This document shows, one piece after another, positions 1-64,000 of a stretch of DNA of 64,000 nucleotides. The stretch is taken from positions 6,305 through 70,304 of the IMG/VR virus record IMGVR_UViG_3300027896_005310; one strand, written 5' to 3'. The DNA comes from a virus. The notes under the pieces are model-generated. The model was not told where the DNA came from and did not search any database. It worked only from the letters and a program-made list of their open reading frames with translations. The translations under genes were made by a program, and so were the position numbers. Each line of letters begins with the position of its first letter. The stretch's first letter is position 1.

Positions 1-150
1 TAATTAAATCTATTTTTTTAACATTTCGAGTAATACGTTTACCATTAGTTACCTTCAAACGGATATTGTTCTCCTTGGTCAGTCTAGTCTCTTCTTTCCC
101 TCGTTAGTTATTGGTAGTTAATCCTTTTCTTAACAAGCTTCTTTTTTAAA

Positions 151-405
151 TTAGAAGTTATCGACATTAGTAAGGGTTTTTAATGCTCTAATGTTGTCTA
201 TTAAATCTTTTGCTACAATTTTAGAGACACCATTTATATACTCTGTCTGTGCCTTAGTTATTAATCCAGTATTATCTTCAAAAACAAATAAATTTCTTTT
301 TCCATCTGGAGATTTTACAACTTCTACTAAAAGAAACCCTGCTGTTTTTAAAAAAGCTGCAAAATAGAAATCACTTATTTTTACCGTTCTCTTAGTTATA
401 TTCAT
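151..405 (-). CDS. small phage protein, DUF5659-like
   Basis: 84 aa with GGAG RBS; SDFYFAAFLKTAGF..FVFED resembles the DUF5659 pattern as recalled. Confidence 0.45.
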   Translation of the reverse strand: MNITKRTVKISDFYFAAFLKTAGFLLVEVVKSPDGKRNLFVFEDNTGLITKAQTEYINGVSKIVAKDLIDNIRALKTLTNVDNF

Positions 406-422
406 TTATCTCCAAATCACTT

Positions 423-458
423 AAAAAATGAGATGAGATTAAAAAATCTCATCTCATT
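423..458 (-). terminator. intrinsic terminator
   Basis: 14-bp perfect hairpin aatgagatgagatt/aatctcatctcatt followed by a T-run on the minus strand, just after 478..744. Confidence 0.75.
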
Positions 459-477
459 ACATTTTACACATTAATAA

Positions 478-744
478 TTAAATAAATGTAATAGTTAAAA
501 CACCTGTATATGCACCAGAAGAAAATCTATTTAAAATACCTCTATCCACAGATAATAAAACTTGGCTAGTAGCTACTAGTTGAATTGTATCACCTGGATT
601 TAAATAGCGATCTTGACCGTATTCATAAATAGATACTCCTCCACCTAAACTATTTCTACGTCCTACATCTGCTAAATAAACTTGACCTAATGTTTCTGTA
701 CCATTAGTAGTATTATGTACTATTTGTACTTTTGGAACTGCCAT
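478..744 (-). CDS. putative virion protein, paralog of N-terminus of 774..1388
   Basis: GGAGG RBS; G/T/V-rich, Lys-poor; QLVATSQVLLSVDRGILNRF aligns with DILDTERVLLSDAMGQINKF in the neighbouring ORF. Confidence 0.5.
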   Translation of the reverse strand: MAVPKVQIVHNTTNGTETLGQVYLADVGRRNSLGGGVSIYEYGQDRYLNPGDTIQLVATSQVLLSVDRGILNRFSSGAYTGVLTITFI

Positions 745-773
745 AATATACCTCCATTTTTATTTTTAATATT

Positions 774-1388
774 TTAACTAGCTAAAGTAGACTCATTATC
801 ATAAAATCCTAAAGTACTATTCGCATTACCTGTACCTATTGTAATTTTACTATTTCCCCAAAGCACCAAAAATCCTGATATAAGAGATGGGGCTCTAGGT
901 CCATACGCGTATCCTATAGGACCTTCTTCTAAATCTAAAGGTTTCCCAGTAACAATGTCTGTATTAGAAGATCTAAAAAAACGATTACTTATTTCAGCTG
1001 TAAATCCAGTAGCTGTTAAAGTGATAGCAGATACTATTTGACTCATACTGATTGAACTACCAGAAGGTAAAGTAATACTTTGAACAGGATCAGTGCCCAC
1101 TTGTACTTTAAAAGTATTATTTATACCTGTAATTTCAAAAGGTCCTACTGTTCTTCCAGTAATACTATAATAGGTAGCGATTTTACCTGCAACTCTAAAT
1201 TTATTAATCTGTCCCATTGCATCACTTAATAATACTCTTTCAGTATCTAAAATATCAATAAGTCCTGATGCTGGAATACCATTGTCTGCTTTAGCGTTCC
1301 AACTCTCATAAATACTTGTATAAACTTCAAGTCCTCTGTCTATGTCTGTCAATGTTAAATTGTTCGTAGTTAAATTAACTATCCTCAT
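774..1388 (-). CDS. putative virion structural protein
   Basis: GGAGG RBS; T/G/S-rich; GPFEIT..NNTF and ITIGTGNANSTLGF resemble sheath/baseplate-associated beta domains. Confidence 0.5.
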   Translation of the reverse strand: MRIVNLTTNNLTLTDIDRGLEVYTSIYESWNAKADNGIPASGLIDILDTERVLLSDAMGQINKFRVAGKIATYYSITGRTVGPFEITGINNTFKVQVGTDPVQSITLPSGSSISMSQIVSAITLTATGFTAEISNRFFRSSNTDIVTGKPLDLEEGPIGYAYGPRAPSLISGFLVLWGNSKITIGTGNANSTLGFYDNESTLAS

Positions 1389-1412
1389 ATTAGATATCCT
1401 CCGTTAAATTAT

Positions 1413-1781
1413 TTAAATATTTTGTTTAACCCATTCTGGTTCTCGTAATATTCCCCAGTATTTAGAAGGTATCTTCTTAAGTACTGTTTTATCATCTATA
1501 TTTCTAACAAACCAACTCTTAGATATAAAATTAATCCCTTTCTCTCCCAAATATAAAACAAGATCTATAACATTATGCCCTTCTTCAATTTCTTTCTGAA
1601 CTATACTAATCAAATCTTTATCCGTAATACCCGCACTCTTTAATAAAATTATAAAATCATGTTTATTTTTAATTTTTCCTTCTTTAATATCTTTTAACAT
1701 ATTAAAAATTGCTTTTCTTTTTTCCATCAAAGAAACCATAGCTAAATATTCAAAAGCAATTTTATATGCTAAATTTTCCAT
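1413..1781 (-). CDS. hypothetical protein
   Basis: 122-aa ORF in operon; N-terminal AYKIAFEYLA motif. Confidence 0.6.
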   Translation of the reverse strand: MENLAYKIAFEYLAMVSLMEKRKAIFNMLKDIKEGKIKNKHDFIILLKSAGITDKDLISIVQKEIEEGHNVIDLVLYLGEKGINFISKSWFVRNIDDKTVLKKIPSKYWGILREPEWVKQNI

Positions 1782-1783
1782 TT

Positions 1784-2203
1784 CTAAATTTCACCTCGAG
1801 CTAGTTTTATTTTTTTTTCTTTTAATTTATTCTGTTCCTGTTTTAAATTTTTTATTTGAGATTCATATTTTAAGGGATCTACTCCATTATTTTTTGCTAT
1901 TTTTCCAGCATCTTCCCAACTTTTACAAATCTCTCCTTTATAATTAGGTTGCAATTGAGGAACATCATAATTTTGCACCATTCTTTTTCCTATCTCTTGC
2001 CTTTTTTTTAATCTATAATTCTTTTCTCTCAAATCTTTCCCTGTCCAATTATTTCCTCTTAAAACAACTTGTATATTCCTGGAGATTGCTTTCTGCATAA
2101 TCTCTCCACAATCACAAATAATCTCTGGTTTTTCATTCATTTTATGTTCTATCTCTCTCATATCATCACATTTTTCACAAAAATAATCATAAATAGGCAT
2201 CAC
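1784..2203 (-). CDS. FmdB-family zinc-ribbon protein
   Basis: MPIYDYFCEKC...CDCG..MQKAIS zinc-ribbon pattern. Confidence 0.75.
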   Translation of the reverse strand: MMPIYDYFCEKCDDMREIEHKMNEKPEIICDCGEIMQKAISRNIQVVLRGNNWTGKDLREKNYRLKKRQEIGKRMVQNYDVPQLQPNYKGEICKSWEDAGKIAKNNGVDPLKYESQIKNLKQEQNKLKEKKIKLARGEI

Positions 2204-3321
2204 ATACTCCTGTAAATCTCTATCACATTATCTAAAGATGATTTCTTTCTCAGAATTTTTCTACCAAAATTATTTATATCTGTTTCTATTCTTTGTAAAA
2301 TTCTCTTTTCTTTACCTGCTAATATTCTAGTTAATTCTTCTAAAGCATCCTTCCTTATATTAATTTTTCTTCTATCATTTTTTTCAAATTCATATTTTTT
2401 TAAAAATTTCTCCATTTTTAATTTTTCATCTCTTTCTAAAAATTTCAAAATTTCTTCTACATCATGCATCTCAATTTTATCTGATTCTTCCTCCAATTTT
2501 TCCATCGTATCTACAATTTTATCTACATCTTTATATGTATCTAATTCATATTTCTTAGCAAATTTTTCAAATACTGTTCCCACGACATAAACATGCTTAC
2601 AAATTTTATTCTTTCTCTCAGGATCTCTTATTTCTGGAGCTGAACCATCTGATAAAGGTTTTCCTTTTAAATAATCATTATTTTTAGCATTAAAATCAGG
2701 TCCCCACCATTTCCAAAAAGGACAACTACATCCTAACTTTATATCTAATTTACGAAGATCTTTCTGTTCTGGATCTTTATTTAAAGTTACCGTAACTATA
2801 TGCCCTCTGGGATCACTTCCTTTCATGTAAGAAACAACCCTATAAGTAAACATAGCATTTTTAGTATCTGCTTTAAGTAATCTAGCATTACAACGAGGAG
2901 CATTTTTTCTAGAGAATTGACTAGTAGCTCTCATCAAATCTTCCATGCTAGCAGCTATTCTATTCTCCCAATCAAATAAATCCAAAGTAAACTTTATAGG
3001 GTCATTTTCTAATCTATAACTAGAAATTAATTTTTTCGTATCATATCTTTTATAAGGATTCACTAGAGGGGGTTCTTGCTTATCCCAATTCTCAGGTCTG
3101 TGTACATATTTAAAATCATTAAATTCTTTATCTTGTATACTCTCATCATCTCTAAAATTTTTATAATAGATTTCTCCTTCTCCTGGAGCTTCATCAAAAT
3201 TAAATATTTCAGGACGGGTATTATAAAATACATCCTGTAAATAATAATCAGGATTCTCCATATAATCGCTAGGTTTAGCGATACTTTGAGAATAATCTAC
3301 TTCATAGAGTGAGTGTGCCAT
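2200..3321 (-). CDS. SWIM zinc-finger-containing protein
   Basis: CSCP...ICKH (CxC-xn-CxH) motif. Confidence 0.6.
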   Translation of the reverse strand: MAHSLYEVDYSQSIAKPSDYMENPDYYLQDVFYNTRPEIFNFDEAPGEGEIYYKNFRDDESIQDKEFNDFKYVHRPENWDKQEPPLVNPYKRYDTKKLISSYRLENDPIKFTLDLFDWENRIAASMEDLMRATSQFSRKNAPRCNARLLKADTKNAMFTYRVVSYMKGSDPRGHIVTVTLNKDPEQKDLRKLDIKLGCSCPFWKWWGPDFNAKNNDYLKGKPLSDGSAPEIRDPERKNKICKHVYVVGTVFEKFAKKYELDTYKDVDKIVDTMEKLEEESDKIEMHDVEEILKFLERDEKLKMEKFLKKYEFEKNDRRKINIRKDALEELTRILAGKEKRILQRIETDINNFGRKILRKKSSLDNVIEIYRSM

Positions 3322-3327
3322 ATTTTC

Positions 3328-4083
3328 CTAAAGAATTTGTATCCTTTTATTAATTCTTTCTACTATCTTGTCAGAAGATTCTATTTTTTTTAATTTTTCT
3401 AAAAATTTTTTATCTGCTTTTTCTATAACCTCCGCTTTTTTAGTCCAATGTAAAGTACCCCAATTTTGCATAGTATTTTCTTTATTAAAATCAGTGTATT
3501 TACTTACTTCAACAACATCCGCATCATATTGATCTTTAAATATTTCAAAATCTTTAGGAGCTATTTTATCTGTTTTATTTTGCCCTAAAGCAGATTTAAG
3601 ATCTTGCACTTCTTTATTTTCTACAGACATTACTCCTGTTTTTACTACTTTAGCATCTTCCTCTAGTACCACTCCGCTAAATTTAACTCTATGAGTACTA
3701 GCTGGTTCTAAATTAAGCGCTTTAGCAAATAACTCTGAGTTATCGTCTCTAATACATCCACCAAATCTTACTATCTCTCTTTGATCTACTGCTAATTGCT
3801 CTTTTTCTTTCTTTGCTAATTCAGCAAATCTTTCTTTTCTTCTTCTATCTGAAGCTTCTTCTTCAGTTTCTCCTACAGGTCCCTCTAATTTAGGTAAAAT
3901 ACCATCTTTAGGTACTAACCACCCAGCTTTAATCGCAGCTTTAATATTTTTTACTTCATATGTCTGTGCTCCAATAGTAATCGAAGATAAACTCTCATCA
4001 TACATAATCTCTGAATTAATTTTTAATTCTTTATTCAATTCTCCTAGCCAAAAACTTTTATTCACTTTATACGATTTACTCAT
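3328..4083 (-). CDS. hypothetical protein
   Basis: 251-aa ORF with GGAGG RBS. Confidence 0.65.
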   Translation of the reverse strand: MSKSYKVNKSFWLGELNKELKINSEIMYDESLSSITIGAQTYEVKNIKAAIKAGWLVPKDGILPKLEGPVGETEEEASDRRRKERFAELAKKEKEQLAVDQREIVRFGGCIRDDNSELFAKALNLEPASTHRVKFSGVVLEEDAKVVKTGVMSVENKEVQDLKSALGQNKTDKIAPKDFEIFKDQYDADVVEVSKYTDFNKENTMQNWGTLHWTKKAEVIEKADKKFLEKLKKIESSDKIVERINKRIQIL

Positions 4084-4211
4084 TAAAAAACCTCCATGTC
4101 TCTGTTTAAAAAATATAACATTCCTTATATAAATAATTGATTAATAGATTATGTGGGAATTGAAGGATAATTTAATATTAAAAAAATATAATATTAAAGG
4201 AGTAATATATT

Positions 4212-4712
4212 ATGGATTATAAAATAGCAGTACGTAATTATATTTTAAAAAAACAAGCACAAGAAAAAAACAAAGAAGATTTAAATATACAACAATTATC
4301 AAAAGATTTAGATTTTGCTTTATCTAGAATTCACAAAGAAGCTGGAATAACTAAAAATATTTTAGTAGGATTAGCAATGGCAGCAGCACTATTTAATTCT
4401 AATTCTGCAAAAGCAAATGCTGATCAAATGAATAAATTAATAGCTTCTTTGGACGGAATAGGAAATGGAGTCGTTAAAGTACATAATCATTTAACTGGAA
4501 ATACTGGAAGATATACTATAGATGTAGGTCCATATTCTTTAGATGGTAATTATTCGTCTGTAGGTAAAGGAACAGTTAAGAAAGTAAAACATGAACTAAA
4601 ATTTACTTTAGATTCTAAAGCTGATCCCACAACAATAAAAGAGTATAAACCTATCGCTGAAAAATTAAATAAATTATTAAAAACAGAAACTATTCATATT
4701 TTAGAGAAGTAA
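4212..4712 (+). CDS. hypothetical protein with internal signal-peptide-like segment
   Basis: AAGGAG RBS; YKIAVRNYI motif, then KEA-GITKNILVGLAMAAALFNSNSAKA starting at ~aa 42. Confidence 0.6.
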   Translation: MDYKIAVRNYILKKQAQEKNKEDLNIQQLSKDLDFALSRIHKEAGITKNILVGLAMAAALFNSNSAKANADQMNKLIASLDGIGNGVVKVHNHLTGNTGRYTIDVGPYSLDGNYSSVGKGTVKKVKHELKFTLDSKADPTTIKEYKPIAEKLNKLLKTETIHILEK

Positions 4713-4739
4713 ATAATGATCTCGAACAATTTGCATATT

Positions 4740-5024
4740 TTAATTTCTTAAAAAACCTTCTTTATCTAAATAATCTTTTAAAGTTTGTTTTATTTTTATA
4801 TCATGAGCAGAAAGTAATTTACTACAATTTAAAATTTTTGCTCTACATCTATTTATTTCTTCATTTAATTCAGTTTGATCTTCCTTGCCAGCATTTTCGG
4901 GAAATTTTGTCTGTTCTTCTAATCCCCATAAAGTAGCTTCTAATCTTTTCTGATGTTCTAAAATACTTTCCCCATAAGAAATCTCTTCTTTAAGTACTAA
5001 CATTAAATCTTTTAATGATATCAT
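4740..5024 (-). CDS. hypothetical coiled-coil protein
   Basis: 94-aa ORF with ATGA overlap to the upstream gene. Confidence 0.55.
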   Translation of the reverse strand: MISLKDLMLVLKEEISYGESILEHQKRLEATLWGLEEQTKFPENAGKEDQTELNEEINRCRAKILNCSKLLSAHDIKIKQTLKDYLDKEGFLRN

Positions 5025-5305
5025 CCTTGTTCTCCTTTTTGTTTTAATTTAGATATTTCCACCGCATCTTCTTTATTTTCTTGTAGAGTAGTTCTAACTG
5101 GTTCAGAAAAATCTGAATACATTAATCCTCTAAAATATTTTGTATTTAATAAAACATTTCCTTCAAAACATTTAAAATCAAAAAAATCATTCTGCGTTAT
5201 AAACGCTCTTCTAACACTTTTTAAATCCTCTTCCGAGACTTTAGTAAATTTAAAATTCTCTACTCCCTCTCCCACATCTATTAATTCTAAATCAAAATAT
5301 TTCAT
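5021..5305 (-). CDS. hypothetical protein
   Basis: 94-aa ORF with AAGGA RBS. Confidence 0.55.
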   Translation of the reverse strand: MKYFDLELIDVGEGVENFKFTKVSEEDLKSVRRAFITQNDFFDFKCFEGNVLLNTKYFRGLMYSDFSEPVRTTLQENKEDAVEISKLKQKGEQG

Positions 5306-5375
5306 TATTTTTCCTTTATTAACTTATAATTATTTTATATTATAAAAGAAAAAACTATTTTATATAAGAAAAAAA

Positions 5376-6281
5376 ATGAAAATAAATTGGTATTGTCCCC
5401 CTACAGTAAATAAAGATTTTAAAGATCCAATTGATAATCCCTCTTTTCGATTAAGATGCTGGTACACTCATTTAAATTTAATAAAAGATGGACATTCCTC
5501 CTTTATTGTAGACAACATCGAAAAAATTAATAATCCAGATATAGTAATATTAATGTCTTTTGGAGAAGAAGAATATAATTTTACTAAATGGATGAAAAAT
5601 CAAAATAAAACTGTCATTCATGACTATTCTGAAAATATTAGAGGGATACCTATTTTAGAACAAACAAAAGAACTTTGCAAATATATTGTTTGCTGTAGCA
5701 CAGAATTAGGAAAAAAAGAATCCGAAGTATATAAAAACAAAGTAATAGTTATTAAAGATCCCTCAGAAGAATTCCCTATAAAACATAACTCAAATTATGA
5801 TCCTGAAAAATTAAAAATAGTTTGGTCGGGAATGGGAGGAAATGCAGAATGGGTGACTCAAATGCTAAAACCATTAATAGAAAATTTAGGAATGTCCTAT
5901 GTAGAAATATCTAATAGAAAAGAAGCTGATATTACTTGGGATAGAAAAACTTGGTATTTTCATATAGCAGAATGTGATATATGTATCTGCCCTCAAATAC
6001 ATTGGATGTTTCCAATGAAAAGTAATGTTAAAGTTACTACCGCTATGTCTCTGGGACTGCCAGTAATAGCTTCTCCTATTACGAGTTATTCAGAATTAAT
6101 TAAAAATGGAGAAAATGGATATATAGCTAATACCTTTGAAGATTGGGAAACTTATCTCAATCATTTAAGATCTAAACAAATTAGACAGACTATTGTAAAA
6201 AATGCAGAAAAAAAATTATTGCCTTATAGAATTTCTAATATATATAAACAATGGGTCACCCTTTTTAAAAAAAGCCTATGA
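5376..6281 (+). CDS. GT-B fold glycosyltransferase
   Basis: KSNVKVTTAMSLGLPVIASP..SYSELIKNGENGY is a GT4-like C-terminal motif; paralogous to a domain in 56030..58342. Confidence 0.75.
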   Translation: MKINWYCPPTVNKDFKDPIDNPSFRLRCWYTHLNLIKDGHSSFIVDNIEKINNPDIVILMSFGEEEYNFTKWMKNQNKTVIHDYSENIRGIPILEQTKELCKYIVCCSTELGKKESEVYKNKVIVIKDPSEEFPIKHNSNYDPEKLKIVWSGMGGNAEWVTQMLKPLIENLGMSYVEISNRKEADITWDRKTWYFHIAECDICICPQIHWMFPMKSNVKVTTAMSLGLPVIASPITSYSELIKNGENGYIANTFEDWETYLNHLRSKQIRQTIVKNAEKKLLPYRISNIYKQWVTLFKKSL

Positions 6282-7057
6282 AACTGTTAACCATAAATAC
6301 TGATTCTAAACCTTTTGAAGAAATTCAAGAACATTTTGATTGTCTTTATAGTACATCTCCTAATTTTATTATAAATAAAAAAATAAAAATACCTTATTTC
6401 TATAATATTTATGCTGGAGAATTAGAGGGAGAACTAAATTATAATATATTCCGAGATTTTTATTCAAAACTTCAAGGAGCTAATGCTGTTTTTGTAAATG
6501 ATAAAAAATTAAACAAATATGCAGAATGGTTAGATTTGAATTCTTTTTGGGTACCTAATAGTTTAATAGAAAATCAATTCATTTTTAAAAGTAAAAGATT
6601 TTTTACTCCTAAATTACATATAGGAATACTTTCCCCCACTGCTCCGGATATTCAAATCCTATTAGATAAACTTTTATTTATTAAAAAAACTAATTGGGAA
6701 TTTCACATAACAGACAAAAAAGATATTCACGAAAATTGCCATATATTCTTAAATTTATCAAAAGACTACTGTTTCCCCAATAATGATAGCTTAGAAGCAA
6801 TGAGGAGTGGTTGTGTGCTTATTAGCACTAATCTACACGGAAATCATACTCATATAATATTCGATGATATACACTATATCAAATTAGATTTTTTAGATGT
6901 AAATATAATTTTAGATGCTCTACGCTATAGTGATAAACGAAGAGAAAAACTTGAGCGTATAGCTTTAGGGGGAGCAAAAATGGTAAATAAATATTTTACT
7001 TCTAAAAATTTAGATAATCAAAAATTAAATATTATTAGAAGAGAATTAGGAGGCTAA
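6278..7057 (+). CDS. divergent GT-B glycosyltransferase-like protein
   Basis: LEAMRSGCVLIST motif; ATGA overlap with upstream glycosyltransferase. Confidence 0.55.
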   Translation: MKLLTINTDSKPFEEIQEHFDCLYSTSPNFIINKKIKIPYFYNIYAGELEGELNYNIFRDFYSKLQGANAVFVNDKKLNKYAEWLDLNSFWVPNSLIENQFIFKSKRFFTPKLHIGILSPTAPDIQILLDKLLFIKKTNWEFHITDKKDIHENCHIFLNLSKDYCFPNNDSLEAMRSGCVLISTNLHGNHTHIIFDDIHYIKLDFLDVNIILDALRYSDKRREKLERIALGGAKMVNKYFTSKNLDNQKLNIIRRELGG

Positions 7058-7881
7058 AGTTTACGAAATTCTTCCTTAACTTCACGCACAAAATCAGAAA
7101 ATATAGAAGTGGTGATAATCTCCGGGTGCCAGCACAATCCTCTATCAATTAAATTATATTCTTTGACTATTCTAGATCCTGGAATTTTGTTACCTTCTGA
7201 ATCTATATCTCTTCCCATTAACCACAAATGATCAGAAATTGATGCTGCTGCAGCAACATCATGTGTAATGACTATTATGGTGTTAAGTCCGTCCATGTTA
7301 GCTATTCTACTCAATAAAGCACAAGTCTTTTCTATCATTAATAAATCCAATCCAGAAAAAGGCTCATCAAGAAGCAAAAAATGGTCACTGCACAATACTT
7401 GCTGAATAATAGCGCATCTTTGTCTTTGTCCTCCAGATAGCTGAGCGGGATAATGATTTCTTTTATCTGCTAGATCAAATTCACTTAAAAATTCAGAGAC
7501 TTTTTCTTTAGCTACTTTTCGATCTTTCTCTTTTAAATAAGCTGCAAGTAAAAGATTAGAGTATACTGTACGATGCTCAAATAGGGGGTAGTTTTGAGCT
7601 ACTACGCCTACTTCCCCTGGGTGTACTGGTCTATCCCATCCATTTATAGTAACTCTGCCTGAAGTAGGATGAGTAAGCCCTGCTATGACTCGGAAAAGGG
7701 ATGTCTTACCGCATCCCGAAGATCCTAAAAATCCTATTACCTGTCCTATGGTGCAATCAGGGCGAATAATTTTTTTGATTTCTGTATTTACATTTTTAAG
7801 TATTATTTTACCATCATATTCAAGAGATACGTTATCAATTTTTAAAAGAGTTTTACCTACACTATACTGGTCCATTCTCAT
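7054..7881 (-). CDS. ABC transporter ATP-binding protein, NitT/TauT type
   Basis: Walker A GSSGCGKT, signature YPAQLSGGQRQR, Walker B LLLDEPFSGLD, H-loop ITHD. Confidence 0.92.
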   Translation of the reverse strand: MRMDQYSVGKTLLKIDNVSLEYDGKIILKNVNTEIKKIIRPDCTIGQVIGFLGSSGCGKTSLFRVIAGLTHPTSGRVTINGWDRPVHPGEVGVVAQNYPLFEHRTVYSNLLLAAYLKEKDRKVAKEKVSEFLSEFDLADKRNHYPAQLSGGQRQRCAIIQQVLCSDHFLLLDEPFSGLDLLMIEKTCALLSRIANMDGLNTIIVITHDVAAAASISDHLWLMGRDIDSEGNKIPGSRIVKEYNLIDRGLCWHPEIITTSIFSDFVREVKEEFRKL

Positions 7882-7921
7882 ATCTTCTTATTAAGACAAT
7901 TCCAATCCCATTCTACATTCT

Positions 7922-8518
7922 TTAGCATATTTTCTCATTTCCATAAAAATTTTCTTTAATCATTTTTAATAATTGTTTATACTTCTCCCCTAAAGGATTC
8001 TCTGCCCAATCATTATCTTCTAAATAAGTATCTGCATATTCTTCAGCGTTACTAAAATGTATTTTTTCATCTTCTTTAAGTTCTTGAGCAAAAAGTGGAC
8101 ATATTTCTAAAGCTAAATAATCAAAAGCTTTTAAATAAAATCCCAAAATTGTAGGGGATCTATGAGATCCAGCAGCACAATGAATATATATTGTAGGATA
8201 ATTTCCAAAATCATCTATTATCAATTTATTTTCTATCCAATGTCTCAAAGTCATTAAAGAACCAAAAATTACTTCTTCGGTGGGATATTTATTTTCTGCC
8301 CAAGGGAACCAAGCTAATCTATTTGTTAAACCAGCACAATCTGTTTTGTCTAACTGGTCTAATACTGAAAGAACAGCATCAAATCGCTCTATTTTATTAG
8401 CTCTTAATATTTTTAATTTTTCTTTAACAAAATAATCTAAACGAGGACCTACAACAAAATGGATAACTTTACCATTGCTTTCAGTGACTGTATATTTTAC
8501 CTGATAAGTAGCTGCCAT
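7922..8518 (-). CDS. dual-specificity/tyrosine phosphatase-like protein
   Basis: intact CX5R P-loop IYIHCAAGSHRS. Confidence 0.75.
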   Translation of the reverse strand: MAATYQVKYTVTESNGKVIHFVVGPRLDYFVKEKLKILRANKIERFDAVLSVLDQLDKTDCAGLTNRLAWFPWAENKYPTEEVIFGSLMTLRHWIENKLIIDDFGNYPTIYIHCAAGSHRSPTILGFYLKAFDYLALEICPLFAQELKEDEKIHFSNAEEYADTYLEDNDWAENPLGEKYKQLLKMIKENFYGNEKIC

Positions 8519-9322
8519 TTATTTCCTCTCCACCGTAAGATTAGCATAGGGACAAATAATATTCCGTAATAATCCTAATAAATAATCTTGTCCTAAACCT
8601 ATAATAAGAATCATCACTTGAATTGCTAGAACAGAAGATAGATGGAAGTGTTTATTCTGCGTGAGAAGAAGTGCTCCTATTCCTCCATCTGATCTAGACA
8701 TCCCCTCTACTAAAGTTAATACCATCCAGGACATCGCAAAGTTCTGACGCATTACATCAAAAACTTTATCTATTTGCCCCAATATTATTACCTCATAAAC
8801 TGTGCGCCATTCTCCCATTCGTAAAGTACGAGCTAAGTCGAATTGAATTTTTGGTATAGAATTTAATACGTCAGCCATGCTAGTTATGAAAAAAACAGAA
8901 ATTGAAAAAACAAGAAGATATAATTTTAACTCATGTCCGTTATTTGCTACTAGAGTAAAAAAGAAAGTAAGTCCTACTAAAGATAGAAATCGAAGTTTAC
9001 TTAAGATAGTAACTAGAGGACGAAAAAAAGGAATTACGGTAGAATAAGCTAAGAGTAAAGTCACTAAAGTAGCGACTCCCATAGCTTGAAGATTCAATGT
9101 TAAACTAGTCATTAACTCTGTTATAACTCCTTCTGACCATAATTGAGTAAATGCTTTAAATGTCTCTGAAACAGTAGGTAAAAAAACAAATGGGGAATAT
9201 AACCACAAAATAAAAAAAGCAATTGCTTGCCCTAAAATAAGTAACAATGCTGTAGATTTTGAAATTATTTTATTGGGGAGGAAAATAGATAAAAAATTTC
9301 TCATTTTTTCTATTCTTCCCAA
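8519..9322 (-). CDS. ABC transporter permease, NitT/TauT type
   Basis: about six hydrophobic segments; EAA-like DLARTLRMG; SWMVLTLVE..DGGIG; true start may be the ATG at 9304. Confidence 0.85.
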   Translation of the reverse strand: MGRIEKMRNFLSIFLPNKIISKSTALLLILGQAIAFFILWLYSPFVFLPTVSETFKAFTQLWSEGVITELMTSLTLNLQAMGVATLVTLLLAYSTVIPFFRPLVTILSKLRFLSLVGLTFFFTLVANNGHELKLYLLVFSISVFFITSMADVLNSIPKIQFDLARTLRMGEWRTVYEVIILGQIDKVFDVMRQNFAMSWMVLTLVEGMSRSDGGIGALLLTQNKHFHLSSVLAIQVMILIIGLGQDYLLGLLRNIICPYANLTVERK

Positions 9323-9522
9323 GTTCTAATGTATTTTTCTTCAGGATATTCTAAAAAAAGATGCTCATCATATTTAACAGCTTCTTTTATATCATATTTC
9401 TCATTAAGTCTTTCTGGAGGAAGCATACCTAATTCTTCAATTCTATTTAGAATAGAATAAGCTTTCTCTAAATCCAGAGAAAATTCTTTTGCTATTAATT
9501 CAACCATCTCTATTCTTTTCAT
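9310..9522 (-). CDS. hypothetical protein
   Basis: 70-aa ORF overlapping both neighbours; IEELGMLPP motif. Confidence 0.55.
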   Translation of the reverse strand: MKRIEMVELIAKEFSLDLEKAYSILNRIEELGMLPPERLNEKYDIKEAVKYDEHLFLEYPEEKYIRTWEE

Positions 9523-9971
9523 TTTCTTTCAGAATTTGCTAATTCTACACCTTCATACAAAAGTCTAAAATGGATTGAATCATTTTTTGTATATTGTTCT
9601 AAATCAAAACCATAATCAAAAATATTATTCTCAAATGTTTCTTCTCCAAAATCTTCATCTTTATAATCTACATCGACTTGATCTAAAGCTTCCGTAGTAA
9701 GATTATTTAAATCTTCTTTTATTTTCTTAATATCAATCCAAAGTTCTTTAATTTTCACACCTTCATTTTTAGAGAAAGTAGAAAATTTTGAAACTCCTTT
9801 TAAAAGTTGCCTTAAAAAATTTTTTATCTCTCCTACCCAATGTTGTCTTGCAGAAGATTTTTTAAAAATATGATATTTAAGCATGTGTTCAACTAATTTT
9901 TGAGGTAAGTTTGAATTTAAAAATTCTATAGCTTTATTTCTGGGTTTTTTAGGTAAAGCACAGACTCTCAT
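9519..9971 (-). CDS. hypothetical protein, DUF29-like segment
   Basis: KLVEHMLKY...QHWVGEIKNF pattern. Confidence 0.45.
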   Translation of the reverse strand: MRVCALPKKPRNKAIEFLNSNLPQKLVEHMLKYHIFKKSSARQHWVGEIKNFLRQLLKGVSKFSTFSKNEGVKIKELWIDIKKIKEDLNNLTTEALDQVDVDYKDEDFGEETFENNIFDYGFDLEQYTKNDSIHFRLLYEGVELANSERK

Positions 9972-10111
9972 ATTAGTTTTTATCCTTTTTTAAAAAATTA
10001 TTATAGCTCTTTAAGAGTCTACAACAATAGTAACAGATCACTCTCCATGATTTTTACATAATCAAACAAGATATTCTCCGTTTGGGGAAATATCTTTTTA
10101 AATCCCCTCAA

Positions 10112-10363
10112 TTAAGCAATATCATCAGGAGGATCATCGTCTCTTCTTAATTTTTTAAGAGCTTTCGCCTCAATTTGACGAATTCTTTCTTTGCTTACAA
10201 AAAAATCTTTTTCTATCTCATTAAAAGTTGCATCTTTGTTAGAATCCATTCCAAATCTTCTTCGTAAGACTTCTTTTTCTCTTGATGTAAGAGAATTTAA
10301 AACTTTAAGTGTTTTTTCAGATAATTTTATATTTAATAAATTATCATTGTCTTTTTCTGACAT
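10112..10363 (-). CDS. stand-alone sigma70 region 4 protein
   Basis: LTSREKEVLRRRFG...VSKERIRQIEAKALKKLR closely matches RpoD region 4; no regions 1-3. Confidence 0.85.
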   Translation of the reverse strand: MSEKDNDNLLNIKLSEKTLKVLNSLTSREKEVLRRRFGMDSNKDATFNEIEKDFFVSKERIRQIEAKALKKLRRDDDPPDDIA

Positions 10364-10373
10364 TTTTTTCCTT

Positions 10374-10925
10374 TTAAAGGATTTGAAGTTTTCCAGAAAG
10401 TAATTGATTTATAATTGTATCAAATCTAGTAGTAAATATTTTATGTAACTTTGTTTTTAAGATAGAAGTTTGTTTTATTTGTTCTTTGGTAAGTTTATAT
10501 TTATTTTCTAAAAATTCTAACTGATTTATTAATCCATAAGCTTTTTCAGAAATAACTTCTAAATGACTCATTAAATTTTGCTTAAATAATTTAATTTCTT
10601 CCTTCAAATCTTCATCTTGTTCCAAAGCTTTAAGAGATTTAAATTCTTTTACAATTTCCACCCATTGTTCTGAATGATATTGCATATAAGCATTAAAATT
10701 TTCAATATATCTTTCAGCAGCTGATAAAATATTTAAAATTAATCTATCTTTTATAAAAATTTCATCAGCAGAAAGTTTTCTCACTATAATATGAGTTAAT
10801 TTTTTTAAATCTGATAAAAAATCCTCAAAAAAAATATGTATTTTTTCTCTTTTATTAGCATTTCCTTTTAAAAATTTAGATACCACTCTGTCTAGCCTAT
10901 TCACTATAATCCTTTTTTTAAACAT
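10374..10925 (-). CDS. hypothetical helical protein
   Basis: 183-aa ORF; N-terminal LDRVVSKFL motif. Confidence 0.5.
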   Translation of the reverse strand: MFKKRIIVNRLDRVVSKFLKGNANKREKIHIFFEDFLSDLKKLTHIIVRKLSADEIFIKDRLILNILSAAERYIENFNAYMQYHSEQWVEIVKEFKSLKALEQDEDLKEEIKLFKQNLMSHLEVISEKAYGLINQLEFLENKYKLTKEQIKQTSILKTKLHKIFTTRFDTIINQLLSGKLQIL

Positions 10926-11034
10926 ACTTAGCTATTATACATAATAACACAAGTCAATATTAAATACAAGGAATTTTAAAAATTTTATTAATTTTATTGA
11001 TAAATATTTGAAATTATATGTAAATAAACAAATT

Positions 11035-12831
11035 TTATTTCCCCAAAAGTGTGATCTGTACTCTTCTATTTGAAGCTCTACCTTGAGAAGTATTATTTGA
11101 AGCAACAGGATTTTCTGATCCCAATCCTTCTATTTTAAATCTATCATTTGGAAAGTTATCGGGAGCTTGTCTTTGTAAAAATGTCTTTATTGCAGTAGCT
11201 CTAGCTAAAGACAATGGAATATTTACCTTCTGCTCATTGCCAGTATTATCAGTATACCCCACCACCTTAATAAATAAATCTGTAATAGCAAAATTATCCT
11301 TCAGATTCATCAACTGTTTCACACCCGATGAAGTAAGAGTAGCTTTTCCCGTCTCAAAATTAATGTTATAGTTTCTTTCTGAAATTACTGCTCCTTTAGC
11401 ATTTTCTGCATATTGTGGAGCTTCTGCAGCTGATCCAGCATCATTCATTACTGCTTGCGCACCTGTAATATAAGATTTGTCCTCTATCTCTTTTACGTCT
11501 GGAATTGGAGTATCTTTGAAAAGAGAGGGATATTGTTGGATAGCAATATTAGCAAAAAGAGTGTAAGTAGATCTAAAATTATCATTTGATCCGGGCATCA
11601 AACCAAATAAAATAAGATTATCAGCAAGATTATTTGCAAAAGATCCCCCTAAAGACACTTTATTTCCTTGCTTATCTGTCTCTACTACTCCCTTATAATA
11701 TTTATACCAATAAGCTCCGTCTTGATCTTTATAAAGTTTGGCGGAAATATCTCCTGCTTTTTTAAGAGATTGATCAAATGCTTTCACTTGGTCTCCACCC
11801 TCAAAAATTGCTGCTAACATTTGAGTAACCTCTGCTTTATTAGCTTCAAAAAAAGCTCTAGATCCAACAATAACTGCGGGCATCTGTGACTTATACTCTT
11901 TAGATGATACTATTTTTACTAATCCACCTTTCTGTTGTACTACTACTACATCTCCCGGAGTCCAAGTTACTGTAGCGTTTACACACACTTTTTTAGTATC
12001 TCCAGTAAGATGCCCATCTTTAATTACTTTTCTTTCTTCACATTTTCCTGCTACATAATCAGTAGCTGCTACATTGTAATCTGAAGAATTAATCCAATTT
12101 ATAGCATCGGGGTCATAAGTCTTCTCATCTGGATTATTGGAAATTGCATTATCCGCTGCCCATTTCATAGCAATATTCCAATCCCCATCTCTTAATACCC
12201 CTGAAACTAATAAACCCTTTGCTTTAGAAGGATCAGTTTTAACTTCAGGAGGAGCCATAAAAGCATCTTCTCCTCTACTATATCCAACAGCTCCAATTAC
12301 TATAAGTTTATATTGATCCCCTAATTTTTGTAATTGGGGATTTACAGCAGCAGCAAATTGTCCACTTCCATCTCCCATAATCACTACAAAATTAGCTCCA
12401 TTAGAGCATTGCTTAGCTCCATCTTTAATCTCTTTAGCACAAGCAATTAAATCTTCTTGCATCTTATTAGTGTCGTCTTGACGATAAAGAAAAAGATTTA
12501 CATTTCTTTTTTCCATCAAAGAATTTTTAGTAGTAGCTGCTCCTCCATTAGCAAAAATCATACCCATTTGAGCATTCCATTCCCAAATAGCTCCTCTAAT
12601 AAGAGTAGTTGAAACTTCTGCTTCTTTAGTAGTGGGTCCTGCTACTGGAGCTACATTTTGTACTAAAGCATCTTTTACATCAGGCAAATTAGCTTTTTCA
12701 GGAATAAGTGCTTTCATTATTCCGACTGAGGGAATAAACCCAGTTCTTAATCCAATCTTATAAATCCCAAATAATCCTACTATAATTACAAAAACAATGC
12801 ATAACTTTGCAAACGTAGTTAATTTCTTCAT
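11035..12831 (-). CDS. membrane-anchored substrate-binding protein with C-terminal OmpA-like domain
   Basis: N-terminal TM helix; PBP2-like middle region; C-terminal INFETGKATL..GYTDNTG..LSLARA..GRASNRRVQI OmpA_C motif. Confidence 0.85.
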   Translation of the reverse strand: MKKLTTFAKLCIVFVIIVGLFGIYKIGLRTGFIPSVGIMKALIPEKANLPDVKDALVQNVAPVAGPTTKEAEVSTTLIRGAIWEWNAQMGMIFANGGAATTKNSLMEKRNVNLFLYRQDDTNKMQEDLIACAKEIKDGAKQCSNGANFVVIMGDGSGQFAAAVNPQLQKLGDQYKLIVIGAVGYSRGEDAFMAPPEVKTDPSKAKGLLVSGVLRDGDWNIAMKWAADNAISNNPDEKTYDPDAINWINSSDYNVAATDYVAGKCEERKVIKDGHLTGDTKKVCVNATVTWTPGDVVVVQQKGGLVKIVSSKEYKSQMPAVIVGSRAFFEANKAEVTQMLAAIFEGGDQVKAFDQSLKKAGDISAKLYKDQDGAYWYKYYKGVVETDKQGNKVSLGGSFANNLADNLILFGLMPGSNDNFRSTYTLFANIAIQQYPSLFKDTPIPDVKEIEDKSYITGAQAVMNDAGSAAEAPQYAENAKGAVISERNYNINFETGKATLTSSGVKQLMNLKDNFAITDLFIKVVGYTDNTGNEQKVNIPLSLARATAIKTFLQRQAPDNFPNDRFKIEGLGSENPVASNNTSQGRASNRRVQITLLGK

Positions 12832-12856
12832 TATTTTCTCCTAATCTCCTATTAAT

Positions 12857-12896
12857 ATTATACGAATTTTAAAGCATTTTTCGTATGTTATGTCAA
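12857..12896 (-). promoter_or_regulatory. sigma70-like promoter elements overlapped by a palindromic operator
   Basis: TTGACA (12896-12891), TAAAAT 19 nt downstream, TATAAT (12862-12857); inverted repeat ATACGAA-N13-TTCGTAT at 12860-12886. Confidence 0.5.
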
Positions 12897-12921
12897 ATAA
12901 TATTCAGTATTCACGGAAAAT

Positions 12922-13120
12922 AGTATCAATTTTTCAGCTTTTTAAAAAATTTTTGAATAAAATTATTATGGAAAATTAAAAAATGCGGTAAAATATAGAC
13001 TTTTTACAAAAGACACAAATTCTCCCTGGTGTTGAATCTAAAATTTTATTTAAAAAAACAAAAGTCCTTATTTTTCAACGAATTTTAATTCAGTATCGAT
13101 TTTTCAGCTTTTTTAAAAAT
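12922..13120. repeat. imperfect 29-bp direct repeat, two copies 170 bp apart
   Basis: agtatcaatttttcagctttttaaaaaat (12922) and agtatcgatttttcagcttttttaaaaat (13092). Confidence 0.7.
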
Positions 13121-13133
13121 AATTATGAATTAT

Positions 13134-15092
13134 TTACAAATCGTAATAATTCTTAGCTAAAAAATTAGATAATGCATCAGAATAATTATATTCTAAAGAA
13201 TTTTTTAAATCTATTAATTTCAGATTAGGTAAAAAATCTGTTGCTATATTGAAAATATCCTCAGATAAGAGTTTCTTTTTATCTAACAACTCTTTAGTGA
13301 GAATTTTAAACAATTTGTAATTTTCATTAAGAATAGAAAATGCTTTCTTTTTTTGTTCTTTTAATATTTGCTCAATAATGGGGTCTGTATCTTCTAAATT
13401 GGTTAGGGTAGTCGTTAAAGGTTCTGTCTCTGGACCTATTCTTCCAATATACTCATCCATATTATGTGCTCTTACCATATTAGAAGCTAAAGAAGTAGCT
13501 ACAGTAATATCAGAACTAGATCCCGTTCCCGCATTACTTTCTCCAAAAACATATTCCTCCGCTACTTTACCTCCCAAACAAACTTGAATAAGCTTTAAAA
13601 TATATTCTTTTGTGTCTCTTATCTCATGAGGCACTACAAATCCTTCAGCAAAATTAACTGCATCACAACAAACTTGTCCAGGTACTGTGTTAAATAAATG
13701 CATATAAATTACAACATGCCCTATCTCATGAGCTGAAACTAAAGATAATACATTTTTATTTATTTTATTTTTTAATATCCCTATGTCTAATTGCACCTTT
13801 TTATAATATTTAAAGTCCCCATATTCACAAAGCAAACTACTACTCTCTTTGTGAAATGAAATATTTAGCTGAGTAACATTATCTTTAAATGCTTTTAACA
13901 AAAATTCTGGTAATGAATTTTCAATCAAATGTGTAATAGTACTAAATACAGGACGTACTCCTTGATTCGGAAATACTCCATTTTGATAAATAGTCTCATG
14001 TATATTGCTTGAAAAATTAACTTTTATATTAGATACTTTATAGAATTTGTTGACTACTTCAGCTAAGCATTTTTTTATTAAATCTTTAAAATTATTTTTA
14101 TTCAAAGAAGTATAAATAATATGATTATTACCCATTCTAGCAATTTGTTCAGGTTTAAATTTTTGAAGCAAAGATTTTTTAATGTCGATTATAGATATTT
14201 TTTTGGTTCTTTCATATAAAATATCCGCATCAGTATCTACTTCTGATACATCAGAGGACATATTATAGGCTTTATCTAAATTACCGCAAATAAAAATAAG
14301 CAAATTATTGTATTTTTTACAGCAACTATCTTTTTCTAAACTATCTAATTTTTCATATATAGCATCTATTTGTTCATCTAAAGAAAGTTGCATTATCTGT
14401 TCAATAGGTAAAGCACTTTCAGTAATCATCTTAAATTTATTAGCTGCCCAAACATAATTTTTAAATTTTTTATTAGCTTTTTTAGTAGGTTTAAGTGAAG
14501 GTGTGTTTTTTATCTTTTGCATAACAACATCACCAATTTCATCTACTTCTTTATCCTCATCTTCATCTTCATCATTTTGATCTTTTTCATATAATAATCC
14601 ATATAAAAAATTCTGTAATTCATATTTTTCTTGAAAAGCATCAGAAAAACTACCATCAGATAAAAGTTCCCAAATATCAGTATAACTATTATTTCGAATC
14701 ATTTCCCCTTTTTCCGTCAAACTACTAAATCTTTGTATTTCATCTAAAAGAAGAATAGCTTGTTTATTAGATGTAATATTTAATCCCGAAAGTTTTGACT
14801 GAATAGTCTCTCCCCTATCTTCTTTCGAAATTAATTGTATTTCAAGATAATTTTCTTTAAGAGATAACTTACTTACGAGTTTTCTTACTAGATCAGTTTT
14901 TCCTACTCCAGTCATTCCCCATAAATTTATAATTAAAGGATGTGTAAGTAATTCCGGAAAAGTATACCATACCTCAATTGAAGTAATTATTCTGTCTATA
15001 ATTAAATCTAATCCAACAAAATCTTTCTTTAAACTTTCTCCTACTTCTATTAACTTTTGTCTTTTACTTTCTATCGCATTGACATCAATCAC
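13134..15092 (-). CDS. soluble AAA+ ATPase fused to M41 (FtsH-type) metallopeptidase
   Basis: Walker A GMTGVGKT, Walker B LLLDE, HEIGH zinc motif, LGGKVAEE..TGSSSDI; no TM segments. Confidence 0.8.
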   Translation of the reverse strand: MIDVNAIESKRQKLIEVGESLKKDFVGLDLIIDRIITSIEVWYTFPELLTHPLIINLWGMTGVGKTDLVRKLVSKLSLKENYLEIQLISKEDRGETIQSKLSGLNITSNKQAILLLDEIQRFSSLTEKGEMIRNNSYTDIWELLSDGSFSDAFQEKYELQNFLYGLLYEKDQNDEDEDEDKEVDEIGDVVMQKIKNTPSLKPTKKANKKFKNYVWAANKFKMITESALPIEQIMQLSLDEQIDAIYEKLDSLEKDSCCKKYNNLLIFICGNLDKAYNMSSDVSEVDTDADILYERTKKISIIDIKKSLLQKFKPEQIARMGNNHIIYTSLNKNNFKDLIKKCLAEVVNKFYKVSNIKVNFSSNIHETIYQNGVFPNQGVRPVFSTITHLIENSLPEFLLKAFKDNVTQLNISFHKESSSLLCEYGDFKYYKKVQLDIGILKNKINKNVLSLVSAHEIGHVVIYMHLFNTVPGQVCCDAVNFAEGFVVPHEIRDTKEYILKLIQVCLGGKVAEEYVFGESNAGTGSSSDITVATSLASNMVRAHNMDEYIGRIGPETEPLTTTLTNLEDTDPIIEQILKEQKKKAFSILNENYKLFKILTKELLDKKKLLSEDIFNIATDFLPNLKLIDLKNSLEYNYSDALSNFLAKNYYDL

Positions 15093-15562
15093 CCCTTCCC
15101 CCTAAATAAACAAAAATGTGTTTTAAAATATTTTTGGTATCTTTCCGTATCATCTATATGCAGTAGAATGCTCTCTCGAGCACAATAATCCCCTTTAGTA
15201 CGATCCCAAATCTCTTTGTCCATCCAAGGGTTGCCATTCTCGTCATAATTGATTTGCGTGCCATTTGTGACGTGATAATCCGCTATAGAAAATAAATGTG
15301 TAAATCTAATATTCCAAAGAGAAAGCTCTTTTAGAGCCTTCTCTTTGGGGGGACCTGTCAAAATATGTACTTCCCACCCCATAAAAATTAAATCTTGTGT
15401 AAGAATAGAGAAAAATTGAGGGTCTGCATCAATCACATGGTGTATGTCTATGCCTATTTTTTTAACAAAATGAAAAGTCTTTCTACAATCTTTTGTCTCA
15501 TAGATATATCCACAACCGTTCTCTATAGTGCATGTCTTACATAATTCTTTTTTAGGAATCAT
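15089..15562 (-). CDS. HAD-like hydrolase
   Basis: KIGIDIHHVID motif I-like, HILTG, LHIDD. Confidence 0.6.
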   Translation of the reverse strand: MIPKKELCKTCTIENGCGYIYETKDCRKTFHFVKKIGIDIHHVIDADPQFFSILTQDLIFMGWEVHILTGPPKEKALKELSLWNIRFTHLFSIADYHVTNGTQINYDENGNPWMDKEIWDRTKGDYCARESILLHIDDTERYQKYFKTHFCLFRGKG

Positions 15563-16059
15563 TTCTTATCAAATTTCTCCATATCTTTTTGATCCATTGC
15601 ATCTTCAACTTCTTTACAGGCTCCACAATTAAAACAGTCATTTAAATCTTCATCGGATAACTCTTCTTCATCGTCTAATAAATCTTCTCCATCTTTTTCT
15701 ATTATATCATCTTCCATTCCATCGTCATCATCTTCTTCAAATTCTTCAGTTTCATCATCATCTTCTTCAAATTCTTCAGTTTCATCATCAAATTCATCTT
15801 TATCTAAAATTCCTTGCTCACAACTCTTCTTTAGACACTCAGCATCACCACTTATAGCTATATAATGTGTATCAGCTTGATCAATTGTTAATTCTTTTCT
15901 ATTAAAATTTTTCACTAACTCATCTATTATGTCTGCTCCTGCTCTTAAAGACTTTGCCCAAGCTTTTAGTGCTTTTTTAGAATCTCCATCATTTATTTCT
16001 AAAAAATGATGCAAATCATCTCCCTGTTTATAGTGTATATTTAAAGTGTATATATCCAT
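15559..16059 (-). CDS. highly acidic protein
   Basis: D/E-rich C-terminal half with CxxCxxC; TTGATT-N17-TAAGAT promoter and AAGGAG RBS upstream. Confidence 0.65.
   Translation of the reverse strand: MDIYTLNIHYKQGDDLHHFLEINDGDSKKALKAWAKSLRAGADIIDELVKNFNRKELTIDQADTHYIAISGDAECLKKSCEQGILDKDEFDDETEEFEEDDDETEEFEEDDDDGMEDDIIEKDGEDLLDDEEELSDEDLNDCFNCGACKEVEDAMDQKDMEKFDKK
15731..15790. repeat. perfect 30-bp tandem duplication in the acidic tail
   Basis: tcttcttcaaattcttcagtttcatcatca twice, encoding DDETEEFEED repeats. Confidence 0.9.
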
Positions 16060-16169
16060 AATATTCTCCTTTATTTAATTAACATTTAGAGATATCTTAA
16101 ATAAAAGAAATAAAAAAATCAAGAAATTTATTCAAAAAATTTTAGACAAAGCATCTAGTTTTAATTAAA

Positions 16170-16292
16170 CTAAATGCTTCTGCTGAGAGCTAAAAACCGA
16201 GAGTAAAATCGACTGAGATTTGAGATCGCAATTAGGCGGACTAAAGCAGAAAAGGTGTGTCCTATGGATACGCTATTAGTTCTAGAAATCAT
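16170..16292 (-). CDS. 40-aa Ser/Arg-rich peptide, below the ORF-track cutoff
   Basis: GGAGG RBS 8 nt before ATG; MISRTNSVSIGHTFSALVRLIAISNLSRFYSRFLALSRSI; TGTATAAT upstream; hairpin over the stop codon. Confidence 0.55.
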   Translation of the reverse strand: MISRTNSVSIGHTFSALVRLIAISNLSRFYSRFLALSRSI

Positions 16293-16425
16293 TGTCTGTT
16301 TCCTCCATTTAATACTAGTTCTATGGTAGGTCTTTCGTAGATTTCTTAAAAAGTCCTAATTAGGATTTCAAAGGGACTAATTCTCCCTCTGTTTTTATTA
16401 TACAAATTAAATTAATAAAATATAA

Positions 16426-16599
16426 TCATTTATAATTTTTAGTTTCTTTTTCTCTTCTTTCAATCTCATTTTTAAATTTTGTTAATAATTTCTGAAGATG
16501 CTCAGATTCTTCTTTGAATTCATTCTCTACAGAAGTTATCACTTTGACTAATAGTGGTAAATCTTTGTCAGCTAAAAACACTTTTGATCTCTTTTTCAT
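16426..16599 (-). CDS. 57-aa hypothetical protein
   Basis: AAGGA RBS; MKKRSKVFLADKDLPLLVKV...ETKNYK. Confidence 0.45.
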   Translation of the reverse strand: MKKRSKVFLADKDLPLLVKVITSVENEFKEESEHLQKLLTKFKNEIERREKETKNYK

Positions 16600-16678
16600 T
16601 TTTAATCCTTTTGAAAGATATAAATTTTTAAAATTTATTTAAGTTATTATATCTTTTATTTGCATTAAAATAAAAACA

Positions 16679-18826
16679 TTATTTTTTAATATAGAGCATA
16701 GTAGTATAATTTTTCAATTGATTTAAATATTTTTGTTCTGTTTTATTTTTACCTAAAACCATAACATATTTTCCCTTTAGTGGGATTTTAATTTTAGCTG
16801 ATTCGTTTAATATTTTTTTTTGCCAAATCTTCCATTTTAATATAATTTCAGAAGGTATTTTACTTAAATTTTTAAAACCATTTTCTTTAAACCAAACATC
16901 TTCAGTTTTAATATTATTTTCTTTTAACCATTTTTTTAAACCAGATGTTCTGCTTAAATATTGTCTAGAAAAAAAATCGCCCTCTTTAAAATAAGGATGT
17001 TGATAAATAGTGTCAGCTCCAAAATTGTTACCTAAATAATCAAAATTACATGCTTGATATATAATTCCTAATTCAGAAGCTTTTGGATCAGCATAGCCTA
17101 TAAAAAGTCTTTTATCTGTGTTTTTTACCATCCAATTTAAAGAAAACATAATAAAAGAACTACCTAAATTTTTAGGTGCCCAGGAAGCTGAACATCCTCT
17201 TTGTATTAAAGCTTCATATTTTTTTGTATCCTCTCCTAATAAAGTAGAATAAGCATTAGGTTCATTAATTAATACTACTCCCACAAGCATCTGTTGATAT
17301 CTAGCTGTAAAAGTCCATTTTACAGAATTTCCAACTTTTTGTAACCATTCATATTTTTCTACAAATGATCTAATTCCATCATTAAAATCTTCTATATTAT
17401 ATACTATATCTGTAATTTTAATTTTTTTATAATCAAAAGATAAATCTCGAATATCATTTTTAAAATCTTTATCTTTTATTATTTTTTGATGTGCTAAATC
17501 TATTAATTTGTAATCAAATAAAGGAAGAATATATTTGGATATTAAACTTTGAAATTTTAAAGCATTTTCATATAAAAAAGTAATTCGATTTTCTCTATTA
17601 AGTTCAAAATCAATATCCCATTTTGTTTTAAAAACTTCTTTAACTTTTTCCAAGTCTTCCTTTAAAAAAGATTCAGTACAAATAGTTAGTGTGTGCTGAT
17701 CATCTTTATAACCATCATCCATATACCAAATAGCTAAACCTCTAGCATCTAATTCTTTAACTACATTAGGATTTAAATATTTTTCATAATTAGTTTTATA
17801 AAATAAAGGATAAATGTCCGTAAAAATTTTATTTTGTATCGTTTTAAATACAACTGCTTTATAAATTTGATTATTTCTTTTATCTAAACGATCTACTATT
17901 TTAATTCCTGAATTTTGAGTATAATTTTTTAATAATTGATATTTATATTCTACATATTCTTTTTGTTTAAATCCATGTGCAATTTTTAATTGTGAATTAG
18001 AATGACTATGTCCTAAATAACTATCTCCCAAAATAGTACCATAAATCAATTGCTTTTGAGTTTCAGAAATATAATTTAAAGGCATATCATTTTTATCTAA
18101 TAAAATTTCTGAATACAAAGAATATCTAATTAAAGTTTTTTTAATAGCATCTGCGCTTACTCTAAATAAGATTGCTATTTCTTCGATTGATTTTTTTTGA
18201 TTTATATATAAATCTTCAATTTTAATTTTTTTTATATGCGCTCCATCTTCTCGTCTTAAAAATATATTAAATTTTCTTAAAGATTTATAAATAGCTGATA
18301 TACCTTTATTTAAAAATTTTGTTATTTCTAAAAGAGATAACTTTTTATTAACATATAAATCATATAATTCTACTTCTGTTATTTCAGAAAAATTTCTTTT
18401 TTGTTTTTCAATATTGTGAGCTGTTTTACTTTGATTTAATCCAGAAGTAGACATTCCTATAATTTTAGAAATTTCAATATCTTTCAAACCTTGATTTTTT
18501 AAAATTTGATATTCTTCAGGATTAAATTTAACTTTTCTAAAAGAAATATTAAATTGAGCTAATCTATTAGCTAAAGCAGATCTTGATATGTTTAATTCTT
18601 CAGCAGCTTCATCTATAGTTTTACCACTATTTGCATATTTTTGTAAAATTTCAGGAGTTATTTTTTCTAACTCTTCAAGAGTAATTCTATCCGTTTTAGC
18701 AAAAGATATGTCCAATTTTCTACAATATCTTTGTAAAGTAGATTTAGAAATAGCTAATTTTTTTGCTGCTTCTATTAAGGAATATTCATTTTTTAATTCA
18801 AGTATAATTTGTTTAGTGATTTCCAT
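16679..18826 (-). CDS. HTH repeats + LAGLIDADG endonuclease + C-terminal Mom-like (GNAT) DNA-modification domain
   Basis: LIYGTILGDS and LAIWYMDDG motifs; C-terminal FVEKYEWL...APKNLGS..FIGYADPKASELGIIYQACNFDYLG resembles the Mom family. Confidence 0.75.
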   Translation of the reverse strand: MEITKQIILELKNEYSLIEAAKKLAISKSTLQRYCRKLDISFAKTDRITLEELEKITPEILQKYANSGKTIDEAAEELNISRSALANRLAQFNISFRKVKFNPEEYQILKNQGLKDIEISKIIGMSTSGLNQSKTAHNIEKQKRNFSEITEVELYDLYVNKKLSLLEITKFLNKGISAIYKSLRKFNIFLRREDGAHIKKIKIEDLYINQKKSIEEIAILFRVSADAIKKTLIRYSLYSEILLDKNDMPLNYISETQKQLIYGTILGDSYLGHSHSNSQLKIAHGFKQKEYVEYKYQLLKNYTQNSGIKIVDRLDKRNNQIYKAVVFKTIQNKIFTDIYPLFYKTNYEKYLNPNVVKELDARGLAIWYMDDGYKDDQHTLTICTESFLKEDLEKVKEVFKTKWDIDFELNRENRITFLYENALKFQSLISKYILPLFDYKLIDLAHQKIIKDKDFKNDIRDLSFDYKKIKITDIVYNIEDFNDGIRSFVEKYEWLQKVGNSVKWTFTARYQQMLVGVVLINEPNAYSTLLGEDTKKYEALIQRGCSASWAPKNLGSSFIMFSLNWMVKNTDKRLFIGYADPKASELGIIYQACNFDYLGNNFGADTIYQHPYFKEGDFFSRQYLSRTSGLKKWLKENNIKTEDVWFKENGFKNLSKIPSEIILKWKIWQKKILNESAKIKIPLKGKYVMVLGKNKTEQKYLNQLKNYTTMLYIKK

Positions 18827-18829
18827 ATA

Positions 18830-21304
18830 TTATATATCCTCATCAGAAAAATTCAATTCTAACCAATTATTAAATATAATATCTGAACAAAAAACATAAT
18901 TTTTTAAATCATCTTTTAAATGAAAATAAGGTTTTGTTTTATTAAACATTCTTTTATATCTAGTAGAAGGTATATTTTCTAATCTATCAAGTTCATAAAA
19001 AGAAAGTATTCTACCATATTTTAAACAAACACTTCTATAATCTATTATTTTTTGCTTTGAACTATTAAATTCTTTATTCAAAGGCAATCCCGCAAAAATT
19101 AAAAAATTATTCCAAGAATCAAATTTTTTTTCTATTGTAGAAGTACTATATGGAAATAAATCAAAATTCTTTTTAAGAAATTTTCGACTAGTGTTAATTT
19201 TTTGATTATATAAAGCATTTATTTTTTTAACACAATCATCTATATTAAAAAATAAATAATCTTTATTAAGCGATTTTTTTATTATTTTTTCTTCAATTTT
19301 TCTAGAAATTTTATCAATACTGTTTTTTTGAAGAATAAATAAATTCTCATATTTTGTAATATGTTTGTTTTCTTTTTTATTATAAATACTGCCTAAAGGA
19401 ATATAATATTTAGCAACAAGTCCAAATTTATTATCACATAATATAAAAAAATCTTCTATAAGATTATAATTCTCATAATTATTTAAAACTATAGCATAAT
19501 ATCCTTTATCTACTAATAAATCATAAATATTCTCAATAGTTTTTTTCAAAAAATTTTCACGCCAAATCTCATATAAAGGATATTGTTTAATACTTTGAGT
19601 TTGTTCTTCAGAATATTTTTCTAAATCAAAATAAGGAGGACAAGATAAAACTAGCCCTATTTTGTTTTTTAATTCTAAAGGACAATATTTTTCAGAACAA
19701 TTTTTAATAATTTGAATATTTTTATTAATATTAATTTTTTCAATCATTTTTAATGAAGCTTCAAAAGTTTCTGAATTAGGATCTAAAGATATAATGTTAT
19801 TTATTTTTGAAAATAAAGTACCTAATAATTTACCACCATATCCCGCATCGGGAAGATAAACATAATCATTTATGTCAAAATTATCACAAATCCATCTAGC
19901 AACCATTGGTTTAAAGTTAGCAACTGTTCTAAACATTAAATCAATACCTGTACGCATAGGAGAATGATTAACGCCTTCTGCATAATTAAATCTATTTAAT
20001 ATTAATTTTTTTAAATTTAAATCATCTAACCAAGAATTAAAAGGAGAAGCATAATTTTTATAATTAGCTTTATAAATATGAGGCATAAAAAATTTACAAA
20101 TATCTAAACCTTGAGTTTTAAATTCCAAAATTCCATTTATTTCTTTTATTGTAGCTTTTTTAAAATTATTTAATTTATAATCCCATTGTTCATCATATAT
20201 TTTTATATAAGGAAAACCAACAGTTCGATAATATTTAAAAACTTGATCTATCCAAAGTTCTTTTTCATCTTCAGACAAAAGATGAAAAAGTCTAGATTTA
20301 TATTTTTTTATATTAAAATCATAACCTAAAATAGCTCTATTTCTAAATTCTTTTAATGTTTCTTCAGAGATTTGATTCAAAAATTCTATAGGAATTTTGT
20401 ATAACATATCTGGGGTAATATACTTTTTTATTATATTAAAAAAATTATCTTTATTTCTTATTCTTAAAAAATTCATACCAGTCATAGAGGGGTAATTCTT
20501 TATTACAATATCTAAATTTTCTTTTTCATTTAAAAAATTTACAAATTCTTTTAAATTTTCATTAAAAGCAGTGTTTATTATAGGATAATTATCCTTAAGT
20601 TCTCCATCCCCAAAATACCAAAAAGCTATATAACCATTATTCCAATTATTTTTTAAATAACTTAAAGGTATTATTTTTTGATTATCAATATAAAAAATAT
20701 CGCGCATAATTTTAAATTCTTTTGTAGCTTTTGTTTTAAACCCTATTTCTTTTTCTCCTTTTTTAGGAAGATCATAAAATATTTTAAGAGATAAGGGCAA
20801 TAAATCAATATATATTTTTTTAAGATATAAATCTTGAGAAATAGCGTGACTTTCTTTATAAAAAGCTGTTTCTTTACCAGAAAAATATACACCACCATCA
20901 CCTAATAAACTGCCTGTTACAATTATTTTTTGATATTCAGTTAAAGAAGCGATTGATCCTTGTTCTATAAGAATTTTAGATTTTAAACCTCTTTTTTTTC
21001 TATCATTTTTTATTTTTAAAGTAGAACAACCAAATTTTAATGCAAATTCTTCAAGAGTATTATTTAAATAATATTGATTGAATTCTTCATCAGTTAATTG
21101 ATTAATATTAGGATAACTTTTATTTTTAGATTGAAGTAACCTATCAAATTGAGATTTTGTCTTAATATTATATCTTTTTCTTAAATTTGAAATAGTAACA
21201 TCTGAACAATTATATAAATCACCTATTTCTCTATCACTCAAATTTTTTGTTACATATAAAGAATAAAGCAATTCTGAAGATAATTTTTTTTCAATTCCTA
21301 GCAT
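18830..21304 (-). CDS. HTH + LAGLIDADG endonuclease + amino-methyltransferase-like domain
   Basis: VTGSLLGDG and AFWYFGDG motifs; NFKPMVA, YLPDAGYGGKLLG (motif I-like), SCPPYFDLEKYS (motif IV-like); C-terminal TIEKKFDSWNN homing-endonuclease-associated repeat. Confidence 0.75.
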   Translation of the reverse strand: MLGIEKKLSSELLYSLYVTKNLSDREIGDLYNCSDVTISNLRKRYNIKTKSQFDRLLQSKNKSYPNINQLTDEEFNQYYLNNTLEEFALKFGCSTLKIKNDRKKRGLKSKILIEQGSIASLTEYQKIIVTGSLLGDGGVYFSGKETAFYKESHAISQDLYLKKIYIDLLPLSLKIFYDLPKKGEKEIGFKTKATKEFKIMRDIFYIDNQKIIPLSYLKNNWNNGYIAFWYFGDGELKDNYPIINTAFNENLKEFVNFLNEKENLDIVIKNYPSMTGMNFLRIRNKDNFFNIIKKYITPDMLYKIPIEFLNQISEETLKEFRNRAILGYDFNIKKYKSRLFHLLSEDEKELWIDQVFKYYRTVGFPYIKIYDEQWDYKLNNFKKATIKEINGILEFKTQGLDICKFFMPHIYKANYKNYASPFNSWLDDLNLKKLILNRFNYAEGVNHSPMRTGIDLMFRTVANFKPMVARWICDNFDINDYVYLPDAGYGGKLLGTLFSKINNIISLDPNSETFEASLKMIEKININKNIQIIKNCSEKYCPLELKNKIGLVLSCPPYFDLEKYSEEQTQSIKQYPLYEIWRENFLKKTIENIYDLLVDKGYYAIVLNNYENYNLIEDFFILCDNKFGLVAKYYIPLGSIYNKKENKHITKYENLFILQKNSIDKISRKIEEKIIKKSLNKDYLFFNIDDCVKKINALYNQKINTSRKFLKKNFDLFPYSTSTIEKKFDSWNNFLIFAGLPLNKEFNSSKQKIIDYRSVCLKYGRILSFYELDRLENIPSTRYKRMFNKTKPYFHLKDDLKNYVFCSDIIFNNWLELNFSDEDI

Positions 21305-21431
21305 TTATAATTCTCCATATTATTATTTTAATAGATTATAAAATAATTTAAAAATAAAGTAAAGGAGAATTCTAAAAATGTTTATTAAATTGTCTGCTAA
21401 TGAACTTAAAAAATTAGGATATTTGATTTTG

Positions 21432-21481
21432 AAAAAATTAGAAATGAAAAGCTTCTTAAAAAAGAAACTTTTCATTTCTAA
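21432..21481 (-). terminator. intrinsic terminator after major capsid gene
   Basis: ttagaaatgaaaag..cttttcatttctaa stem followed by T6 on the minus strand. Confidence 0.75.
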
Positions 21482-21494
21482 ATAAAACTAAATA

Positions 21495-22275
21495 TTATCT
21501 AGCAATAATCATACGACTTAATGCTCCTGGGTTATGACATCCCAAGCCAAGATTTTCAAAAATACTGAATCCAATAGTTCTAGCTTTGGGATCATCTGCA
21601 CTTAAAACGGTAAGTTCCGTTCTCACAGGTATCCTGCCTAGAAATTCGGCCTCAGCACAAATGTAAGCATATCCTACTGGAACTTTTCTAGAAACGATAA
21701 TTTGAGCACCCCAAAGATAAGCCATAAGACCTGTTTTTAATAAAGATGCTTGAGTTTCAATATCTAATATGTCGCGTCCCCATTTTCTAATATCCGTATA
21801 ATCTTTAGGATTCATGAAAATTCTAGCTACTCTTAAATCATGTCTTTCAACATCAGCAAAAGAATCAGCAAAGAAAGAAGCAGTAATAGGAGCTGCTACG
21901 TTAATATCAGGATTTGTTAATCCGTCATCAGCAGCTGCGCCAGCTACAGCATCAAAAATAGCAAAAATTCTACCATCTTCTTCGGCTTGAATTTCAGCTT
22001 TCGCTAGATCTTGCGCTCTTTCAATTAAGTCAAAGCGTCTTTCTTTTACTTGTGTCAATGGAATAGTAGGGTTTGAACTTAATTCAAACAATGGGAAAAT
22101 TACTCTTCTTGGTTTTTGAATTGCAAGAATGTTTTCACCCTCTTCTCCGATTACATAAGCAACAGCTCTTGGATCTTTATCATAAATTGGTAAAGCTCCA
22201 TCAGGCAATTGTTCAACTAAAAAGGCCCTACGTCCAATTGACGTATAGTCTCGTCTGAAGCGCAATGGTTGAATC
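21495..22275 (-). CDS. major capsid protein, exon 2
   Basis: RRDYTSIGRRAFLVEQLPDGALPIYDKD capsid-like sequence in head-module position; joins exon 1 in frame as AAS-M-IQPLRF, giving a 293-aa protein. Confidence 0.85.
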
Positions 22276-23402
22276 CATTTTGTTACTTAAACCTCTGTTA
22301 GAGGCGAATGAGCTTTTCAACTCATTTCTCATAGTTACCTATGAGTTCAGACTGTATCACCATTTCTGTTATTAAAACAGAAAGCCCGGCATGTCTTGAG
22401 AAATTACTTTCTCAAAATGGGAGTTATCATCATGCTCTATATAAATAGAGTTTAGATTTTCCCCAGTCGTTGAACCTTCAATGCTATTTCTAGCAAAGCT
22501 TGGCTGCTGATTGTCCTTACAAAATCTTTTTGGAATTTTATGATATAAATCTTCAGTAATTTCAGATTGAATATATTCCCAAGCTATATTATGACTTTCC
22601 TTTAAAACATGAATGTTTCCTTCACCTTCAGAATTCCAAGTAATAGAAACTTTAAGATTTAAAACATCTGCTAAAACATTAATCGCTTCTTTTGTTTTAA
22701 AAAAAGGATCAAAAGTGCAAATATCAAAACCATAACCAGTAGTACTTCCATCATCAAGGAACCAAAAAGCAAATCCTGAAGGAGTTAATTTTTGTAACCA
22801 TTGTGTAGAAATTATTTTTATACCTTCTGGATAAAGTTCTTTACGAAATTCTGTAAATTGAGGTAAAGCAAAACTTCTAGCGTCAACATAAGGAAATAAT
22901 TCTCCCCCTTCTTCAAAAGCTCTTTCACCATAAAATACTTTTGCAGTAAAGGGTTTCATAATTTCAGCTTGTTTTAACAAATACTTTTCTTGTTTGGTAG
23001 TATGTTGGCATAACCAATATCCTGTTCCTGATTTTTGAACAGCAATACAAGAATCACCTAATAAAGAACCATATAAAAATTGTTTTTGTCGATCTGAAAG
23101 AGGTACAAATCTTAAAGGGTTTCTTCGTAATCTATAATTAGGATCTGTTTTAATCCCATATATTTTACGTAATTTTCTAACCCAACTTCGAGAAATACCA
23201 TGCTCATTAGAAATTTCGGTATCACTAAATCCAATATACTCATATTGTTCACGAAGAAAATCTTCAGACAATATAGAAGATAAAGAATTTAATTTTTTTT
23301 GACTTATTATGATACCATTTATATTCATTAATTTTTTCCAAAAATCTTATAAATTGGAGTTTCCAGCAATTTACCGAGTTTAACGTCCACTGATTCTAGT
23401 TA
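22276..23402 (-). mobile_element. group I self-splicing intron, 1127 nt
   Basis: exon ends in U paired with G in P1 (GCGUCCAU/GUGGACGU); P10 GAAUC/GAUUC; P AAAUUGCUGGAAA, Q AAUCAGCAG, R UUCAACGACU, S GAUACAGUCU; terminal G at 22276. Confidence 0.92.
22372..23328 (-). CDS. intron-encoded LAGLIDADG homing endonuclease
   Basis: FLYGSLLGDS and FAFWFLDDG motifs with N-terminal HTH; 3' end reads through ribozyme elements Q and R. Confidence 0.88.
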   Translation of the reverse strand: MNINGIIISQKKLNSLSSILSEDFLREQYEYIGFSDTEISNEHGISRSWVRKLRKIYGIKTDPNYRLRRNPLRFVPLSDRQKQFLYGSLLGDSCIAVQKSGTGYWLCQHTTKQEKYLLKQAEIMKPFTAKVFYGERAFEEGGELFPYVDARSFALPQFTEFRKELYPEGIKIISTQWLQKLTPSGFAFWFLDDGSTTGYGFDICTFDPFFKTKEAINVLADVLNLKVSITWNSEGEGNIHVLKESHNIAWEYIQSEITEDLYHKIPKRFCKDNQQPSFARNSIEGSTTGENLNSIYIEHDDNSHFEKVISQDMPGFLF

Positions 23403-23503
23403 ATGGACGCGGCCAGTTTAGCTCTGCCAGCAGCTGTTTTAATATACTCTGAGATAACTTGTTCTTTTACCTCATTACTGGCGGGTTGATTGTTTGTTAA
23501 CAT
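23403..23503 (-). CDS. major capsid protein, exon 1
   Basis: AGGAGG RBS; MLTNNQPASNEVKEQVISEYIKTAAGRAKLAAS plus AT; unspliced frame stops two codons later. Confidence 0.85.
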
Positions 23504-23533
23504 AAAAAATTCCTCCTAAAAATATTAATATTT

Positions 23534-23565
23534 TCTGATACCATTTCCTTAAAGGCAGTATCAGA
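23534..23565 (-). promoter_or_regulatory. 5' UTR stem-loop motif, copy 1, upstream of capsid gene
   Basis: UCUGAUAC-UG-CCU(UUA)AGG-AAAUG-GUAUCAGA. Confidence 0.55.
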
Positions 23566-24127
23566 TTCTCATTATAAATCTCATATAAGGGTTAGCTGGA
23601 GTTGGAGATTGAGTAATAATACCAATTATTGTAGAAGCACCAGGAGCTTGTCCCCCGTTTAAACCAGCAGCAATAGTCAATAGACCATTTTGTGAACAAT
23701 AAAGTGGCAATCCATAAGCATAATTAGGTAAAATTGAATTAATTCCATTAAAATCACTTGTTTCATAAAGATTTACTTCATAAACTCCCATACCCATTAC
23801 GAAGACACCTTTTTCAGAAGCAGCAGCAGAAGATGATTCATAAGCGTTTCCAGCTAAATCATTAACATATAGTCCTACGATTGAATCAGTTGGTCCTGAA
23901 CCAGCTCCTACAAGTCCTTCAGCTTTAATCGCAGCAACTGAACCAGCTAAACAACCTAATTTTGTAATTCCAGCTGTAGTAGTATTAGCTACTAATTGAG
24001 CAGTCCCTGTAGTATTTGATTTTGTGAAAGCAGCACTTACTAGACCCTCAATTGAATTTCGAACACCTAAATAAAGAATCCTTAAAATTCCACCGCCTTC
24101 TACAAGAAAACCAGTTGTACTTGACAT
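23561..24127 (-). CDS. head decoration/cement protein
   Basis: G/A/S/T-rich 188 aa directly upstream of the capsid gene; AGGAGG RBS; LYCSQNGLLT..IIGII pattern. Confidence 0.7.
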   Translation of the reverse strand: MSSTTGFLVEGGGILRILYLGVRNSIEGLVSAAFTKSNTTGTAQLVANTTTAGITKLGCLAGSVAAIKAEGLVGAGSGPTDSIVGLYVNDLAGNAYESSSAAASEKGVFVMGMGVYEVNLYETSDFNGINSILPNYAYGLPLYCSQNGLLTIAAGLNGGQAPGASTIIGIITQSPTPANPYMRFIMRI

Positions 24128-24157
24128 AAATTATTCCTCCTAAAAAATTAATAATAA

Positions 24158-24192
24158 AATCACCATTTTCCTATTTAAATAAGACAGTGATT
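24158..24192 (-). promoter_or_regulatory. 5' UTR stem-loop motif, copy 2, upstream of decoration gene
   Basis: AAUCAC-UG-UCUUAU(UUAA)AUAGGA-AAAUG-GUGAUU. Confidence 0.55.
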
Positions 24193-24332
24193 ATTTTTTT
24201 AAACAAAAGATGCGCAATATTAATTGATTATTTTTAAAAAAACTTTTACATTCAAAAAATAAATTAGTAATATTTATATAGATTTGATTTTCAAAATTAT
24301 AGAATTAATTAATTTTTAAAGGAGAATACAAA

Positions 24333-24521
24333 ATGAGTACTTTTATTTTTACAGGAAAACCTACTTATGGTCTGACCACTAAAGATATTAAAGTTCCAAA
24401 TGGAACAGGTTTTACTATCTATGCTGGTGTTATTCCATTTACTACACAAATTAAAACAGATAATGCTGTTGAAATAGCTTATTTTAAATCTAATGTTCAA
24501 ATATTTAAGGCAATATTATAA
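24333..24521 (+). CDS. small putative virion protein
   Basis: AAGGAG RBS; 62 aa, predicted beta-rich. Confidence 0.6.
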   Translation: MSTFIFTGKPTYGLTTKDIKVPNGTGFTIYAGVIPFTTQIKTDNAVEIAYFKSNVQIFKAIL

Positions 24522-24533
24522 GGAGGTTTTTAT

Positions 24534-24731
24534 ATGGCACTTTTTAAATACATAGGATCATATGCTAAGGAAAATGGAAAAGTAGATGTGAACGTAGGCA
24601 GATATAGTTTTTTAAACATTACTCCAAACAATTTTGAAATTGAAGTTCCTGATGATTCAACAGAAGCTACTTGGTTAAATGTAGCTATAGATCCATTTGA
24701 ACAATCTTATTTATACGAACAACAAGTATAA
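24534..24731 (+). CDS. small putative virion protein
   Basis: AAGGAGG RBS; 65 aa; followed by terminator. Confidence 0.65.
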   Translation: MALFKYIGSYAKENGKVDVNVGRYSFLNITPNNFEIEVPDDSTEATWLNVAIDPFEQSYLYEQQV

Positions 24732-24747
24732 TTTTCTTTAACATTAT

Positions 24748-24786
24748 AAAATAAAAAAGCCCCAAATTTTGGGGCTTTTTTATTTT
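24748..24786. terminator. bidirectional intrinsic terminator
   Basis: aaaaaagcccca..tggggctttttt between convergent genes. Confidence 0.85.
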
Positions 24787-24813
24787 TAGCATTTAGATTG
24801 TATTAATTAATTT

Positions 24814-25983
24814 TTAATCCTTACGCCACAAGCTAGATAATTTTTCTATTTCGCTATTACCTTTAGAAGCAGTTACATTTTTCAATGTTTTAATTTTAGC
24901 TTCTACTTTTTGTTCAGGTTTTACTTCTTCTTTTTCTTCTTCTTCTTCCTCTTCTTCTGCAGCTTTAAAAAGTTGAGCTAAAATAGCTTCATCTTCTTTA
25001 GATGCCATAACTTCATTAAGATCATCAAAAGAGATATCTAAATTACCTTTTTTCTCTTCTACTTTCTCAGTAATTTCATCAATTTTCTCTTTTGGTTCTT
25101 CTTCACTTTTTTTTACTTCAGAAGATTCTTTTTTATCATATTCTGGTTTTTGTTCTTGTTGTGCAGGCAAAGGCAAAGGTTTAACTTCTTCAGCTTTTAC
25201 TTCTGGAGGAGTCATTTGTTTTTCTTCAACCTTAGTAGTATCTTCTTTTTTTTCTTCGGGTTTTACTTCTTCTTCAGCTTTTTTTCCTTTTTCTTCTTCT
25301 TCTTCTTCTTCTTCAGTTGCTATTGCATCTAAAACTGCTTCTACAATCGCAGCAATTTTATCTTTACTCATTTCATTTTTTTTATCTTCCTCTTCTTCCT
25401 CTTCTTCTTCAGCTTTTTTTCCTTTCCCTTCCTCTTCTTCTTCCTCTTCTTCAGCTTTTTTTACTTTTTCCTCTTCTTCTTCTTCCTCTTCTTCTTCAGC
25501 ACATTTTTTCTTTGTTTCCTCTTCTTCCTCTTCCTCTTCTTCACTTACAACATTTAAAACAGCATCAACGATTTTTGCTATTCTAGCTTCATTAATATTA
25601 TCTTCGAATTCACGAATTCTACGTAAAGTAGAAAGAACAGATTTATTTGACATAGTCATATAATCTACTGCTTGTCTTTCAATAACATCTACTGGAGCTT
25701 CTGGAAGCATAAGTTCTGCCATTTTTAAACAACGTAAAGCTTTTGCTTCTAATTCTTTTGCTTCATGTACCATATGAGCATATGTTTTCATTTTAGCATG
25801 TCCTGATGGTTCACGACCAGCAGCATTTTCTTCATCCCATGGACGATTCATGTTTGGGGTTTCAGCCCAAGAATCTGGATTTCCAGTTTCATATTTTTCT
25901 ACTGGTGGGTTTGGATGTGGAGCAGTCATAGTAGTAGGACTGTCATTTAAACCCATTGATTTCTTTGTTAATCGATCTCTCAT
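24814..25983 (-). CDS. scaffold/prohead core-like acidic protein
   Basis: poly-Glu tracts after repeated KKA; lies between protease-like and decoration/capsid genes; AGGAGG RBS. Confidence 0.6.
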   Translation of the reverse strand: MRDRLTKKSMGLNDSPTTMTAPHPNPPVEKYETGNPDSWAETPNMNRPWDEENAAGREPSGHAKMKTYAHMVHEAKELEAKALRCLKMAELMLPEAPVDVIERQAVDYMTMSNKSVLSTLRRIREFEDNINEARIAKIVDAVLNVVSEEEEEEEEETKKKCAEEEEEEEEEEKVKKAEEEEEEEEGKGKKAEEEEEEEEDKKNEMSKDKIAAIVEAVLDAIATEEEEEEEEKGKKAEEEVKPEEKKEDTTKVEEKQMTPPEVKAEEVKPLPLPAQQEQKPEYDKKESSEVKKSEEEPKEKIDEITEKVEEKKGNLDISFDDLNEVMASKEDEAILAQLFKAAEEEEEEEEKEEVKPEQKVEAKIKTLKNVTASKGNSEIEKLSSLWRKD

Positions 25984-26001
25984 TATAACCTCCTAAATAA
26001 A

Positions 26002-26352
26002 TTATTTATTCTTTTCCAAAATTTTATTTATAAAATATATTGATTCTTCTTTTCCTAATTTACCAAAATTTTTTTTAATAGTTTTGTATATAGCTATCAC
26101 ATCTTTATCTTTTTTCTGTACTATTAAATCCGTTAATTTATTTTCGTTTTCTACTAAAAATGCCATTTTTTCTATATAATTATCTAAAATCTTCTTATCT
26201 ACTTTAGCTAAAGGTCCTGTTTTATTTTGAAATTCTTCTAACTCTTGAGCAATTTTATCCAATTTCCAAACCATATTAAATGCCCAAAGATGATCAAAAT
26301 CTTCTAAATCTTTAGCTATTTTATCTATTTCAGTAATAACTTTTTTTAACAT
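26002..26352 (-). CDS. hypothetical head-module protein
   Basis: duplicated DKIAxxLE helix. Confidence 0.55.
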   Translation of the reverse strand: MLKKVITEIDKIAKDLEDFDHLWAFNMVWKLDKIAQELEEFQNKTGPLAKVDKKILDNYIEKMAFLVENENKLTDLIVQKKDKDVIAIYKTIKKNFGKLGKEESIYFINKILEKNK

Positions 26353-26353
26353 A

Positions 26354-26560
26354 TTACTTTTTCATTCTTTTAAGATGTTGTCTTCTTTTTAAAATTAATC
26401 TATTTTTCTGTCGCCATTTTCTATTGTACATTTTAATTTTAAATTTATTCTTTTTGTAGCGTAATTTATTTTTCATTTTTGTACGAAAATCAACTAGCTT
26501 TTTTCTCTTAAATAATCTTGGTTTGTAACTAATTATCTCCATTCCAATTATACCAACCAT
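26354..26560 (-). CDS. small highly basic protein
   Basis: K/R-rich 68 aa filling the gap between head genes. Confidence 0.45.
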   Translation of the reverse strand: MVGIIGMEIISYKPRLFKRKKLVDFRTKMKNKLRYKKNKFKIKMYNRKWRQKNRLILKRRQHLKRMKK

Positions 26561-28089
26561 TTTTTAGCTAATTTGTTGATTTCTACTTTTTCTAATATCT
26601 TCAATTCTCTATTTAATTTAGATTCAATAGCTTTTGTATATCTTCTAAAAGAAGGAAAATCCTTAATATTTAAAGCATTTATCACTTTAAATACATCCAT
26701 ATTAATAGAGTATTCTTTAGATATATAAGCAATTTTTAATATATCTGATGAAGAATATCCATTTTTCAATAAAGAACTAACTCCTTCTTTTCTTATTAAT
26801 TCTTTTGCTTTCTTTACTTTTTTTACTAAGTTAGATTGTATTATACTGTCATTTAAATTAACATCTTCTAAAGTATTTTTAAAATCTTCAGGTTTTAATC
26901 CCATTTCTTCAACTAATTCTTTTTTGATTTGATTCATCAAATTTTCCTTAAGTTGTTTTTTTAAAACATCGTAAGGAACTTTTTCTACTTTCTCTAATTT
27001 ATCATCTCCTACATCTTCTTCCATAGGAGCAGGAAGAGCATCTGATTCGGGAGGTTCTCCCAATTCTTTTAATTCTTCTGGAACGGGTTCTGAAGTTTCC
27101 TCTGGAGTTTCCTCTGGAGGAGTTTCCTCTGGAGGAGTTTCCTCTGGGGGAGTTTCCTCATTTTTAGCAAAAACTTTTTTCACTTTGTCTATTAAAAGAC
27201 ATGCAGAAATTACTCTTTGGGCAATATCTTTTAATTCCATAGATTGAATATTCATTATTGGTTCATATTTTTCAATAAAAGATTGTTTATCTATAGATTC
27301 TATCTCTAATTCATTTCTTAAAACAGCTCCCTTAAAAGCAGGGGTTTCCACCCAAGATCCTTCAATAAATTTATTAGAATCTGGGTACAAATAATGCCCA
27401 CATAATTCAGCTACACTTCTTTTCTTCCCGTCATTTTCACTTATAAAAGAATTTCTTTTAAGATATTGAATGTGGTCGCATAATTCAGTACTATCTGTTG
27501 CTACTCTTCCACATTCTGTACAAATAGTGAAACCCACTACTGCACCCATGCTTAAAGTAGTTAGTTTACCCGAAGTAATCTTTCTTACTAGATCATCATG
27601 CTTTTTATTAGTAGCTACTAAAATATCTACGAATAAAGATTTGCCACCATCTACTTCTCTTAAAGCTGCATCTAATATTTTACCTTTAGATAATTTTGGA
27701 TCTTGAACATGTTCTACATAATTTTCTGACCCAATAAAAGTTTTATAACTTTGCTTTAATAATTGTTTCGACCACGCATCTCCATTAGAATTAATATATT
27801 TAGTAGTTTCAGGAGTAATATAATAATCTTTACATCCTTCTAATTTTTCAAATTCTTTTCTCGTTTTTTCGGATGTAAAATGTACAGGTTTAGGAGCATC
27901 TTCTACTTCTACTGAAGCTATAATAGTACAATGTGTAAGTAAATAATCATTGGGATTAAAATCAGAAATAATTTTTTTAAAATCTACAATTTTATCTGAT
28001 GCTGTTTTAATTGTTCCTTTATTTAACCAAGAATCAATTTTTATTTCCGATTTTTCTATTTTTAGAGATGCTTGTTTTAAAAATGCCAT
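26548..28089 (-). CDS. putative prohead protease
   Basis: NSNGDAW..FIGSENYVEH..KGKILDA..LSMG..CTECG..CDH..FIEGSWVETPAF pattern and head-module position. Confidence 0.65.
   Translation of the reverse strand: MAFLKQASLKIEKSEIKIDSWLNKGTIKTASDKIVDFKKIISDFNPNDYLLTHCTIIASVEVEDAPKPVHFTSEKTRKEFEKLEGCKDYYITPETTKYINSNGDAWSKQLLKQSYKTFIGSENYVEHVQDPKLSKGKILDAALREVDGGKSLFVDILVATNKKHDDLVRKITSGKLTTLSMGAVVGFTICTECGRVATDSTELCDHIQYLKRNSFISENDGKKRSVAELCGHYLYPDSNKFIEGSWVETPAFKGAVLRNELEIESIDKQSFIEKYEPIMNIQSMELKDIAQRVISACLLIDKVKKVFAKNEETPPEETPPEETPPEETPEETSEPVPEELKELGEPPESDALPAPMEEDVGDDKLEKVEKVPYDVLKKQLKENLMNQIKKELVEEMGLKPEDFKNTLEDVNLNDSIIQSNLVKKVKKAKELIRKEGVSSLLKNGYSSSDILKIAYISKEYSINMDVFKVINALNIKDFPSFRRYTKAIESKLNRELKILEKVEINKLAKKWLV
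27094..27159. repeat. 15-bp tandem repeat encoding PPEET
   Basis: agtttcctctggagg units; protein reads EETPPEETPPEETPPEETPEET. Confidence 0.85.
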
Positions 28090-28090
28090 T

Positions 28091-28825
28091 TTAAGATTTC
28101 CTCATCTCTCCGAGAACTTTTTTTACAATTCCCGCATAATCTATTTCAGAGGTATATCCCTTAATAATATTTTTATAACTATTAAATTTTTCTGCTGCAT
28201 GTACAATATTATTGTATAAATAAGTTTTCTTTTGTTTATCTGAAAAGATCGTTAAACCAAATCCCTGCTCACTATTTCCAGCTAATCTTAAAGAATAATT
28301 TTTTTTATCTCCATCTATAATTACTTCTCTTGCATATTTAACATCTACTCTGTCTGAATAAATTCTATTAATACCTTCTTGTACTAATTCTTTATTATCA
28401 AATGCTGTGATAGTTTTTTTAAAAGCGCCTGCTTTTGAATATCCTCGATTATAAAGATTTGAAATGTGTACAATTATGGGATTTAACTCTTCTTTAATAA
28501 AATCTTCTAATACTCTGTGGGGTTTTATTTTTTCAAAATAACGATGACTTAATTCATTTTGAAATGAAGGATAAGCTTTATCTTGATTTACCACAGGAGG
28601 TTCTAGAATAGGATTTATTTTAATAAGATCCCAAGGATCTTCATATCCCTCACCGTTAGGCCATTGTACTATCACTTTATTAGTTGAGGGTATGACTGCT
28701 ATTACAATTCCAGTATAGGGAGTTTTAATGTTATCTGTGATAACTTTTTTAACTACATCTCCCTTACTGAAATTAAATGGGTTGACCCTCATAGGGTATA
28801 GGTCAGAAGAAAAAATTCTGTTCAT
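28091..28825 (-). CDS. hypothetical protein with SH3/KOW-like N-terminus
   Basis: FSKGDVVKK..YTGIVIAV..KVIVQWP. Confidence 0.55.
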   Translation of the reverse strand: MNRIFSSDLYPMRVNPFNFSKGDVVKKVITDNIKTPYTGIVIAVIPSTNKVIVQWPNGEGYEDPWDLIKINPILEPPVVNQDKAYPSFQNELSHRYFEKIKPHRVLEDFIKEELNPIIVHISNLYNRGYSKAGAFKKTITAFDNKELVQEGINRIYSDRVDVKYAREVIIDGDKKNYSLRLAGNSEQGFGLTIFSDKQKKTYLYNNIVHAAEKFNSYKNIIKGYTSEIDYAGIVKKVLGEMRKS

Positions 28826-28859
28826 TTAAAAAACCCCAATAAAATATTAAAAAATCAAA

Positions 28860-29750
28860 TTATTTCTTTAATTTTGCAGCTACCATACTTTTAATAGTAT
28901 TTCGCAAATTTTGGGCTACTTCAGCTTCATTATAATTATCGGAAGGCTGAGGTACTTTTTGTCCATCTTGGCGAATTTCAGTAGGTTCGTGACGAGTGAT
29001 TACTTCTTTATGGTCTCCACCGTCTTGATCTGCAGTAAATTTATCCATATAAGGTTCGTCTGGATCACGTTTTAAAGCTCCTGTACCTCCAAAAGAACTC
29101 ATATAACGAGCTTCATCTTCATCATATGCCCAAGATCCACTACCAATTCCCATAGCTTCTTTTTCTATAGCAGCAGTTTTCTCTTCTTTAAGAGCTGAAA
29201 CTTCGATTAGATCAGATAAACGATCTATACGATATGCTAAATGTTGTTTCATTTCTGGTGCGATACCTTCAATTTGTTCAATCTCACTAGCTAAACTGTC
29301 TAAATGAGCTGTAAAACTTCTTGCTTCTTTAATTGTCTTAAACATATCTCCTCCAATTTTTACATTATTTTCATTATTTATATATGTAGGAATAACTTTA
29401 TAAATAAAACCTTCTATATCAATATTTAATTTTTTACCAAATGTTTTGAATTTTCTTTCTAAATTAGTAATAAACCTACTCATATCTCTATCAGAAATTT
29501 CACTATTTTTTTCAAATTTTTCTGTTAATTCTTCTAAAAGATTTTTTTGAATAATACCTTTAATAGAATTTTCATTTACATGTATAGGAAAATTATGTCC
29601 ATGAGATAATTCCATATAAAGAGTATCTATCATTTCTTCATCTATAAAATCTTTTAAAGATTTATAAGTAGTTATTTCCTTATCATCTTCCATTTCTATA
29701 ACTTTTTTACCATCATATCTGTATACTTTACTCATCTTCTTAAACTCCAC
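28860..29750 (-). CDS. hypothetical head-module protein with internal in-frame start at 29345
   Basis: 296-aa ORF; internal GGAGGAGATATG. Confidence 0.6.
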   Translation of the reverse strand: MEFKKMSKVYRYDGKKVIEMEDDKEITTYKSLKDFIDEEMIDTLYMELSHGHNFPIHVNENSIKGIIQKNLLEELTEKFEKNSEISDRDMSRFITNLERKFKTFGKKLNIDIEGFIYKVIPTYINNENNVKIGGDMFKTIKEARSFTAHLDSLASEIEQIEGIAPEMKQHLAYRIDRLSDLIEVSALKEEKTAAIEKEAMGIGSGSWAYDEDEARYMSSFGGTGALKRDPDEPYMDKFTADQDGGDHKEVITRHEPTEIRQDGQKVPQPSDNYNEAEVAQNLRNTIKSMVAAKLKK

Positions 29751-30111
29751 TTTTTACTTTAGAACTTAAAACCTTATATAATACTTCATAAGTAGGGCTG
29801 TTTATTTTTGATTGAAACTTCCCATTATCTAAAGTATGAATAGTATATTGCAAAGCTGCATTTAAAGCAGTACTGGGAATTATTGTATAAAGATCTTTAT
29901 CTAAAGAAGAATGCGCTGCTGTTACGATATTCTTTAAATCTTCTTTAGTAATATCTCTAACATCCGCATAATTCCATCTTTCAGGTCTATCACTCATAGG
30001 TCCATATAGATTACGAGGTTGTTTGACTTGATCTTCTATAATTCTCTGTGTATGAAAATATCCCTCAGAGGAATTTAAAAAAGAAGTGACGATTCTTTTA
30101 ACTTGGTCCAT
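29740..30111 (-). CDS. hypothetical protein
   Basis: 123 aa; N-terminal VKRIVTSFL motif. Confidence 0.55.
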   Translation of the reverse strand: MDQVKRIVTSFLNSSEGYFHTQRIIEDQVKQPRNLYGPMSDRPERWNYADVRDITKEDLKNIVTAAHSSLDKDLYTIIPSTALNAALQYTIHTLDNGKFQSKINSPTYEVLYKVLSSKVKSGV

Positions 30112-30210
30112 TAATAAAATCCTTAGCTTTTACATCTGTAAATACTAGAAAAGAATAAATATTAGTAAAATAATTATTTTTACAGAATAATGTGATATAT
30201 TAGTAAAAAA

Positions 30211-31002
30211 TTATACTTTTTTCCAAGCATCAATTTCATAACTTAATTTGAAATTATTATTTCTGACAAAATTAGCAGTATCTAATATACTATCAAAAAT
30301 GCCCATATCTGTCCAAAAAGAATTTATTTTATAACCTATGCATTTATTTTCTTTCACATAGGTCATATTTAAATCGGTTACTTCTAATTCTCCTCTAGTT
30401 GAGGGTTTTAAAGTTTCAATTCGATCAAATAAAGTATTGTCATAAAAATATAATCCAGTGACAGCTAAATTAGTGGGGGGATTTTTAGGTTTTTCTATAA
30501 TATTGTTTATTTTTAAACCTGAATTAAGAATATCTAATTCTAAATCAACAAAATCTACTTCTGCTACCCCAAATCTTTCAGGATCAGATACTTCTTTTAA
30601 AAAAAGTCCACAACCTAAATTATTTTGAGATTCAAATTCTTTTACTTGTTTGGATATGTCTTCCTCAAAAAAATTATCTCCCAAAATCACAGCACATTTA
30701 TCATGAATGCTGCCTTTAGCTTGATAGATTGCATGAGATATTCCTTTGGGTTCATTTTGATGGACATAAGTAAGTTTTTTAATTTCAAATTCTCTACCGT
30801 CACCTAAAACTGAAACCACTTGTCCATTATATCTTCCCCCTAAAATACAAACTATGTCTGTAATTCCAGCTTTTACTAATGTATTTAAAGGATATTCCAA
30901 TACTAAACGATCATAAACTAAAGCTAATGCTTTATTTGTAACACGTTTTGTGAATAAATTTAAACGAGTTCCAAGGCCACCTAAAATTAATACTCCCTGC
31001 AT
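30211..31002 (-). CDS. rmlA: glucose-1-phosphate thymidylyltransferase-like nucleotidyltransferase
   Basis: GVLILGGLGTRL, QNEPKGISHA, ILGDN, DPERFGVAE, EKP, AVTGLYFYD, RGELEVTD, WTDMG. Confidence 0.85.
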   Translation of the reverse strand: MQGVLILGGLGTRLNLFTKRVTNKALALVYDRLVLEYPLNTLVKAGITDIVCILGGRYNGQVVSVLGDGREFEIKKLTYVHQNEPKGISHAIYQAKGSIHDKCAVILGDNFFEEDISKQVKEFESQNNLGCGLFLKEVSDPERFGVAEVDFVDLELDILNSGLKINNIIEKPKNPPTNLAVTGLYFYDNTLFDRIETLKPSTRGELEVTDLNMTYVKENKCIGYKINSFWTDMGIFDSILDTANFVRNNNFKLSYEIDAWKKV

Positions 31003-32300
31003 AAATTTTTTTCTCCTAAATTACGTTTTATTTTTAATCGACTAGCTTTATCTTGAATACTTTTCCAATTTTTATTTTTTATTTTTTCTAAAATATATTC
31101 TTTACTTTCAAAAGAATATATTTTTTCTAATAATAAAATTTCATCTTCAGTCCATTTATTTTTGGTTTTAAGTAATTTAAAAAAAGATAATCTATGTTTT
31201 ATACTTTTTTTTGATCTATTAGGTAATAATATATATAAATTTTTTATATTTTTATAATATTTTTTTAAAATTATATCTTCATTTTCAGTCCAATATACAG
31301 GCGTTTTGTATTTATTTAAATTTATTTTTAAATCTAAATCTTTTATTAAAAAAGAAATTTTATGATTTTTATATACTTTATATAAAATAGCTGGAAATTT
31401 AGGATAAAAATTTTTAAATTCTATATAAGTAGAATATTTCTTAAATTTACTAATAAATTCTAAAAATTTAATTTTTAATTTTTCTTTATCTATTTCTCTT
31501 AATTTTTCTTGATTTTCAATTTTTAAAGACTCCATAGAACCAAACATTTTTTCTATAGTTCTTTGATGTATTCCGATTTTTTTCATAAAAATACTAACAG
31601 ATAAAAAACTTTCTTCCTCGGAATATAATTTTAAAAAAAGATTATTAACTTCCTCTTTTGTAAAAAAAGTATCATTGTCTTCTATTATTATTTTATTTGA
31701 AAATAATTTAATTAATTTATTGTAAAATTTTTCATTTATTATAACAATTTTGATATTTGGATTTTCTTTTATAAAAGAAAGATATTTATTATTTCTTGCA
31801 TATCCTTTTATCTCATAAAATTTATTCTTATTTGGAATATAAAAATCAGGAGTATAAGAATGTCCATTTTTTAAAAAAAAAGTATATTTTTCATATTCAT
31901 AATAAATATTTAAATATTTTAATATTCTAGCAAAATTAGCTTCCCAACTAGATCGTACATAATGATTTAAATCTTTTCTAAAACCTGCTTTACTATGAGG
32001 AGGAGGTTTTCCAAACATAGCATTATTATATCCTTTTGATTTACCATTTATTTTTTGAGTTTCAGAACCTTTTTGAATAGATTTTTTTATTTTAGGGTGA
32101 TTTTTAGTTAAACCTTTATTCCAAAAATGTATTATAGAAATATTATTTTGAATCATAATTTTTCTTAAAGTTTTTGGATTAATTTTAAATTTAAAATGAT
32201 TTAAAATATCTTTAAGAGAACTACCTTTTTGATAAAAATTTCTAATTTCTTCTATTTTAGAAATTACTTCTTGAATATTGTTATGTTGATCTTTTGTCAT
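30987..32300 (-). CDS. free-standing PD-(D/E)XK endonuclease with NUMOD3-like and Myb-like repeats
   Basis: NAMFGK; RSSWEANFARIL..YTPDF..EIKG; WTENED and WTEDE repeats. Confidence 0.7.
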   Translation of the reverse strand: MTKDQHNNIQEVISKIEEIRNFYQKGSSLKDILNHFKFKINPKTLRKIMIQNNISIIHFWNKGLTKNHPKIKKSIQKGSETQKINGKSKGYNNAMFGKPPPHSKAGFRKDLNHYVRSSWEANFARILKYLNIYYEYEKYTFFLKNGHSYTPDFYIPNKNKFYEIKGYARNNKYLSFIKENPNIKIVIINEKFYNKLIKLFSNKIIIEDNDTFFTKEEVNNLFLKLYSEEESFLSVSIFMKKIGIHQRTIEKMFGSMESLKIENQEKLREIDKEKLKIKFLEFISKFKKYSTYIEFKNFYPKFPAILYKVYKNHKISFLIKDLDLKINLNKYKTPVYWTENEDIILKKYYKNIKNLYILLPNRSKKSIKHRLSFFKLLKTKNKWTEDEILLLEKIYSFESKEYILEKIKNKNWKSIQDKASRLKIKRNLGEKNLCREY

Positions 32301-32362
32301 ATAAATTTTTCCTTTTATTTGAAATTATACAATAAAAGAAAAAATTTATAAAAAATCAAATA

Positions 32363-33025
32363 TCATTCTGTTTTATTATTTTCTAAACCTTCTTCTGCTT
32401 GATTAATAATATCATCTGCTTCTTCTACTGTTTTTTGAAAAGATTCCATTTCTTCTGTTTGTTTTTTCCAATGAGGAGAATTAATTTCATCATAAAAAGT
32501 ATCTAATAATTCACTTACTACATTTACAGTATTAGATAAAGCTGCTCTAATATCTTTGATCCCTTTGACAAATCCAATTCCCCCCATACGTCCATCTGGA
32601 GATATTTGTGAAGATTTAATTTTTGCAAAAATATTGTTAGCTTTTACCATATTTTGAAAAGCTGTGCCCAAACATTTATATGTTGCTGCAACAGAATTCA
32701 TGCCTTCTTCTTTAAGAGGAAATCCTTTAATATATTGTCTATTAACATCTGTGTCAGATGTATCTTTAATATGTTTTATTTCGCCAGCAGTTCTAATTCT
32801 TTTAAGAGCTATTTTTTTAGCTAATATAATTTCTTCTTCTTCAGACAATTTTTTTATATCAATTTCTTCAGAAAGTTTCATATCATTTTCCTCTTTTGAA
32901 CGATCTTTTTTATCTAGCGGATCGTCTAATGTTTTATGTTTTCTCCTCAAATCATAACGAGGTGGTTTTTCTTGAGGAGCAGAATATTCATTTCCCCCAT
33001 CGGGATTATATTTTTTTCTAGGCAT
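32363..33025 (-). CDS. hypothetical head-module protein
   Basis: 220-aa ORF in operon downstream of portal. Confidence 0.6.
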   Translation of the reverse strand: MPRKKYNPDGGNEYSAPQEKPPRYDLRRKHKTLDDPLDKKDRSKEENDMKLSEEIDIKKLSEEEEIILAKKIALKRIRTAGEIKHIKDTSDTDVNRQYIKGFPLKEEGMNSVAATYKCLGTAFQNMVKANNIFAKIKSSQISPDGRMGGIGFVKGIKDIRAALSNTVNVVSELLDTFYDEINSPHWKKQTEEMESFQKTVEEADDIINQAEEGLENNKTE

Positions 33026-33029
33026 TTTA

Positions 33030-33671
33030 TTATCCGTAAATTACTTTACCAAATATTATATATTGTACATAAGCAGAAATTGCTTCAGCATCAAAAGATC
33101 CTGTTGTAGATTTTTCATTGAGATGCAATCCAGGTAATTTATGTGATTTTAAAGCAGTTATAAATTTGTCCAACCCATGCAATGCTTTTTCTTTATTTAT
33201 TTTATACTCTTTTCCTTCTTCTTCATCTTCAATATGAAATTCTAAACTTTCATAATTCCAAGAAATAGGTCTTAACCCCGAACCAGATAAAGCTTCAGGA
33301 ATGTTCTCTAACAATTCTTTTGCTACCTGTAATTTTTCTTTTGGATTTAATTTTTCAGCTAAAGGATATATTTCTTTTTCAGCTGATTTTTTATTTAAAT
33401 CTTCATTCGCTTTATCTTCTAATTCTTCTAATCTATTTGTCCCATCAGGAGCTATATAATATAATGGAGCTTCGTTAAGATGATCGAGGGAAATTCCTTT
33501 ATAATACTCATTTAAAGATTTTATATCTTCTTTTTTAACATCCTCTATAATTCTTTCTATTGTCTTTTTATGTTCTTCTTCTATTTCAATGCCCTTCTCA
33601 ATTTGTTTTGGGTCAAATTTAGTATCTTCTTCTATTATAGCTAATACTTTTTTCAAAAAATTTTTATTCAT
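33030..33671 (-). CDS. hypothetical protein, DUF5661-like N-terminal domain
   Basis: QIEKGIEIEEEH...SLDHLNEAPLYY pattern; AAGGAG RBS. Confidence 0.55.
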   Translation of the reverse strand: MNKNFLKKVLAIIEEDTKFDPKQIEKGIEIEEEHKKTIERIIEDVKKEDIKSLNEYYKGISLDHLNEAPLYYIAPDGTNRLEELEDKANEDLNKKSAEKEIYPLAEKLNPKEKLQVAKELLENIPEALSGSGLRPISWNYESLEFHIEDEEEGKEYKINKEKALHGLDKFITALKSHKLPGLHLNEKSTTGSFDAEAISAYVQYIIFGKVIYG

Positions 33672-33686
33672 AATAAATGACTCTCC

Positions 33687-35333
33687 TTATTTAAAACGTT
33701 CTTCGCCAGGTACAGGTTCTTCTCCTGCTTCTGGAGCTTTCCATCTTAGCTTCATGTAATTAGCTACCCTTTCTGCTAAATCTGTATTTTCTACTACCTG
33801 ATCCGCTATAGGTTGTGCTAAAGCATTCAAAATATCATTAAATCGAGAGTCATTTACTGTCAGCATATCTTTTTCCATCTCTTCTTTAGCAGAAATTGCA
33901 TCCAAACCTAATAAATCTAAAATATAAGATAAAGGTAATGATCCCTTCTGATATAAATCGAATAATTGATTAAAAATAGCATCATTATCTCTAATTGCTA
34001 ATCGAGTAAAAGATAATTTAGGATATAATAATTGTTTGTTGCCAAATTTATCATATTCCCAAAAACCTTTTTTAAGTGCTACTGGTTTAAAAATATGATT
34101 CTCTACAAAATCCTGAATTACTTCTCTAAAAAGCATATATTGCGTATTAATAATCTCTAAAGAAATTTTTTCTCCTCCATAAGTTGCTTCTCCAGTCAAA
34201 AGTCCTACCGTGACACCTAATCCAGCTGATAAACGCTTTTCTAATTCAGCATATTCATCTGCTAAATGTAAAATACGTCCATCAGATCCCATCTCATTCC
34301 ATATAATTTCATAGTTAGCAATAATAGAATAATCAGGATCTACTAATGAAGCATCTACTTGCTCTCTCAATGAGTCTATATCATCCCACGATGCTTTAGG
34401 AGCAGATACTACCCTCATAGGAGTCATATGCCTTGATGCAATTTGTGACTGGGCCTGTCTGTATTTATCCATCAATAGCAAGGATCTCAAACAAGAATCT
34501 AAGATAGAAGATCCAGCCTCTTCATAATCTCCAGTCTTTCGCATTAATTCTACTAAATGAGATCCCTTATAGGGATCTGTTTCAAAGAATAGGGGTTGAG
34601 CAGACTCTAAACTTTCTTTTAAATCAATTGGCATATCTTTTAAAATTTCTTCCATATCTTTTTCCATATATGGATTAGTCGCCATTTGTCTAATAATATT
34701 TCTAGTGTCAGTAGGGACTACTAATTCTGCTTTAATTTTATCTGTAAACTGCCATCTAGTAATTTTTACCATATCAGGAGGAAGAATTTGTATTCTTTCT
34801 AGACCTTGGTAATCGGGTAATTGACTATCGTATTTTTTTCTTAATTCTTTAGCTGCATTAGACATTTGTAGAACAGAATCAATATTGAAAAGAGGATCAT
34901 TTTGAGGACCATTTTCGGAACCATCTTCTAAAAAAATATAACAAACTCCCATCAAATAATATTCATGCGAAAGAGCTAATAATTTTTTAAATAGTTGTAG
35001 TCTATCAGACATACTTTGAAAAAAAGTTAAAATATATTGAGATTTTTCTGTATCTTGACATTTAGGCGGTATGAGTCTAATTCGAGATAGAGGAAGTTCA
35101 CTATGTAAATCTATTGATCTACGTACCATTTCATTATAAGCATAAAAAAATCTATACCAAGCTCTACGTTCTTTTAAGTTTTGTGGAAGTTCGAGGAAAT
35201 CTTTAGACAATATTGGTGAATAAAAATCACTAAACATCGCCTCATGAATATTTTCGCCTCCTCCAGCACGTTTTTTAAATCCTGTAGAAACAGTAGCATA
35301 TCTTTTATTTTTAAAAGTCGGATTTTTGTTCAA
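33687..35333 (-). CDS. portal protein
   Basis: 548 aa close downstream of large terminase; VRRSIDLHSELPLS..LSAGLGV..LLTGE..FVENHIFKPVA helical pattern; TTG start. Confidence 0.75.
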   Translation of the reverse strand: MNKNPTFKNKRYATVSTGFKKRAGGGENIHEAMFSDFYSPILSKDFLELPQNLKERRAWYRFFYAYNEMVRRSIDLHSELPLSRIRLIPPKCQDTEKSQYILTFFQSMSDRLQLFKKLLALSHEYYLMGVCYIFLEDGSENGPQNDPLFNIDSVLQMSNAAKELRKKYDSQLPDYQGLERIQILPPDMVKITRWQFTDKIKAELVVPTDTRNIIRQMATNPYMEKDMEEILKDMPIDLKESLESAQPLFFETDPYKGSHLVELMRKTGDYEEAGSSILDSCLRSLLLMDKYRQAQSQIASRHMTPMRVVSAPKASWDDIDSLREQVDASLVDPDYSIIANYEIIWNEMGSDGRILHLADEYAELEKRLSAGLGVTVGLLTGEATYGGEKISLEIINTQYMLFREVIQDFVENHIFKPVALKKGFWEYDKFGNKQLLYPKLSFTRLAIRDNDAIFNQLFDLYQKGSLPLSYILDLLGLDAISAKEEMEKDMLTVNDSRFNDILNALAQPIADQVVENTDLAERVANYMKLRWKAPEAGEEPVPGEERFK

Positions 35334-35338
35334 GTTAA

Positions 35339-35806
35339 TTAATCCTTTTTCGTATCAACAATCTCATTGATATCTAATCTTTTAAGACAATCAGAACCCA
35401 ATCTTAAATTATCTAAATTACTTTTAAGAGATCCTACATAATTATTTGTTTTATTAAAATTTTCTAAATTATATAACTTAAATATTTTGTCATCTAAAAT
35501 AGAAATATCTTTACAAATTTTAGTATATAAATCTTTTATTTCTTTATCTAATTCTATAGGGTCTTCTTTTTTTTCAAGCCTCAAAGATAATATATATCTA
35601 GAAGCAGAATTTAATTTATCTATACCCCTCTTAATAAATATAAGTTTATTATTATTAGAAAGTTCATTCTCTTTATATATAGAATAAAAAATTTCTTGCA
35701 ATTCTTTTATTCCTTTCTTTAATATATTAATTTTAGAATCTATGTTAGAAAATTTTTCATTGTTTTGTTTTCTTTTATTTATAGAAGAAATATTCTTATC
35801 TACCAT
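35339..35806 (-). CDS. hypothetical protein
   Basis: 155-aa ORF between terminase and portal. Confidence 0.55.
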   Translation of the reverse strand: MVDKNISSINKRKQNNEKFSNIDSKINILKKGIKELQEIFYSIYKENELSNNNKLIFIKRGIDKLNSASRYILSLRLEKKEDPIELDKEIKDLYTKICKDISILDDKIFKLYNLENFNKTNNYVGSLKSNLDNLRLGSDCLKRLDINEIVDTKKD

Positions 35807-38654
35807 TTTTAGTCATCCAATTATTAGCACGTTGACGACGTGAATTTCTTTTAGTATCAATTACATTATGTAATTTATTTTTCATCACTTGATATTGTGT
35901 AGTTGTTTGCATATAAGTATGCCTATTACTAGAAGTAGACATATTTCCAGAGACTAATCCTTTTCTCAAAGCATCAGATGCTAACCAAACGCTTCGAGCT
36001 AAAGCATCAGATAAATCATCATGACTTCCTTTCATTCTAGGGGATTCTACTTCAATTACATTTTTAGAATGTTGTTTTACTTGTAATTTAAGTAATTCGC
36101 TTATAAGAGCACCATCTGTATATTCATCAGGTTTTACATTATACAATCTTAATTTTCTGTCGATTATTAACATCATTAAATTTTGATAAATTTCAGAATT
36201 AAAATTTCTAGTGTGATATATAAGATCAAATTGAGGTAATCGTCTCTTACTCAAATTTTGAGCTACTACTATACCATTATGTTGATCTAAAAGACCTTTT
36301 ACCACATGAAATTTAGAACAAATTTCTGATATCCAATCAGCAATAGATTCAAAATCTAATATATCTAAATTTTCATACGGAGCAACGCCTGCTTGTCTAG
36401 ATTCAATATAATCTAACTCTATTTTATCTACTTTTTTTCCTTCCTCATCAGTTATTTGTGTAATATGGGTAACAGCTATAGCAGTACCATCTTCTTTGAA
36501 TCCTACATCTAATCCTAAAAAATGAGGAGTCCTAGATAATCCTACTTTTTTTGGTCTTAATTCAGGAACGATTACTTTTCTTAAATATTCTTCGGGCAAC
36601 CAAGATCTTATTCTGTCTGAAAATTCTGCTCCAAATTCACACTCATAAACTAAAGGATCAGCTTTATATCTAGATTTAAAAAATTCTGGAGTTAAATAAG
36701 GATTAATTTCCCAACTAGGAGCTTTTACCAACAAAAGATGTTCAGCTCCTTCCAAGGCTAAATTATGTAAATCCCACAACACTCCTGATTTAGTCAAAGG
36801 AGAAGAAATATTTATAATTCTTCCTTCTGATTTAAAAGTAGCTACCGAAGGAGTAATAGCATCATATACTGCTTTGTCTGATTTATTAGACTGTGTCTTT
36901 TCATCTACAAAGTGAGCTTGTTCGTCCATTATAACTAATAAATTACCCACCCCTCTCATAGCTCTAGCAGAGCAAGGAGATGATCTTACTATAATAGAAG
37001 ATTTTCCCTCATCTCCATATTTTTCTATATCTCTTCTACTTCTAATTAAAACTTTATCTGCTAGGGGTTTTCCCATGTATCTATGAAAATAATTACATTG
37101 TGAAAAATGTCCTAAAATTACTCTAAATAGAGTATTAGCTTGATCTTCCGTAGTAGCAATAGTAGTTAATTGAATTTCAGCATCAGGAAGTAATCCAAAA
37201 TATTTTTGAGGATGATATATTTTTAATATTCTATAAGTCTCATAAGCAGCTATCCAAGAAGATATGGTAGAATTATGAGAAATAATATCATTGCCTATTA
37301 TATTTGTTCCTTTTACTTCCAAAGAAACTGTTGGCATTCTTCCTACATCTTTAACTTCTTTTATTGTATCCCAATATACTTTTGCATTAACCAAATTTAG
37401 CATTAACTCATCTTTAACTTTGTGTACTTTTCCTACAGAAAATCTTCTACTTCCAAATCTTGTGTATTTTGCTCTCAAATAAGCACCGGGAGGTAATCCA
37501 CTCCACGCATTAAATTGAGCTGTACTCCTTTTTGCACTTCCTGCTAATACACTCAATTCTTTTTCTTTTTTAAATATACCTATTTCTTTTTCAAATCTAA
37601 GAACATTTTCTTTATTAGCTATAGCAAGAGACCAAAAAGATAAATTACTTTTTGGAGGGCGTATTAATGTTATAATTCCAAATTTTAAAAGTTCTCTTTG
37701 TATATCTTCTACAAATTCTTTAAAAGGATAATAAAAATATAAAAATCCCCTATCTGTATTTTTTCTCATTTCTATTTGAGTAGTATAATAAAAAATTATA
37801 TTTAAAAATTTTTTTAATTCATTTTTGGGAGATTTTTTAATTACATCTGGAATTTTTCTATGTCTATAAGAATTTTTTTCTATACCATATTGATGAGCAA
37901 GCATTTCTGCTCTAATTTCTCCAATAGATGCTGTACCAAATAAATCTTGAGAAGAAGCTATTGCAACAAAATCTCCTTTTTTTAAATTACTAGCTTCTAC
38001 CCATCCTGGTTCTTCCTGCTCATTCTGCCACACTAAATAGGGATGATTTTTAGTTACTATTTCGCTTCTACCTAAAGTAGTAGTAACTTTCACTGTTTCC
38101 TGTATCCCATTATTCTCTGCTAATATATCATAAGTTATTTTTTTATTCCAATTCTCATCGTAAGTGAATATTCCTATTTTCTCACCTTTTTTTAATCTAT
38201 CTAAAAGTTCTCGATAATTTAATGTACCTTCCGTAGTAGTAATTTCAGAATATTCCCAAACACATTTAGTTCCTCGTCTTCCTATTATTAGTACTAGTTC
38301 ATTCCTAACCTTATCATCTATATATCTTATATTACATCTACCCTCATTATATAAATAATTTAAATACTCTTGTTCGGTAAATTCATATAAGATATGCTCA
38401 TTAAATTTATCTCTTACTATTATTGTTTTTATCTTATCATTTAAAGGTATTTTATAATATAACTTCAAAATAAATTTTTGACCGGGCATTAGAGGAAGAG
38501 TTTTTTCATTAAGATTAAGTCCCCAAGGCGCTTCTAAAAAAGTAATAATATCTTTAATATCAGATTCATTTCCTGCATCTTTTGCAAAATTAGAAGCTAA
38601 TCTACTTATTGAATTAGAATTGAAATTAGTAGTAGGAGGATAATTAGGTTTGAT
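35796..38654 (-). CDS. terL: terminase large subunit, intein-containing, probable ATC start at 38654
   Basis: Walker A GRRGTK/S split by intein, Walker B VIMDE, ISSP, nuclease GLDVG and HDDLSDA; frame open 55 codons upstream of the ATG to an ATC preceded by AAGGAG. Confidence 0.85.
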   Translation of the reverse strand: MKPNYPPTTNFNSNSISRLASNFAKDAGNESDIKDIITFLEAPWGLNLNEKTLPLMPGQKFILKLYYKIPLNDKIKTIIVRDKFNEHILYEFTEQEYLNYLYNEGRCNIRYIDDKVRNELVLIIGRRGTKCVWEYSEITTTEGTLNYRELLDRLKKGEKIGIFTYDENWNKKITYDILAENNGIQETVKVTTTLGRSEIVTKNHPYLVWQNEQEEPGWVEASNLKKGDFVAIASSQDLFGTASIGEIRAEMLAHQYGIEKNSYRHRKIPDVIKKSPKNELKKFLNIIFYYTTQIEMRKNTDRGFLYFYYPFKEFVEDIQRELLKFGIITLIRPPKSNLSFWSLAIANKENVLRFEKEIGIFKKEKELSVLAGSAKRSTAQFNAWSGLPPGAYLRAKYTRFGSRRFSVGKVHKVKDELMLNLVNAKVYWDTIKEVKDVGRMPTVSLEVKGTNIIGNDIISHNSTISSWIAAYETYRILKIYHPQKYFGLLPDAEIQLTTIATTEDQANTLFRVILGHFSQCNYFHRYMGKPLADKVLIRSRRDIEKYGDEGKSSIIVRSSPCSARAMRGVGNLLVIMDEQAHFVDEKTQSNKSDKAVYDAITPSVATFKSEGRIINISSPLTKSGVLWDLHNLALEGAEHLLLVKAPSWEINPYLTPEFFKSRYKADPLVYECEFGAEFSDRIRSWLPEEYLRKVIVPELRPKKVGLSRTPHFLGLDVGFKEDGTAIAVTHITQITDEEGKKVDKIELDYIESRQAGVAPYENLDILDFESIADWISEICSKFHVVKGLLDQHNGIVVAQNLSKRRLPQFDLIYHTRNFNSEIYQNLMMLIIDRKLRLYNVKPDEYTDGALISELLKLQVKQHSKNVIEVESPRMKGSHDDLSDALARSVWLASDALRKGLVSGNMSTSSNRHTYMQTTTQYQVMKNKLHNVIDTKRNSRRQRANNWMTKNGR
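37272..38264 (-). mobile_element. 331-aa intein with degenerate LAGLIDADG core
   Basis: starts CVWEYSEI after GTK; block B VTKNHPY; ends IISHN followed by S. Confidence 0.88.
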
Positions 38655-38669
38655 GAGTTTCTCCTTTTT

Positions 38670-39173
38670 TCACGATTCTTTTAATCTTTGTTCTGCTTCC
38701 TCTTCAAAACCTTCTAAATTTTTTTGGAGAGATTGAAAAAATAATTCTATTTGTTCGGTATTATAATTTAAATCCAAAAAAGTTTGTCGAATTTTAAGCA
38801 TTAAGTGACTAAAAATTATTTGCCATTGAGGAGATTTTAAATTAATAAAATCATTTAAAGCTATATTTCTTCTTTGTACAAGAGCATCCATCACCATTTT
38901 CAAAACTTGTGCTCTTCTTACCGAAATAGTGCCCGTAGATTGATCTCTTTCTTCTAATTTTATTCTTTCAAATTTAAGAGAAGCGGTTTCTTCTGCTAAC
39001 TCAATTAAAACAGTATTTACTAAATCATAAATATTCTCATCCCCAAGAAGACCTTTTATTAAAGCATCATTTCTTACGATATCTTCTTTTTTAGGAAGAG
39101 TTCTTAAAGTTTTAATTTCTGTAAGTTTTGAATTAGTAACTAAATCTTTCTGCAAAGATTGATCTTTGGTCAT
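38670..39173 (-). CDS. putative terminase small subunit
   Basis: helical 167 aa directly upstream of terL; assignment by position. Confidence 0.45.
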   Translation of the reverse strand: MTKDQSLQKDLVTNSKLTEIKTLRTLPKKEDIVRNDALIKGLLGDENIYDLVNTVLIELAEETASLKFERIKLEERDQSTGTISVRRAQVLKMVMDALVQRRNIALNDFINLKSPQWQIIFSHLMLKIRQTFLDLNYNTEQIELFFQSLQKNLEGFEEEAEQRLKES

Positions 39174-39205
39174 TAAATACTCCAGTCACTTTTAAATCTT
39201 CTCTT

Positions 39206-40990
39206 TTAATCAATTGAAAATTGATTTAATCCTGTAATCTCTAAATCTTTTTTCTTTTTATGAAATTCACCCACATCTAAAGTAGATGCTTGCAAATTCA
39301 TACTAGCTAACAAATTATCTGTAGGAGCAGATGAAGAATTAACTTTAGAATCTAAAATAACTTCAAAAGATTTTTTCATATCAATAGATATATCTTTTTG
39401 AGTAGTTACTATTTTTAAATTTTTAGGCATAAGCACAGGTACATCTAATTGATATTTCTTAATAAAATCTAAATTAGATAAAGCTTTTTTTATTTTTTCT
39501 AATAAAATTTCTTCACTCATTCCAATTTTCTTTCCCATATTCATTATACTAGAAATTTTGAAACCTTTATTCAAAGCATTAGCAATTTTATTAGAAGTTA
39601 ATATAATTTTTTCGGAAGATTTAGGAGTATAACTAGTATTGTCTAAACAAGAGGATAATTCATAACTTTCTACAATTTTTGAATTATTTGTAATTGTTAA
39701 CCCATTAGATAGAAAAGCTAATCGCAATCCCTGTATTTTATCCTTTTCAAAAATTGAAGATACTTTTTCTGCTATAACTTCAGGATATTTATTTAATTCT
39801 TTTACCCAAGCTTGAGCAGGAATACTATTCACATCAGGCACTATTGTTTTATTTAAATTTCGACAAAGTGTCCCCGACGGAGAATGATTTTCTCTACAAT
39901 TACAAAAAGGTTTTTGTGGAGAAACAACTATATACTTTACATCTGAAGCATTTTGTTTTACATAATCTTTAGCTGCAGCACAATTCTCTTGTGGAATTAA
40001 ATCTGATTCAATATATACTCTACCTAAAGATCCTTGCTTTAATAAAATATTATCAAAAGTTTTTTTATTTTTTTTAAATTCTTCTTCAGAATATCTTTCT
40101 CTTATATAACTTTTAATTATCTTGCCTGAATATCCCTTAATAAGGAGATTAGCTATATCTTTACTGATTTTATCAGTAGGAAAATTAGATAATTGCTTCT
40201 CTAAATCTTTATATTGTTCTTCAAATTCTTTCTTTTTGTCTTCTAAAGTTTTTTCTTCTGATTTTTCGATTGGTTTATTTTCAGCAATTTTTACTTTTAC
40301 TACAATCTTTTCTAAAAAAGCTTTTTTTAATTCTTCTTTAGAATTAATTACAATTTCTTTTCCTCGAAGATTACTTAAATGTTTAGCATAAAAGGATAAT
40401 AAATTTTCATCATATTCAATATCAGAAGCAATGGTTTTTTTATATACTTCGCAACGTTCTTTTTTGTTAAAAATACAATCAGAACAAGCAGATATTTCCT
40501 TTACGTATCTTGCAGTTTTATTTCTCTTGTCTGTAAAATTAGCTCCTTCTACACATTTAGAAAAAGGAGTAGGATCTACATAAATGTTCCCTAAAAGACC
40601 TTGTTCTTTGAGCAATTCTGTTATTTTCCCCATAGCAGCTTTAATAACTTTAAGATCAGCTCTAGAATAGATATCTTCTACTAATTCTTTCCCCGTTCTC
40701 CCAGACATCATTTGTTTTTTAATATGATCTAAAAGATCTTTTGTGTCGTTATTAGTTTTATCGGGTATTTTATTATTATAATTTAAATCCATATTAGGTG
40801 TTAAATTAGGATTATTATGTTTATCTTTTAGATGCTTCCATTGCTCTTCCAATTTAGGAATAGCAATATATTCAGGAATAGAATTAAAAGGTATATTTTT
40901 ATAATCTTTTGGATCTATATCTAACCAACTATAATCAGATATTTTTCCTGACTCATTTAAATACTTATCTAAATCGCCCATATTTGCCAT
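39206..40990 (-). CDS. hypothetical protein with duplicated Cys-containing domain
   Basis: EQGLLGNIYVD..C..C and KQGSLGRVYIE..C..C repeats. Confidence 0.65.
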   Translation of the reverse strand: MANMGDLDKYLNESGKISDYSWLDIDPKDYKNIPFNSIPEYIAIPKLEEQWKHLKDKHNNPNLTPNMDLNYNNKIPDKTNNDTKDLLDHIKKQMMSGRTGKELVEDIYSRADLKVIKAAMGKITELLKEQGLLGNIYVDPTPFSKCVEGANFTDKRNKTARYVKEISACSDCIFNKKERCEVYKKTIASDIEYDENLLSFYAKHLSNLRGKEIVINSKEELKKAFLEKIVVKVKIAENKPIEKSEEKTLEDKKKEFEEQYKDLEKQLSNFPTDKISKDIANLLIKGYSGKIIKSYIRERYSEEEFKKNKKTFDNILLKQGSLGRVYIESDLIPQENCAAAKDYVKQNASDVKYIVVSPQKPFCNCRENHSPSGTLCRNLNKTIVPDVNSIPAQAWVKELNKYPEVIAEKVSSIFEKDKIQGLRLAFLSNGLTITNNSKIVESYELSSCLDNTSYTPKSSEKIILTSNKIANALNKGFKISSIMNMGKKIGMSEEILLEKIKKALSNLDFIKKYQLDVPVLMPKNLKIVTTQKDISIDMKKSFEVILDSKVNSSSAPTDNLLASMNLQASTLDVGEFHKKKKDLEITGLNQFSID

Positions 40991-41019
40991 TTGATTTGCT
41001 CCTAAAATCCTTTAAAAAT

Positions 41020-41565
41020 TTACTCGCCTATTAATTCCCCATCAAAAAGTCTTTTAATGTAAGTATTATTATCAGCATCTTTAAATACTCTCCAAAGATC
41101 TTTTTTACTCCTATGTATAAGCGTATCCTCAGATAATCTCATAAAATCAGAAAGATCCATAGCTGAAGATATTTTTATAATCTCTTCTTTCGGAGATAAA
41201 AAATTATCTACCGCACTCGATTTTGAATGCCCTAAATCTGTTATCTCTGAAGAAGTCAATTGTAATAATACATTATCATTGGGTGTTCTAGTCATATTAG
41301 TTAAATCATTTTTGTAAGGAGATAAAAAATTACCGCCCGCCCACTCTGGATTCGACCATTCCCCCGGATAGACTAATTTATATCTCTCGTTAAAAGTTAA
41401 TTCTCCATGCGGAGAATCCAAAGTTTGCAAATCTGTGTACGACTGTTCTTGATCCGGGTAGTATTGTTGCTGTAAATCCGGGTACATGTTATAGTCTATC
41501 GGAGTTACATAATTAGACGTATACGCATTAATTATATTTTCAAGACGTTTCTTGCTGTTTTTCAT
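41020..41565 (-). CDS. hypothetical protein
   Basis: 181 aa with GAGG RBS; C-terminal DTLIHRSKKDLW..YIKRLFD. Confidence 0.6.
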   Translation of the reverse strand: MKNSKKRLENIINAYTSNYVTPIDYNMYPDLQQQYYPDQEQSYTDLQTLDSPHGELTFNERYKLVYPGEWSNPEWAGGNFLSPYKNDLTNMTRTPNDNVLLQLTSSEITDLGHSKSSAVDNFLSPKEEIIKISSAMDLSDFMRLSEDTLIHRSKKDLWRVFKDADNNTYIKRLFDGELIGE

Positions 41566-41612
41566 ATTTAAACCTCAGAAGAAGCGTAAATATTAATTAA
41601 TTATTTGAAATT

Positions 41613-42206
41613 TTAACAAACATCAATATAAGATAAATTTTTTGTGGCCCATTTTGGTAAACGGATCTCTCTGAGAATATTAAAATTATTTTGACTTATA
41701 AGTTTAAAAGCTTTATAATATTTTTTATATGAATAATTATCTTTTACTTTTTCTAAACATTCTAAATTTTTCATGAAGCGGTGTCTTATGCGACTTTGAG
41801 TCATATTTACTTGTTTTGCTACTTCACTTTGACAGGTAGTTTCATACAAGCCCCAAAGAATTTTTAAGTCCAAATCATTAAAAATAGTTTTTAGATCCAT
41901 TTTTAATTCTTCTTCAGTAAATTTGGGTACTTTTACTAAAAATTTCAATCGAGCTTTAGCTCTACTAATTCTATGTGAGACACCTCCTTGAGTAAGTCTT
42001 AAAATTTTAGCAATTTGTTTTTGTTCTTTTCTTAAAATGTAATACATTATGATAAGATCGTATTCTTTTTTAGGGAGCATTTCTAAGTATGGTTCTAAAT
42101 CTTTAAAAGTATATGGAAAACTATCCTCTAAATATCCCATTTTATTTTCATTCGAGAATCGATTTTCCAACTCGCTAGAATCTATACTTTTTATATAGAT
42201 CGACAT
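41613..42206 (-). CDS. sigma-factor-like protein with two region-4-like HTH units
   Basis: LPKKEYDLI..QKQIAKILRLTQGGVSHRISRA and QSEVAKQVNMTQSRIRHR. Confidence 0.65.
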   Translation of the reverse strand: MSIYIKSIDSSELENRFSNENKMGYLEDSFPYTFKDLEPYLEMLPKKEYDLIIMYYILRKEQKQIAKILRLTQGGVSHRISRAKARLKFLVKVPKFTEEELKMDLKTIFNDLDLKILWGLYETTCQSEVAKQVNMTQSRIRHRFMKNLECLEKVKDNYSYKKYYKAFKLISQNNFNILREIRLPKWATKNLSYIDVC

Positions 42207-42230
42207 GAATTACCCCCATTTGAAATTAGT

Positions 42231-42992
42231 TTAATTTTTAATTAAAAATACATAATGATTTGCTTCATTCAGTTTGGAAAATAATTGTTCTTTCTGTACT
42301 GCTCTAGTTAAACAAGTTGATAGTCGTAATTTTTCTTTTTCTTCTAATGTCAAATGGTGGATAATCTCTTTTCTAGTCAAACCTTTTGAAAATTCTCTCA
42401 ATAACTCAAGCACCTTCTCTTGTAAAGAGTCTTTATTTTTTTCCTCTTTGCTTAAATTCTTTAAATTCACAATTGGAATTCTTGGAACAATTATATTCAT
42501 ACATTTTAACTCAATAGCTAAATCTGCTTCTTTTTCTTTCTTATAATACTCCGATACAGTAGCTTCTAAATTTCTATACTTTCCATCTAAAATTTTTACT
42601 TTATCTCCTATTTTTATTAAAGGTCTTATTAAACGGGTCATTTGCCTTTTCATTTTTTTTATTTGTTCTTCAGGAAGTAAATGCATTTTTTTATTAACTA
42701 CTAAAGGACCAATGAAATAAGGACTTTGTGTCAGACGACTATAAGCATTTAGATTACTTTCTATATATTCTATAAAAATATATCCCTTAAAAAGGAAAAT
42801 TTTGTTATCATAGTTTTTAGTTTTGTCATAATAAAGAGGCAAAAAATAAGTGGGTCCTACTAATCTTTTAAGAAGATTTTCAATAATAAAAGGTTCTTCT
42901 TCTAAAATGATCTCTCCTTTTTCACTCAATTGCATTATTATCCAATTCTTAGTAGTATTATTATTATGTGTGAAATTTGAAGTCATATTCAA
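42231..42992 (-). CDS. nusG: NusG-like transcription factor with C-terminal winged HTH
   Basis: NGN LFKGYIFIE; KOW IKIGDKVKILDGKYRNLEATV; extra GLTRKEI HTH. Confidence 0.7.
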   Translation of the reverse strand: MNMTSNFTHNNNTTKNWIIMQLSEKGEIILEEEPFIIENLLKRLVGPTYFLPLYYDKTKNYDNKIFLFKGYIFIEYIESNLNAYSRLTQSPYFIGPLVVNKKMHLLPEEQIKKMKRQMTRLIRPLIKIGDKVKILDGKYRNLEATVSEYYKKEKEADLAIELKCMNIIVPRIPIVNLKNLSKEEKNKDSLQEKVLELLREFSKGLTRKEIIHHLTLEEKEKLRLSTCLTRAVQKEQLFSKLNEANHYVFLIKN

Positions 42993-44329
42993 GATGTTGA
43001 CCTTTTTGAATTAATAAAAGTTTTTATATCTTTTTTAGACAAATTTGATTTAAAATCTTTTGTCTTTTTTAATTCTACAGTCGAAAGTGAATTTACTGAA
43101 TTGGAATTTTTGCTTCTCTCCATCATCATTGCTAGAGATTCAGAATAAGATTTATATCTATTTAAAATAGCAGATGTTTTTTCTATATTTTCAGGTTCCT
43201 CCTTTTTATTTATTTGTTTATTTTCAATTTTAGGCAAAGCAATTATAGGCATCTCTTTAAATTGTATGCAACATCCATTCAATTTTTTATGCAAAATCAT
43301 TAAATCTGCTTCTAAATTTAATGCATCAGCAGAATGAGTATAATTCAAAATATCATCTAATATTTTTGAAATCTCTTCCCCGTAATAATTTTGTAATTGC
43401 TTACCTAAATTTAATTCTTCTGGATTATTAAAAGTATCTACCCCAAAATTTAATTTATAAATTTTTATAAGAGTTTCTACTAATCCCTTGTAAATATCAG
43501 GAATACTTCTTTTTAAAATTAAATTATAGAGAATATTAGACATCTCCAAAAAATTATCTTTTAAATGTAATAGTATTTTCAGATACTCTATTTGGGTAGA
43601 CAAATTAAAATAATTAGAAACGACAGAATCAGTAATTTCCCCAAAATTAGATAAATAGTCTAAATGTTTCAAAGCATCTCGAACATGGGGAGCATCTATA
43701 GAAGCTATAGTTTTTAAAGAATTTTCTGTATAGAGTATATTTTCTTTTTGACAAACTAATTTTAATCTATTAAAAATAGATTCTTTAGAAATTTGATTTA
43801 AATTGAATTCGAAGCATCTTGATCTTACAGCTTCATTCATATTTTCGGGAGCAGTAGTACAAAAAATATAAATTTGATTATCTATATTGTCCTCCAACTG
43901 CTTTAAAAGAGCTTCATTACCCATTCTACTAATAGAATGACACTCATCAATAACTAAGACTCTATTTTTATACCCGCCCAGAACTCTAAAATTAGCATCA
44001 TTTCGCAGTTTTCTTATATCCTCTACTCCGCCATTACTAGCAGCATCGATCTCTGTATAAGCAGGATTAGACCCTTCTAGGAAGGTTCTACAACTAGTAC
44101 ACTCATTACAAGGTTCTATATCTGGAGTCAAATGCTCACATAATATAGCTCGTCCAAAAATTCTAGCTAAAGAAGTCTTCCCCGTTCCAAAACATCCCCC
44201 AAACATAAAAGGCATTGAAAATTTATTCGCTTTCAACAAACCTTTTAAAACTCTTATAATCCCTTCTTGATCTAAAATGTCTTTAAAAATTAATGGACGA
44301 TATTTCTGAGTAAGTGCGTAAATCCCCAT
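42989..44329 (-). CDS. dnaX: DNA polymerase III gamma/tau clamp-loader subunit
   Basis: KYRP, GTGKTS, PCNECTSC, EIDAASNGGVEDIR, IDECH, SRC. Confidence 0.92.
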   Translation of the reverse strand: MGIYALTQKYRPLIFKDILDQEGIIRVLKGLLKANKFSMPFMFGGCFGTGKTSLARIFGRAILCEHLTPDIEPCNECTSCRTFLEGSNPAYTEIDAASNGGVEDIRKLRNDANFRVLGGYKNRVLVIDECHSISRMGNEALLKQLEDNIDNQIYIFCTTAPENMNEAVRSRCFEFNLNQISKESIFNRLKLVCQKENILYTENSLKTIASIDAPHVRDALKHLDYLSNFGEITDSVVSNYFNLSTQIEYLKILLHLKDNFLEMSNILYNLILKRSIPDIYKGLVETLIKIYKLNFGVDTFNNPEELNLGKQLQNYYGEEISKILDDILNYTHSADALNLEADLMILHKKLNGCCIQFKEMPIIALPKIENKQINKKEEPENIEKTSAILNRYKSYSESLAMMMERSKNSNSVNSLSTVELKKTKDFKSNLSKKDIKTFINSKRSTS

Positions 44330-44350
44330 TTTCAGTCCTAAATTAATAGA

Positions 44351-45442
44351 TTATCTCGTAGAAAGTACGTAACGATAATTTTCTTTATCAAAAATTAAGC
44401 ATTTGTTTTCAATGACTTTAAAATTTACTATAGAAGCAGATTCTGTGGAAAGATAATCTAAAATAAAATCAATATTACAATCAAAAGTAGCGTTTATTTC
44501 AGATTGTATATTTAAAGATTCTTTACCTTTATTTAAATTATTTAAAGTAGATAAATTCATTTTATTATTATTTATGCTTATAGATCCCACTCTTTTTATT
44601 TTATCAGAGATGAGTTTAATTCTTTTTAAAGAATCAATAAAATTATTTTTGTCTACAGTTATTGTTTTAACATTATCAAAAGAATCTTTCAGGTAAGCAT
44701 AAATATCAGGATATTTAGCATTAGTTAAATTAGTTTGAAAAATTAAGTTGCCTCCAAAATCTATTTCTGGTTTGAAATAAATTTTATAAGAATTTTCGTT
44801 ATAAAGTAAGGTGGAGGGTTCTAATTTAATTAATTCTAATACCGAACTTTTAGGAATAATAAATTGTAAAGAATCCTCTGTCTCAATTTTAGCACTAACA
44901 CAACTTAATCTAATCCTATCAGTAGCAACTAATCTTAATCCTGCATAAGAATTTTTATTTATATCCATACAAAGACTGTTCAAATCCATCATCTTTAAAT
45001 CATCAGATATTGAAAAAGCTACATTTTTTAACAATGTAGAAAAATTAGAAGGTAGTTTAATTTCTTTTAAATTTTCGGGGATCTCTATTTTAGGATAATC
45101 AGATACTCTACCCGAAACAGTTTCCCATTCATAATTATCTGAAATTAATTTTATTTCTAATGTACTAGGATTAAAATCTAAAGTGATCTCTTCTTTATCT
45201 AAAGATCCTATTAATCCTAATAGAATCAAACCCGGCAAAGTAAAGGAAAAATCTTCTTCATTCTCTATATTATCAGTCCAAATCGTAGCTATCTGTGCGT
45301 TAGTGGACTTAATAGTAAGCATTTTATTTTTTATTTCAAATAAGAAATGGTCTAATAAAATATTTATTTTAGAATCCCCTAACCCAATTCGCATCAAAGT
45401 CAAAATTCTCTTTAATTTAACTCTATCTAATTTTAATTGCAT
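44351..45442 (-). CDS. dnaN: sliding clamp, DNA polymerase III beta
   Basis: 363 aa; DYPKI, LVATDRIRL, FIIPK, KYPD; adjacent to dnaX. Confidence 0.82.
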   Translation of the reverse strand: MQLKLDRVKLKRILTLMRIGLGDSKINILLDHFLFEIKNKMLTIKSTNAQIATIWTDNIENEEDFSFTLPGLILLGLIGSLDKEEITLDFNPSTLEIKLISDNYEWETVSGRVSDYPKIEIPENLKEIKLPSNFSTLLKNVAFSISDDLKMMDLNSLCMDINKNSYAGLRLVATDRIRLSCVSAKIETEDSLQFIIPKSSVLELIKLEPSTLLYNENSYKIYFKPEIDFGGNLIFQTNLTNAKYPDIYAYLKDSFDNVKTITVDKNNFIDSLKRIKLISDKIKRVGSISINNNKMNLSTLNNLNKGKESLNIQSEINATFDCNIDFILDYLSTESASIVNFKVIENKCLIFDKENYRYVLSTR

Positions 45443-45445
45443 CCC

Positions 45446-45565
45446 TTATCTCCCCCATTTTCTTTTCTCGCTCCACATATTAAGCAAAATTAAAAGCACT
45501 ATAATTAAAAATAATACAAAAAAAATGCCCAAAGAAATACCTAAAGTCTCCATTAAATAAATCAT
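45446..45565 (-). CDS. small single-pass membrane peptide
   Basis: (MIYL)METLGISLGIFFVLFLIIVLLILLNMWSEKRKWGR fills the intergenic gap. Confidence 0.4.
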   Translation of the reverse strand: MIYLMETLGISLGIFFVLFLIIVLLILLNMWSEKRKWGR

Positions 45566-45587
45566 AAAAATTTTAAAAAAACCTAAT

Positions 45588-46508
45588 TCACTCATTAATA
45601 CCTCCTAAAAAATCTGTAACAAAAGTTTTTATCTTTTCTTGTATTTGTTGTATCCGATCCAAATTATCTAATATAGCTGTTTCCACAGATTCATGTTTAA
45701 TTTTTTCAACCAATTTAACTGTCAAAATCAAATTTTTACTATTAAAACTAATTCTATAAGCATCTTCATCAATAAGCATAGTAGTACTTAATTTTTTAAA
45801 TGATTTACTATTTTTTATAGATTCTATCTCTGATAAATAAAGCTCCAAAGTAGGTCCATTAAATTTAAAAAGAGTCTTATCCCCTGTATCTAATATTATA
45901 TCATCATCAATTTCAAAATCTTTCTCTTTTTTCTCTAGTTTTTTCCATAACCACTCTAAAAAATTTTCTAATTGATCTTCCTCTAATCCCATATTAAATA
46001 AGGTAAGAGGAATATTATCAAAAGCATCAGAAAACAAAGCTAAAAAATTATCTATCACCTTAATATTTTTTGTATCTAAATATAACTTATAGTTAGATAA
46101 ATCCCAAATCCAAGAAATTAAATTAGGTTTGGGGAAAGCTTTCATAATTAATTGAGCTTTACACTCTTCTTTTAAGATTTTTTTGTCCACTTTATTTAAT
46201 TTTTCACCCTGACTCTTTTTTTCTCTTAATTTTTCTAGATATAATTTTTTTACTAGTACATTAGGCACCATTTTTTTATCGTAACGATATCCCCCGTAGA
46301 TACATTTGTCTCCTATTGAATCTGCAAATTCAAAATTAGTTTTAAATATATCTTTTATGTCTATAAAACCGTGCCCGAACTCTTGTGCTGGGGTGAGTTC
46401 TCTAAATCTATTTTCAACCAACTTTTGATAAATATCTTTAGCTGTAATATTAACATCTTCAGACATCTCCAATATACAAACATTAAATGTACTTTTTAAA
46501 TAAGACAT
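45588..46508 (-). CDS. RdgC-like recombination-associated protein
   Basis: FRELT..GF..YRYDKKMVP..KEECKAQLIMKAFP resembles the RdgC N-terminus. Confidence 0.55.
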   Translation of the reverse strand: MSYLKSTFNVCILEMSEDVNITAKDIYQKLVENRFRELTPAQEFGHGFIDIKDIFKTNFEFADSIGDKCIYGGYRYDKKMVPNVLVKKLYLEKLREKKSQGEKLNKVDKKILKEECKAQLIMKAFPKPNLISWIWDLSNYKLYLDTKNIKVIDNFLALFSDAFDNIPLTLFNMGLEEDQLENFLEWLWKKLEKKEKDFEIDDDIILDTGDKTLFKFNGPTLELYLSEIESIKNSKSFKKLSTTMLIDEDAYRISFNSKNLILTVKLVEKIKHESVETAILDNLDRIQQIQEKIKTFVTDFLGGINE

Positions 46509-46522
46509 AATCCTCTCCTCGT

Positions 46523-47311
46523 TTAAAAAAATCTTGTAATCTTATCTTCTATAATTAATTTTAATTCCTTCACTCCATTTTTTAAAATGGTCTCATTAAT
46601 ATCTTTATTCTTTAAAGGAATCGAATATAAATTTAAATCTTTACCTAAAAAATTTTTAATTTTTTCTATAGATTCTTGTCCTTTTTCATCCATATCAAAA
46701 ATTAAAATTACTTTTTTTGCATATCTTCTTAACCACATTGCTTGTAATTTATTTAAATTAGCAGTTAAAGAAGAAATACAATTGGGATATATCTTCAACA
46801 AAGATAAACAATCAAATATTCCCTCAGTTAAAAATATCGTTTTTTCTTTCCAAATATCTTCTAATGTATAAGGCACCCCAAAAAAACATGCAGAATATTT
46901 ACTTCTATTCAAATAAAATTTCTTATATCTAATCTCATTAGAGAACAAATTAGAATCTTTAAGAAGGTGTATATATTGGGGTAGTAGAACACTCATAGAT
47001 TTTTGATCCAATGCCCTAGTCTCAATACCCTTTATACTTTCTAATTCATCGTAAATAGGAAAAATTATTCTTTGCGCTACAAATTTGCCTTTATACCCCA
47101 ACCATTTATTAAAATTTTCCTCATCTTCATTTTGGGGAGATTTCAAATTATCAAAGCTAGTACCTAAATATCCTATTTGATATTTTTTAATTTCATCAAA
47201 AGATATCCCTCTAGATACTAAATATGCTAACGCTAAGCGAGAGTTTTTTTGTAGTAAATTAGAATGACATTTCTTGACCACTTCATTCAAGAATAAAGAT
47301 TCCTCACCCAT
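46523..47311 (-). CDS. DnaG-type primase catalytic core without zinc-binding domain
   Basis: ALAYLVSRGI..IGY, RIIFPI, TEGIFD, FDMDEKG, KDINE. Confidence 0.8.
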   Translation of the reverse strand: MGEESLFLNEVVKKCHSNLLQKNSRLALAYLVSRGISFDEIKKYQIGYLGTSFDNLKSPQNEDEENFNKWLGYKGKFVAQRIIFPIYDELESIKGIETRALDQKSMSVLLPQYIHLLKDSNLFSNEIRYKKFYLNRSKYSACFFGVPYTLEDIWKEKTIFLTEGIFDCLSLLKIYPNCISSLTANLNKLQAMWLRRYAKKVILIFDMDEKGQESIEKIKNFLGKDLNLYSIPLKNKDINETILKNGVKELKLIIEDKITRFF

Positions 47312-47367
47312 TAGTTTAAGATACTATATAGATTTTAAAAATACAATAAAAAATTCATATGAATTTT

Positions 47368-47664
47368 TCAAACGATGTCTTGGATAATAGTATCATATCC
47401 TTTGCGAGACAATTCGACTATAAGTTGAGTTTTTAACTCCCTTATTAATAATTTATAAACCTCGCCATTCATGATCTCTTTAATCAACCAATTATTTAGA
47501 TAATCTAATATGCTATTAACAATATCATTTTCTTCTTTTGTGCATTCCTCTAAAGCTTGATAAGTACCTCTTTTCTTTTTTTTAACTAAAACTCCAGTCA
47601 TTCTTTCTTTTAATTGATATTTAGATGCTTCATTTTTTACTATGTTTTCTAATATAATTCTCAT
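47368..47664 (-). CDS. hypothetical protein
   Basis: 98 aa with ATGA overlap. Confidence 0.55.
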   Translation of the reverse strand: MRIILENIVKNEASKYQLKERMTGVLVKKKKRGTYQALEECTKEENDIVNSILDYLNNWLIKEIMNGEVYKLLIRELKTQLIVELSRKGYDTIIQDIV

Positions 47665-48185
47665 TTCTTTTTCATCCCCCGTTCCTTACATCCCTCACTA
47701 CAATATTTTGCCCAGCGTCCCTTATGTGCAAAAAAACTATTGCAAATAGGACATCTTTTAATTATATTCACTCCAAAATAATTAAAGGTCATAATAAAAT
47801 TATAACAGACAATAGATTCAAACCATCGTCCTTCAGAATTTTTTATTTTTATTTTTCTTATTTCTTCTTTAGCTAAATATGTCACACTTTCTTCTACATA
47901 TTTAAAAGCATTATTTAACCATATTAAAAATTCTTCACTTATATTTTGAAAAGCAATTGTTTTAATAACATATTCTTTAAAATTTTTTTGAAAATCTGTA
48001 AGAGAATTTAAATAAAAATCATCTAAATTTTTAATTTTTTCTTTTACAATTTGTCTACTAAAAATATCATCCTCAAATAAATTTTCCATCCAAAACTCAA
48101 TGCTATATTTATCTCCCTTCCAATTTAAAAATTTTATAAATAAGGGATTATAATTAAGCTTGTTGGTCTTTATTTTTGGTTTCAT
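47661..48185 (-). CDS. protein with C-terminal CGNR-like zinc finger
   Basis: [19 protein letters not shown]. Confidence 0.55.
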
Positions 48186-48966
48186 TTAAGATAGTCTCTA
48201 GCATTCGTTTATGTTCGGGGGTTAAATTTTCGGGCAGATATAATTTAAATTTGACAATATGATCTCCCCCCAATCCTCCATCTTTTAAAATATAATTAAA
48301 ATTCTCAACTTGATTAGGAGATATCTCTAGGTCTATTATGCCTTGAGGTGTTTTTACGGGGATAATCCCTCCCATAATTCCTTGAAATACATTTAATTGT
48401 TCTTCTGATTCTATAATTTTACCTTTTACTTTAAAAACATTATCTAAAAGAATATTTATTTTTATAACTAAATCAATATTTTCATAAAAATCTTTATAAA
48501 AAAACATTTGATTTTGATATATTTTTTCAGGAAAAGTAAAAATTTCTTTTTTATTTTTCTTTATAAAACCTACCCCGTTACATATTCTGCATTCTTTTCG
48601 AGTTATAATGCTACAATTTGTACAGGGAACATCTAAAAAAATATTTAAAGTTTTTTTAAAACCATAAAAAGCTTCTTCAAAAGATATATCTAAATTTAAA
48701 AATTGTTTAGCTTTTACTTTTTTATTGGAACGAAATATTTCTGAAAACATTTCAGAAAATAAATTATTGAGATATTCCTTTCCAGTATTAGGTTCGTGGT
48801 TTTTAGAAAGAAAATCGTAAGCTTCATTAATTAATTTGAAATATTCTTCTTCCCCAGGATTTATATCAGGATGAAATTGTAAAGCTAATTTTTTATATGC
48901 TTTTTTAATATCTTCTAAGGAAGAACTGGGAGTTACATTTAAAATTTTATAATAATCATTAATCAT
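48154..48966 (-). CDS. dnaJ: DnaJ-like co-chaperone
   Basis: [22 protein letters not shown]-domain; shortened zinc finger; DnaJ C-terminal domain. Confidence 0.85.
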
Positions 48967-49178
48967 CAGTCACATTCTAAATCTCTTAAAAATTTCTCTT
49001 TATTAAATTTTCCTTCTTTCCATCTTTCAGAATTTATATAGATACGACATATGTGCCCTGCTGGGACTTTATAATAAAAATAGTCGCCTTGTTGTCCTAC
49101 TAATTCATAGCCCATATAGTCACAAAAATCTTTTCTATATCCCGTAACGGGAATGGAAGCAAATCTTCGGGTTTCCAT
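48966..49178 (-). CDS. hypothetical protein
   Basis: 70-aa ORF coupled to both neighbours. Confidence 0.55.
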
Positions 49179-49180
49179 TG

Positions 49181-49882
49181 TTATCCAGCTACAAAAACTC
49201 GAACTGTTGCATCATTATTTGTAGAATTGTTAAAATAAATTTTTTCTACAAAAAGTTCGCCTCGAATTAAATGAAAATCATTAGGAATACTTCCCCTAAT
49301 ACTTCTCGCGTCATTACCAAAAGCGTTAAACTTAACCCAAACATCTGATCCCGTTGCGTCAATTTTAATCTCTTTAGCTGGACGTCCTAATAAAGTAGTA
49401 ACATTTAAATACCTATTTACATCCCATCCAGACATAGGCCATAAATCAAATTCAAAATTTCTATAAACTATATTGACGGGTTGTCCTGCTTCATCTACAT
49501 AGTAATCATCTCCATAAGGAACACTGTGTAAATTATCTACTTCTAATGCAGACTCTACGTTATTTTCATCTATAGAAGTAAGCAAAAAATAATAGGGATC
49601 ATATTTATCTATTCCCATTAAAGTACGGGGTATTTTAAGATATACTGATCCTGGAGTAATTGCGTTAGCTGAATTGGAGATGCCAGACCAAATTTTAGTA
49701 AATGATCCTGGGAGTACTAATCCACTATTTGGGGGGATAAAATTTATTAAAGTAGAAGGGGACCCATATAAGTTCCATTTTTTAATGTTAGAGTTTGGAG
49801 AAGCTTTCCAAAATAATTCAATATTTCCTTCATCTAGACTAAATGTATTAATTGTAGGTAATGCCATTCTGTGTAACTCCAA
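49181..49882 (-). CDS. putative virion protein with FN3-like domain
   Basis: IELFWKAS..WNLY..YYFLLTSIDENNVES FN3-like pattern; start may be the ATG a few codons in. Confidence 0.5.
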   Translation of the reverse strand: MELHRMALPTINTFSLDEGNIELFWKASPNSNIKKWNLYGSPSTLINFIPPNSGLVLPGSFTKIWSGISNSANAITPGSVYLKIPRTLMGIDKYDPYYFLLTSIDENNVESALEVDNLHSVPYGDDYYVDEAGQPVNIVYRNFEFDLWPMSGWDVNRYLNVTTLLGRPAKEIKIDATGSDVWVKFNAFGNDARSIRGSIPNDFHLIRGELFVEKIYFNNSTNNDATVRVFVAG

Positions 49883-49930
49883 GTTTTATTATGCAAAAAT
49901 CAAAATAAGTTAAATTATTAATTAATTATT

Positions 49931-50032
49931 GACTTGACCTCCTTTGTTCATTTATTATTTAGAAGAAGCTAACTTTTTTGCTTCATAGGTTTCCTCCCTC
50001 CCATCTCATATTTCAGGGATGGGAGGTTTTTT
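49931..50032 (+). ncRNA. candidate small RNA with anti-Shine-Dalgarno tracts and intrinsic terminator
   Basis: ACCTCCTTT at 49937-49945, TTTCCTCCC at 49990; 11-bp GC-rich stem 49997-50026 plus T6; no upstream + strand gene; 5' end is a guess. Confidence 0.4.
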
Positions 50033-50148
50033 ACTTATCAAATTTTTAATATTTTTAAATAGATGAAATGGTCTTAAATACATAGTTTTAATTACTTTGA
50101 ATCCTTTATTTTTTAAAATTTTTTTAATTCCTTTTATCTTTCCGGCGC

Positions 50149-50182
50149 AGAAAACCTCGTCCTTTAGGGAGGGGTAATTGAC
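50149..50182 (+). mobile_element. isolated IS200/IS605 (tnpB-type) right-end remnant
   Basis: GAAAACCTCGTCCTTTAGGGAGGGGTAATTGAC resembles the typical GAAnCCCCGTCCTTTAGGGCGGGGTAGTTCAC end; no transposase nearby. Confidence 0.5.
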
Positions 50183-50188
50183 TCTTCA

Positions 50189-50521
50189 TTATTTATACCA
50201 TTTTTTTTCAAATGCTTCTCTAATCTCATCATCTATTTCATTTCCTGCAATTTCATCATCTTTTAAATGCATTTTTTCCCACATCTCTTGTATCATCTCA
50301 ACTTCAGCATACTCGCCTTCAAAACATCTGTTATCGTTACAATGCAAACTATCCGGAGTTAATTTGGTTGAAGGATGCAAAAAACGAATCACTCCACTCG
50401 GCACTTCTGCTACATACTGAGAAATTTCATGTATTGCTTTTCTTTGAGCACTTTCCATATTTTCAGCATCTACTTCAATATCAGCACTCATTTTCCAAAT
50501 TACTTGTATTGTGTATTTCAT
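50189..50521 (-). CDS. hypothetical protein
   Basis: MKYTIQV..IEVDAENMESA pattern common in small phage proteins; ATGA overlap. Confidence 0.55.
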   Translation of the reverse strand: MKYTIQVIWKMSADIEVDAENMESAQRKAIHEISQYVAEVPSGVIRFLHPSTKLTPDSLHCNDNRCFEGEYAEVEMIQEMWEKMHLKDDEIAGNEIDDEIREAFEKKWYK

Positions 50522-51282
50522 AAAAATTTCTCTTCAAATCTTAATAATATTTCTACAAGTTCAGGAAGCAATCTTTCTAAACATTTCTTTCTTATTCCAT
50601 CAGGGATTTCATATTCAGCTTGAGCAATAGATCCTGCGATCGCTGCTAAAGTATCACTATCTCCACCTAAAGAGATTGCTTTCCTTATACAATCTTCAAA
50701 ATCATTAGATTCGAGATAAGCTATAATTGCTTCGGGGACAGTGCCCTGACAAGACGCATCAAAGCTATATAAAGGTCTAATTTCGTCTAAGGTACGATTA
50801 AGATTATATCCAAATAAATCTATTATTTTTTCTTTTAAAGTTTTTTTATCTGTTTTGTTTCTTACCAAATAAATAGCTGCAGCAGTAGCTTGTGCTCCTT
50901 TAATGCCTTCAGGATGATTGTGGGAGCATTCTGCACTTCTCTTAGCTAAATTCATAGTCTCATCAAAAGAGTTACAACACCACCCTACTGGGCTTACTCT
51001 CATAGCACTTCCATTTCCCCAACTATTATATGGTATTTTTCTATGATTTTCTGCCCATTGTTCAAATCCTGAACCATATCCGTAACGGGGATATTTCATA
51101 TAAAAATTTTGATATGCCATAGAAAAAGAGTAATTATTTAAAATAGCATCTGCTGTAGCTACAGTAAGAATAGAATCATCTGTAATTTGACTATATTTTT
51201 GAAAAAGTTCAAAAGATGTTGTTTTAATATTATTCCATTCGTATGGAGATCCTATTATATCTCCTGCAATTGCGCCTAACAT
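50518..51282 (-). CDS. ADP-ribosylglycohydrolase, DraG/ARH family
   Basis: MLGAIAGDIIGSPYE, TDD, GNGSAMRVSP, SHNHPEG, GGDSDTLAAIAG. Confidence 0.92.
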   Translation of the reverse strand: MLGAIAGDIIGSPYEWNNIKTTSFELFQKYSQITDDSILTVATADAILNNYSFSMAYQNFYMKYPRYGYGSGFEQWAENHRKIPYNSWGNGSAMRVSPVGWCCNSFDETMNLAKRSAECSHNHPEGIKGAQATAAAIYLVRNKTDKKTLKEKIIDLFGYNLNRTLDEIRPLYSFDASCQGTVPEAIIAYLESNDFEDCIRKAISLGGDSDTLAAIAGSIAQAEYEIPDGIRKKCLERLLPELVEILLRFEEKFL

Positions 51283-51291
51283 AAAAATCTC

Positions 51292-52149
51292 CTATATTGA
51301 TAAAAGAATTTCAAAAAATAAATTTTTATTACAGTCAATACTTATAAAAGTATTAGTTCCTTTTTTTAATTTAGATCCCCATTCGCCTTTTTCCCTATAA
51401 ACTTCCACTTCTTCAAAAGAACAAATATCATTATTTAAAGCTACTGTTGCTGCTAAAGGATCATGTAATTTTTTATGATCATTTTTTTGTAAATATATTT
51501 CCATAATCTTATAAAAAAGTTCCATACCTTTAGTGAAAGGAATAAAACTATTATGATGAGATTTATCATAATAAACATCGTGGCAAACATTTTTTGATAC
51601 TAATAATATTTTCTTAATACGATCACTACTTAATAAAGCTAAAGCAGCTTGAGGATCTCCATTAAAATTAAAAGTAGGACATGTAACCTTTCCTTTAAAT
51701 TTTTTCAAAATAAGATGTTCTGGGACTACTCCTACTCCAGCAAAGCCTCCTTGTCCCACCCAACAAGCAATTGATTTTTTACTAAGTTTAAGAAATTTTC
51801 CAAGATTTTTAAGAGGCGCTCCAGTCACTACTATAGTATCTTCTTCTAAATTATCTTCAATAACTCTCCATCCTTCTCCGTCCGCTTCTTCTTCTATAAA
51901 ATCCATAATTTTATTATAAAAAGTGGAGACACATTGTTTAGGGTGATCTATATTAAAAGCTCCTACAGGTACAGGTACATGTGCATGATCTAATAGTCTC
52001 AAAGTACTTTTCACTAAACCTATTTGCAATTTAGTACCTGGAGTTATTGTAACTGCTTTTAAATCTATTTCTTTATGCGAACAAAGCCAGCAAAGTGTGA
52101 GTAAATCATCAGGATCTGCTGTTTCCATATCAAAAATTATTTTTTTCAT
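51292..52149 (-). CDS. nucleoside hydrolase, IUNH family
   Basis: FDMETADPDD, QGG, FNFNGDP, LHDPLAA. Confidence 0.82.
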   Translation of the reverse strand: MKKIIFDMETADPDDLLTLCWLCSHKEIDLKAVTITPGTKLQIGLVKSTLRLLDHAHVPVPVGAFNIDHPKQCVSTFYNKIMDFIEEEADGEGWRVIEDNLEEDTIVVTGAPLKNLGKFLKLSKKSIACWVGQGGFAGVGVVPEHLILKKFKGKVTCPTFNFNGDPQAALALLSSDRIKKILLVSKNVCHDVYYDKSHHNSFIPFTKGMELFYKIMEIYLQKNDHKKLHDPLAATVALNNDICSFEEVEVYREKGEWGSKLKKGTNTFISIDCNKNLFFEILLSI

Positions 52150-52197
52150 TTTATTTTCTACTAATCCTTAACACAAATGACATCTTCACCATGATCC

Positions 52198-52668
52198 CTA
52201 TTTAGGGACTGAAGCACATAGCCCCTTTTTGATTATATAATCAACAGTGTCCTCCAGAGAATTATATACGGGAATATGATACTCTTTAGCTTTATATTCT
52301 AAATACCTCATATGTTCAGCTTCTTTTGGAAAACCTAGTATAACTTTATTAGATTTCATCCATTCCCCAAACTCTACATTCGTTGTCAATCCAGGAAGAG
52401 TTTGCATATTTCGAGGTATCCAAAACATTATATAATTAGATTTGTCTAAATATTCCTCTTCCCATCTAATTTGTTTTTCATAATATCCTTGAAAGGGTTC
52501 AGGAATAAAAAGAGTACCCTCAAAATTTTTATTAGAAAATAATTTAATAGTTTCTTCTCTCCAAGGAGTAAAATCTTTAGGATTATTTCTAAGAGTAGGA
52601 CCAGCTAAAAAAATGGTAGGTTTTGTATGCGTAATAGGAAAAACGTGTTTAGGAGTTATTATTTTCAT
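52198..52668 (-). CDS. nucleoside 2-deoxyribosyltransferase-like protein
   Basis: IFLAGPT..WR..FIPE..QIRWE..FWIPR..TTNVEFG. Confidence 0.8.
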   Translation of the reverse strand: MKIITPKHVFPITHTKPTIFLAGPTLRNNPKDFTPWREETIKLFSNKNFEGTLFIPEPFQGYYEKQIRWEEEYLDKSNYIMFWIPRNMQTLPGLTTNVEFGEWMKSNKVILGFPKEAEHMRYLEYKAKEYHIPVYNSLEDTVDYIIKKGLCASVPK

Positions 52669-53273
52669 ATCAATCCTATAATTTTATAGATAAATTTTAC
52701 TTGAGTTGGACTAAACATCCATCGAACATTAATATTTTTATCTGCCCAATCTTTCGCACTATATCTTTCCGAATTTTTATCTTTATTTTTTTCTTCATTC
52801 ATAGCGGTCCAATCCGCTACCATTTGAGCAACGTGAGTAAGAGGCATCTTAGTAGCGTTTACCATTTTTTCTGGAGCAGAATCTCTATCTTTAGGATTAA
52901 TACTCTCAAGGGTTGCAGTATCATCCCAAAATTCAGGATGATGTTTGTTGTGTTTAACATGATGAAAAGTTGCTATAAGCATATTTTCTTCAATTTCTTT
53001 TGAAGGAGTGTAAATTTTTCCCTCATCTTTTAATTTATTTTTCCAATTTACGTGAAGGTATGGAGTATACTCAGGTTCTTCAAATTTACTTTTGTCATGT
53101 GAATCTCTTTTTAAAAGATCATTATCAATTTCAGGAAAATGTAAATCTGCAATTTTGTCTAAATATTTATTTACCAAATTAATGTGATATTGAGTTCTTT
53201 TCTTAAAATGTTTTTTCATTTTAGTATCGTCTGCACTTAATATTTTTCTTACTATTTCTTTAATCTTTTCCAT
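52665..53273 (-). CDS. HD-like (DUF5662-like) protein
   Basis: HDKSKF..E..HH..NKHHPEFW..MP..MVADW. Confidence 0.65.
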   Translation of the reverse strand: MEKIKEIVRKILSADDTKMKKHFKKRTQYHINLVNKYLDKIADLHFPEIDNDLLKRDSHDKSKFEEPEYTPYLHVNWKNKLKDEGKIYTPSKEIEENMLIATFHHVKHNKHHPEFWDDTATLESINPKDRDSAPEKMVNATKMPLTHVAQMVADWTAMNEEKNKDKNSERYSAKDWADKNINVRWMFSPTQVKFIYKIIGLI

Positions 53274-53335
53274 AAAATTTCCTTATTGTATCTCTTCCCA
53301 CTTACTCTCAATAAAATAAGTTGACCATTGTTTAT

Positions 53336-54280
53336 TCATATTTTTAATTTATTTAAAATATATTCTTCTAAATTATTTTTTTCAGTATAAGGAATTCGTA
53401 TTAATTTAACTCCATTTTCTACACATTTATTATTTTTAAAAGAATCATTTTCTTTTTGTTTTTCTAAATAATTATCATTTTTAAAATGACCTTTAAAATG
53501 AAATTCTCCATCATATTCAAAAGCTATTTTTAAATTTTCATTATAACCATCTAATTCTAAACCCTCCAACCATTTTGGTCTTTTTGTAGGAAAAGGAACT
53601 TTAAAAATATTTATAAAAATAATTCTAACTTTATTTTCAGTTTTTTTATAACAATTTGGGCATCCTGTATTACCTAAATTTCTACTACTAGGAGAAGTTT
53701 GATAGCTATGTCCTTTTTCACACAACCACCATACTTTTTTTCCAGAACCAAAAACAATATCTTTTGGAGTTAAAAGATTATTTTTAGTAGGATGCCATTC
53801 TTTTGCTATTTCAGGAAATTTTGTTTCTAAACAATTATTTTCATCCACTTTTACATTAATACAATAAGGACATCTTGTTTTTGAATAATATTTATGATCT
53901 ATTCTTGCTTGATAAGAATGACCTTTTTCACATAACCACCAAGCTATTTTTCTACTTCCACGCATAATATTTTTTGGATTTAATTTATTTTTGTTAGGAT
54001 GCCATTCCTTCATTAATTGAGAATCATTTGCTAAAGAATTTTCTTCTGTAACTCTATGTCCACTACAATAAGGACAGCCTAGTTTTGAATTTACTCTATG
54101 AGATATTCTTAATTTATAAGAATGTCCCTTTTCACATAACCACCAAACTTCTTTTTTCATACCAAAAGAAACATCTTTTAGTGTCAAATCTTCATTTTTA
54201 GTAGGATGCCAAAATTTACAAATATCTGGATGAGTCTCTAATAAAGATTTATTGAATCTCATTCCAAATTCCTTTTTCAA
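53336..54280 (-). CDS. zinc-ribbon repeat protein with C-terminal PD-(D/E)XK/Vsr-like nuclease
   Basis: three WHPxKN..WWLCEKGHSY..CPxC repeats; ELDGY..AFEYDGEFH..LIRIPY. Confidence 0.75.
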   Translation of the reverse strand: MKKEFGMRFNKSLLETHPDICKFWHPTKNEDLTLKDVSFGMKKEVWWLCEKGHSYKLRISHRVNSKLGCPYCSGHRVTEENSLANDSQLMKEWHPNKNKLNPKNIMRGSRKIAWWLCEKGHSYQARIDHKYYSKTRCPYCINVKVDENNCLETKFPEIAKEWHPTKNNLLTPKDIVFGSGKKVWWLCEKGHSYQTSPSSRNLGNTGCPNCYKKTENKVRIIFINIFKVPFPTKRPKWLEGLELDGYNENLKIAFEYDGEFHFKGHFKNDNYLEKQKENDSFKNNKCVENGVKLIRIPYTEKNNLEEYILNKLKI

Positions 54281-56033
54281 AAAAAGTATGAAATTGAAAT
54301 GCTACATTTTCCCATGTAAATCGAGTTATTCTTTCGAAACTTTTTTCGCTCCATTCTTTATAATACTCTTTATCTGTTAGAAGTTTTTCAGATTCAAATA
54401 AAAATTTATCTAAATATTCTTTTGATCTATTATAAAACCAAGATCCATCATAAGGAACTAAAATACCAGATTGTTTCACAGTATCACGCAAACCCCAATA
54501 ATTTGAAGTAATAATTGGTAATGAAGATGCCATTGCTTCTAATGCACTGATACAAAATGTTTCGGAAAAATGGGTTGGAAAAAACCAATAAGAAGAAGAT
54601 TGATATTCTTTAGCTAAAGTTTGTTGGTCTACTTTTCCTTTAAAAATTATATCTTTTTGTTTTAATCCTTTTTGTACTCTATCAAATAATTCAATTTCCC
54701 AATCAGGTAATTGATTATTTTCTTTTTTCCATTTTATAGCTTCTATCCATCCTTCAATACCATAAAAAACATATAATTTTAATTTTGGATCAATTTTTTT
54801 TAATTTAGGAAAAATATCTAAAGCTAATACATCAAAACCTCGATCCAAACTAGAAGAATAGATTAATTTATGGGGATTCTTTTTTACTTTTTTAGAAAAT
54901 CTCGATAAATCTAAACCATTAGCTGATATTAAAATTTGTTCTTGAGGAATATTATGATAAGAACTTAAATATTTTTTATGCTCAGTAGATAAAGCTAGAT
55001 ATTTATCCACTTTATCTTTAAAAACATTATTCTTATCCCCCTTAATAAATACATCATGAGCTAACAAAAATTTTAATTTTGCTTTTATTTCATATTGAAA
55101 AGGATAAGACCATCTACTTGAAACAAAAAAATCTATATTATTATTTTTAATATAATTTAAAAAATTATTATGATTTATATATTCTACATTATCATTTTTA
55201 TAATCAAAATGCTGATTAGAACAATTATTAAAAACTTTTACATTATAACCTAATTTTGCCATCTCTCTTGCTATATTAATTGTATGAGTTTCACTACCTC
55301 CAATCCCTTGTTCTAAAGCTCTTTCATCCCAAAAAATAGAATCAAATCCAGTAAAAATTACAAAACTAGGTTTATCTTTAAAACCACTATCATCATCTAT
55401 CATCACTAAATCTTTAGTTTGTCCTCTAAGCGGTTTATTCCACTTACTGTTAAAATATTCTAAATTATGTTTACAGTCTTCATCATGTTTTAAACCTAAT
55501 TCCTGATGTTTTCTTTTTCTGGAAACTCCTCCAAAATGAAAGCAATAACTAGAGAATATTTGGTGAAATTTTTTACCTTTTTCTTTTGCTCTAATGCAGA
55601 TATCAAGATCTTCCCTGTCATAAATATAATTTTCATCCATATAACCGACATCTTCAAAGAATTTTCTAGTCATCATCACAGCAAAGAATGCTAACCAGTC
55701 CCGAGATATAATCTCTTTCCTAATTACTTCAATAGTATAAATATCTGGAATTATCTCCCTAACTTGCTCTAGAGTCATCGCGGGTACTAATTTTATACCT
55801 TTAACAGTATAAGCGTAATCAGTCTGAAATCCCAAATTACAATTAGAATCAGGACCTACCACTGTATTATCATCTACATTTTTAGCTAATTCTTCTATCG
55901 TATTTTTAGAAATAATTACATCATCATTTAGTATGACTATCTTTTCATTCTTAGAATTCTTTACCCCTACATTACAACTTTCACTAAAATTTAAAGCTCT
56001 TTTTGGTTTTAAAATTATTATTTTTTTTATCAT
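54249..56033 (-). CDS. glycosyltransferase, C-terminal half of a GT2 domain plus GT4 domain
   Basis: NFSESCNVG..ILNDD..EDLD..HFGG; GIGGSE, YSSSLDRG, ETFCISALEAMA. Confidence 0.85.
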   Translation of the reverse strand: MIKKIIILKPKRALNFSESCNVGVKNSKNEKIVILNDDVIISKNTIEELAKNVDDNTVVGPDSNCNLGFQTDYAYTVKGIKLVPAMTLEQVREIIPDIYTIEVIRKEIISRDWLAFFAVMMTRKFFEDVGYMDENYIYDREDLDICIRAKEKGKKFHQIFSSYCFHFGGVSRKRKHQELGLKHDEDCKHNLEYFNSKWNKPLRGQTKDLVMIDDDSGFKDKPSFVIFTGFDSIFWDERALEQGIGGSETHTINIAREMAKLGYNVKVFNNCSNQHFDYKNDNVEYINHNNFLNYIKNNNIDFFVSSRWSYPFQYEIKAKLKFLLAHDVFIKGDKNNVFKDKVDKYLALSTEHKKYLSSYHNIPQEQILISANGLDLSRFSKKVKKNPHKLIYSSSLDRGFDVLALDIFPKLKKIDPKLKLYVFYGIEGWIEAIKWKKENNQLPDWEIELFDRVQKGLKQKDIIFKGKVDQQTLAKEYQSSSYWFFPTHFSETFCISALEAMASSLPIITSNYWGLRDTVKQSGILVPYDGSWFYNRSKEYLDKFLFESEKLLTDKEYYKEWSEKSFERITRFTWENVAFQFHTFFEKGIWNEIQ

Positions 56034-58342
56034 AAGTCTCTCACTTCATAGGGCAATTGATATTTTTTTGCTATTTCTTCTACAGAATTATCATCTCCAT
56101 TATCTACAATGTACACTTCTTCTAACATAGAACTATTAGAAAAAGATTTTAAACATTCCTCTAAAATTTCTTTATTATTTTTAGTTGGAATTATTACATC
56201 TATTATTTCTTTTGAAATTGATTTATCTAAGGATAATAGAACATTTAACCACTGCTCAGATATATTTTCTAAACTATATTCTTTCGCTTTTTTAAATCCA
56301 TTACTTGCTAATTTTTTACGTAAAAAACTATCATCTCTTAATCGAAGTAAATCTTTTCTCCATTCAGCATCCATTCCTGAGCTAAGAATTAGTCCATTTA
56401 TATTATTAGCTACTATAGATTTATAAGCTGGTAATGGTTCACAAATAATTGGTTTCTTTAATGCTAACGCTTGAGTCAATCTATTATTAGACTTACAGGG
56501 CTGTCGCTTATAATTAGCCGGCACTATAATTATATCTGCCTTTTTTAATTCTTCATAAACAGTATCTAAATTCCAAGGAATATCTGCGTTAGGATGCTCA
56601 TGAATAGTATATAATTTCATATTCAATTCATCTTCAATTATATATCGTAATTTTTCCGCTTGCCAAGAATGCCCTCCATACCCAAACCAAAAAATCTTCA
56701 AGTCATCATTACTCTTGTAAAATTTTTCATCTATTTCCAATTCTTCATAATATTCTACAGCATCTTCTATCGTGATAGTATTTGAATTATATAAAGCTGC
56801 TTTTTTTCTTAACTCCTCTGAACAACAAATTACTAAATCACTTTCTTTTATTATAGTTACTACATAAGGATATTCTAAAATATCTTCACTCAGATCGCAA
56901 ATTACTTTCTTATTTTCTTCTTTTAATTTTCTAATAAGATTTATATCAAAATCATTAAAACTTTTCCCCACTACTACACAATCATAATAAAAAGCTGTCT
57001 CATAATTGCATAATTCTGAAATATATCCCTCTTTTTTTAATTGCTTACAAACATTTAAAGCACGAATTCTAATCGTTCCTGCTTTAGAATCATTAGGCAC
57101 ACACCATCCTAATTTTTTGTCAAATTTAGGAGGTAATATTTCTACTGGAGTTTCTAACTCTTTTATAGCTTCCTTTAAAGCATCTTGTAATATTTCTTGT
57201 TTAAGAGGAGCAACATTTGAATAAATTTCATAAATATTTTTCAAAACATTTACATCATCAAAAATAAAATCTTTGCCCATATTTGCTCTAAAAATATTTT
57301 TATTATTTATTACTCTAAGATCTTGGGGTTGATGTTTTAAAGCAATCTCATTATGTAAAGCTGCTTCTTTAATTTTACCCACATTATTGTAAGCTACACA
57401 TAATTGCAAATGAGGCAACCAGGTATAATATTTTGGTTCTATTATATCTAAAATATGCTCAGGACGTTCCATATTAGACGCTATTTTATACCAATGAATC
57501 GCAAGTTTCCAATTACTCTCATCCATTGATAATTCACCTAACTTGCAATAAACATCTGATTTTTGAGACTCTATTTTTATCGCATCAAAACAATGATTTT
57601 TAGCTTTAAAAAAATCTTTTTCTGTCTGATAAATAGCAGCTAATTTTAAATGAGCATTATAAATATTTTCTATCCATGCTCCTTTCATACTAATGTATTT
57701 AGTTAGCAATTTTTTAGCTTTTTCCAATTGATTTACATCAAATAATTCTTTACCTAAATAATATATATTCCTAGCATTCGTGGGATCTTTTTTTACTATT
57801 TCTTCAAGCATGGGTAAATTTCTTTCAGAACTACAATGATTTCTATAATGATGTACTTCTATATCTACCTGTTTCATTTTTCCGTTAAGGGGCAAATATT
57901 CATGGATGGGTTGCTCCCATTTTAAATTTAATGATCTTCTAACTATTCTCTCTCTATAAAAACTACAAATAGAATTTCCTAATTCATCATGAGCATACTC
58001 ATATCTCATTAAATATATATCATTTTCATGTAATTTAGGTTTTAATTCTAATAATTTTTTATAGTCTTCGGGTTTAATTACGTCATCCGCATCTAACCAA
58101 AGTTGAAAATCCATAGTAGCTTTAGAAAAAGAGAAATTTCTAGCAGCACTAAAATCATTAATCCATTTAAAATGATATATTTTATCAGTATATTTTTTTA
58201 AAATAGAAATCGTGGAATCAGTTGATCCTGTATCACAACATATAATTTCATCAAATAAAGGACCTTTAACTGATTCTAAAAGATTTCCTATATTTTTTTC
58301 TTCATCTTTACAAATTAAGCACAGACTTAAAGTATTACTCAT
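56030..58342 (-). CDS. multidomain glycosyltransferase: GT2, TPR, GT-B, and N-terminal half of a second GT2
   Basis: LSLCLICKDEE..DTGSTD..DFSAARN..WLDADD..IHE; TPR helices; KSNNRL..LPAY; terminal DVIIPTKN..IVDNG. Confidence 0.85.
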   Translation of the reverse strand: MSNTLSLCLICKDEEKNIGNLLESVKGPLFDEIICCDTGSTDSTISILKKYTDKIYHFKWINDFSAARNFSFSKATMDFQLWLDADDVIKPEDYKKLLELKPKLHENDIYLMRYEYAHDELGNSICSFYRERIVRRSLNLKWEQPIHEYLPLNGKMKQVDIEVHHYRNHCSSERNLPMLEEIVKKDPTNARNIYYLGKELFDVNQLEKAKKLLTKYISMKGAWIENIYNAHLKLAAIYQTEKDFFKAKNHCFDAIKIESQKSDVYCKLGELSMDESNWKLAIHWYKIASNMERPEHILDIIEPKYYTWLPHLQLCVAYNNVGKIKEAALHNEIALKHQPQDLRVINNKNIFRANMGKDFIFDDVNVLKNIYEIYSNVAPLKQEILQDALKEAIKELETPVEILPPKFDKKLGWCVPNDSKAGTIRIRALNVCKQLKKEGYISELCNYETAFYYDCVVVGKSFNDFDINLIRKLKEENKKVICDLSEDILEYPYVVTIIKESDLVICCSEELRKKAALYNSNTITIEDAVEYYEELEIDEKFYKSNDDLKIFWFGYGGHSWQAEKLRYIIEDELNMKLYTIHEHPNADIPWNLDTVYEELKKADIIIVPANYKRQPCKSNNRLTQALALKKPIICEPLPAYKSIVANNINGLILSSGMDAEWRKDLLRLRDDSFLRKKLASNGFKKAKEYSLENISEQWLNVLLSLDKSISKEIIDVIIPTKNNKEILEECLKSFSNSSMLEEVYIVDNGDDNSVEEIAKKYQLPYEVRDL

Positions 58343-58413
58343 TTAATTCCCCATAAATAAATATTTTTCTAATATTTTTTATTTATTATACAAACAATAA
58401 TAAAGGAGTTGAA

Positions 58414-58617
58414 ATGCAGTGTGGAATTTGTGGAAATATTTTTGAAGAATCAGAAATGACTACGGTTACTCCCTCCCAATATTTGGGAAAGGATTATCCT
58501 AACATTACTTCTTTTTGTCCTGTTTGTTTTAGAAAATTTTTAGTTAAAGCACAAAGTATTTATAATAATGCTGAACAAATAAAAAATGAAAATTTAAAAG
58601 ATTTAGTAAATCATTGA
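58414..58617 (+). CDS. small zinc-finger protein
   Basis: AAGGAG RBS; CGIC and CPVC. Confidence 0.6.
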   Translation: MQCGICGNIFEESEMTTVTPSQYLGKDYPNITSFCPVCFRKFLVKAQSIYNNAEQIKNENLKDLVNH

Positions 58618-59105
58618 AGAGGTTTTTCTGATATTGTGAGCATTCTTCTCATATAAGATCTTGTATCTTTTCTTATTTTCAACAAAAGACCTCTTGTGTG
58701 TATAGCTATTTCGTCTTTATTTAATTTTTCTGTACTATTTTTAACAAAATCTACAACTTGATCAGTTATAGAATTTTTATCTTCAAATGCTAAATCTTTA
58801 AGACTTGCTAACATATAGTTTTTATATTTATATAATTCTTTTGTAAAATCTTGACGGGGAATTCCAGTTGGAGAATAATGTCTTAAAGCATAATCTCCTG
58901 CTGATATTAAAGAGATTGCATCTAATTGTCGAAAATAAGAGCCTAATAAAGCAGCATATCCTCTAGATAATTCTTCTTTTATTATTTTTCTCATTTCACT
59001 TTCTTGTATTTGCTCAGGTTTATCCTTATCCTTATTTTTATCTTTCATAGGATCAGGAGTCTGAGCTAAATACGTAAATGCTACTTTAAAGGCTCTATCT
59101 TTCAT
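58611..59105 (-). CDS. hypothetical protein
   Basis: 164 aa; N-terminal AFKVAFTYLA motif. Confidence 0.55.
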   Translation of the reverse strand: MKDRAFKVAFTYLAQTPDPMKDKNKDKDKPEQIQESEMRKIIKEELSRGYAALLGSYFRQLDAISLISAGDYALRHYSPTGIPRQDFTKELYKYKNYMLASLKDLAFEDKNSITDQVVDFVKNSTEKLNKDEIAIHTRGLLLKIRKDTRSYMRRMLTISEKPLQ

Positions 59106-59119
59106 TATATTTCTTTTTT

Positions 59120-59794
59120 TTAACTAATAATTGGACTACCACCAGCATTAGTATATCTAGCAGATCCACCTTGTCCATATGGATTATTACCAGAGTCACT
59201 TGATCCTAGAGCACCTACAAATTGTTGATAATTAGATTTTCCATCAATTATATCTGAACAACTTAATTCACATGTCTCTTGTACTATTGCTGTATCAGAA
59301 GTAAATGATGAACTATAACTAGTCATCCAACATGCTTCATAAAAAGTAAGAAGCGCTTGTAATCCAGGCTCAGAAGATTGGCGCACTCCCTGTGCTCCAT
59401 TTAAGTTTTGGGTCGCTATCTCAGAAAAAACTATCTCTTGTTTAATGTCAAAGGGCCAACGGTGATGTTTCAGTGCTCTTACTAAACCATCTGTCCCAGC
59501 AGTATAACCAAAAACTTGCATTAAAAGAGATAAGTACAATGCTGTTCTTGTTACTGAAATAGTAATAGGATCAGATACGCCTGGAATTAATTCTGCGATT
59601 TGATCTCCATATCCAATTCCTCTTACGGGTTCTACTGCTCTATTATCACTAGGATCAAAAGTAGCTAAAACTCCAACTTGTAAAAATTTGTTATACCCAG
59701 CTGGTTTAGCATATATTTTATTTTTAGTTGACAAAACTGATCGGGTCTGTGGAGCCATTCCTGTGCGATAAATATATCCTTCACTTAGGTTCAT
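59120..59794 (-). CDS. putative tail tube protein
   Basis: AGGAGG RBS; VEPVRGIG..ELIPG..ISVTR..PFDI..YEACWMTSYS pattern like contractile tail tubes. Confidence 0.6.
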   Translation of the reverse strand: MNLSEGYIYRTGMAPQTRSVLSTKNKIYAKPAGYNKFLQVGVLATFDPSDNRAVEPVRGIGYGDQIAELIPGVSDPITISVTRTALYLSLLMQVFGYTAGTDGLVRALKHHRWPFDIKQEIVFSEIATQNLNGAQGVRQSSEPGLQALLTFYEACWMTSYSSSFTSDTAIVQETCELSCSDIIDGKSNYQQFVGALGSSDSGNNPYGQGGSARYTNAGGSPIIS

Positions 59795-59896
59795 ATATCC
59801 TCCTATTTTTTTTTTTAAAATCTGAATAAGAGGAAATATTAATAAAATATTTAAAATTAAAGCTTGACTTAATTTTTTAAATTAAGATAATACACT

Positions 59897-60180
59897 ATGA
59901 CTAAAAAATCTACATTAGAAGAATTTAAAGCCAGATTACCTGAAAGAATGACAGTTCAGGAGATGTTTACAATTTCTTAGGTTTCCAAAAAATAAAAGAA
60001 CTTCCTCCTGATTATAGTTATGTTTTTATAAAGAAAATAAAAAGAATATCTAAATCTTCATTAAGAAAAAATAAAAAAGAAAGAGAATCTACTCTAACAG
60101 AGCATCAATTAAGATTGAACCAAAAATTATATCGAATATATGATTGTGATAAAATAAGATGGGAGTATAATTTGATTTAA
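59897..60180 (+). pseudogene. internally deleted endonuclease-like gene remnant
   Basis: MTKKSTLEEFKARLPE start out of frame with GDVYNFLGF..PPDYSY..LYRIYDCDKIRW, a tail like those of Hef-type free-standing endonucleases; TTGACT promoter element at 59864. Confidence 0.5.
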
Positions 60181-61637
60181 GAATTTAATTTCAAGATACT
60201 TAAAATATCACCCAATTCGCCTTTGATGACTAAATCTTCTGTTGCTTCAATTAATTTTTCTAATTTACCAGATGTAGAGGATTTGTATTCCTGGGATAAT
60301 CTTTCTAGAGAGGACTTTGTTTTTTTTAAGAGGTCTTGTTTTTTTTCTTCTATTAAATCTAAGATTTTTTTATCTACTCCATTACCCTCATCATCTTCTT
60401 TCATAGAGGGAATTTTTTCTCTTTTTTCTAATTCTTTTATTTTATCTAATAGGGGATGTTTTTTATGTTCATCAATTTTTTCAATATGTTTTACACTATC
60501 AAATAAAGTTACTCTTATTTTATCTAAAGGCTCTATAGCTTCTTTAATTTTTAATTTTCCCCATCCCTTTTTCAATTTCATTATTAGACCCAATAACTCA
60601 TTCTCTATTTCAGGCACTCTTTCATGTCCTCTTTGGTATTGATTTAAAAGATCTAAAACATCTTCTGTATATTTAAAATAAGAATCATAATAATTTCTTG
60701 GTTTTAATTCTTTTATTTTATTAATAGTTTCAATTATTTCTTTTGTAGGAGTAGATAAATCTGGCATTTCAGAACGAGGATGTATGATTGCTGGTCCTTG
60801 TTTTAAATGTCTTTTTTTATTTTTATAATCATGTAAATATTCTAAAATTCCAGGCATTCCCCCATAAGTTTTAGAAGCTAATAAAAGTTCATTAATCAAA
60901 TCCATATTAAATAAATTTTTTAATTTTTTAATTAACTCTGCGACATCTTGGATTTTTTGCTTTTTTATTAAATTAATTAAATACTCTCTGTCTTTTAAAT
61001 TAAATTCTTTTTTATCTTTATCTAACTCAGGTGTTTCTTCTTTTTTATCTTCAGGTTTTTTTACTTCAGAACTAGCAATTAAAGCTTTCTCTACAATTGC
61101 AATAGCTTCAGAAGAAGAGGACGCTCTTAAAAATACAGCTTTAATTTTAGAACAAATATTTTCAGGTAAAATAGCTTTTAATTCTGTTAATATTGCTTCT
61201 CTGCTAATAATAGCTTCTTTATTTTTATCTTGTATTTTGCGCCATTCATTTTTTATTGTATTTAATAATTCGGTATCTTTATTTTCGTCATAAAATTTAT
61301 CAGACAATTCTTTCAATTTAGGAAGATGGGATTTTATTTCAAAATTTCCCTTTAATTTTTCTAAATTTGATTTAACTATATCCACATCTATTTTATTTAA
61401 AGAAACTTTTCCAAAATTTTTAGGAGGTTCTTCAAACGAACTCTGAGCATCAGATGTCATCCACACATTTTTTGACCAAATTAATCCAGATTGAGGATGA
61501 GTCTCCCCTTCTGTTTTTCCCTTATATGGGGGCAACGATTTTATAATTAGATTTATACGGGAAGTAAATGCAGCAAATAAAGACAATTCTCCCAATTTCT
61601 GAATAGCGTTTTCTAATACTTGATTCAAATTACTCAT
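60177..61637 (-). CDS. hypothetical helical protein
   Basis: 486-aa K/E-rich ORF with GGAG RBS. Confidence 0.6.
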   Translation of the reverse strand: MSNLNQVLENAIQKLGELSLFAAFTSRINLIIKSLPPYKGKTEGETHPQSGLIWSKNVWMTSDAQSSFEEPPKNFGKVSLNKIDVDIVKSNLEKLKGNFEIKSHLPKLKELSDKFYDENKDTELLNTIKNEWRKIQDKNKEAIISREAILTELKAILPENICSKIKAVFLRASSSSEAIAIVEKALIASSEVKKPEDKKEETPELDKDKKEFNLKDREYLINLIKKQKIQDVAELIKKLKNLFNMDLINELLLASKTYGGMPGILEYLHDYKNKKRHLKQGPAIIHPRSEMPDLSTPTKEIIETINKIKELKPRNYYDSYFKYTEDVLDLLNQYQRGHERVPEIENELLGLIMKLKKGWGKLKIKEAIEPLDKIRVTLFDSVKHIEKIDEHKKHPLLDKIKELEKREKIPSMKEDDEGNGVDKKILDLIEEKKQDLLKKTKSSLERLSQEYKSSTSGKLEKLIEATEDLVIKGELGDILSILKLNS

Positions 61638-61732
61638 TTAAAAATCTCCCATTAATAAATAGATTTAACAACATTTCTAAAAATATTGATAAATTATTAT
61701 TATAAGATTATAATAAAAGGAAAATTAGTTTT

Positions 61733-62332
61733 ATGTACAACTCCATTTTAAGAGTAAATGACAAAGTAAAAAAAATAGATGATTTATATTTTAAAAATTA
61801 TGGGGGAGCGAACTATACTAAAAATTATCAATTATATACAAAACCTGCTGAATATATAATTCAAGATCTTTTAGATAAAAATATTTACTTTCATACTCTT
61901 TTGGATATAGGATGTGCTAGTGGGGAATTAGTAAGAGACTTGAGACGTTTGGGGGTAGATGCTTATGGAATTGAAAATAATGAAGATATTTTGAAAAAAT
62001 GTGTTGTACCTAAATATTGTTTACATTTAGATATGGATAATCTTGAACAATTACCCCTTACTAAATTTGATATAATTTATACTAATTCGATGATGTATTG
62101 TTTTCCTCAAAATGTGCTTAATACCCTTCAAAAGATGCATAATATCTGCCAGAAAGCAGTTTGTTTTTATAACCCATTCTTGAAGGAGTGCTCATTTAAA
62201 GACCCTTACAGGGTATTTCTAGCGTCTAGAATATGGTGGGAAAAGCAATTTGAGGAAGCTAACTTCAAATCTTTAGGTAAAGATGTGTATGCTAAAATCT
62301 ATTTTGCAGAGAATAACTTAAATAGTTTGTAA
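61733..62332 (+). CDS. class I SAM-dependent methyltransferase
   Basis: LLDIGCASG, AYGIE, FDII; WWEKQF tail as in sugar methyltransferases. Confidence 0.75.
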   Translation: MYNSILRVNDKVKKIDDLYFKNYGGANYTKNYQLYTKPAEYIIQDLLDKNIYFHTLLDIGCASGELVRDLRRLGVDAYGIENNEDILKKCVVPKYCLHLDMDNLEQLPLTKFDIIYTNSMMYCFPQNVLNTLQKMHNICQKAVCFYNPFLKECSFKDPYRVFLASRIWWEKQFEEANFKSLGKDVYAKIYFAENNLNSL

Positions 62333-62493
62333 TAGGTCATCTTTTTTGTAGGCAAGCTCTTATGCTTCTTGTAAAAAGTTACGCCCACATCATCAACGAT
62401 AAACATTCCTAATTTTTTATTTTTTTCAAAAATTGATACTGAAAAATTTAAAGCAGTTTCAATTTTTTTTGATGATCCTTTTATCTTTTTCAT
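62299..62493 (-). CDS. hypothetical protein
   Basis: 64 aa with ATGA overlap to 62490..63044. Confidence 0.45.
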   Translation of the reverse strand: MKKIKGSSKKIETALNFSVSIFEKNKKLGMFIVDDVGVTFYKKHKSLPTKKMTYYKLFKLFSAK

Positions 62494-63044
62494 TTCAGTT
62501 CCTTTAAGATTTTAATCATAACTTCTGCTTCTTCTACAATAAAATATCTAATTGTTTCTTTGTTGTCTTTTTCAGAGGCATAAGGGCATACAATATCTTT
62601 AGAAGAACATTTTCGACTTAATCCAGCTAATGCTCCTCCAATTACTGATCCCTCTTTTCGACCTTTCTTTCTTTTGATATCTGGAAATAGATGTCTATTT
62701 TTTTCTATCAAAAAATCTATAATAGCATTACCTTTTTTCTCAAAAATGTTTATCAAAATATTTTTTTGTAAAGCAGTTAAAGCTAATTCTTCTATCAAAG
62801 AAGAAGCAGTCTTTTCTGTCCAATTTCTAATTTTCTTTTCTATTACAACATTTTGTGTTTTAAAATTTTCCAAATAAGAATCTAAATTCACAACAAACTT
62901 TTCATTGTTAGGAAGAAAATCAAAAAAGAAATTAGGATCATTTTTAGCCATTTCTAAAAGTTTATCTTTCCCTAAATGAGATTCTAATTTTTGATATACT
63001 TGTAATAAGGGATATATGCCTTCTAATTTTAAAACTCTGTTCAT
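62490..63044 (-). CDS. hypothetical protein, possibly DNA-binding
   Basis: 184 aa with AAGG RBS. Confidence 0.55.
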   Translation of the reverse strand: MNRVLKLEGIYPLLQVYQKLESHLGKDKLLEMAKNDPNFFFDFLPNNEKFVVNLDSYLENFKTQNVVIEKKIRNWTEKTASSLIEELALTALQKNILINIFEKKGNAIIDFLIEKNRHLFPDIKRKKGRKEGSVIGGALAGLSRKCSSKDIVCPYASEKDNKETIRYFIVEEAEVMIKILKELK

Positions 63045-63231
63045 ATCTTAACCTTTGAAAAAATTTTTACACTAAAAATAGTATAAAATAGATGACCAAA
63101 TAAATCAAGGATGGATTCTATACCAAAAATTAATAGCTTTGCAAACTAACACATTCTTACCTTTAAAATATCTTATAACTTATTAAATTCACAGGAGTTT
63201 AATGTGATCTATTTCGCTTGTAAAATTAACA

Positions 63232-63612
63232 ATGCGTACCATGAAAACCAAATATGCTTCTCATATCAAACTGTCACAAAAAAGAGGCATCCCTACTTAT
63301 CTCACTTATGATCAGTTCTGGGAGCTGAAATTCGCTAATTGTTATTACTGTGATATTGAATTAAGATTTTTAGAGGATTATTGTAAAAGGTTAAACATAG
63401 AAACCCCGTGGATGACCTTAGATAGGCGCGATAATAATTTACCATATACTTTAAATAATACTGTAGCTGCGTGTTATTTGTGTAATAAAACAAAAGGCAA
63501 TATTTTTACTGCTGAAGAGATGAGAGAAATAGGACAAAAATTTATTAAACCCAAATGGATGAAATTTTATGATGAAGTGGATGGGGATTTTAGCGGATGG
63601 ATTATCAAGTGA
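63232..63612 (+). CDS. HNH-type endonuclease-like protein
   Basis: CYYC..LDRRDNNLPYTLNNTVAACYLCNKTKG. Confidence 0.75.
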   Translation: MRTMKTKYASHIKLSQKRGIPTYLTYDQFWELKFANCYYCDIELRFLEDYCKRLNIETPWMTLDRRDNNLPYTLNNTVAACYLCNKTKGNIFTAEEMREIGQKFIKPKWMKFYDEVDGDFSGWIIK

Positions 63613-63710
63613 ATAATTAGTTATGAACGTTATACCAAATAAAACCAATTAAATCAACAAATTACTAAGTTTTTAGGAATATAAACAAATCTAGTTTCTA
63701 CCTAAATTTC

Positions 63711-63739
63711 TTGACTTTATTCATCAAATATTTTATACT
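63711..63739 (+). promoter_or_regulatory. sigma70 promoter
   Basis: TTGACT-N17-TATACT followed by AGGAG RBS. Confidence 0.75.
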
Positions 63740-63757
63740 CTTAAATAGGAGCATAAA

Positions 63758-64000
63758 ATGGAAAAGATCAAAGGTATTGAGACTAGAAAAAATAAAAAAG
63801 GCACTAGAATATATTTCAGAGTGTCCACCTCTATAAATGGTAAACTCATTAGAGGCGCATGGTGCGATTTTCTTGAGGACGCTCAGAAAGAATTGCAAAA
63901 ATATTTAGATTTAAGAGTAGAACTCCCTAAGAGAAATCAACACACTAAAGTAAAAAATGATCTTAAAATAGAGCAATTTTTAAAAGAGTACTATGAGTAT
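63758..64000 (+). CDS. partial ORF, possible tyrosine recombinase N-terminus
   Basis: MEKIKGIETRKNKKGTRIYFRVSTSINGKLIR..EDAQKEL..LKIEQFLKEYYEY, open to window end; resembles an arm-binding domain. Confidence 0.4.
   Translation, partial: MEKIKGIETRKNKKGTRIYFRVSTSINGKLIRGAWCDFLEDAQKELQKYLDLRVELPKRNQHTKVKNDLKIEQFLKEYYEY

What the first reader, a model, noticed from the sequence alone, without database searches (positions are those of the whole stretch)
16679..21304. Tandem LAGLIDADG endonucleases each fused to a different DNA-modification domain
Seen: two adjacent genes, 3 nt apart and just downstream of the capsid gene, share an HTH plus double-motif LAGLIDADG architecture with acidic residues present (GTILGDS/WYMDDG; GSLLGDG/WYFGDG). 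One continues in frame into an amino-MTase-like domain (PDAGYGG, SCPPY), the other into a Mom-like GNAT domain (YADP..ELGIIYQACNF). Known: homing endonucleases normally spare their own locus because the target is disrupted, and Mu Mom modifies adenine to block restriction. Inference: this may be a cut-and-protect system that marks self DNA and cleaves competitor phage, or a site-specific DNA writer guided by a long LAGLIDADG recognition site. Two different writer chemistries on one scaffold argue against a chance fusion.
Basis: partly seen in the sequence, partly recalled or inferred. Interest (0 to 1): 0.85.

Follow-up and report, generated by a model that had tools for sequence, protein, structure and literature searches.

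The report
Mobile LAGLIDADG nucleases fused to DNA modifiers
Right after its capsid gene, an uncultured large phage carries two genes that each join a rare-cutting homing nuclease to a DNA-modifying enzyme, and related phages gain, lose and reshuffle such genes at this same spot.

Summary
ORF 18830-21304 (824 aa) is HTH + two-motif LAGLIDADG + amino-methyltransferase module + a repeat typical of homing endonucleases. ORF 16679-18826 (715 aa) is HTH repeats + two-motif LAGLIDADG + a Mom-type GNAT module, whose model matches the phage Mu Mom crystal structure best. Neither fusion is an artefact or a one-off. LAGLIDADG-methyltransferase occurs in at least 40 protein clusters and LAGLIDADG-Mom in 12 further proteins. 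Acidic catalytic residues are kept in 101 of 103 LAGLIDADG domains.

The spot behind this highly conserved capsid gene is hypervariable. Of 54 related loci, 11 hold LAGLIDADG-methyltransferase, 2 LAGLIDADG-Mom, 14 LAGLIDADG alone, and 23 none of these. Two near-identical phages differ by one clean 1351-bp stop-less LAGLIDADG insertion that reads in frame into the resident gene. On a LAGLIDADG tree the fused partner changes repeatedly.

Best reading: mobile homing-endonuclease cassettes that picked up writer domains by in-frame accretion. Cut-and-protect is possible but not required, because many nucleases in this spot carry no writer.

Iyer et al. 2021 predicted nuclease-Mom fusions with REase-fold nucleases. 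My searches found no paper on the LAGLIDADG versions. This scan has already found the same designs on several other genomes.

The parts
18830..21304 (-). 824-aa gene: HTH + LAGLIDADG + amino-methyltransferase module + C-terminal homing-endonuclease-associated repeat
20960..21304 (-). N-terminal HTH region (about residues 1-115) of the 824-aa protein
   Evidence: phrog_12058 at 1e-11 and phrog_8446 at 1.1e-4 on residues 8-114. It aligns with the HTH region of the 715-aa protein.
20495..20923 (-). Two-motif LAGLIDADG_2 domain (residues 128-270). GDG (135-137) and DG (233-234) are invariant in 5 of 5 homologues.
19310..20302 (-). Amino-methyltransferase module (about residues 335-665): helical N-subdomain, motif I PDAGYGG, motif IV SCPPY
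   Evidence: AF2 model at pLDDT 93.9. Best structural matches are TrmN at Z 18.0 and Trm11 at E 1.2e-9. The family profile hits DNA methylases 2zie at 4e-6 and 8s9n at 1.7e-4. There are 2979 cluster representatives at E<=1e-3.
18833..19207 (-). C-terminal region with a match to the homing-endonuclease-associated repeat (HNH_repeat, below Pfam's cut-off)
   Evidence: PF18780 at E 3.8e-4, 21.2 bits against a cut-off of 26. Similar C-termini occur in L014, L015, L016, L027, L029 and L034.
16679..18826 (-). 715-aa gene: HTH repeats + LAGLIDADG + Mom-type GNAT module
18092..18826 (-). HTH repeats (about residues 1-245)
   Evidence: HTH_28 at 1.4e-11, HTH_23 at 4.9e-10 and others
17570..18052 (-). 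Two-motif LAGLIDADG_2 domain (residues 259-419). G263, G267, D268, W367, D370, D371 and G372 are invariant in 13 of 13.
16682..17491 (-). Mom-type module (residues 446-715), starting with the conserved HQK linker
   Evidence: AF2 model at pLDDT 94.9. The best PDB match is 8bv8_A, phage Mu Mom, at E 1.1e-10, against 5.8e-5 or worse for other GNATs.
21438..21481 (-). Terminator-like hairpin (20 pairs plus a T run) directly after the capsid gene's stop
   Evidence: consensus scan only
21335..21363 (-). Promoter-like site (TTTACT-17-TATAAT) ahead of a GGAG ribosome-binding site and the ATG at 21304
   Evidence: consensus scan only; such sites are not enriched over shuffles
22372..23328 (-). Third HTH+LAGLIDADG ORF (318 aa) inside the sequence that interrupts the capsid gene. 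It is only 25-26% identical to the other two.

Best explanation
The two genes are mobile, free-standing homing-endonuclease cassettes of the monomeric two-motif (I-SceI-like, Pfam LAGLIDADG_2) type. Each has gained a DNA-modifying domain in the same reading frame: an amino-methyltransferase module in one and a Mom-type GNAT in the other. They sit in a hypervariable accessory spot directly behind a very conserved major capsid gene. In related phages this spot is empty or holds LAGLIDADG genes with or without writers. The nuclease part most likely cuts cassette-free relatives at or near this spot, so that repair copies the cassette in (inferred). The writer part most likely modifies the phage's DNA in the way Mom and phage orphan methylases do, as an anti-restriction benefit that also selects for keeping the cassette (inferred). 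The fusions arise because these modules lack a stop codon and insert in frame ahead of the next gene, so they build up into long multi-domain proteins (shown in relatives). The writer may also shield the phage's own DNA from the fused nuclease. That role is possible but not required.
For: Architecture and conservation:
- Pfam and PHROG hits support all domains.
- Four other LAGLIDADG-MTase proteins share 35-50% identity over the searched region, residues 300-824.
- Of 66 long (>=550 aa) cluster representatives of the MTase module, 40 carry LAGLIDADG_2 and 36 carry N6_N4_Mtase.
- 13 of the 120 listed long proteins with this Mom module carry LAGLIDADG_2, the window's own included.

Both halves look active:
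- Acidic residues are kept at both LAGLIDADG motifs in 15 of 15 Mom-fused, 55 of 57 MTase-fused and 31 of 31 unfused domains.
- The PP of the MTase motif IV is invariant in 108 of 108.
- Mom S124, D149 and Y159 align with conserved S556, D580 and Y590 (paper PMC13219725, section 13).
- The Mom module's model matches Mu Mom best.

Mobility:
- The capsid gene is 72-91% identical in 80 fetched loci.
- Of the 54 loci with at least 3 kb downstream, 11 hold a LAGLIDADG-MTase fusion, 2 a LAGLIDADG-Mom fusion, 1 LAGLIDADG plus a separate Mom, 14 LAGLIDADG only, 3 an MTase alone or a fragment, and 23 none of these.
- The distance from the capsid gene to the next shared gene is 136 nt in L025, 584 in L066, 1295 in L052, 4520 in L001 and 5436 in the window.
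- L065 and L062 are 99.9% and 99.7% identical in the two flanks and differ by one clean 1351-bp stop-less LAGLIDADG module that reads into the resident 85-aa ORF.
- The same 85-aa ORF forms the C-terminal part of LAGLIDADG-MTase proteins in L037 and L001.
- On a LAGLIDADG-domain tree the partner label changes 18 times. Well-supported branches force at least 4 changes for Mom and at least 8 for MTase.

The pair also looks like its own transcription unit, with a terminator-like hairpin and then a promoter-like site and RBS.
Against: - No activity of any domain has been measured.
- DNA as the methyltransferase's substrate is only inferred. The closest folds are tRNA m2G methyltransferases. The window's protein does not reach Pfam PF01555 at E<=0.01. 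Its motif IV reads CPPY where 98 of 108 relatives have SPPY.
- Mom's essential R151 aligns with K582, a position that varies in this family.
- I found no near-identical pair of phages with and without the window's own two genes, so mobility is shown for relatives and not for these copies.
- The three LAGLIDADG modules in the window are only 25-27% identical, so none is a recent copy of another.
- Some rows labelled 'free' on the tree are ORFs cut by contig ends (L028, L058, the third ORF of L010). That inflates the count of changes for that label.
- The Mom module is joined to nuclease-type N-termini in most long relatives, and in L008 it sits next to an unfused LAGLIDADG gene. This recurring pairing fits a functional nuclease-writer link better than simple hitch-hiking.
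Confidence: 0.55

Rival explanations
1. Obligate cut-and-protect module, like a single-chain restriction-modification system. The writer marks the phage's own DNA so that the fused nuclease spares it. The nuclease destroys unmodified DNA of co-infecting phages or of the host.
For: - Iyer et al. 2021 proposed exactly this for jumbo-phage Mom domains fused to REase-fold nucleases (PMC7824862, section 3.4.7, passage read).
- Of the 120 listed long proteins with this Mom module, 77 carry DUF7487 and 13 carry LAGLIDADG_2.
- In L008 a Mom ORF and an HTH-LAGLIDADG ORF lie next to each other without being fused. That LAGLIDADG is sister (SH-aLRT 94) to one from a fused protein.
- Both the catalytic and the writer residues are conserved.
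Against: - 14 of 54 related loci carry LAGLIDADG genes in the same spot with no writer.
- L065's LAGLIDADG is fused to a zinc-ribbon ORF instead of a writer.
- Closely related LAGLIDADG domains carry different writers, so no specific nuclease-writer match is apparent.
- From general knowledge of the family, two-motif LAGLIDADG enzymes read about 18-22 bp. That is too rare a site for general attack on host DNA.
Confidence: 0.27
2. Site-directed DNA writer. The LAGLIDADG domain serves mainly as a long-site DNA-binding guide that places the methyltransferase or Mom domain at one locus, with the nuclease inactive or reduced to nicking.
For: - Extra HTH repeats and homing-endonuclease-associated repeats add DNA-binding surface.
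- In L001 the first of two tandem LAGLIDADG copies has lost both acidic residues (N and R). This shows that binding-only copies can persist.
Against: - 101 of 103 LAGLIDADG domains keep an acidic residue at both motifs, including both window proteins.
- From general knowledge, binding-only LAGLIDADG derivatives such as maturases and WhiA usually lose these residues.
- The Mom and MTase modules also exist as stand-alone proteins of about 290-380 aa, so they can find DNA without a guide.
Confidence: 0.08
3. Meaningless by-product. A stop-less homing-endonuclease insertion happened to land ahead of resident writer genes, and the N-terminal extension is merely tolerated. An assembly chimera is the extreme form of this reading.
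For: The L065/L062 pair shows that such an insertion fuses the module to whatever ORF lies downstream. Decay products exist: 83-aa MTase fragments in L051 and L069, and a truncated MTase between two LAGLIDADG domains in L029 where L027 has the two joined.
Against: - The same two architectures recur over wide divergence with both halves conserved.
- Whole LAGLIDADG-MTase genes are present or absent as units (L048 against L045).
- Contigs of an independent assembler bridge both junctions, and many independent assemblies hold the fusions, so an assembly chimera is excluded.
Confidence: 0.1

Closest known systems
Jumbo-phage Mom domains fused to REase-fold endonucleases (Iyer, Anantharaman, Krishnan, Burroughs, Aravind 2021, Viruses 13:63; PMC7824862)
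   Same: A Mom-type GNAT and a nuclease sit in one polypeptide of a large phage. The Mom module here is the same family as in the DUF7487+Mom proteins: 77 of the 120 listed, at 50-58% identity over the module.
   Different: The nuclease here is a two-motif LAGLIDADG, not an REase-fold domain. The word LAGLIDADG does not occur in that paper's main text. The supplements and Figure 5b could not be seen. The paper's function is a prediction and has not been tested.
Phage Mu Mom (PDB 8bv8; Pfam PF25680), the Gly-tRNA(Gly)-dependent adenine-N6 modifier (Silva et al. 2026, PMC13219725)
   Same: It is the best structural match (E 1.1e-10, TM 0.61 on the target, 245 columns). Equivalents of S124, D149 and Y159 are conserved.
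   Different: Sequence identity is only about 16%. R151 is not conserved. The module has a conserved N-terminal linker and about 40 extra residues. It is fused behind a nuclease, whereas Mu Mom stands alone. The window holds no tRNA gene. The acyl donor and the product are unknown.
I-SceI-type monomeric LAGLIDADG homing endonucleases (Pfam PF03161) and free-standing phage homing endonuclease genes
   Same: One chain holds two motifs, each ending in an acidic residue. The gene lies next to a highly conserved gene and is present or absent at a fixed spot in relatives.
   Different: It is not in an intron or intein. It carries N-terminal HTH repeats and a C-terminal enzyme domain. It has no stop codon of its own in the L065-type module.
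ShiLan insertion: an actively homing HNH element inside a phage DNA methylase gene (Arsenault, Gosselin, Gogarten 2025; PMC11855218, abstract read)
   Same: A homing nuclease is embedded, without splicing, in the reading frame of a phage DNA methylase.
   Different: There the HNH nuclease is read out of frame and sits inside the methylase. Here the LAGLIDADG is in frame and N-terminal.
Type IIG/IIL restriction-modification enzymes (for example BpuSI, PDB 3s1s)
   Same: The order along the chain is N-terminal nuclease, then a methyltransferase with motif I before motif IV. BpuSI appears among the fold matches (rank 18, E 1.2e-7).
   Different: Those enzymes use a PD-(D/E)xK nuclease and read short sites through a C-terminal target-recognition domain. 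PADLOC models of defence-system methylases did not match.

Membership tests
LAGLIDADG_2 (PF03161), monomeric two-motif homing endonucleases | Profile match above the curated cut-off | tested here: met
   109.6 and 44.9 bits against a cut-off of 25. PADLOC HEase models match at 3.1e-24 and 1.8e-10.
LAGLIDADG_2 (PF03161), monomeric two-motif homing endonucleases | Two LAGLIDADG motifs in one chain, each ending in an acidic residue followed by Gly/Ser | tested here: met
   GTILGDS/WYMDDG and GSLLGDG/WYFGDG. The residues are invariant in alignments A1 (5 sequences) and A2 (13 sequences).
LAGLIDADG_2 (PF03161), monomeric two-motif homing endonucleases | Site-specific DNA cleavage | not testable with these tools
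   Needs the purified protein and empty-site DNA.
Free-standing homing endonuclease gene (mobile) | Presence/absence at a fixed site between conserved flanks in close relatives | tested here: inconclusive
   Met for relatives: L065 against L062 has a clean 1351-bp insertion, and 54 loci show variable content. No near-identical partner lacking the window's own two genes was found. The closest relative, L007, ends 424 nt after the capsid gene.
Mom family (PF25680) | Profile match above the curated cut-off | tested here: met
   38.7 bits against a cut-off of 27.1, E 1.1e-9. The own-genome search gives 42.2 bits. phrog_1384 matches at 7.5e-15.
Mom family (PF25680) | GNAT fold closest to the Mu Mom structure | tested here: met
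   8bv8_A at E 1.1e-10 against the next GNAT at 5.8e-5. The model has pLDDT 94.9.
Mom family (PF25680) | Essential residues S124 and D149, and the activity-important Y159, of Mu Mom | tested here: met
   The HMMER alignment to 8bv8 (chain numbering runs 9 below the paper's) pairs them with S556, D580 and Y590. D and Y are invariant and S is present in at least 90% of 120 sequences (the residue list comes from PMC13219725, section 13).
Mom family (PF25680) | Essential residue R151 | tested here: not met
   It aligns with K582, and the position varies (K/R/G/T/S/H) across 13 relatives.
Mom family (PF25680) | Essential residue R111 | tested here: inconclusive
   It lies outside the HMMER alignment. 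By spacing alone (13 residues before the Ser) it would be the invariant R543.
Mom family (PF25680) | Gly-tRNA(Gly)-dependent modification of adenine N6 in dsDNA | not testable with these tools
   Biochemistry is needed. The window holds no tRNA gene.
DNA amino-methyltransferase (N6-adenine/N4-cytosine; PF01555 and relatives) | Class I Rossmann methyltransferase fold | tested here: met
   Model at pLDDT 93.9. TrmN Z 18.0, aTrm11 Z 17.5, Trm14 Z 17.1.
DNA amino-methyltransferase (N6-adenine/N4-cytosine; PF01555 and relatives) | SAM-binding motif I (GxG) and catalytic motif IV (D/N/S)PP(Y/F) | tested here: inconclusive
   In motif I the first G is invariant in 108 of 108. In motif IV, PP is invariant and Y is present in 102 of 108. 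The first residue is C in the window and in 8 others, against S in 98 of 108.
DNA amino-methyltransferase (N6-adenine/N4-cytosine; PF01555 and relatives) | Profile match of the window's own protein to PF01555 | tested here: not met
   No hit at E<=0.01. However, 36 of 66 long relatives match (best 1e-19), and the family profile hits DNA methylases 2zie at 4e-6 and 8s9n at 1.7e-4.
DNA amino-methyltransferase (N6-adenine/N4-cytosine; PF01555 and relatives) | DNA (not RNA) as substrate | not testable with these tools
   The closest folds are tRNA m2G methyltransferases. DNA is inferred from the sequence hits and the context.
Intein with LAGLIDADG insert | Hint (splicing) domain blocks flanking the nuclease, with host-protein parts on both sides | tested here: not met
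   No intein or Hint family was found at E<=0.01. The sequence N-terminal of the LAGLIDADG is HTH repeats, and the nuclease is of the LAGLIDADG_2 type, not the intein type LAGLIDADG_3.
Type IIG restriction-modification enzyme | PD-(D/E)xK nuclease domain N-terminal of the methyltransferase | tested here: not met
   The N-terminal nuclease is LAGLIDADG_2. No PADLOC restriction-modification model matched.

The most novel reading that the evidence does not exclude
A self-immunising homing endonuclease. The fused writer is tethered by the LAGLIDADG domain's long recognition site and modifies a base within or next to that site on the genome carrying the cassette. A free-standing nuclease gene can then keep its target intact inside a constrained capsid region and still spare itself, while cutting unmodified cassette-free relatives in mixed infections. 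The same design would be a natural long-site programmable DNA writer.
Probability: 0.2. Interest if true: 0.8.

Novelty: new variant of a known kind. Interest (0 to 1): 0.55.

Why it matters
If both halves are active, these proteins naturally couple a meganuclease-type long-site DNA reader and cutter to two different DNA-writing chemistries. That bears on three questions: how selfish nuclease genes persist in phage genomes, how anti-restriction modification genes spread between phages, and how protein engineers might target writers to long sites. The variable spot behind the capsid gene, with its clean in-frame accretion series, also gives a concrete and testable picture of how long multi-domain phage proteins are assembled from mobile modules.

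Tried and rejected
I therefore could not fetch the contigs of the closest protein relatives (P0002, P0122-P0124), and no near-identical genome lacking the window's own cassettes could be sought that way.
- The search for related loci with the single 824-aa protein found no relative. With the 715-aa protein it found 4 loci.
- DNA-level search of the phage collection gave only two short matches.
- The profile of A3 against PDB sequences gave only a weak Mom hit (E 0.33). The fold search was needed to establish the match.
- PADLOC showed only homing-endonuclease models and no defence methylase. NCBIfam gave only sub-threshold HTH matches.
- Rfam (E<=0.1) found no group I intron in 15900-24400. 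The only hit was a sub-threshold LOOT match, which I take as chance. The sequence interrupting the capsid gene is therefore supported only by exon homology.
- A profile of the next downstream gene (window 15559-16059) found only 4 relatives among the downstream ORFs. The right border of the variable spot is therefore defined in few loci.
- No RNA holder was listed among sequencing runs. The three 'joints' have sides of only 20-21 letters in AT-rich sequence, and I disregard them.
- I read the N-termini of the DUF7487+Mom proteins (P0023, P0024) as repeats plus a Vsr-like nuclease, and that of P0102 as HNH-like. I did this by eye. Pfam names only DUF7487 for the first two and nothing for P0102, so these calls remain untested here.
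- The literature searches found no paper describing LAGLIDADG-Mom or LAGLIDADG-methyltransferase fusions.
- Supplements are closed. Supplementary S1.11/S5 and Figure 5b of PMC7824862, and the supplementary network of more than 8000 Mom homologues in PMC13219725, may list such architectures.
- Complex prediction and the protein atlas were not used.

Full report
**What is there.** On the minus strand, 190 nt after the stop of the major capsid gene (21495-22265; phrog_2522 at E 8.5e-43), lie two long ORFs only 3 nt apart.

The first ORF, 18830-21304, encodes 824 aa. It has:
- an N-terminal HTH region;
- a LAGLIDADG_2 domain at residues 128-270 (E 1.6e-11);
- a module of about 330 residues carrying PDAGYGG and SCPPY;
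- a C-terminal stretch that weakly matches the homing-endonuclease-associated repeat.

The second ORF, 16679-18826, encodes 715 aa. It has:
- several HTH repeats;
- a LAGLIDADG_2 domain at residues 259-419 (E 2e-31);
- a C-terminal module that matches Pfam Mom (E 1.1e-9, above the cut-off) and the PHROG 'Mom-like DNA modification protein' (7.5e-15).

The window is part of a 70.3-kb viral contig that is estimated to be 42% complete. A 20-pair hairpin with a T run follows the capsid gene. A promoter-like site and a GGAG ribosome-binding site then precede the first ATG. These are consensus matches only. Contigs from an independent assembler of one run, probably the source sample, bridge both domain junctions without any difference.

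**The writer domains.**
- *Mom module.* I folded residues 446-715 of the 715-aa protein with an alignment of 120 sequences and got pLDDT 94.9. Its best match in the PDB is the crystal structure of phage Mu Mom, 8bv8, at E 1.1e-10. The next, ordinary GNATs score 5.8e-5 or worse.
- *Mom residues.* The HMMER alignment to 8bv8, whose chain numbering runs 9 below the paper's, pairs Mom S124, D149 and Y159 with S556, D580 and Y590. All three are conserved in the family. By spacing alone, R111 would be the invariant R543. R151 aligns with a variable Lys. The list of important residues and the Gly-tRNA(Gly) mechanism come from Silva et al. 2026 (PMC13219725; I read the abstract, section 13 and some passages).
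- *Methyltransferase module.* The model has pLDDT 93.9 and is a class I amino-methyltransferase. It is closest in fold to the tRNA m2G enzymes TrmN, Trm11 and Trm14 (Z 17-18; Foldseek E 1.2e-9).
- *Methyltransferase sequence.* The family profile hits DNA methylases in the PDB (2zie at 4e-6; a DNA cytosine-N4 methyltransferase, 8s9n, at 1.7e-4). Of 66 long relatives, 36 match Pfam N6_N4_Mtase. Motif IV reads SPPY in 98 of 108 relatives and CPPY in 9, the window among them.
- *Conclusion.* The fold and the motifs are established. DNA as the substrate is inferred.

**The fusions are families, not accidents.**
- *Mom module.* A search restricted to proteins of 393-1252 aa found 211 proteins. Of the 120 listed, 13 carry LAGLIDADG_2 (the window's own included), 77 carry DUF7487, and 30 have only the Mom family on record. 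The contigs reach 589 kb.
- *Methyltransferase module.* It has 2979 cluster representatives at E<=1e-3. Many are stand-alone proteins of about 330-380 aa. Of the 66 that are at least 550 aa long among the best 150, 40 carry LAGLIDADG_2, 6 carry LAGLIDADG_3 and 4 carry DUF7487.
- *Synteny.* A 485-kb uncultured phage (L001) has the same arrangement: capsid gene, then a 1229-aa protein with two LAGLIDADG domains and the methyltransferase module, then a homologue of window gene 15559-16059.
- *Catalytic residues.* The acidic residue at the end of both LAGLIDADG motifs is kept in 101 of 103 domains: 15 of 15 Mom-fused, 55 of 57 methyltransferase-fused and 31 of 31 unfused. The two exceptions are the first tandem copy in L001 and P0222.

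**The spot behind the capsid gene is a variable, mobile-element slot.** The capsid protein is very conserved: 577 or more viral contigs hold a relative, and the 80 loci I fetched are 72-91% identical. I dropped 26 loci that have less than 3 kb of sequence downstream.

| Content downstream of the capsid gene | Loci (of 54) |
|---|---|
| LAGLIDADG-methyltransferase fusion | 11 |
| LAGLIDADG-Mom fusion | 2 |
| LAGLIDADG ORF plus a separate Mom ORF (L008) | 1 |
| LAGLIDADG alone | 14 |
| Methyltransferase alone or as a fragment | 3 |
| None of these | 23 |

The 'none' group includes other accessory genes: an RRXRR+DUF7487 protein, a UDG and a SAM-lyase-like protein. One of the 'LAGLIDADG alone' proteins also carries a ParB_N domain. 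The distance from the capsid gene to the next shared gene ranges from 136 nt in L025 to 5436 nt in the window.

**A direct view of how fusions form.** L065 and L062 are 99.9% and 99.7% identical on the two sides of a single 1351-bp difference that lies 166 nt after the capsid gene. The extra DNA in L065 encodes two HTHs and an intact LAGLIDADG domain, and it has no stop codon. The reading frame begins at an ATG shared by both phages. It runs straight through the GTG start of the resident 85-aa zinc-ribbon ORF and yields a 542-aa fusion. The same zinc-ribbon ORF forms the C-terminal part of LAGLIDADG-methyltransferase proteins in L037 (896 aa) and L001 (1229 aa). This gives an accretion series: zinc ribbon alone, then LAGLIDADG + ribbon, then LAGLIDADG + methyltransferase + ribbon, then two LAGLIDADG + methyltransferase + ribbon.

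Other comparisons point the same way:
- The stand-alone Mom ORF of L008 begins about 16 residues before the conserved HQK/HQR junction at which all the fusions join.
- L048 equals L045 plus a whole LAGLIDADG-methyltransferase gene, and L045 equals L044 plus a whole unfused LAGLIDADG gene. Both comparisons are at lower identity.
- Decay is also visible. L051 and L069 hold 83-aa methyltransferase fragments. L029 holds a truncated methyltransferase between two LAGLIDADG domains, where L027 has the two domains joined.

**Partner switching.** I built a quick IQ-TREE of 103 LAGLIDADG domains: 57 methyltransferase-fused, 31 unfused and 15 Mom-fused.
- The tree needs 18 changes of partner label, against a shuffled mean of 39.4. 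Well-supported branches alone force at least 8 changes for methyltransferase and at least 4 for Mom.
- The LAGLIDADG of the window's Mom fusion lies in a 97%-supported clade of 8 Mom-fused, 2 methyltransferase-fused and 1 unfused (L008) domains.
- Some 'unfused' rows are ORFs cut by contig ends, so that label is overcounted.
- The three LAGLIDADG modules in the window are only 25-27% identical to each other.

**Interpretation.** The most economical reading is that these are mobile, free-standing homing-endonuclease cassettes that have gained writer domains by in-frame accretion.
- *Shown:* the architecture, the conservation of both halves, the variable occupancy of the spot, a clean in-frame insertion in relatives, and the partner switching.
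- *Inferred:* that the nuclease drives copying into empty sites, that the writers modify DNA, and that this benefits the phage against restriction.
It remains possible, and it is favoured by the recurrent pairing of the Mom module with nuclease-type N-termini and by the unfused Mom/LAGLIDADG pair in L008. It is not required, however. Many LAGLIDADG genes in this spot carry no writer, and one is fused to a zinc ribbon instead.
- *Targeting-only role.* A role for the LAGLIDADG purely as a DNA-binding guide is unlikely given the conserved catalytic residues.

**Novelty.** Nuclease-Mom fusions with REase-fold nucleases have been predicted in print. A homing HNH element embedded in a phage methylase gene is also described (PMC11855218, abstract). 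My four literature searches found no description of LAGLIDADG-Mom or LAGLIDADG-methyltransferase fusions, but I could not see any supplements. This scan has already reported the same designs on several other genomes. What is particular to this window is the tandem of both types next to a third LAGLIDADG gene that sits inside the interrupted capsid gene.

Noticed in passing
window 22276-23402 (capsid gene exons about 23403-23503 and 21495-22275): The major capsid gene is interrupted by about 1.1 kb that holds a third HTH+LAGLIDADG ORF (22372-23328). The first ~35 residues (MLTNNQPASNEVKEQVISEYIKTAAGRAKLAAS) lie upstream and match the uninterrupted L001 capsid protein. Rfam found no group I intron at E<=0.1. 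In most of the 80 related loci the spacing before the capsid match (about 120 nt) leaves no room for such an interruption; L007 and L008 have larger gaps that I did not examine.
   Followed up: partly
L065 10941-12290 against L062 10940/10941: There is a clean 1351-bp stop-less HTH+LAGLIDADG insertion between flanks that are 99.7-99.9% identical. The frame starts at a shared upstream ATG and reads into the GTG start of an 85-aa zinc-ribbon ORF. The left junction (CTAGAC) and the right end of the insertion (GTCTAG) form a 6-bp inverted repeat, which may be chance.
   Followed up: yes
L062 10944-11201; L065, L037, L001, L075, L076: The 85-aa zinc-ribbon ORF recurs as the C-terminal part of progressively longer LAGLIDADG and LAGLIDADG-methyltransferase proteins (542, 896 and 1229 aa). 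This suggests stepwise N-terminal accretion of mobile modules.
   Followed up: partly
L018 10882-12540; L015 2683-4758; L060 11016-11681; L072 1593-2459: The same spot behind the capsid gene holds other cargo in relatives: a LAGLIDADG+ParB_N fusion, an RRXRR+DUF7487 protein, a uracil-DNA glycosylase family protein and a SAM-lyase-like protein. It looks like a hotspot for nuclease and anti-restriction genes.
   Followed up: partly
L008 11000-12761 (minus strand of the locus): A stand-alone Mom ORF (294 aa) is followed by an overlapping HTH+LAGLIDADG ORF (324 aa) in another frame. The order is the reverse of the window's fusion. That LAGLIDADG is sister to one from a fused protein.
   Followed up: partly
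L051 and L069 (83-aa ORFs 156 nt after the capsid gene); L029 against L027: These look like decay products: short methyltransferase fragments, and a truncated methyltransferase between two LAGLIDADG domains that are directly joined in a close relative.
   Followed up: no
window 19639-19653 (motif IV of the 824-aa protein): Motif IV reads CPPY instead of the family's usual SPPY (9 against 98 of 108 sequences). The Cys is invariant in the window's subfamily. The effect on catalysis is unknown.
   Followed up: partly
window 13134-15092: A phage-encoded FtsH-like protein of 652 aa has AAA and Peptidase_M41 (1.3e-17) domains and a ClpB D2-small match.
   Followed up: no

Follow-up and report, generated by a model that had tools for sequence, protein, structure and literature searches.

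The window, by which we mean the whole 64-kb stretch of DNA that was analysed from an uncultured freshwater jumbo phage, carries a decoration-like gene, dec, and a major capsid gene, MCP, each of which is headed by a small bulged hairpin followed by an A/U-rich spacer and a Shine-Dalgarno sequence. The minus strand is the coding strand for both hairpins, and the features of the region, ordered from 5' to 3' on that strand, are the following:

24217..24230, minus strand: TAATCAATTAATAT block, which precedes copy A by about 25 nt and is a promoter candidate for dec
24158..24192, minus strand: copy A, a bulged hairpin heading the decoration-like gene dec, in its 5' leader
24128..24157, minus strand: A/U-rich spacer and Shine-Dalgarno sequence of the dec leader, with a 17-nt tract that includes UAUUAAU, GGAGG at 24140-24136 and the dec ATG at 24127
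23561..24127, minus strand: dec, the 188-aa open reading frame after copy A, a distant homologue of Bacillus phage G gp26
23534..23565, minus strand: copy B, a bulged hairpin between dec and MCP exon 1
23504..23533, minus strand: A/U-rich spacer and Shine-Dalgarno sequence of the MCP leader, with a 17-nt tract that includes UAUUAAU, GGAGG at 23516-23512 and the MCP ATG at 23503
23403..23503, minus strand: MCP exon 1, which follows copy B and whose translation matches the MCP N-termini of relatives

The identification of the first gene as a decoration gene, made in a preliminary description of this DNA, is borne out by homology, given that BLASTP aligns dec with gp26 of phage G at 30% identity over 146 aa (E 7e-8), a protein that is annotated as "capsid decoration" and located before the MCP of that phage, gp27. 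The same order, with dec upstream of MCP, is found in 80/80 IMG/VR relatives, and the search of dec against Pfam and PHROG matched no family. A major capsid gene does lie downstream of the second hairpin, as had been proposed, although it is not a whole gene that follows copy B, but only the first exon of an MCP split by an intron.

The MCP gene is interrupted by a group-I-like intron which carries a LAGLIDADG endonuclease. When 23503..23403 and 22275..21495 are joined in silico, a 293-aa open frame results, of which 260/293 residues are identical to the uninterrupted MCP of the relative L006. Exon 1 ends in ...CAU and the intron in ...AUG, i.e., with the U as the last exon letter and the G as the last intron letter that are typical of group I. 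A match to the core of this class (RF00028) that stays below the gathering score lies within the insertion at 22328-22615 on the minus strand (E 5e-5, 29.4 bits against 50), and the insertion is absent from 80/80 IMG/VR relatives found with MCP exon 2.

Structure of the two hairpin leaders

Both of the hairpin leaders that had been described were found, on the minus (coding) strand, and they are built on the same plan. Copy A, read from 24192 to 24158, is AAUCAC-UG-UCUUAU-UUAA-AUAGGA-AAA-UG-GUGAUU, in which a tandem U.G/G.U and an AAA bulge join a 6-bp outer stem to a 6-bp inner stem that is closed by a UUAA loop. Copy B, read from 23565 to 23534, is UCUGAUAC-UG-CCU-UUA-AGG-AAA-UG-GUAUCAGA, where the tandem U.G/G.U and the AAA bulge lie between an 8-bp outer stem and a 3-bp inner stem with a UUA loop, and the dec stop codon TGA (23563-23561) forms part of the start of its outer stem. 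With the wobbles counted, the base pairs amount to 14 in copy A (6+2+6) and 13 in copy B (8+2+3).

Folded in isolation, copy A reaches -8.4 kcal/mol (z = -3.4) and copy B -11.5 kcal/mol (z = -3.9), with 0/200 shuffles as stable in either case, and no unusual stability was found when the full leaders of 75-76 nt were folded (z = -0.9 and -1.1, with 35/200 and 32/200 shuffles folding equally well). The junction between the stems had been drawn as a 2x5 internal loop containing both UGs and the AAA. These letters are all present, but the loop itself is not the form predicted: in the minimum-energy fold, the two UGs pair with each other in tandem U.G/G.U wobbles, which leaves a 3-nt AAA bulge. The relatives described below support this pairing in part, through the change of U.G to C-G in L089, and in part break it, with 1/14 cells unpaired at pair 13-65 and 3/14 at pair 14-64. 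On the predicted folds, two wobble pairs and a bulged AAA describe the junction better than an internal loop does.

The K-turn also presents a 3-nt bulge between two helices, but its tandem sheared G.A pairs are replaced in the element by U.G and G.U, or by G/G, U/U, and A/G mismatches. This class was rejected, given that the bulge-adjacent pairs are U.G in 11/14 and G.U in 11/14 copies, with no G.A/A.G in any copy.

In both leaders, 17 nt lie between the hairpin and the GGAGG of the UAGGAGGAAU ribosome site, and the UAUUAAU and the exact UUUUAGGAGGAAU are present in each, which confirms the shared motifs and the similar spacing that had been pointed out. Sequestration of the Shine-Dalgarno sequence was rejected because the hairpin never overlaps it, and no conserved anti-Shine-Dalgarno pairing was seen by eye.

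These signals are scarce in the window. With at most one mismatch, UUUUAGGAGGAAU has 3 matches in 64 kb, 2 of them exact, where 0.66 would be expected, and the sequence-only pattern ACTG-N5-25-AAATGGT is weakly enriched (3 matches vs 0.62 expected, a number reached by 2/100 shuffles). A descriptor that requires both stems returned 4 matches in 642,205 bases, on both strands, all of which are dec and MCP leaders of the window and of L006. In the window, the element is found on dec and MCP alone, the next match of the model R2 in other sources having an E of 0.42, and an inspection of 27 long upstream regions found it on none except that of dec.

Conservation and covariation among close relatives

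The conservation in relatives on which the preliminary description had made its proposal depend was found at both positions. The element precedes dec in 8/8 distinct close relatives (the window, L006, and L088-L093, where L006 is identical to L086 and L087 and was counted once), and it precedes MCP in the 6/6 close relatives whose sequence covers the MCP start. The dec proteins of these 8 genomes are 66-77% identical to that of the window.

A covariance model of the kind that had been suggested was built and run on the related phages. This model, R1, was trained on 10 short copies and recovered four long-hairpin types of MCP leader that were not part of its training (32.8, 31.0, 28.8, and 18.2 bits), and over 671,768 bases, 18/19 of its matches with E <= 0.17 were dec or MCP leaders. 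Copy A scores 40.4 bits with R1 and 38.5 bits with R2 (E 6e-7), and copy B 48.4 and 47.9 bits (E 9e-10), respectively.

Among 14 distinct copies, 88.5% of the 182 pair cells are paired, vs 31-60% with slid partners, and double-sided changes occur in 8/13 pairs, so that the earlier claim of a pairing maintained despite differing stems was upheld. The covariation score is 0.563, vs at most 0.178 for slid partners, and 0/500 shuffles reach the observed value, although these shuffle statistics overstate independence, since the 14 copies were drawn from two paralogous positions in 8 genomes that are themselves related. Taken from this comparison, the pattern argues that the hairpin is a real, selected structure.

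The fold was assigned to the sense RNA because the G.U or U.G wobbles, which occupy 35/182 cells (19%) in the 14 copies, become A/C mismatches on the opposite strand. The same cells would be mismatches in duplex or antisense DNA, which weighs against a signal read at the DNA level, in which the inverted repeat would act as a protein operator, a cruciform, or an N4-type hairpin promoter for late transcription. The arm sequences also differ between the copies, so that no DNA protein reading the sequence could bind both, the conserved half-motifs lie anywhere from 9 to about 36 nt apart, and sigma-70-like sites are not enriched (7 vs 9.3 expected). Even with the conserved TAATCAATTAATAT block just upstream of copy A and the 5' arm of the MCP copy reading ATTAATAC in four relatives, both of which would suit a DNA signal, we regard this explanation as very unlikely.

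The surroundings of the junction vary freely. The inner hairpin may be as short as 3 bp or as long as about 16 bp, which brings the long MCP-leader versions (L006, L088, L090, and L091) to about 22-25 bp, and the loops include UUAA, UUA, UUAU, GAAA, CUUG, UAU, and others. The junction itself is near-invariant, R-C-U-G-U-C ... G-A-AAA-U-G-G-U, with the AAA retained in 13/14 copies, the 5' UG in 13/14, and the C-G at pair 16-59 in 14/14. A fixed junction amid such free surroundings points to sequence-specific recognition at the junction, as far as a comparison of related genomes may indicate. Downstream, the block UUAAUAAUUUU-N-AUGGAGG is kept in the spacer and Shine-Dalgarno region across the relatives, and the distance from the hairpin end to the GGAGG is 17-28 nt across the copies, so that the ribosome site is never covered.

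The position of copy B directly after the dec stop codon, together with the U-rich stretch that follows copy A in the window, would suit an intrinsic terminator or an attenuator, by which transcription would be stopped or reduced ahead of dec and MCP. This possibility is remote in our view. The terminator scan of 23300-24900 gave 2 sites, both at 24393-24406 and none at the hairpins, the stems are GC-poor, and the 3' flanks in the relatives are A-rich or mixed (GACAAAG, GAAAAAAAAAUG, and AGUAAAUUAG). Some 70 nt before the dec copy, these relatives carry a separate canonical terminator, with a GC-rich stem and a T run, and the large amounts of MCP that are required also speak against a loss of transcripts at this point. 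As a class assignment, the intrinsic terminator was rejected, given that neither hairpin has a GC-rich stem running straight into a U tract.

The two leaders of a genome resemble each other beyond what is seen between genomes, with copies A and B alike at 26.0/36 positions of the ribosome-site region within a genome vs 21-23/36 across genomes. Part of this likeness may be due to gene conversion rather than selection. Such homogenisation, which reaches 32/36 in L091 and 28/36 in L089, in leaders that form direct repeats about 620 nt apart, is what would be expected of a passive, duplicated leader, in which the hairpin merely keeps the upstream RNA off the A/U-rich ribosome site and the junction is inherited and homogenised by recombination, with no trans-acting factor. 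The modest stability of the hairpins (-8 to -12 kcal/mol) and the absence of the element from most of the wider family would also agree with a passive insulator. On the other hand, the loops, spacers, and stem sequences have diverged across the 8 genomes and the junction has not, and gene conversion would homogenise the stems too, yet the outer stems of A and B differ in every genome. Given this, we consider the passive leader unlikely.

Distribution of the element and its place among known RNAs

In the preliminary description, the element was not recognised as a member of any known family, and this still stands: the whole window returned 0 matches to Rfam 15 at the gathering level, and the 5 weak matches obtained at E <= 5 on 22150-24350 overlap neither hairpin. 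A search with the dec protein found 0 relatives in the genome contigs and only L006 in IMG/VR. The IMG/VR DNA was also scanned with the pattern CTGTC-N5-35-GAAAATGGT-N15-35-GGAGG, which is blind to known copies that differ in the fixed letters; it yielded at least 119 stretches, of which 80 loci were examined. When R2 was applied to these 80 loci, there was one match with E < 0.01 among the matches listed (L163, 8359-8405, 26.5 bits), which was rejected as a new copy and ascribed to chance, as it falls inside a 485-aa open reading frame. A pattern match in the phage's own record (G000:C1:157-182) was rejected as well, its outer stem being just 2 bp long.

The motif thus appears confined to a small clade, with 8 genomes so far, of uncultured freshwater relatives of Bacillus phage G. 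In 60/80 more distant relatives, the gap between dec and MCP is just 10-28 nt. Since the element is absent from most of the phage family, it would not be needed for the expression of dec and MCP in general. In a sister clade, an analogous hairpin, ACCCG - inner hairpin - AU - UGGGU, precedes dec in 8 distinct sequences and occurs in one MCP leader, and the minimum-energy folds of these nine show a 2-nt 3' bulge in 6/9, a 1x3 loop in 2/9, and an irregular form in 1/9. R2 detected none of the sister-clade hairpins, and they are therefore reported as analogous rather than as members, their homology to the hairpins of the window being unproven.

Candidate RNAs of this sort have been catalogued in the same data source. 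In that catalogue, IMG/VR yielded 8,495 candidate structured RNAs, five of them upstream of a major-capsid family (PMC10690425), and the same kind of element is concerned, with candidates lying at most 25 nt upstream of genes. Its five capsid candidates precede the family PHA00201, unlike those reported here, a comparison made by description only, in which overlap is possible (PMC10690425).

Leader hairpins that serve the message stability or the translation of phage structural genes are a known kind of element, and what appears to be new here is a well-defined motif, the fixed bulged junction, used on both dec and MCP. The leader of T7 gene 10, for example, combines a stem-loop at its 5' end with an A/U-rich enhancer and a strong Shine-Dalgarno sequence, and the same three-part layout is found here before a major capsid gene, with an A/U-rich tract before the Shine-Dalgarno. 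The T7 hairpin, in contrast, lacks a conserved junction with a bulge, has no duplicate on another head gene, and is unrelated in sequence.

A further likeness is found in the RNase III hairpins of phage polycistronic mRNAs, such as the R sites of T7 and the Bs-RNase III sites of SP82, which act as 5' stabilisers. Like the element here, they lie between cistrons as irregular hairpins interrupted by an internal loop or a bulge, conserved between several sites of one phage. An RNase III site, however, calls for an irregular helix of at least about 20 bp, whereas the copies of the window have 13-14 bp, well under about two helical turns, and only the long MCP-leader versions reach about 22-25 bp. 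The coat-protein operators of MS2 and PP7 are also small hairpins in which a bulge, rather than the stem sequence, is conserved, but they take in the start codon of the gene that they repress and have a loop that is conserved, while the loop is free here and 17-28 nt separate the site from the Shine-Dalgarno downstream of it.

Possible roles of the leaders

Tentatively, we read the hairpins as parts of a leader module that would serve mRNA processing and stabilisation as well as translation, a reading that may prove right, though we do not hold it with confidence. Such a module would be composed of the fixed-junction hairpin, the unstructured A/U-rich tract, and a perfect Shine-Dalgarno sequence, and, to judge from its arrangement, it probably helps to make or keep two very abundant messages. 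The long head-gene transcript would be cut by a host single-strand-specific endoribonuclease of the RNase Y or RNase E type, or would start, in the A-rich stretch that immediately precedes the hairpin, and the hairpin, now at or near the new 5' end, would shield the dec and MCP messages from decay that depends on this end. The bulge and the A/U tract would serve as nuclease determinants, the A/U tract and the UAGGAGG would lead to very high translation, and the shared module would set the levels of dec and MCP in step, independently of the upstream genes. Transcription as a leader, cleavage, message stabilisation, and the use of the junction as a recognition site are all steps that we infer. 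A search of sequencing runs for the sequence listed one DNA data set, a freshwater metagenome that may be the source sample, and no RNA run. A stabiliser or enhancer is favoured over an occluder of the ribosome site because the hairpin ends 17-28 nt before the GGAGG and never lies over it.

A cellular parallel is provided by the RNase Y sites of cggR-gapA and glnRA in B. subtilis, where the product of cleavage is protected from RNase J1 by a hairpin with a bulge that lies downstream, and where cleavage is influenced by this bulge as well as by the A/U tract that comes next (PMC11780869). The layout of these sites, in which the end of the first cistron is followed by a bulged hairpin, an A/U-rich tract, and a second, more highly expressed cistron whose processed 5' end is protected by the hairpin, is matched here (PMC11780869), with copy B lying on the dec stop codon and carrying an AAA bulge and a 17-nt A/U tract after it. 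There is no sequence similarity between the two systems. The phage module differs further from the B. subtilis sites in that it also heads the first gene, dec, after that gene's own promoter region, and in that its junction sequence is kept across genomes.

The fixed junction stands against the stabiliser, as a plain stabiliser would not need it. The unexceptional stability of the full leaders and the absence of the element from most of the phage family weigh against the leader module as well. We know of no documented nuclease determinant of the bulged-junction form.

The main rival to the leader module is a translational operator, in which the junction would be bound by a specific protein that tunes dec and MCP together. 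This protein would come either from the host or from the phage, for example as decoration, capsid, or scaffold protein that acts in feedback when free. A nearly invariant junction within covarying stems, with an inner helix of free length, is the signature of a bulged hairpin recognised by a protein, of all the genes in the 64 kb, just the two shell genes carry the site, and the mild concerted evolution of both leaders within a genome would also fit. There are precedents for such control in the bulged-A coat-protein operators of the ssRNA phages and in the post-transcriptional autoregulation of the P22 scaffolding gene. The end of the site, however, lies at a variable distance of 17-28 nt upstream of the Shine-Dalgarno, which makes simple occlusion unlikely, and there is no evident need to repress the late proteins that are made in the greatest amounts. 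Pfam recognised no RNA-binding regulator among the 28 window proteins scanned, which are part of the gene set, 42% of the genome being covered by the available sequence. On balance, we take an operator to be somewhat unlikely.

In a narrower form of the operator, which we hold to be quite improbable, the junction would be bound by the phage's own head-assembly protein (unassembled decoration, capsid, or scaffold protein), and one shared RNA site would fix the dec:MCP ratio. If this were true, the synthesis of the shell would be fed back on its assembly, and the site would be the counterpart, in a dsDNA jumbo phage, of the coat-protein operators of the RNA phages. The element offers a target of about 35 nt for asking how jumbo phages coordinate the output of two shell proteins, and it might be of use as a compact expression or stability module.

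Finally, a promoter of dec must, by inference, lie between about 24193 and 24332, given that the genes of the window upstream of dec use the other strand. The TAATCAATTAATAT block falls within this interval, and it is not enriched in the window (7 matches vs 10.6 expected with at most 2 mismatches, and 80 vs 94 with at most 3). It is kept upstream of the dec hairpin in L006 and L088-L093, and we regard it as a local promoter candidate for dec, of uncertain status.

Layout and fold of the two leaders

The IMG/VR record of the window comprises 70,304 bases, with an estimated completeness of 42%, and the single sequencing run containing the window sequence is a freshwater metagenome. Given that nearly all genes of the window lie on the minus strand, the two bulged RNA hairpins are to be read on that strand, where copy A leads the gene of a capsid decoration homologue (dec) and copy B that of the major capsid protein (MCP).

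Features of the dec-MCP region
before copy A, minus-strand direction: region of about 100 nt free of minus-strand genes
24192..24158, minus: hairpin copy A
24140-24136, minus: GGAGG, after copy A and a 17-nt A/U tract
24127..23561, minus: dec, a 188-aa gene
23565..23534, minus: hairpin copy B, with the TGA stop of dec within its 5' arm
23516-23512, minus: GGAGG, after copy B and a 17-nt A/U tract
23503, minus: start of the MCP gene

The region before copy A lacks minus-strand genes because its upstream neighbours, at 24333..24521 and 24534..24731, run in the plus direction. These small ORFs, of 62 and 65 aa and without a Pfam family, break the minus-strand head-gene block, and a terminator occupies their place in close relatives.

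The preliminary description had reported both hairpins, which were found exactly as described when coordinates and sequence were checked, together with a shared block after each of them, which a pattern search located as an exact UUUUAGGAGGAAU at both leaders and nowhere else. The junction, which it drew as a 2x5 internal loop, is better read otherwise, as in the predicted fold the UG of the 5' strand and that of the 3' strand form tandem wobbles and AAA is bulged. Its gene labels are sound: no Pfam or PHROG family was found for the 188-aa protein, which is 30% identical over 146 residues (E 7e-8) to gp26 of Bacillus phage G, named 'capsid decoration' in the phage G record and directly preceding the major head protein gp27, and in 80/80 IMG/VR relatives a dec homologue immediately precedes MCP. 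The ORF at 21495..22265 matches the major-head family phrog_2522 (8.5e-43) and is 70% identical to its counterpart in LR745208 (an uncultured 485-kb phage), 55% to that of Tunturiibacter phage Tunturi_5 and 39% to that of phage G.

Folded in isolation, copy A reaches -8.4 kcal/mol (z = -3.4) and copy B -11.5 kcal/mol (z = -3.9), with 0/200 shuffles as stable as either. The complete leaders are of ordinary stability (z about -1), which indicates that only the hairpin is structured and that the tract to the start codon is open. A descriptor combining the junction letters and both stems gave four matches on both strands of 642,205 bases, each in a dec or MCP leader and divided equally between the window and its nearest relative, L006.

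Conservation and covariation

Queries with the dec protein returned one close relative from IMG/VR (L006) and eight from JGI metagenome contigs (L086-L093), the latter with 66-77% identity to the window in dec, about 90% in MCP and a GC content of 30-37%; L086 and L087 duplicate the L006 sequence, leaving eight distinct genomes, window included. The hairpin precedes dec in all eight, and MCP in 6/6 of those reaching the MCP start, as the contigs of L092 and L093 stop inside dec. The outer stems vary, both before dec (AAUCAC/GUGAUU, CAACCGC/GUGGUUG, GUCAC/GUGAC, GAUCGC/GUGAUU) and before MCP (GAUAC/GUAUC, AAUAC/GUAUU), and in the MCP copy the inner hairpin, of 2-3 bp in the window and L089, is lengthened to 14-16 bp in four genomes, with compensatory changes of its own (GGGUU/AACCC, GGACUC/GAGUCC, GGGC/GUCC). 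The junction is nearly constant across copies, as R-C-U-G-(U/C)-C ... G-(A/G)-AAA-U-G-G-U.

A covariance model built from ten short copies recovered long MCP-leader copies absent from its training (32.8, 31.0, 28.8 and 18.2 bits), and its 19 matches at E <= 0.17 in 671,768 bases (window and 89 loci) comprised 18 dec or MCP leaders and one site just past an MCP stop (L008, E 0.088). On a model-fitted alignment of all 14 distinct copies, standard pairs occupy 88.5% of 182 pair cells, vs 31-60% when the partners are slid by 1-3 columns, and the covariation score is 0.563, vs at most 0.178 for slid partners; both sides have changed in 8/13 pairs. None of 500 column shuffles reached the observed covariation, a test which overstates independence because the copies are related (eight genomes, two paralogous sites). 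The ten short copies in a MAFFT alignment, which is not structure-fitted, are 86.9% paired, vs 28-57% when slid. Certainty is lowest for the two junction pairs: 13-65 shows U.G in 11 of the copies, along with single cases of C-G, U-A and no pairing, and 14-64 is G.U in 11 and unpaired in three. The stem covariation described earlier is borne out, as is retention in relatives, whose absence was to count against the proposal, and the element is very probably a genuine, selected RNA structure. A signal read at the DNA level is unlikely, given that the 35 G.U or U.G cells among the 182 would be A/C mismatches on the opposite strand, which favours a sense-RNA fold over a symmetric DNA site.

A second model, trained on the full set of 14, was run on another 594,768 bases from 83 sources and detected only the two window copies (E 9e-10 and 6e-7), the next-best match having E 0.42; the window therefore contains two copies and no more, and the more distant relatives searched contain none. 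The dec-MCP gap is just 10-28 nt in 60/80 IMG/VR relatives, and 11 nt in LR745208. A sister clade of low-to-mid GC (L055, L057, L060, L067, L072, L097-L104) carries a hairpin of similar appearance ahead of dec, and L055 one ahead of MCP as well, made of ACCCG, an inner hairpin, AU and UGGGU, with a G.U closing the outer stem and a 3'-strand bulge, which is of 2 nt in 6/9 folds. As the covariance model does not detect these hairpins, they are classed as analogous, homology being possible.

In many other relatives, a plain GC-rich hairpin follows the gene that precedes dec. A different conserved dec-leader feature occurs in GC-rich relatives (L043-L045, L053, L058, L074, L078, L079, L084, L085), namely a hairpin followed by a CCUAGAUGUAGAUG(A/U)GAAUG-like run of repeated GAUG units, and Tunturi_5 (L106, about 2650-2740) has a ~45-nt direct repeat, AAAAATCACAGTGAACG..AAAACCAACTACG, of which two copies precede the gene that occupies the dec position.

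Possible functions of the leader module

The sense-strand fold with its sequence-constrained junction is confined to the two shell-protein genes. In Rfam, the window had no gathering-level match and the hairpins none at E <= 5, in agreement with the earlier remark that no known family was recognised in them. A published IMG/VR catalogue, which lists 8,495 structured-RNA candidates, mentions five upstream of a capsid family (PMC10690425), with which the motif may overlap. A K-turn was dismissed because the bulge has no flanking tandem G.A pairs. An intrinsic terminator is unlikely, as the scan finds no site at the hairpins and the 3' flank is A-rich in relatives, which have a canonical terminator of their own some 70 nt ahead of the dec copy. 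With 13-14 bp, the window copies fall short of a classical RNase III site; the long MCP-leader versions of the relatives would suffice in length.

The closest studied layout is that of the RNase Y sites of B. subtilis cggR-gapA and glnRA, which are cut close to where the first gene ends; a bulged hairpin just downstream of the cut shields the processed RNA against RNase J1, cleavage is affected by the bulge and by the A/U-rich tract immediately following the hairpin, and the arrangement determines operon stoichiometry (PMC11780869). Copy B shares this layout; copy A is the same module behind a region that must contain the promoter of dec, given that the window genes upstream of it are on the other strand. 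The layout and the module evidence favour a leader that would serve mRNA processing and stabilisation plus translation, which is, by this analogy, our tentatively preferred reading.

A specific protein operator ranks next and is rather improbable. The ribosome-site regions resemble each other slightly more within genomes (26.0/36; 32/36 in L091) than between them (21-23/36), which fits a shared trans-acting partner; the hairpin lies at a variable 17-28 nt upstream of the ribosome site and never covers the Shine-Dalgarno, which makes simple occlusion unlikely. The same likeness would also fit gene conversion. A passive insulator or a homogenised duplicate is more doubtful still.

The cis-acting RNA element common to two head genes that had been proposed is supported at the level of sequence analysis, on which it appears as a new small motif, of an already known kind of element and of narrow distribution.

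The block TAATCAATTAATAT (window 24217-24230, minus), a candidate dec promoter, is kept in every close relative at about 25-30 nt before the dec hairpin and is followed in five of them by a second conserved block, AAATAGTGA; the rest of the window shows no enrichment of it.

The MCP intron and other homing elements

The MCP frame ends after 34 codons at a TAG, and the gene is split by a group-I-like intron.

Intron and homing-element features
22276-23402, minus: group-I-like intron of 1127 nt splitting the MCP gene and carrying a LAGLIDADG homing endonuclease ORF
23328..22372, minus: LAGLIDADG endonuclease ORF (PF03161, 3e-20; phrog_11023)
16679-18826 and 18830-21304, minus: pair of large ORFs with LAGLIDADG_2 domains, just downstream of MCP
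35796-38489, minus: 897-aa ORF, intein splicing domain with LAGLIDADG_3

Joining 23503..23403 to 22275..21495 in silico yields a 293-aa open frame identical at 260/293 positions to the uninterrupted MCP of L006, with U as the final exon-1 base and G as the final intron base. The group I intron family RF00028 matches at 22328-22615 with 29.4 bits (E 5e-5) vs a gathering score of 50, and ~22435-22519 is 80-84% identical to sequences of Bacillus phages PBS1 and AR9. The insertion is absent from 80/80 IMG/VR relatives found with exon 2. A more distant relative (L101 and L102, the same sequence) is interrupted by a similar insertion at this MCP codon (GCCGCGUCCAU/UAAC..., in L101 from about 2201), the first about 60 nt of which resemble the window intron; this suggests one and the same mobile intron, homed to that codon in both phages.

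Of the two LAGLIDADG_2 ORFs, one has HTH and Mom-like parts, its neighbour an HNH repeat, and the region that holds these and the intein ORF is unusually rich in homing elements. Further window proteins include an FtsH-like protease, a clamp loader, a beta clamp, DnaJ and glycosyltransferases, and the gene content fits a phage-G-like jumbo phage rich in homing elements.
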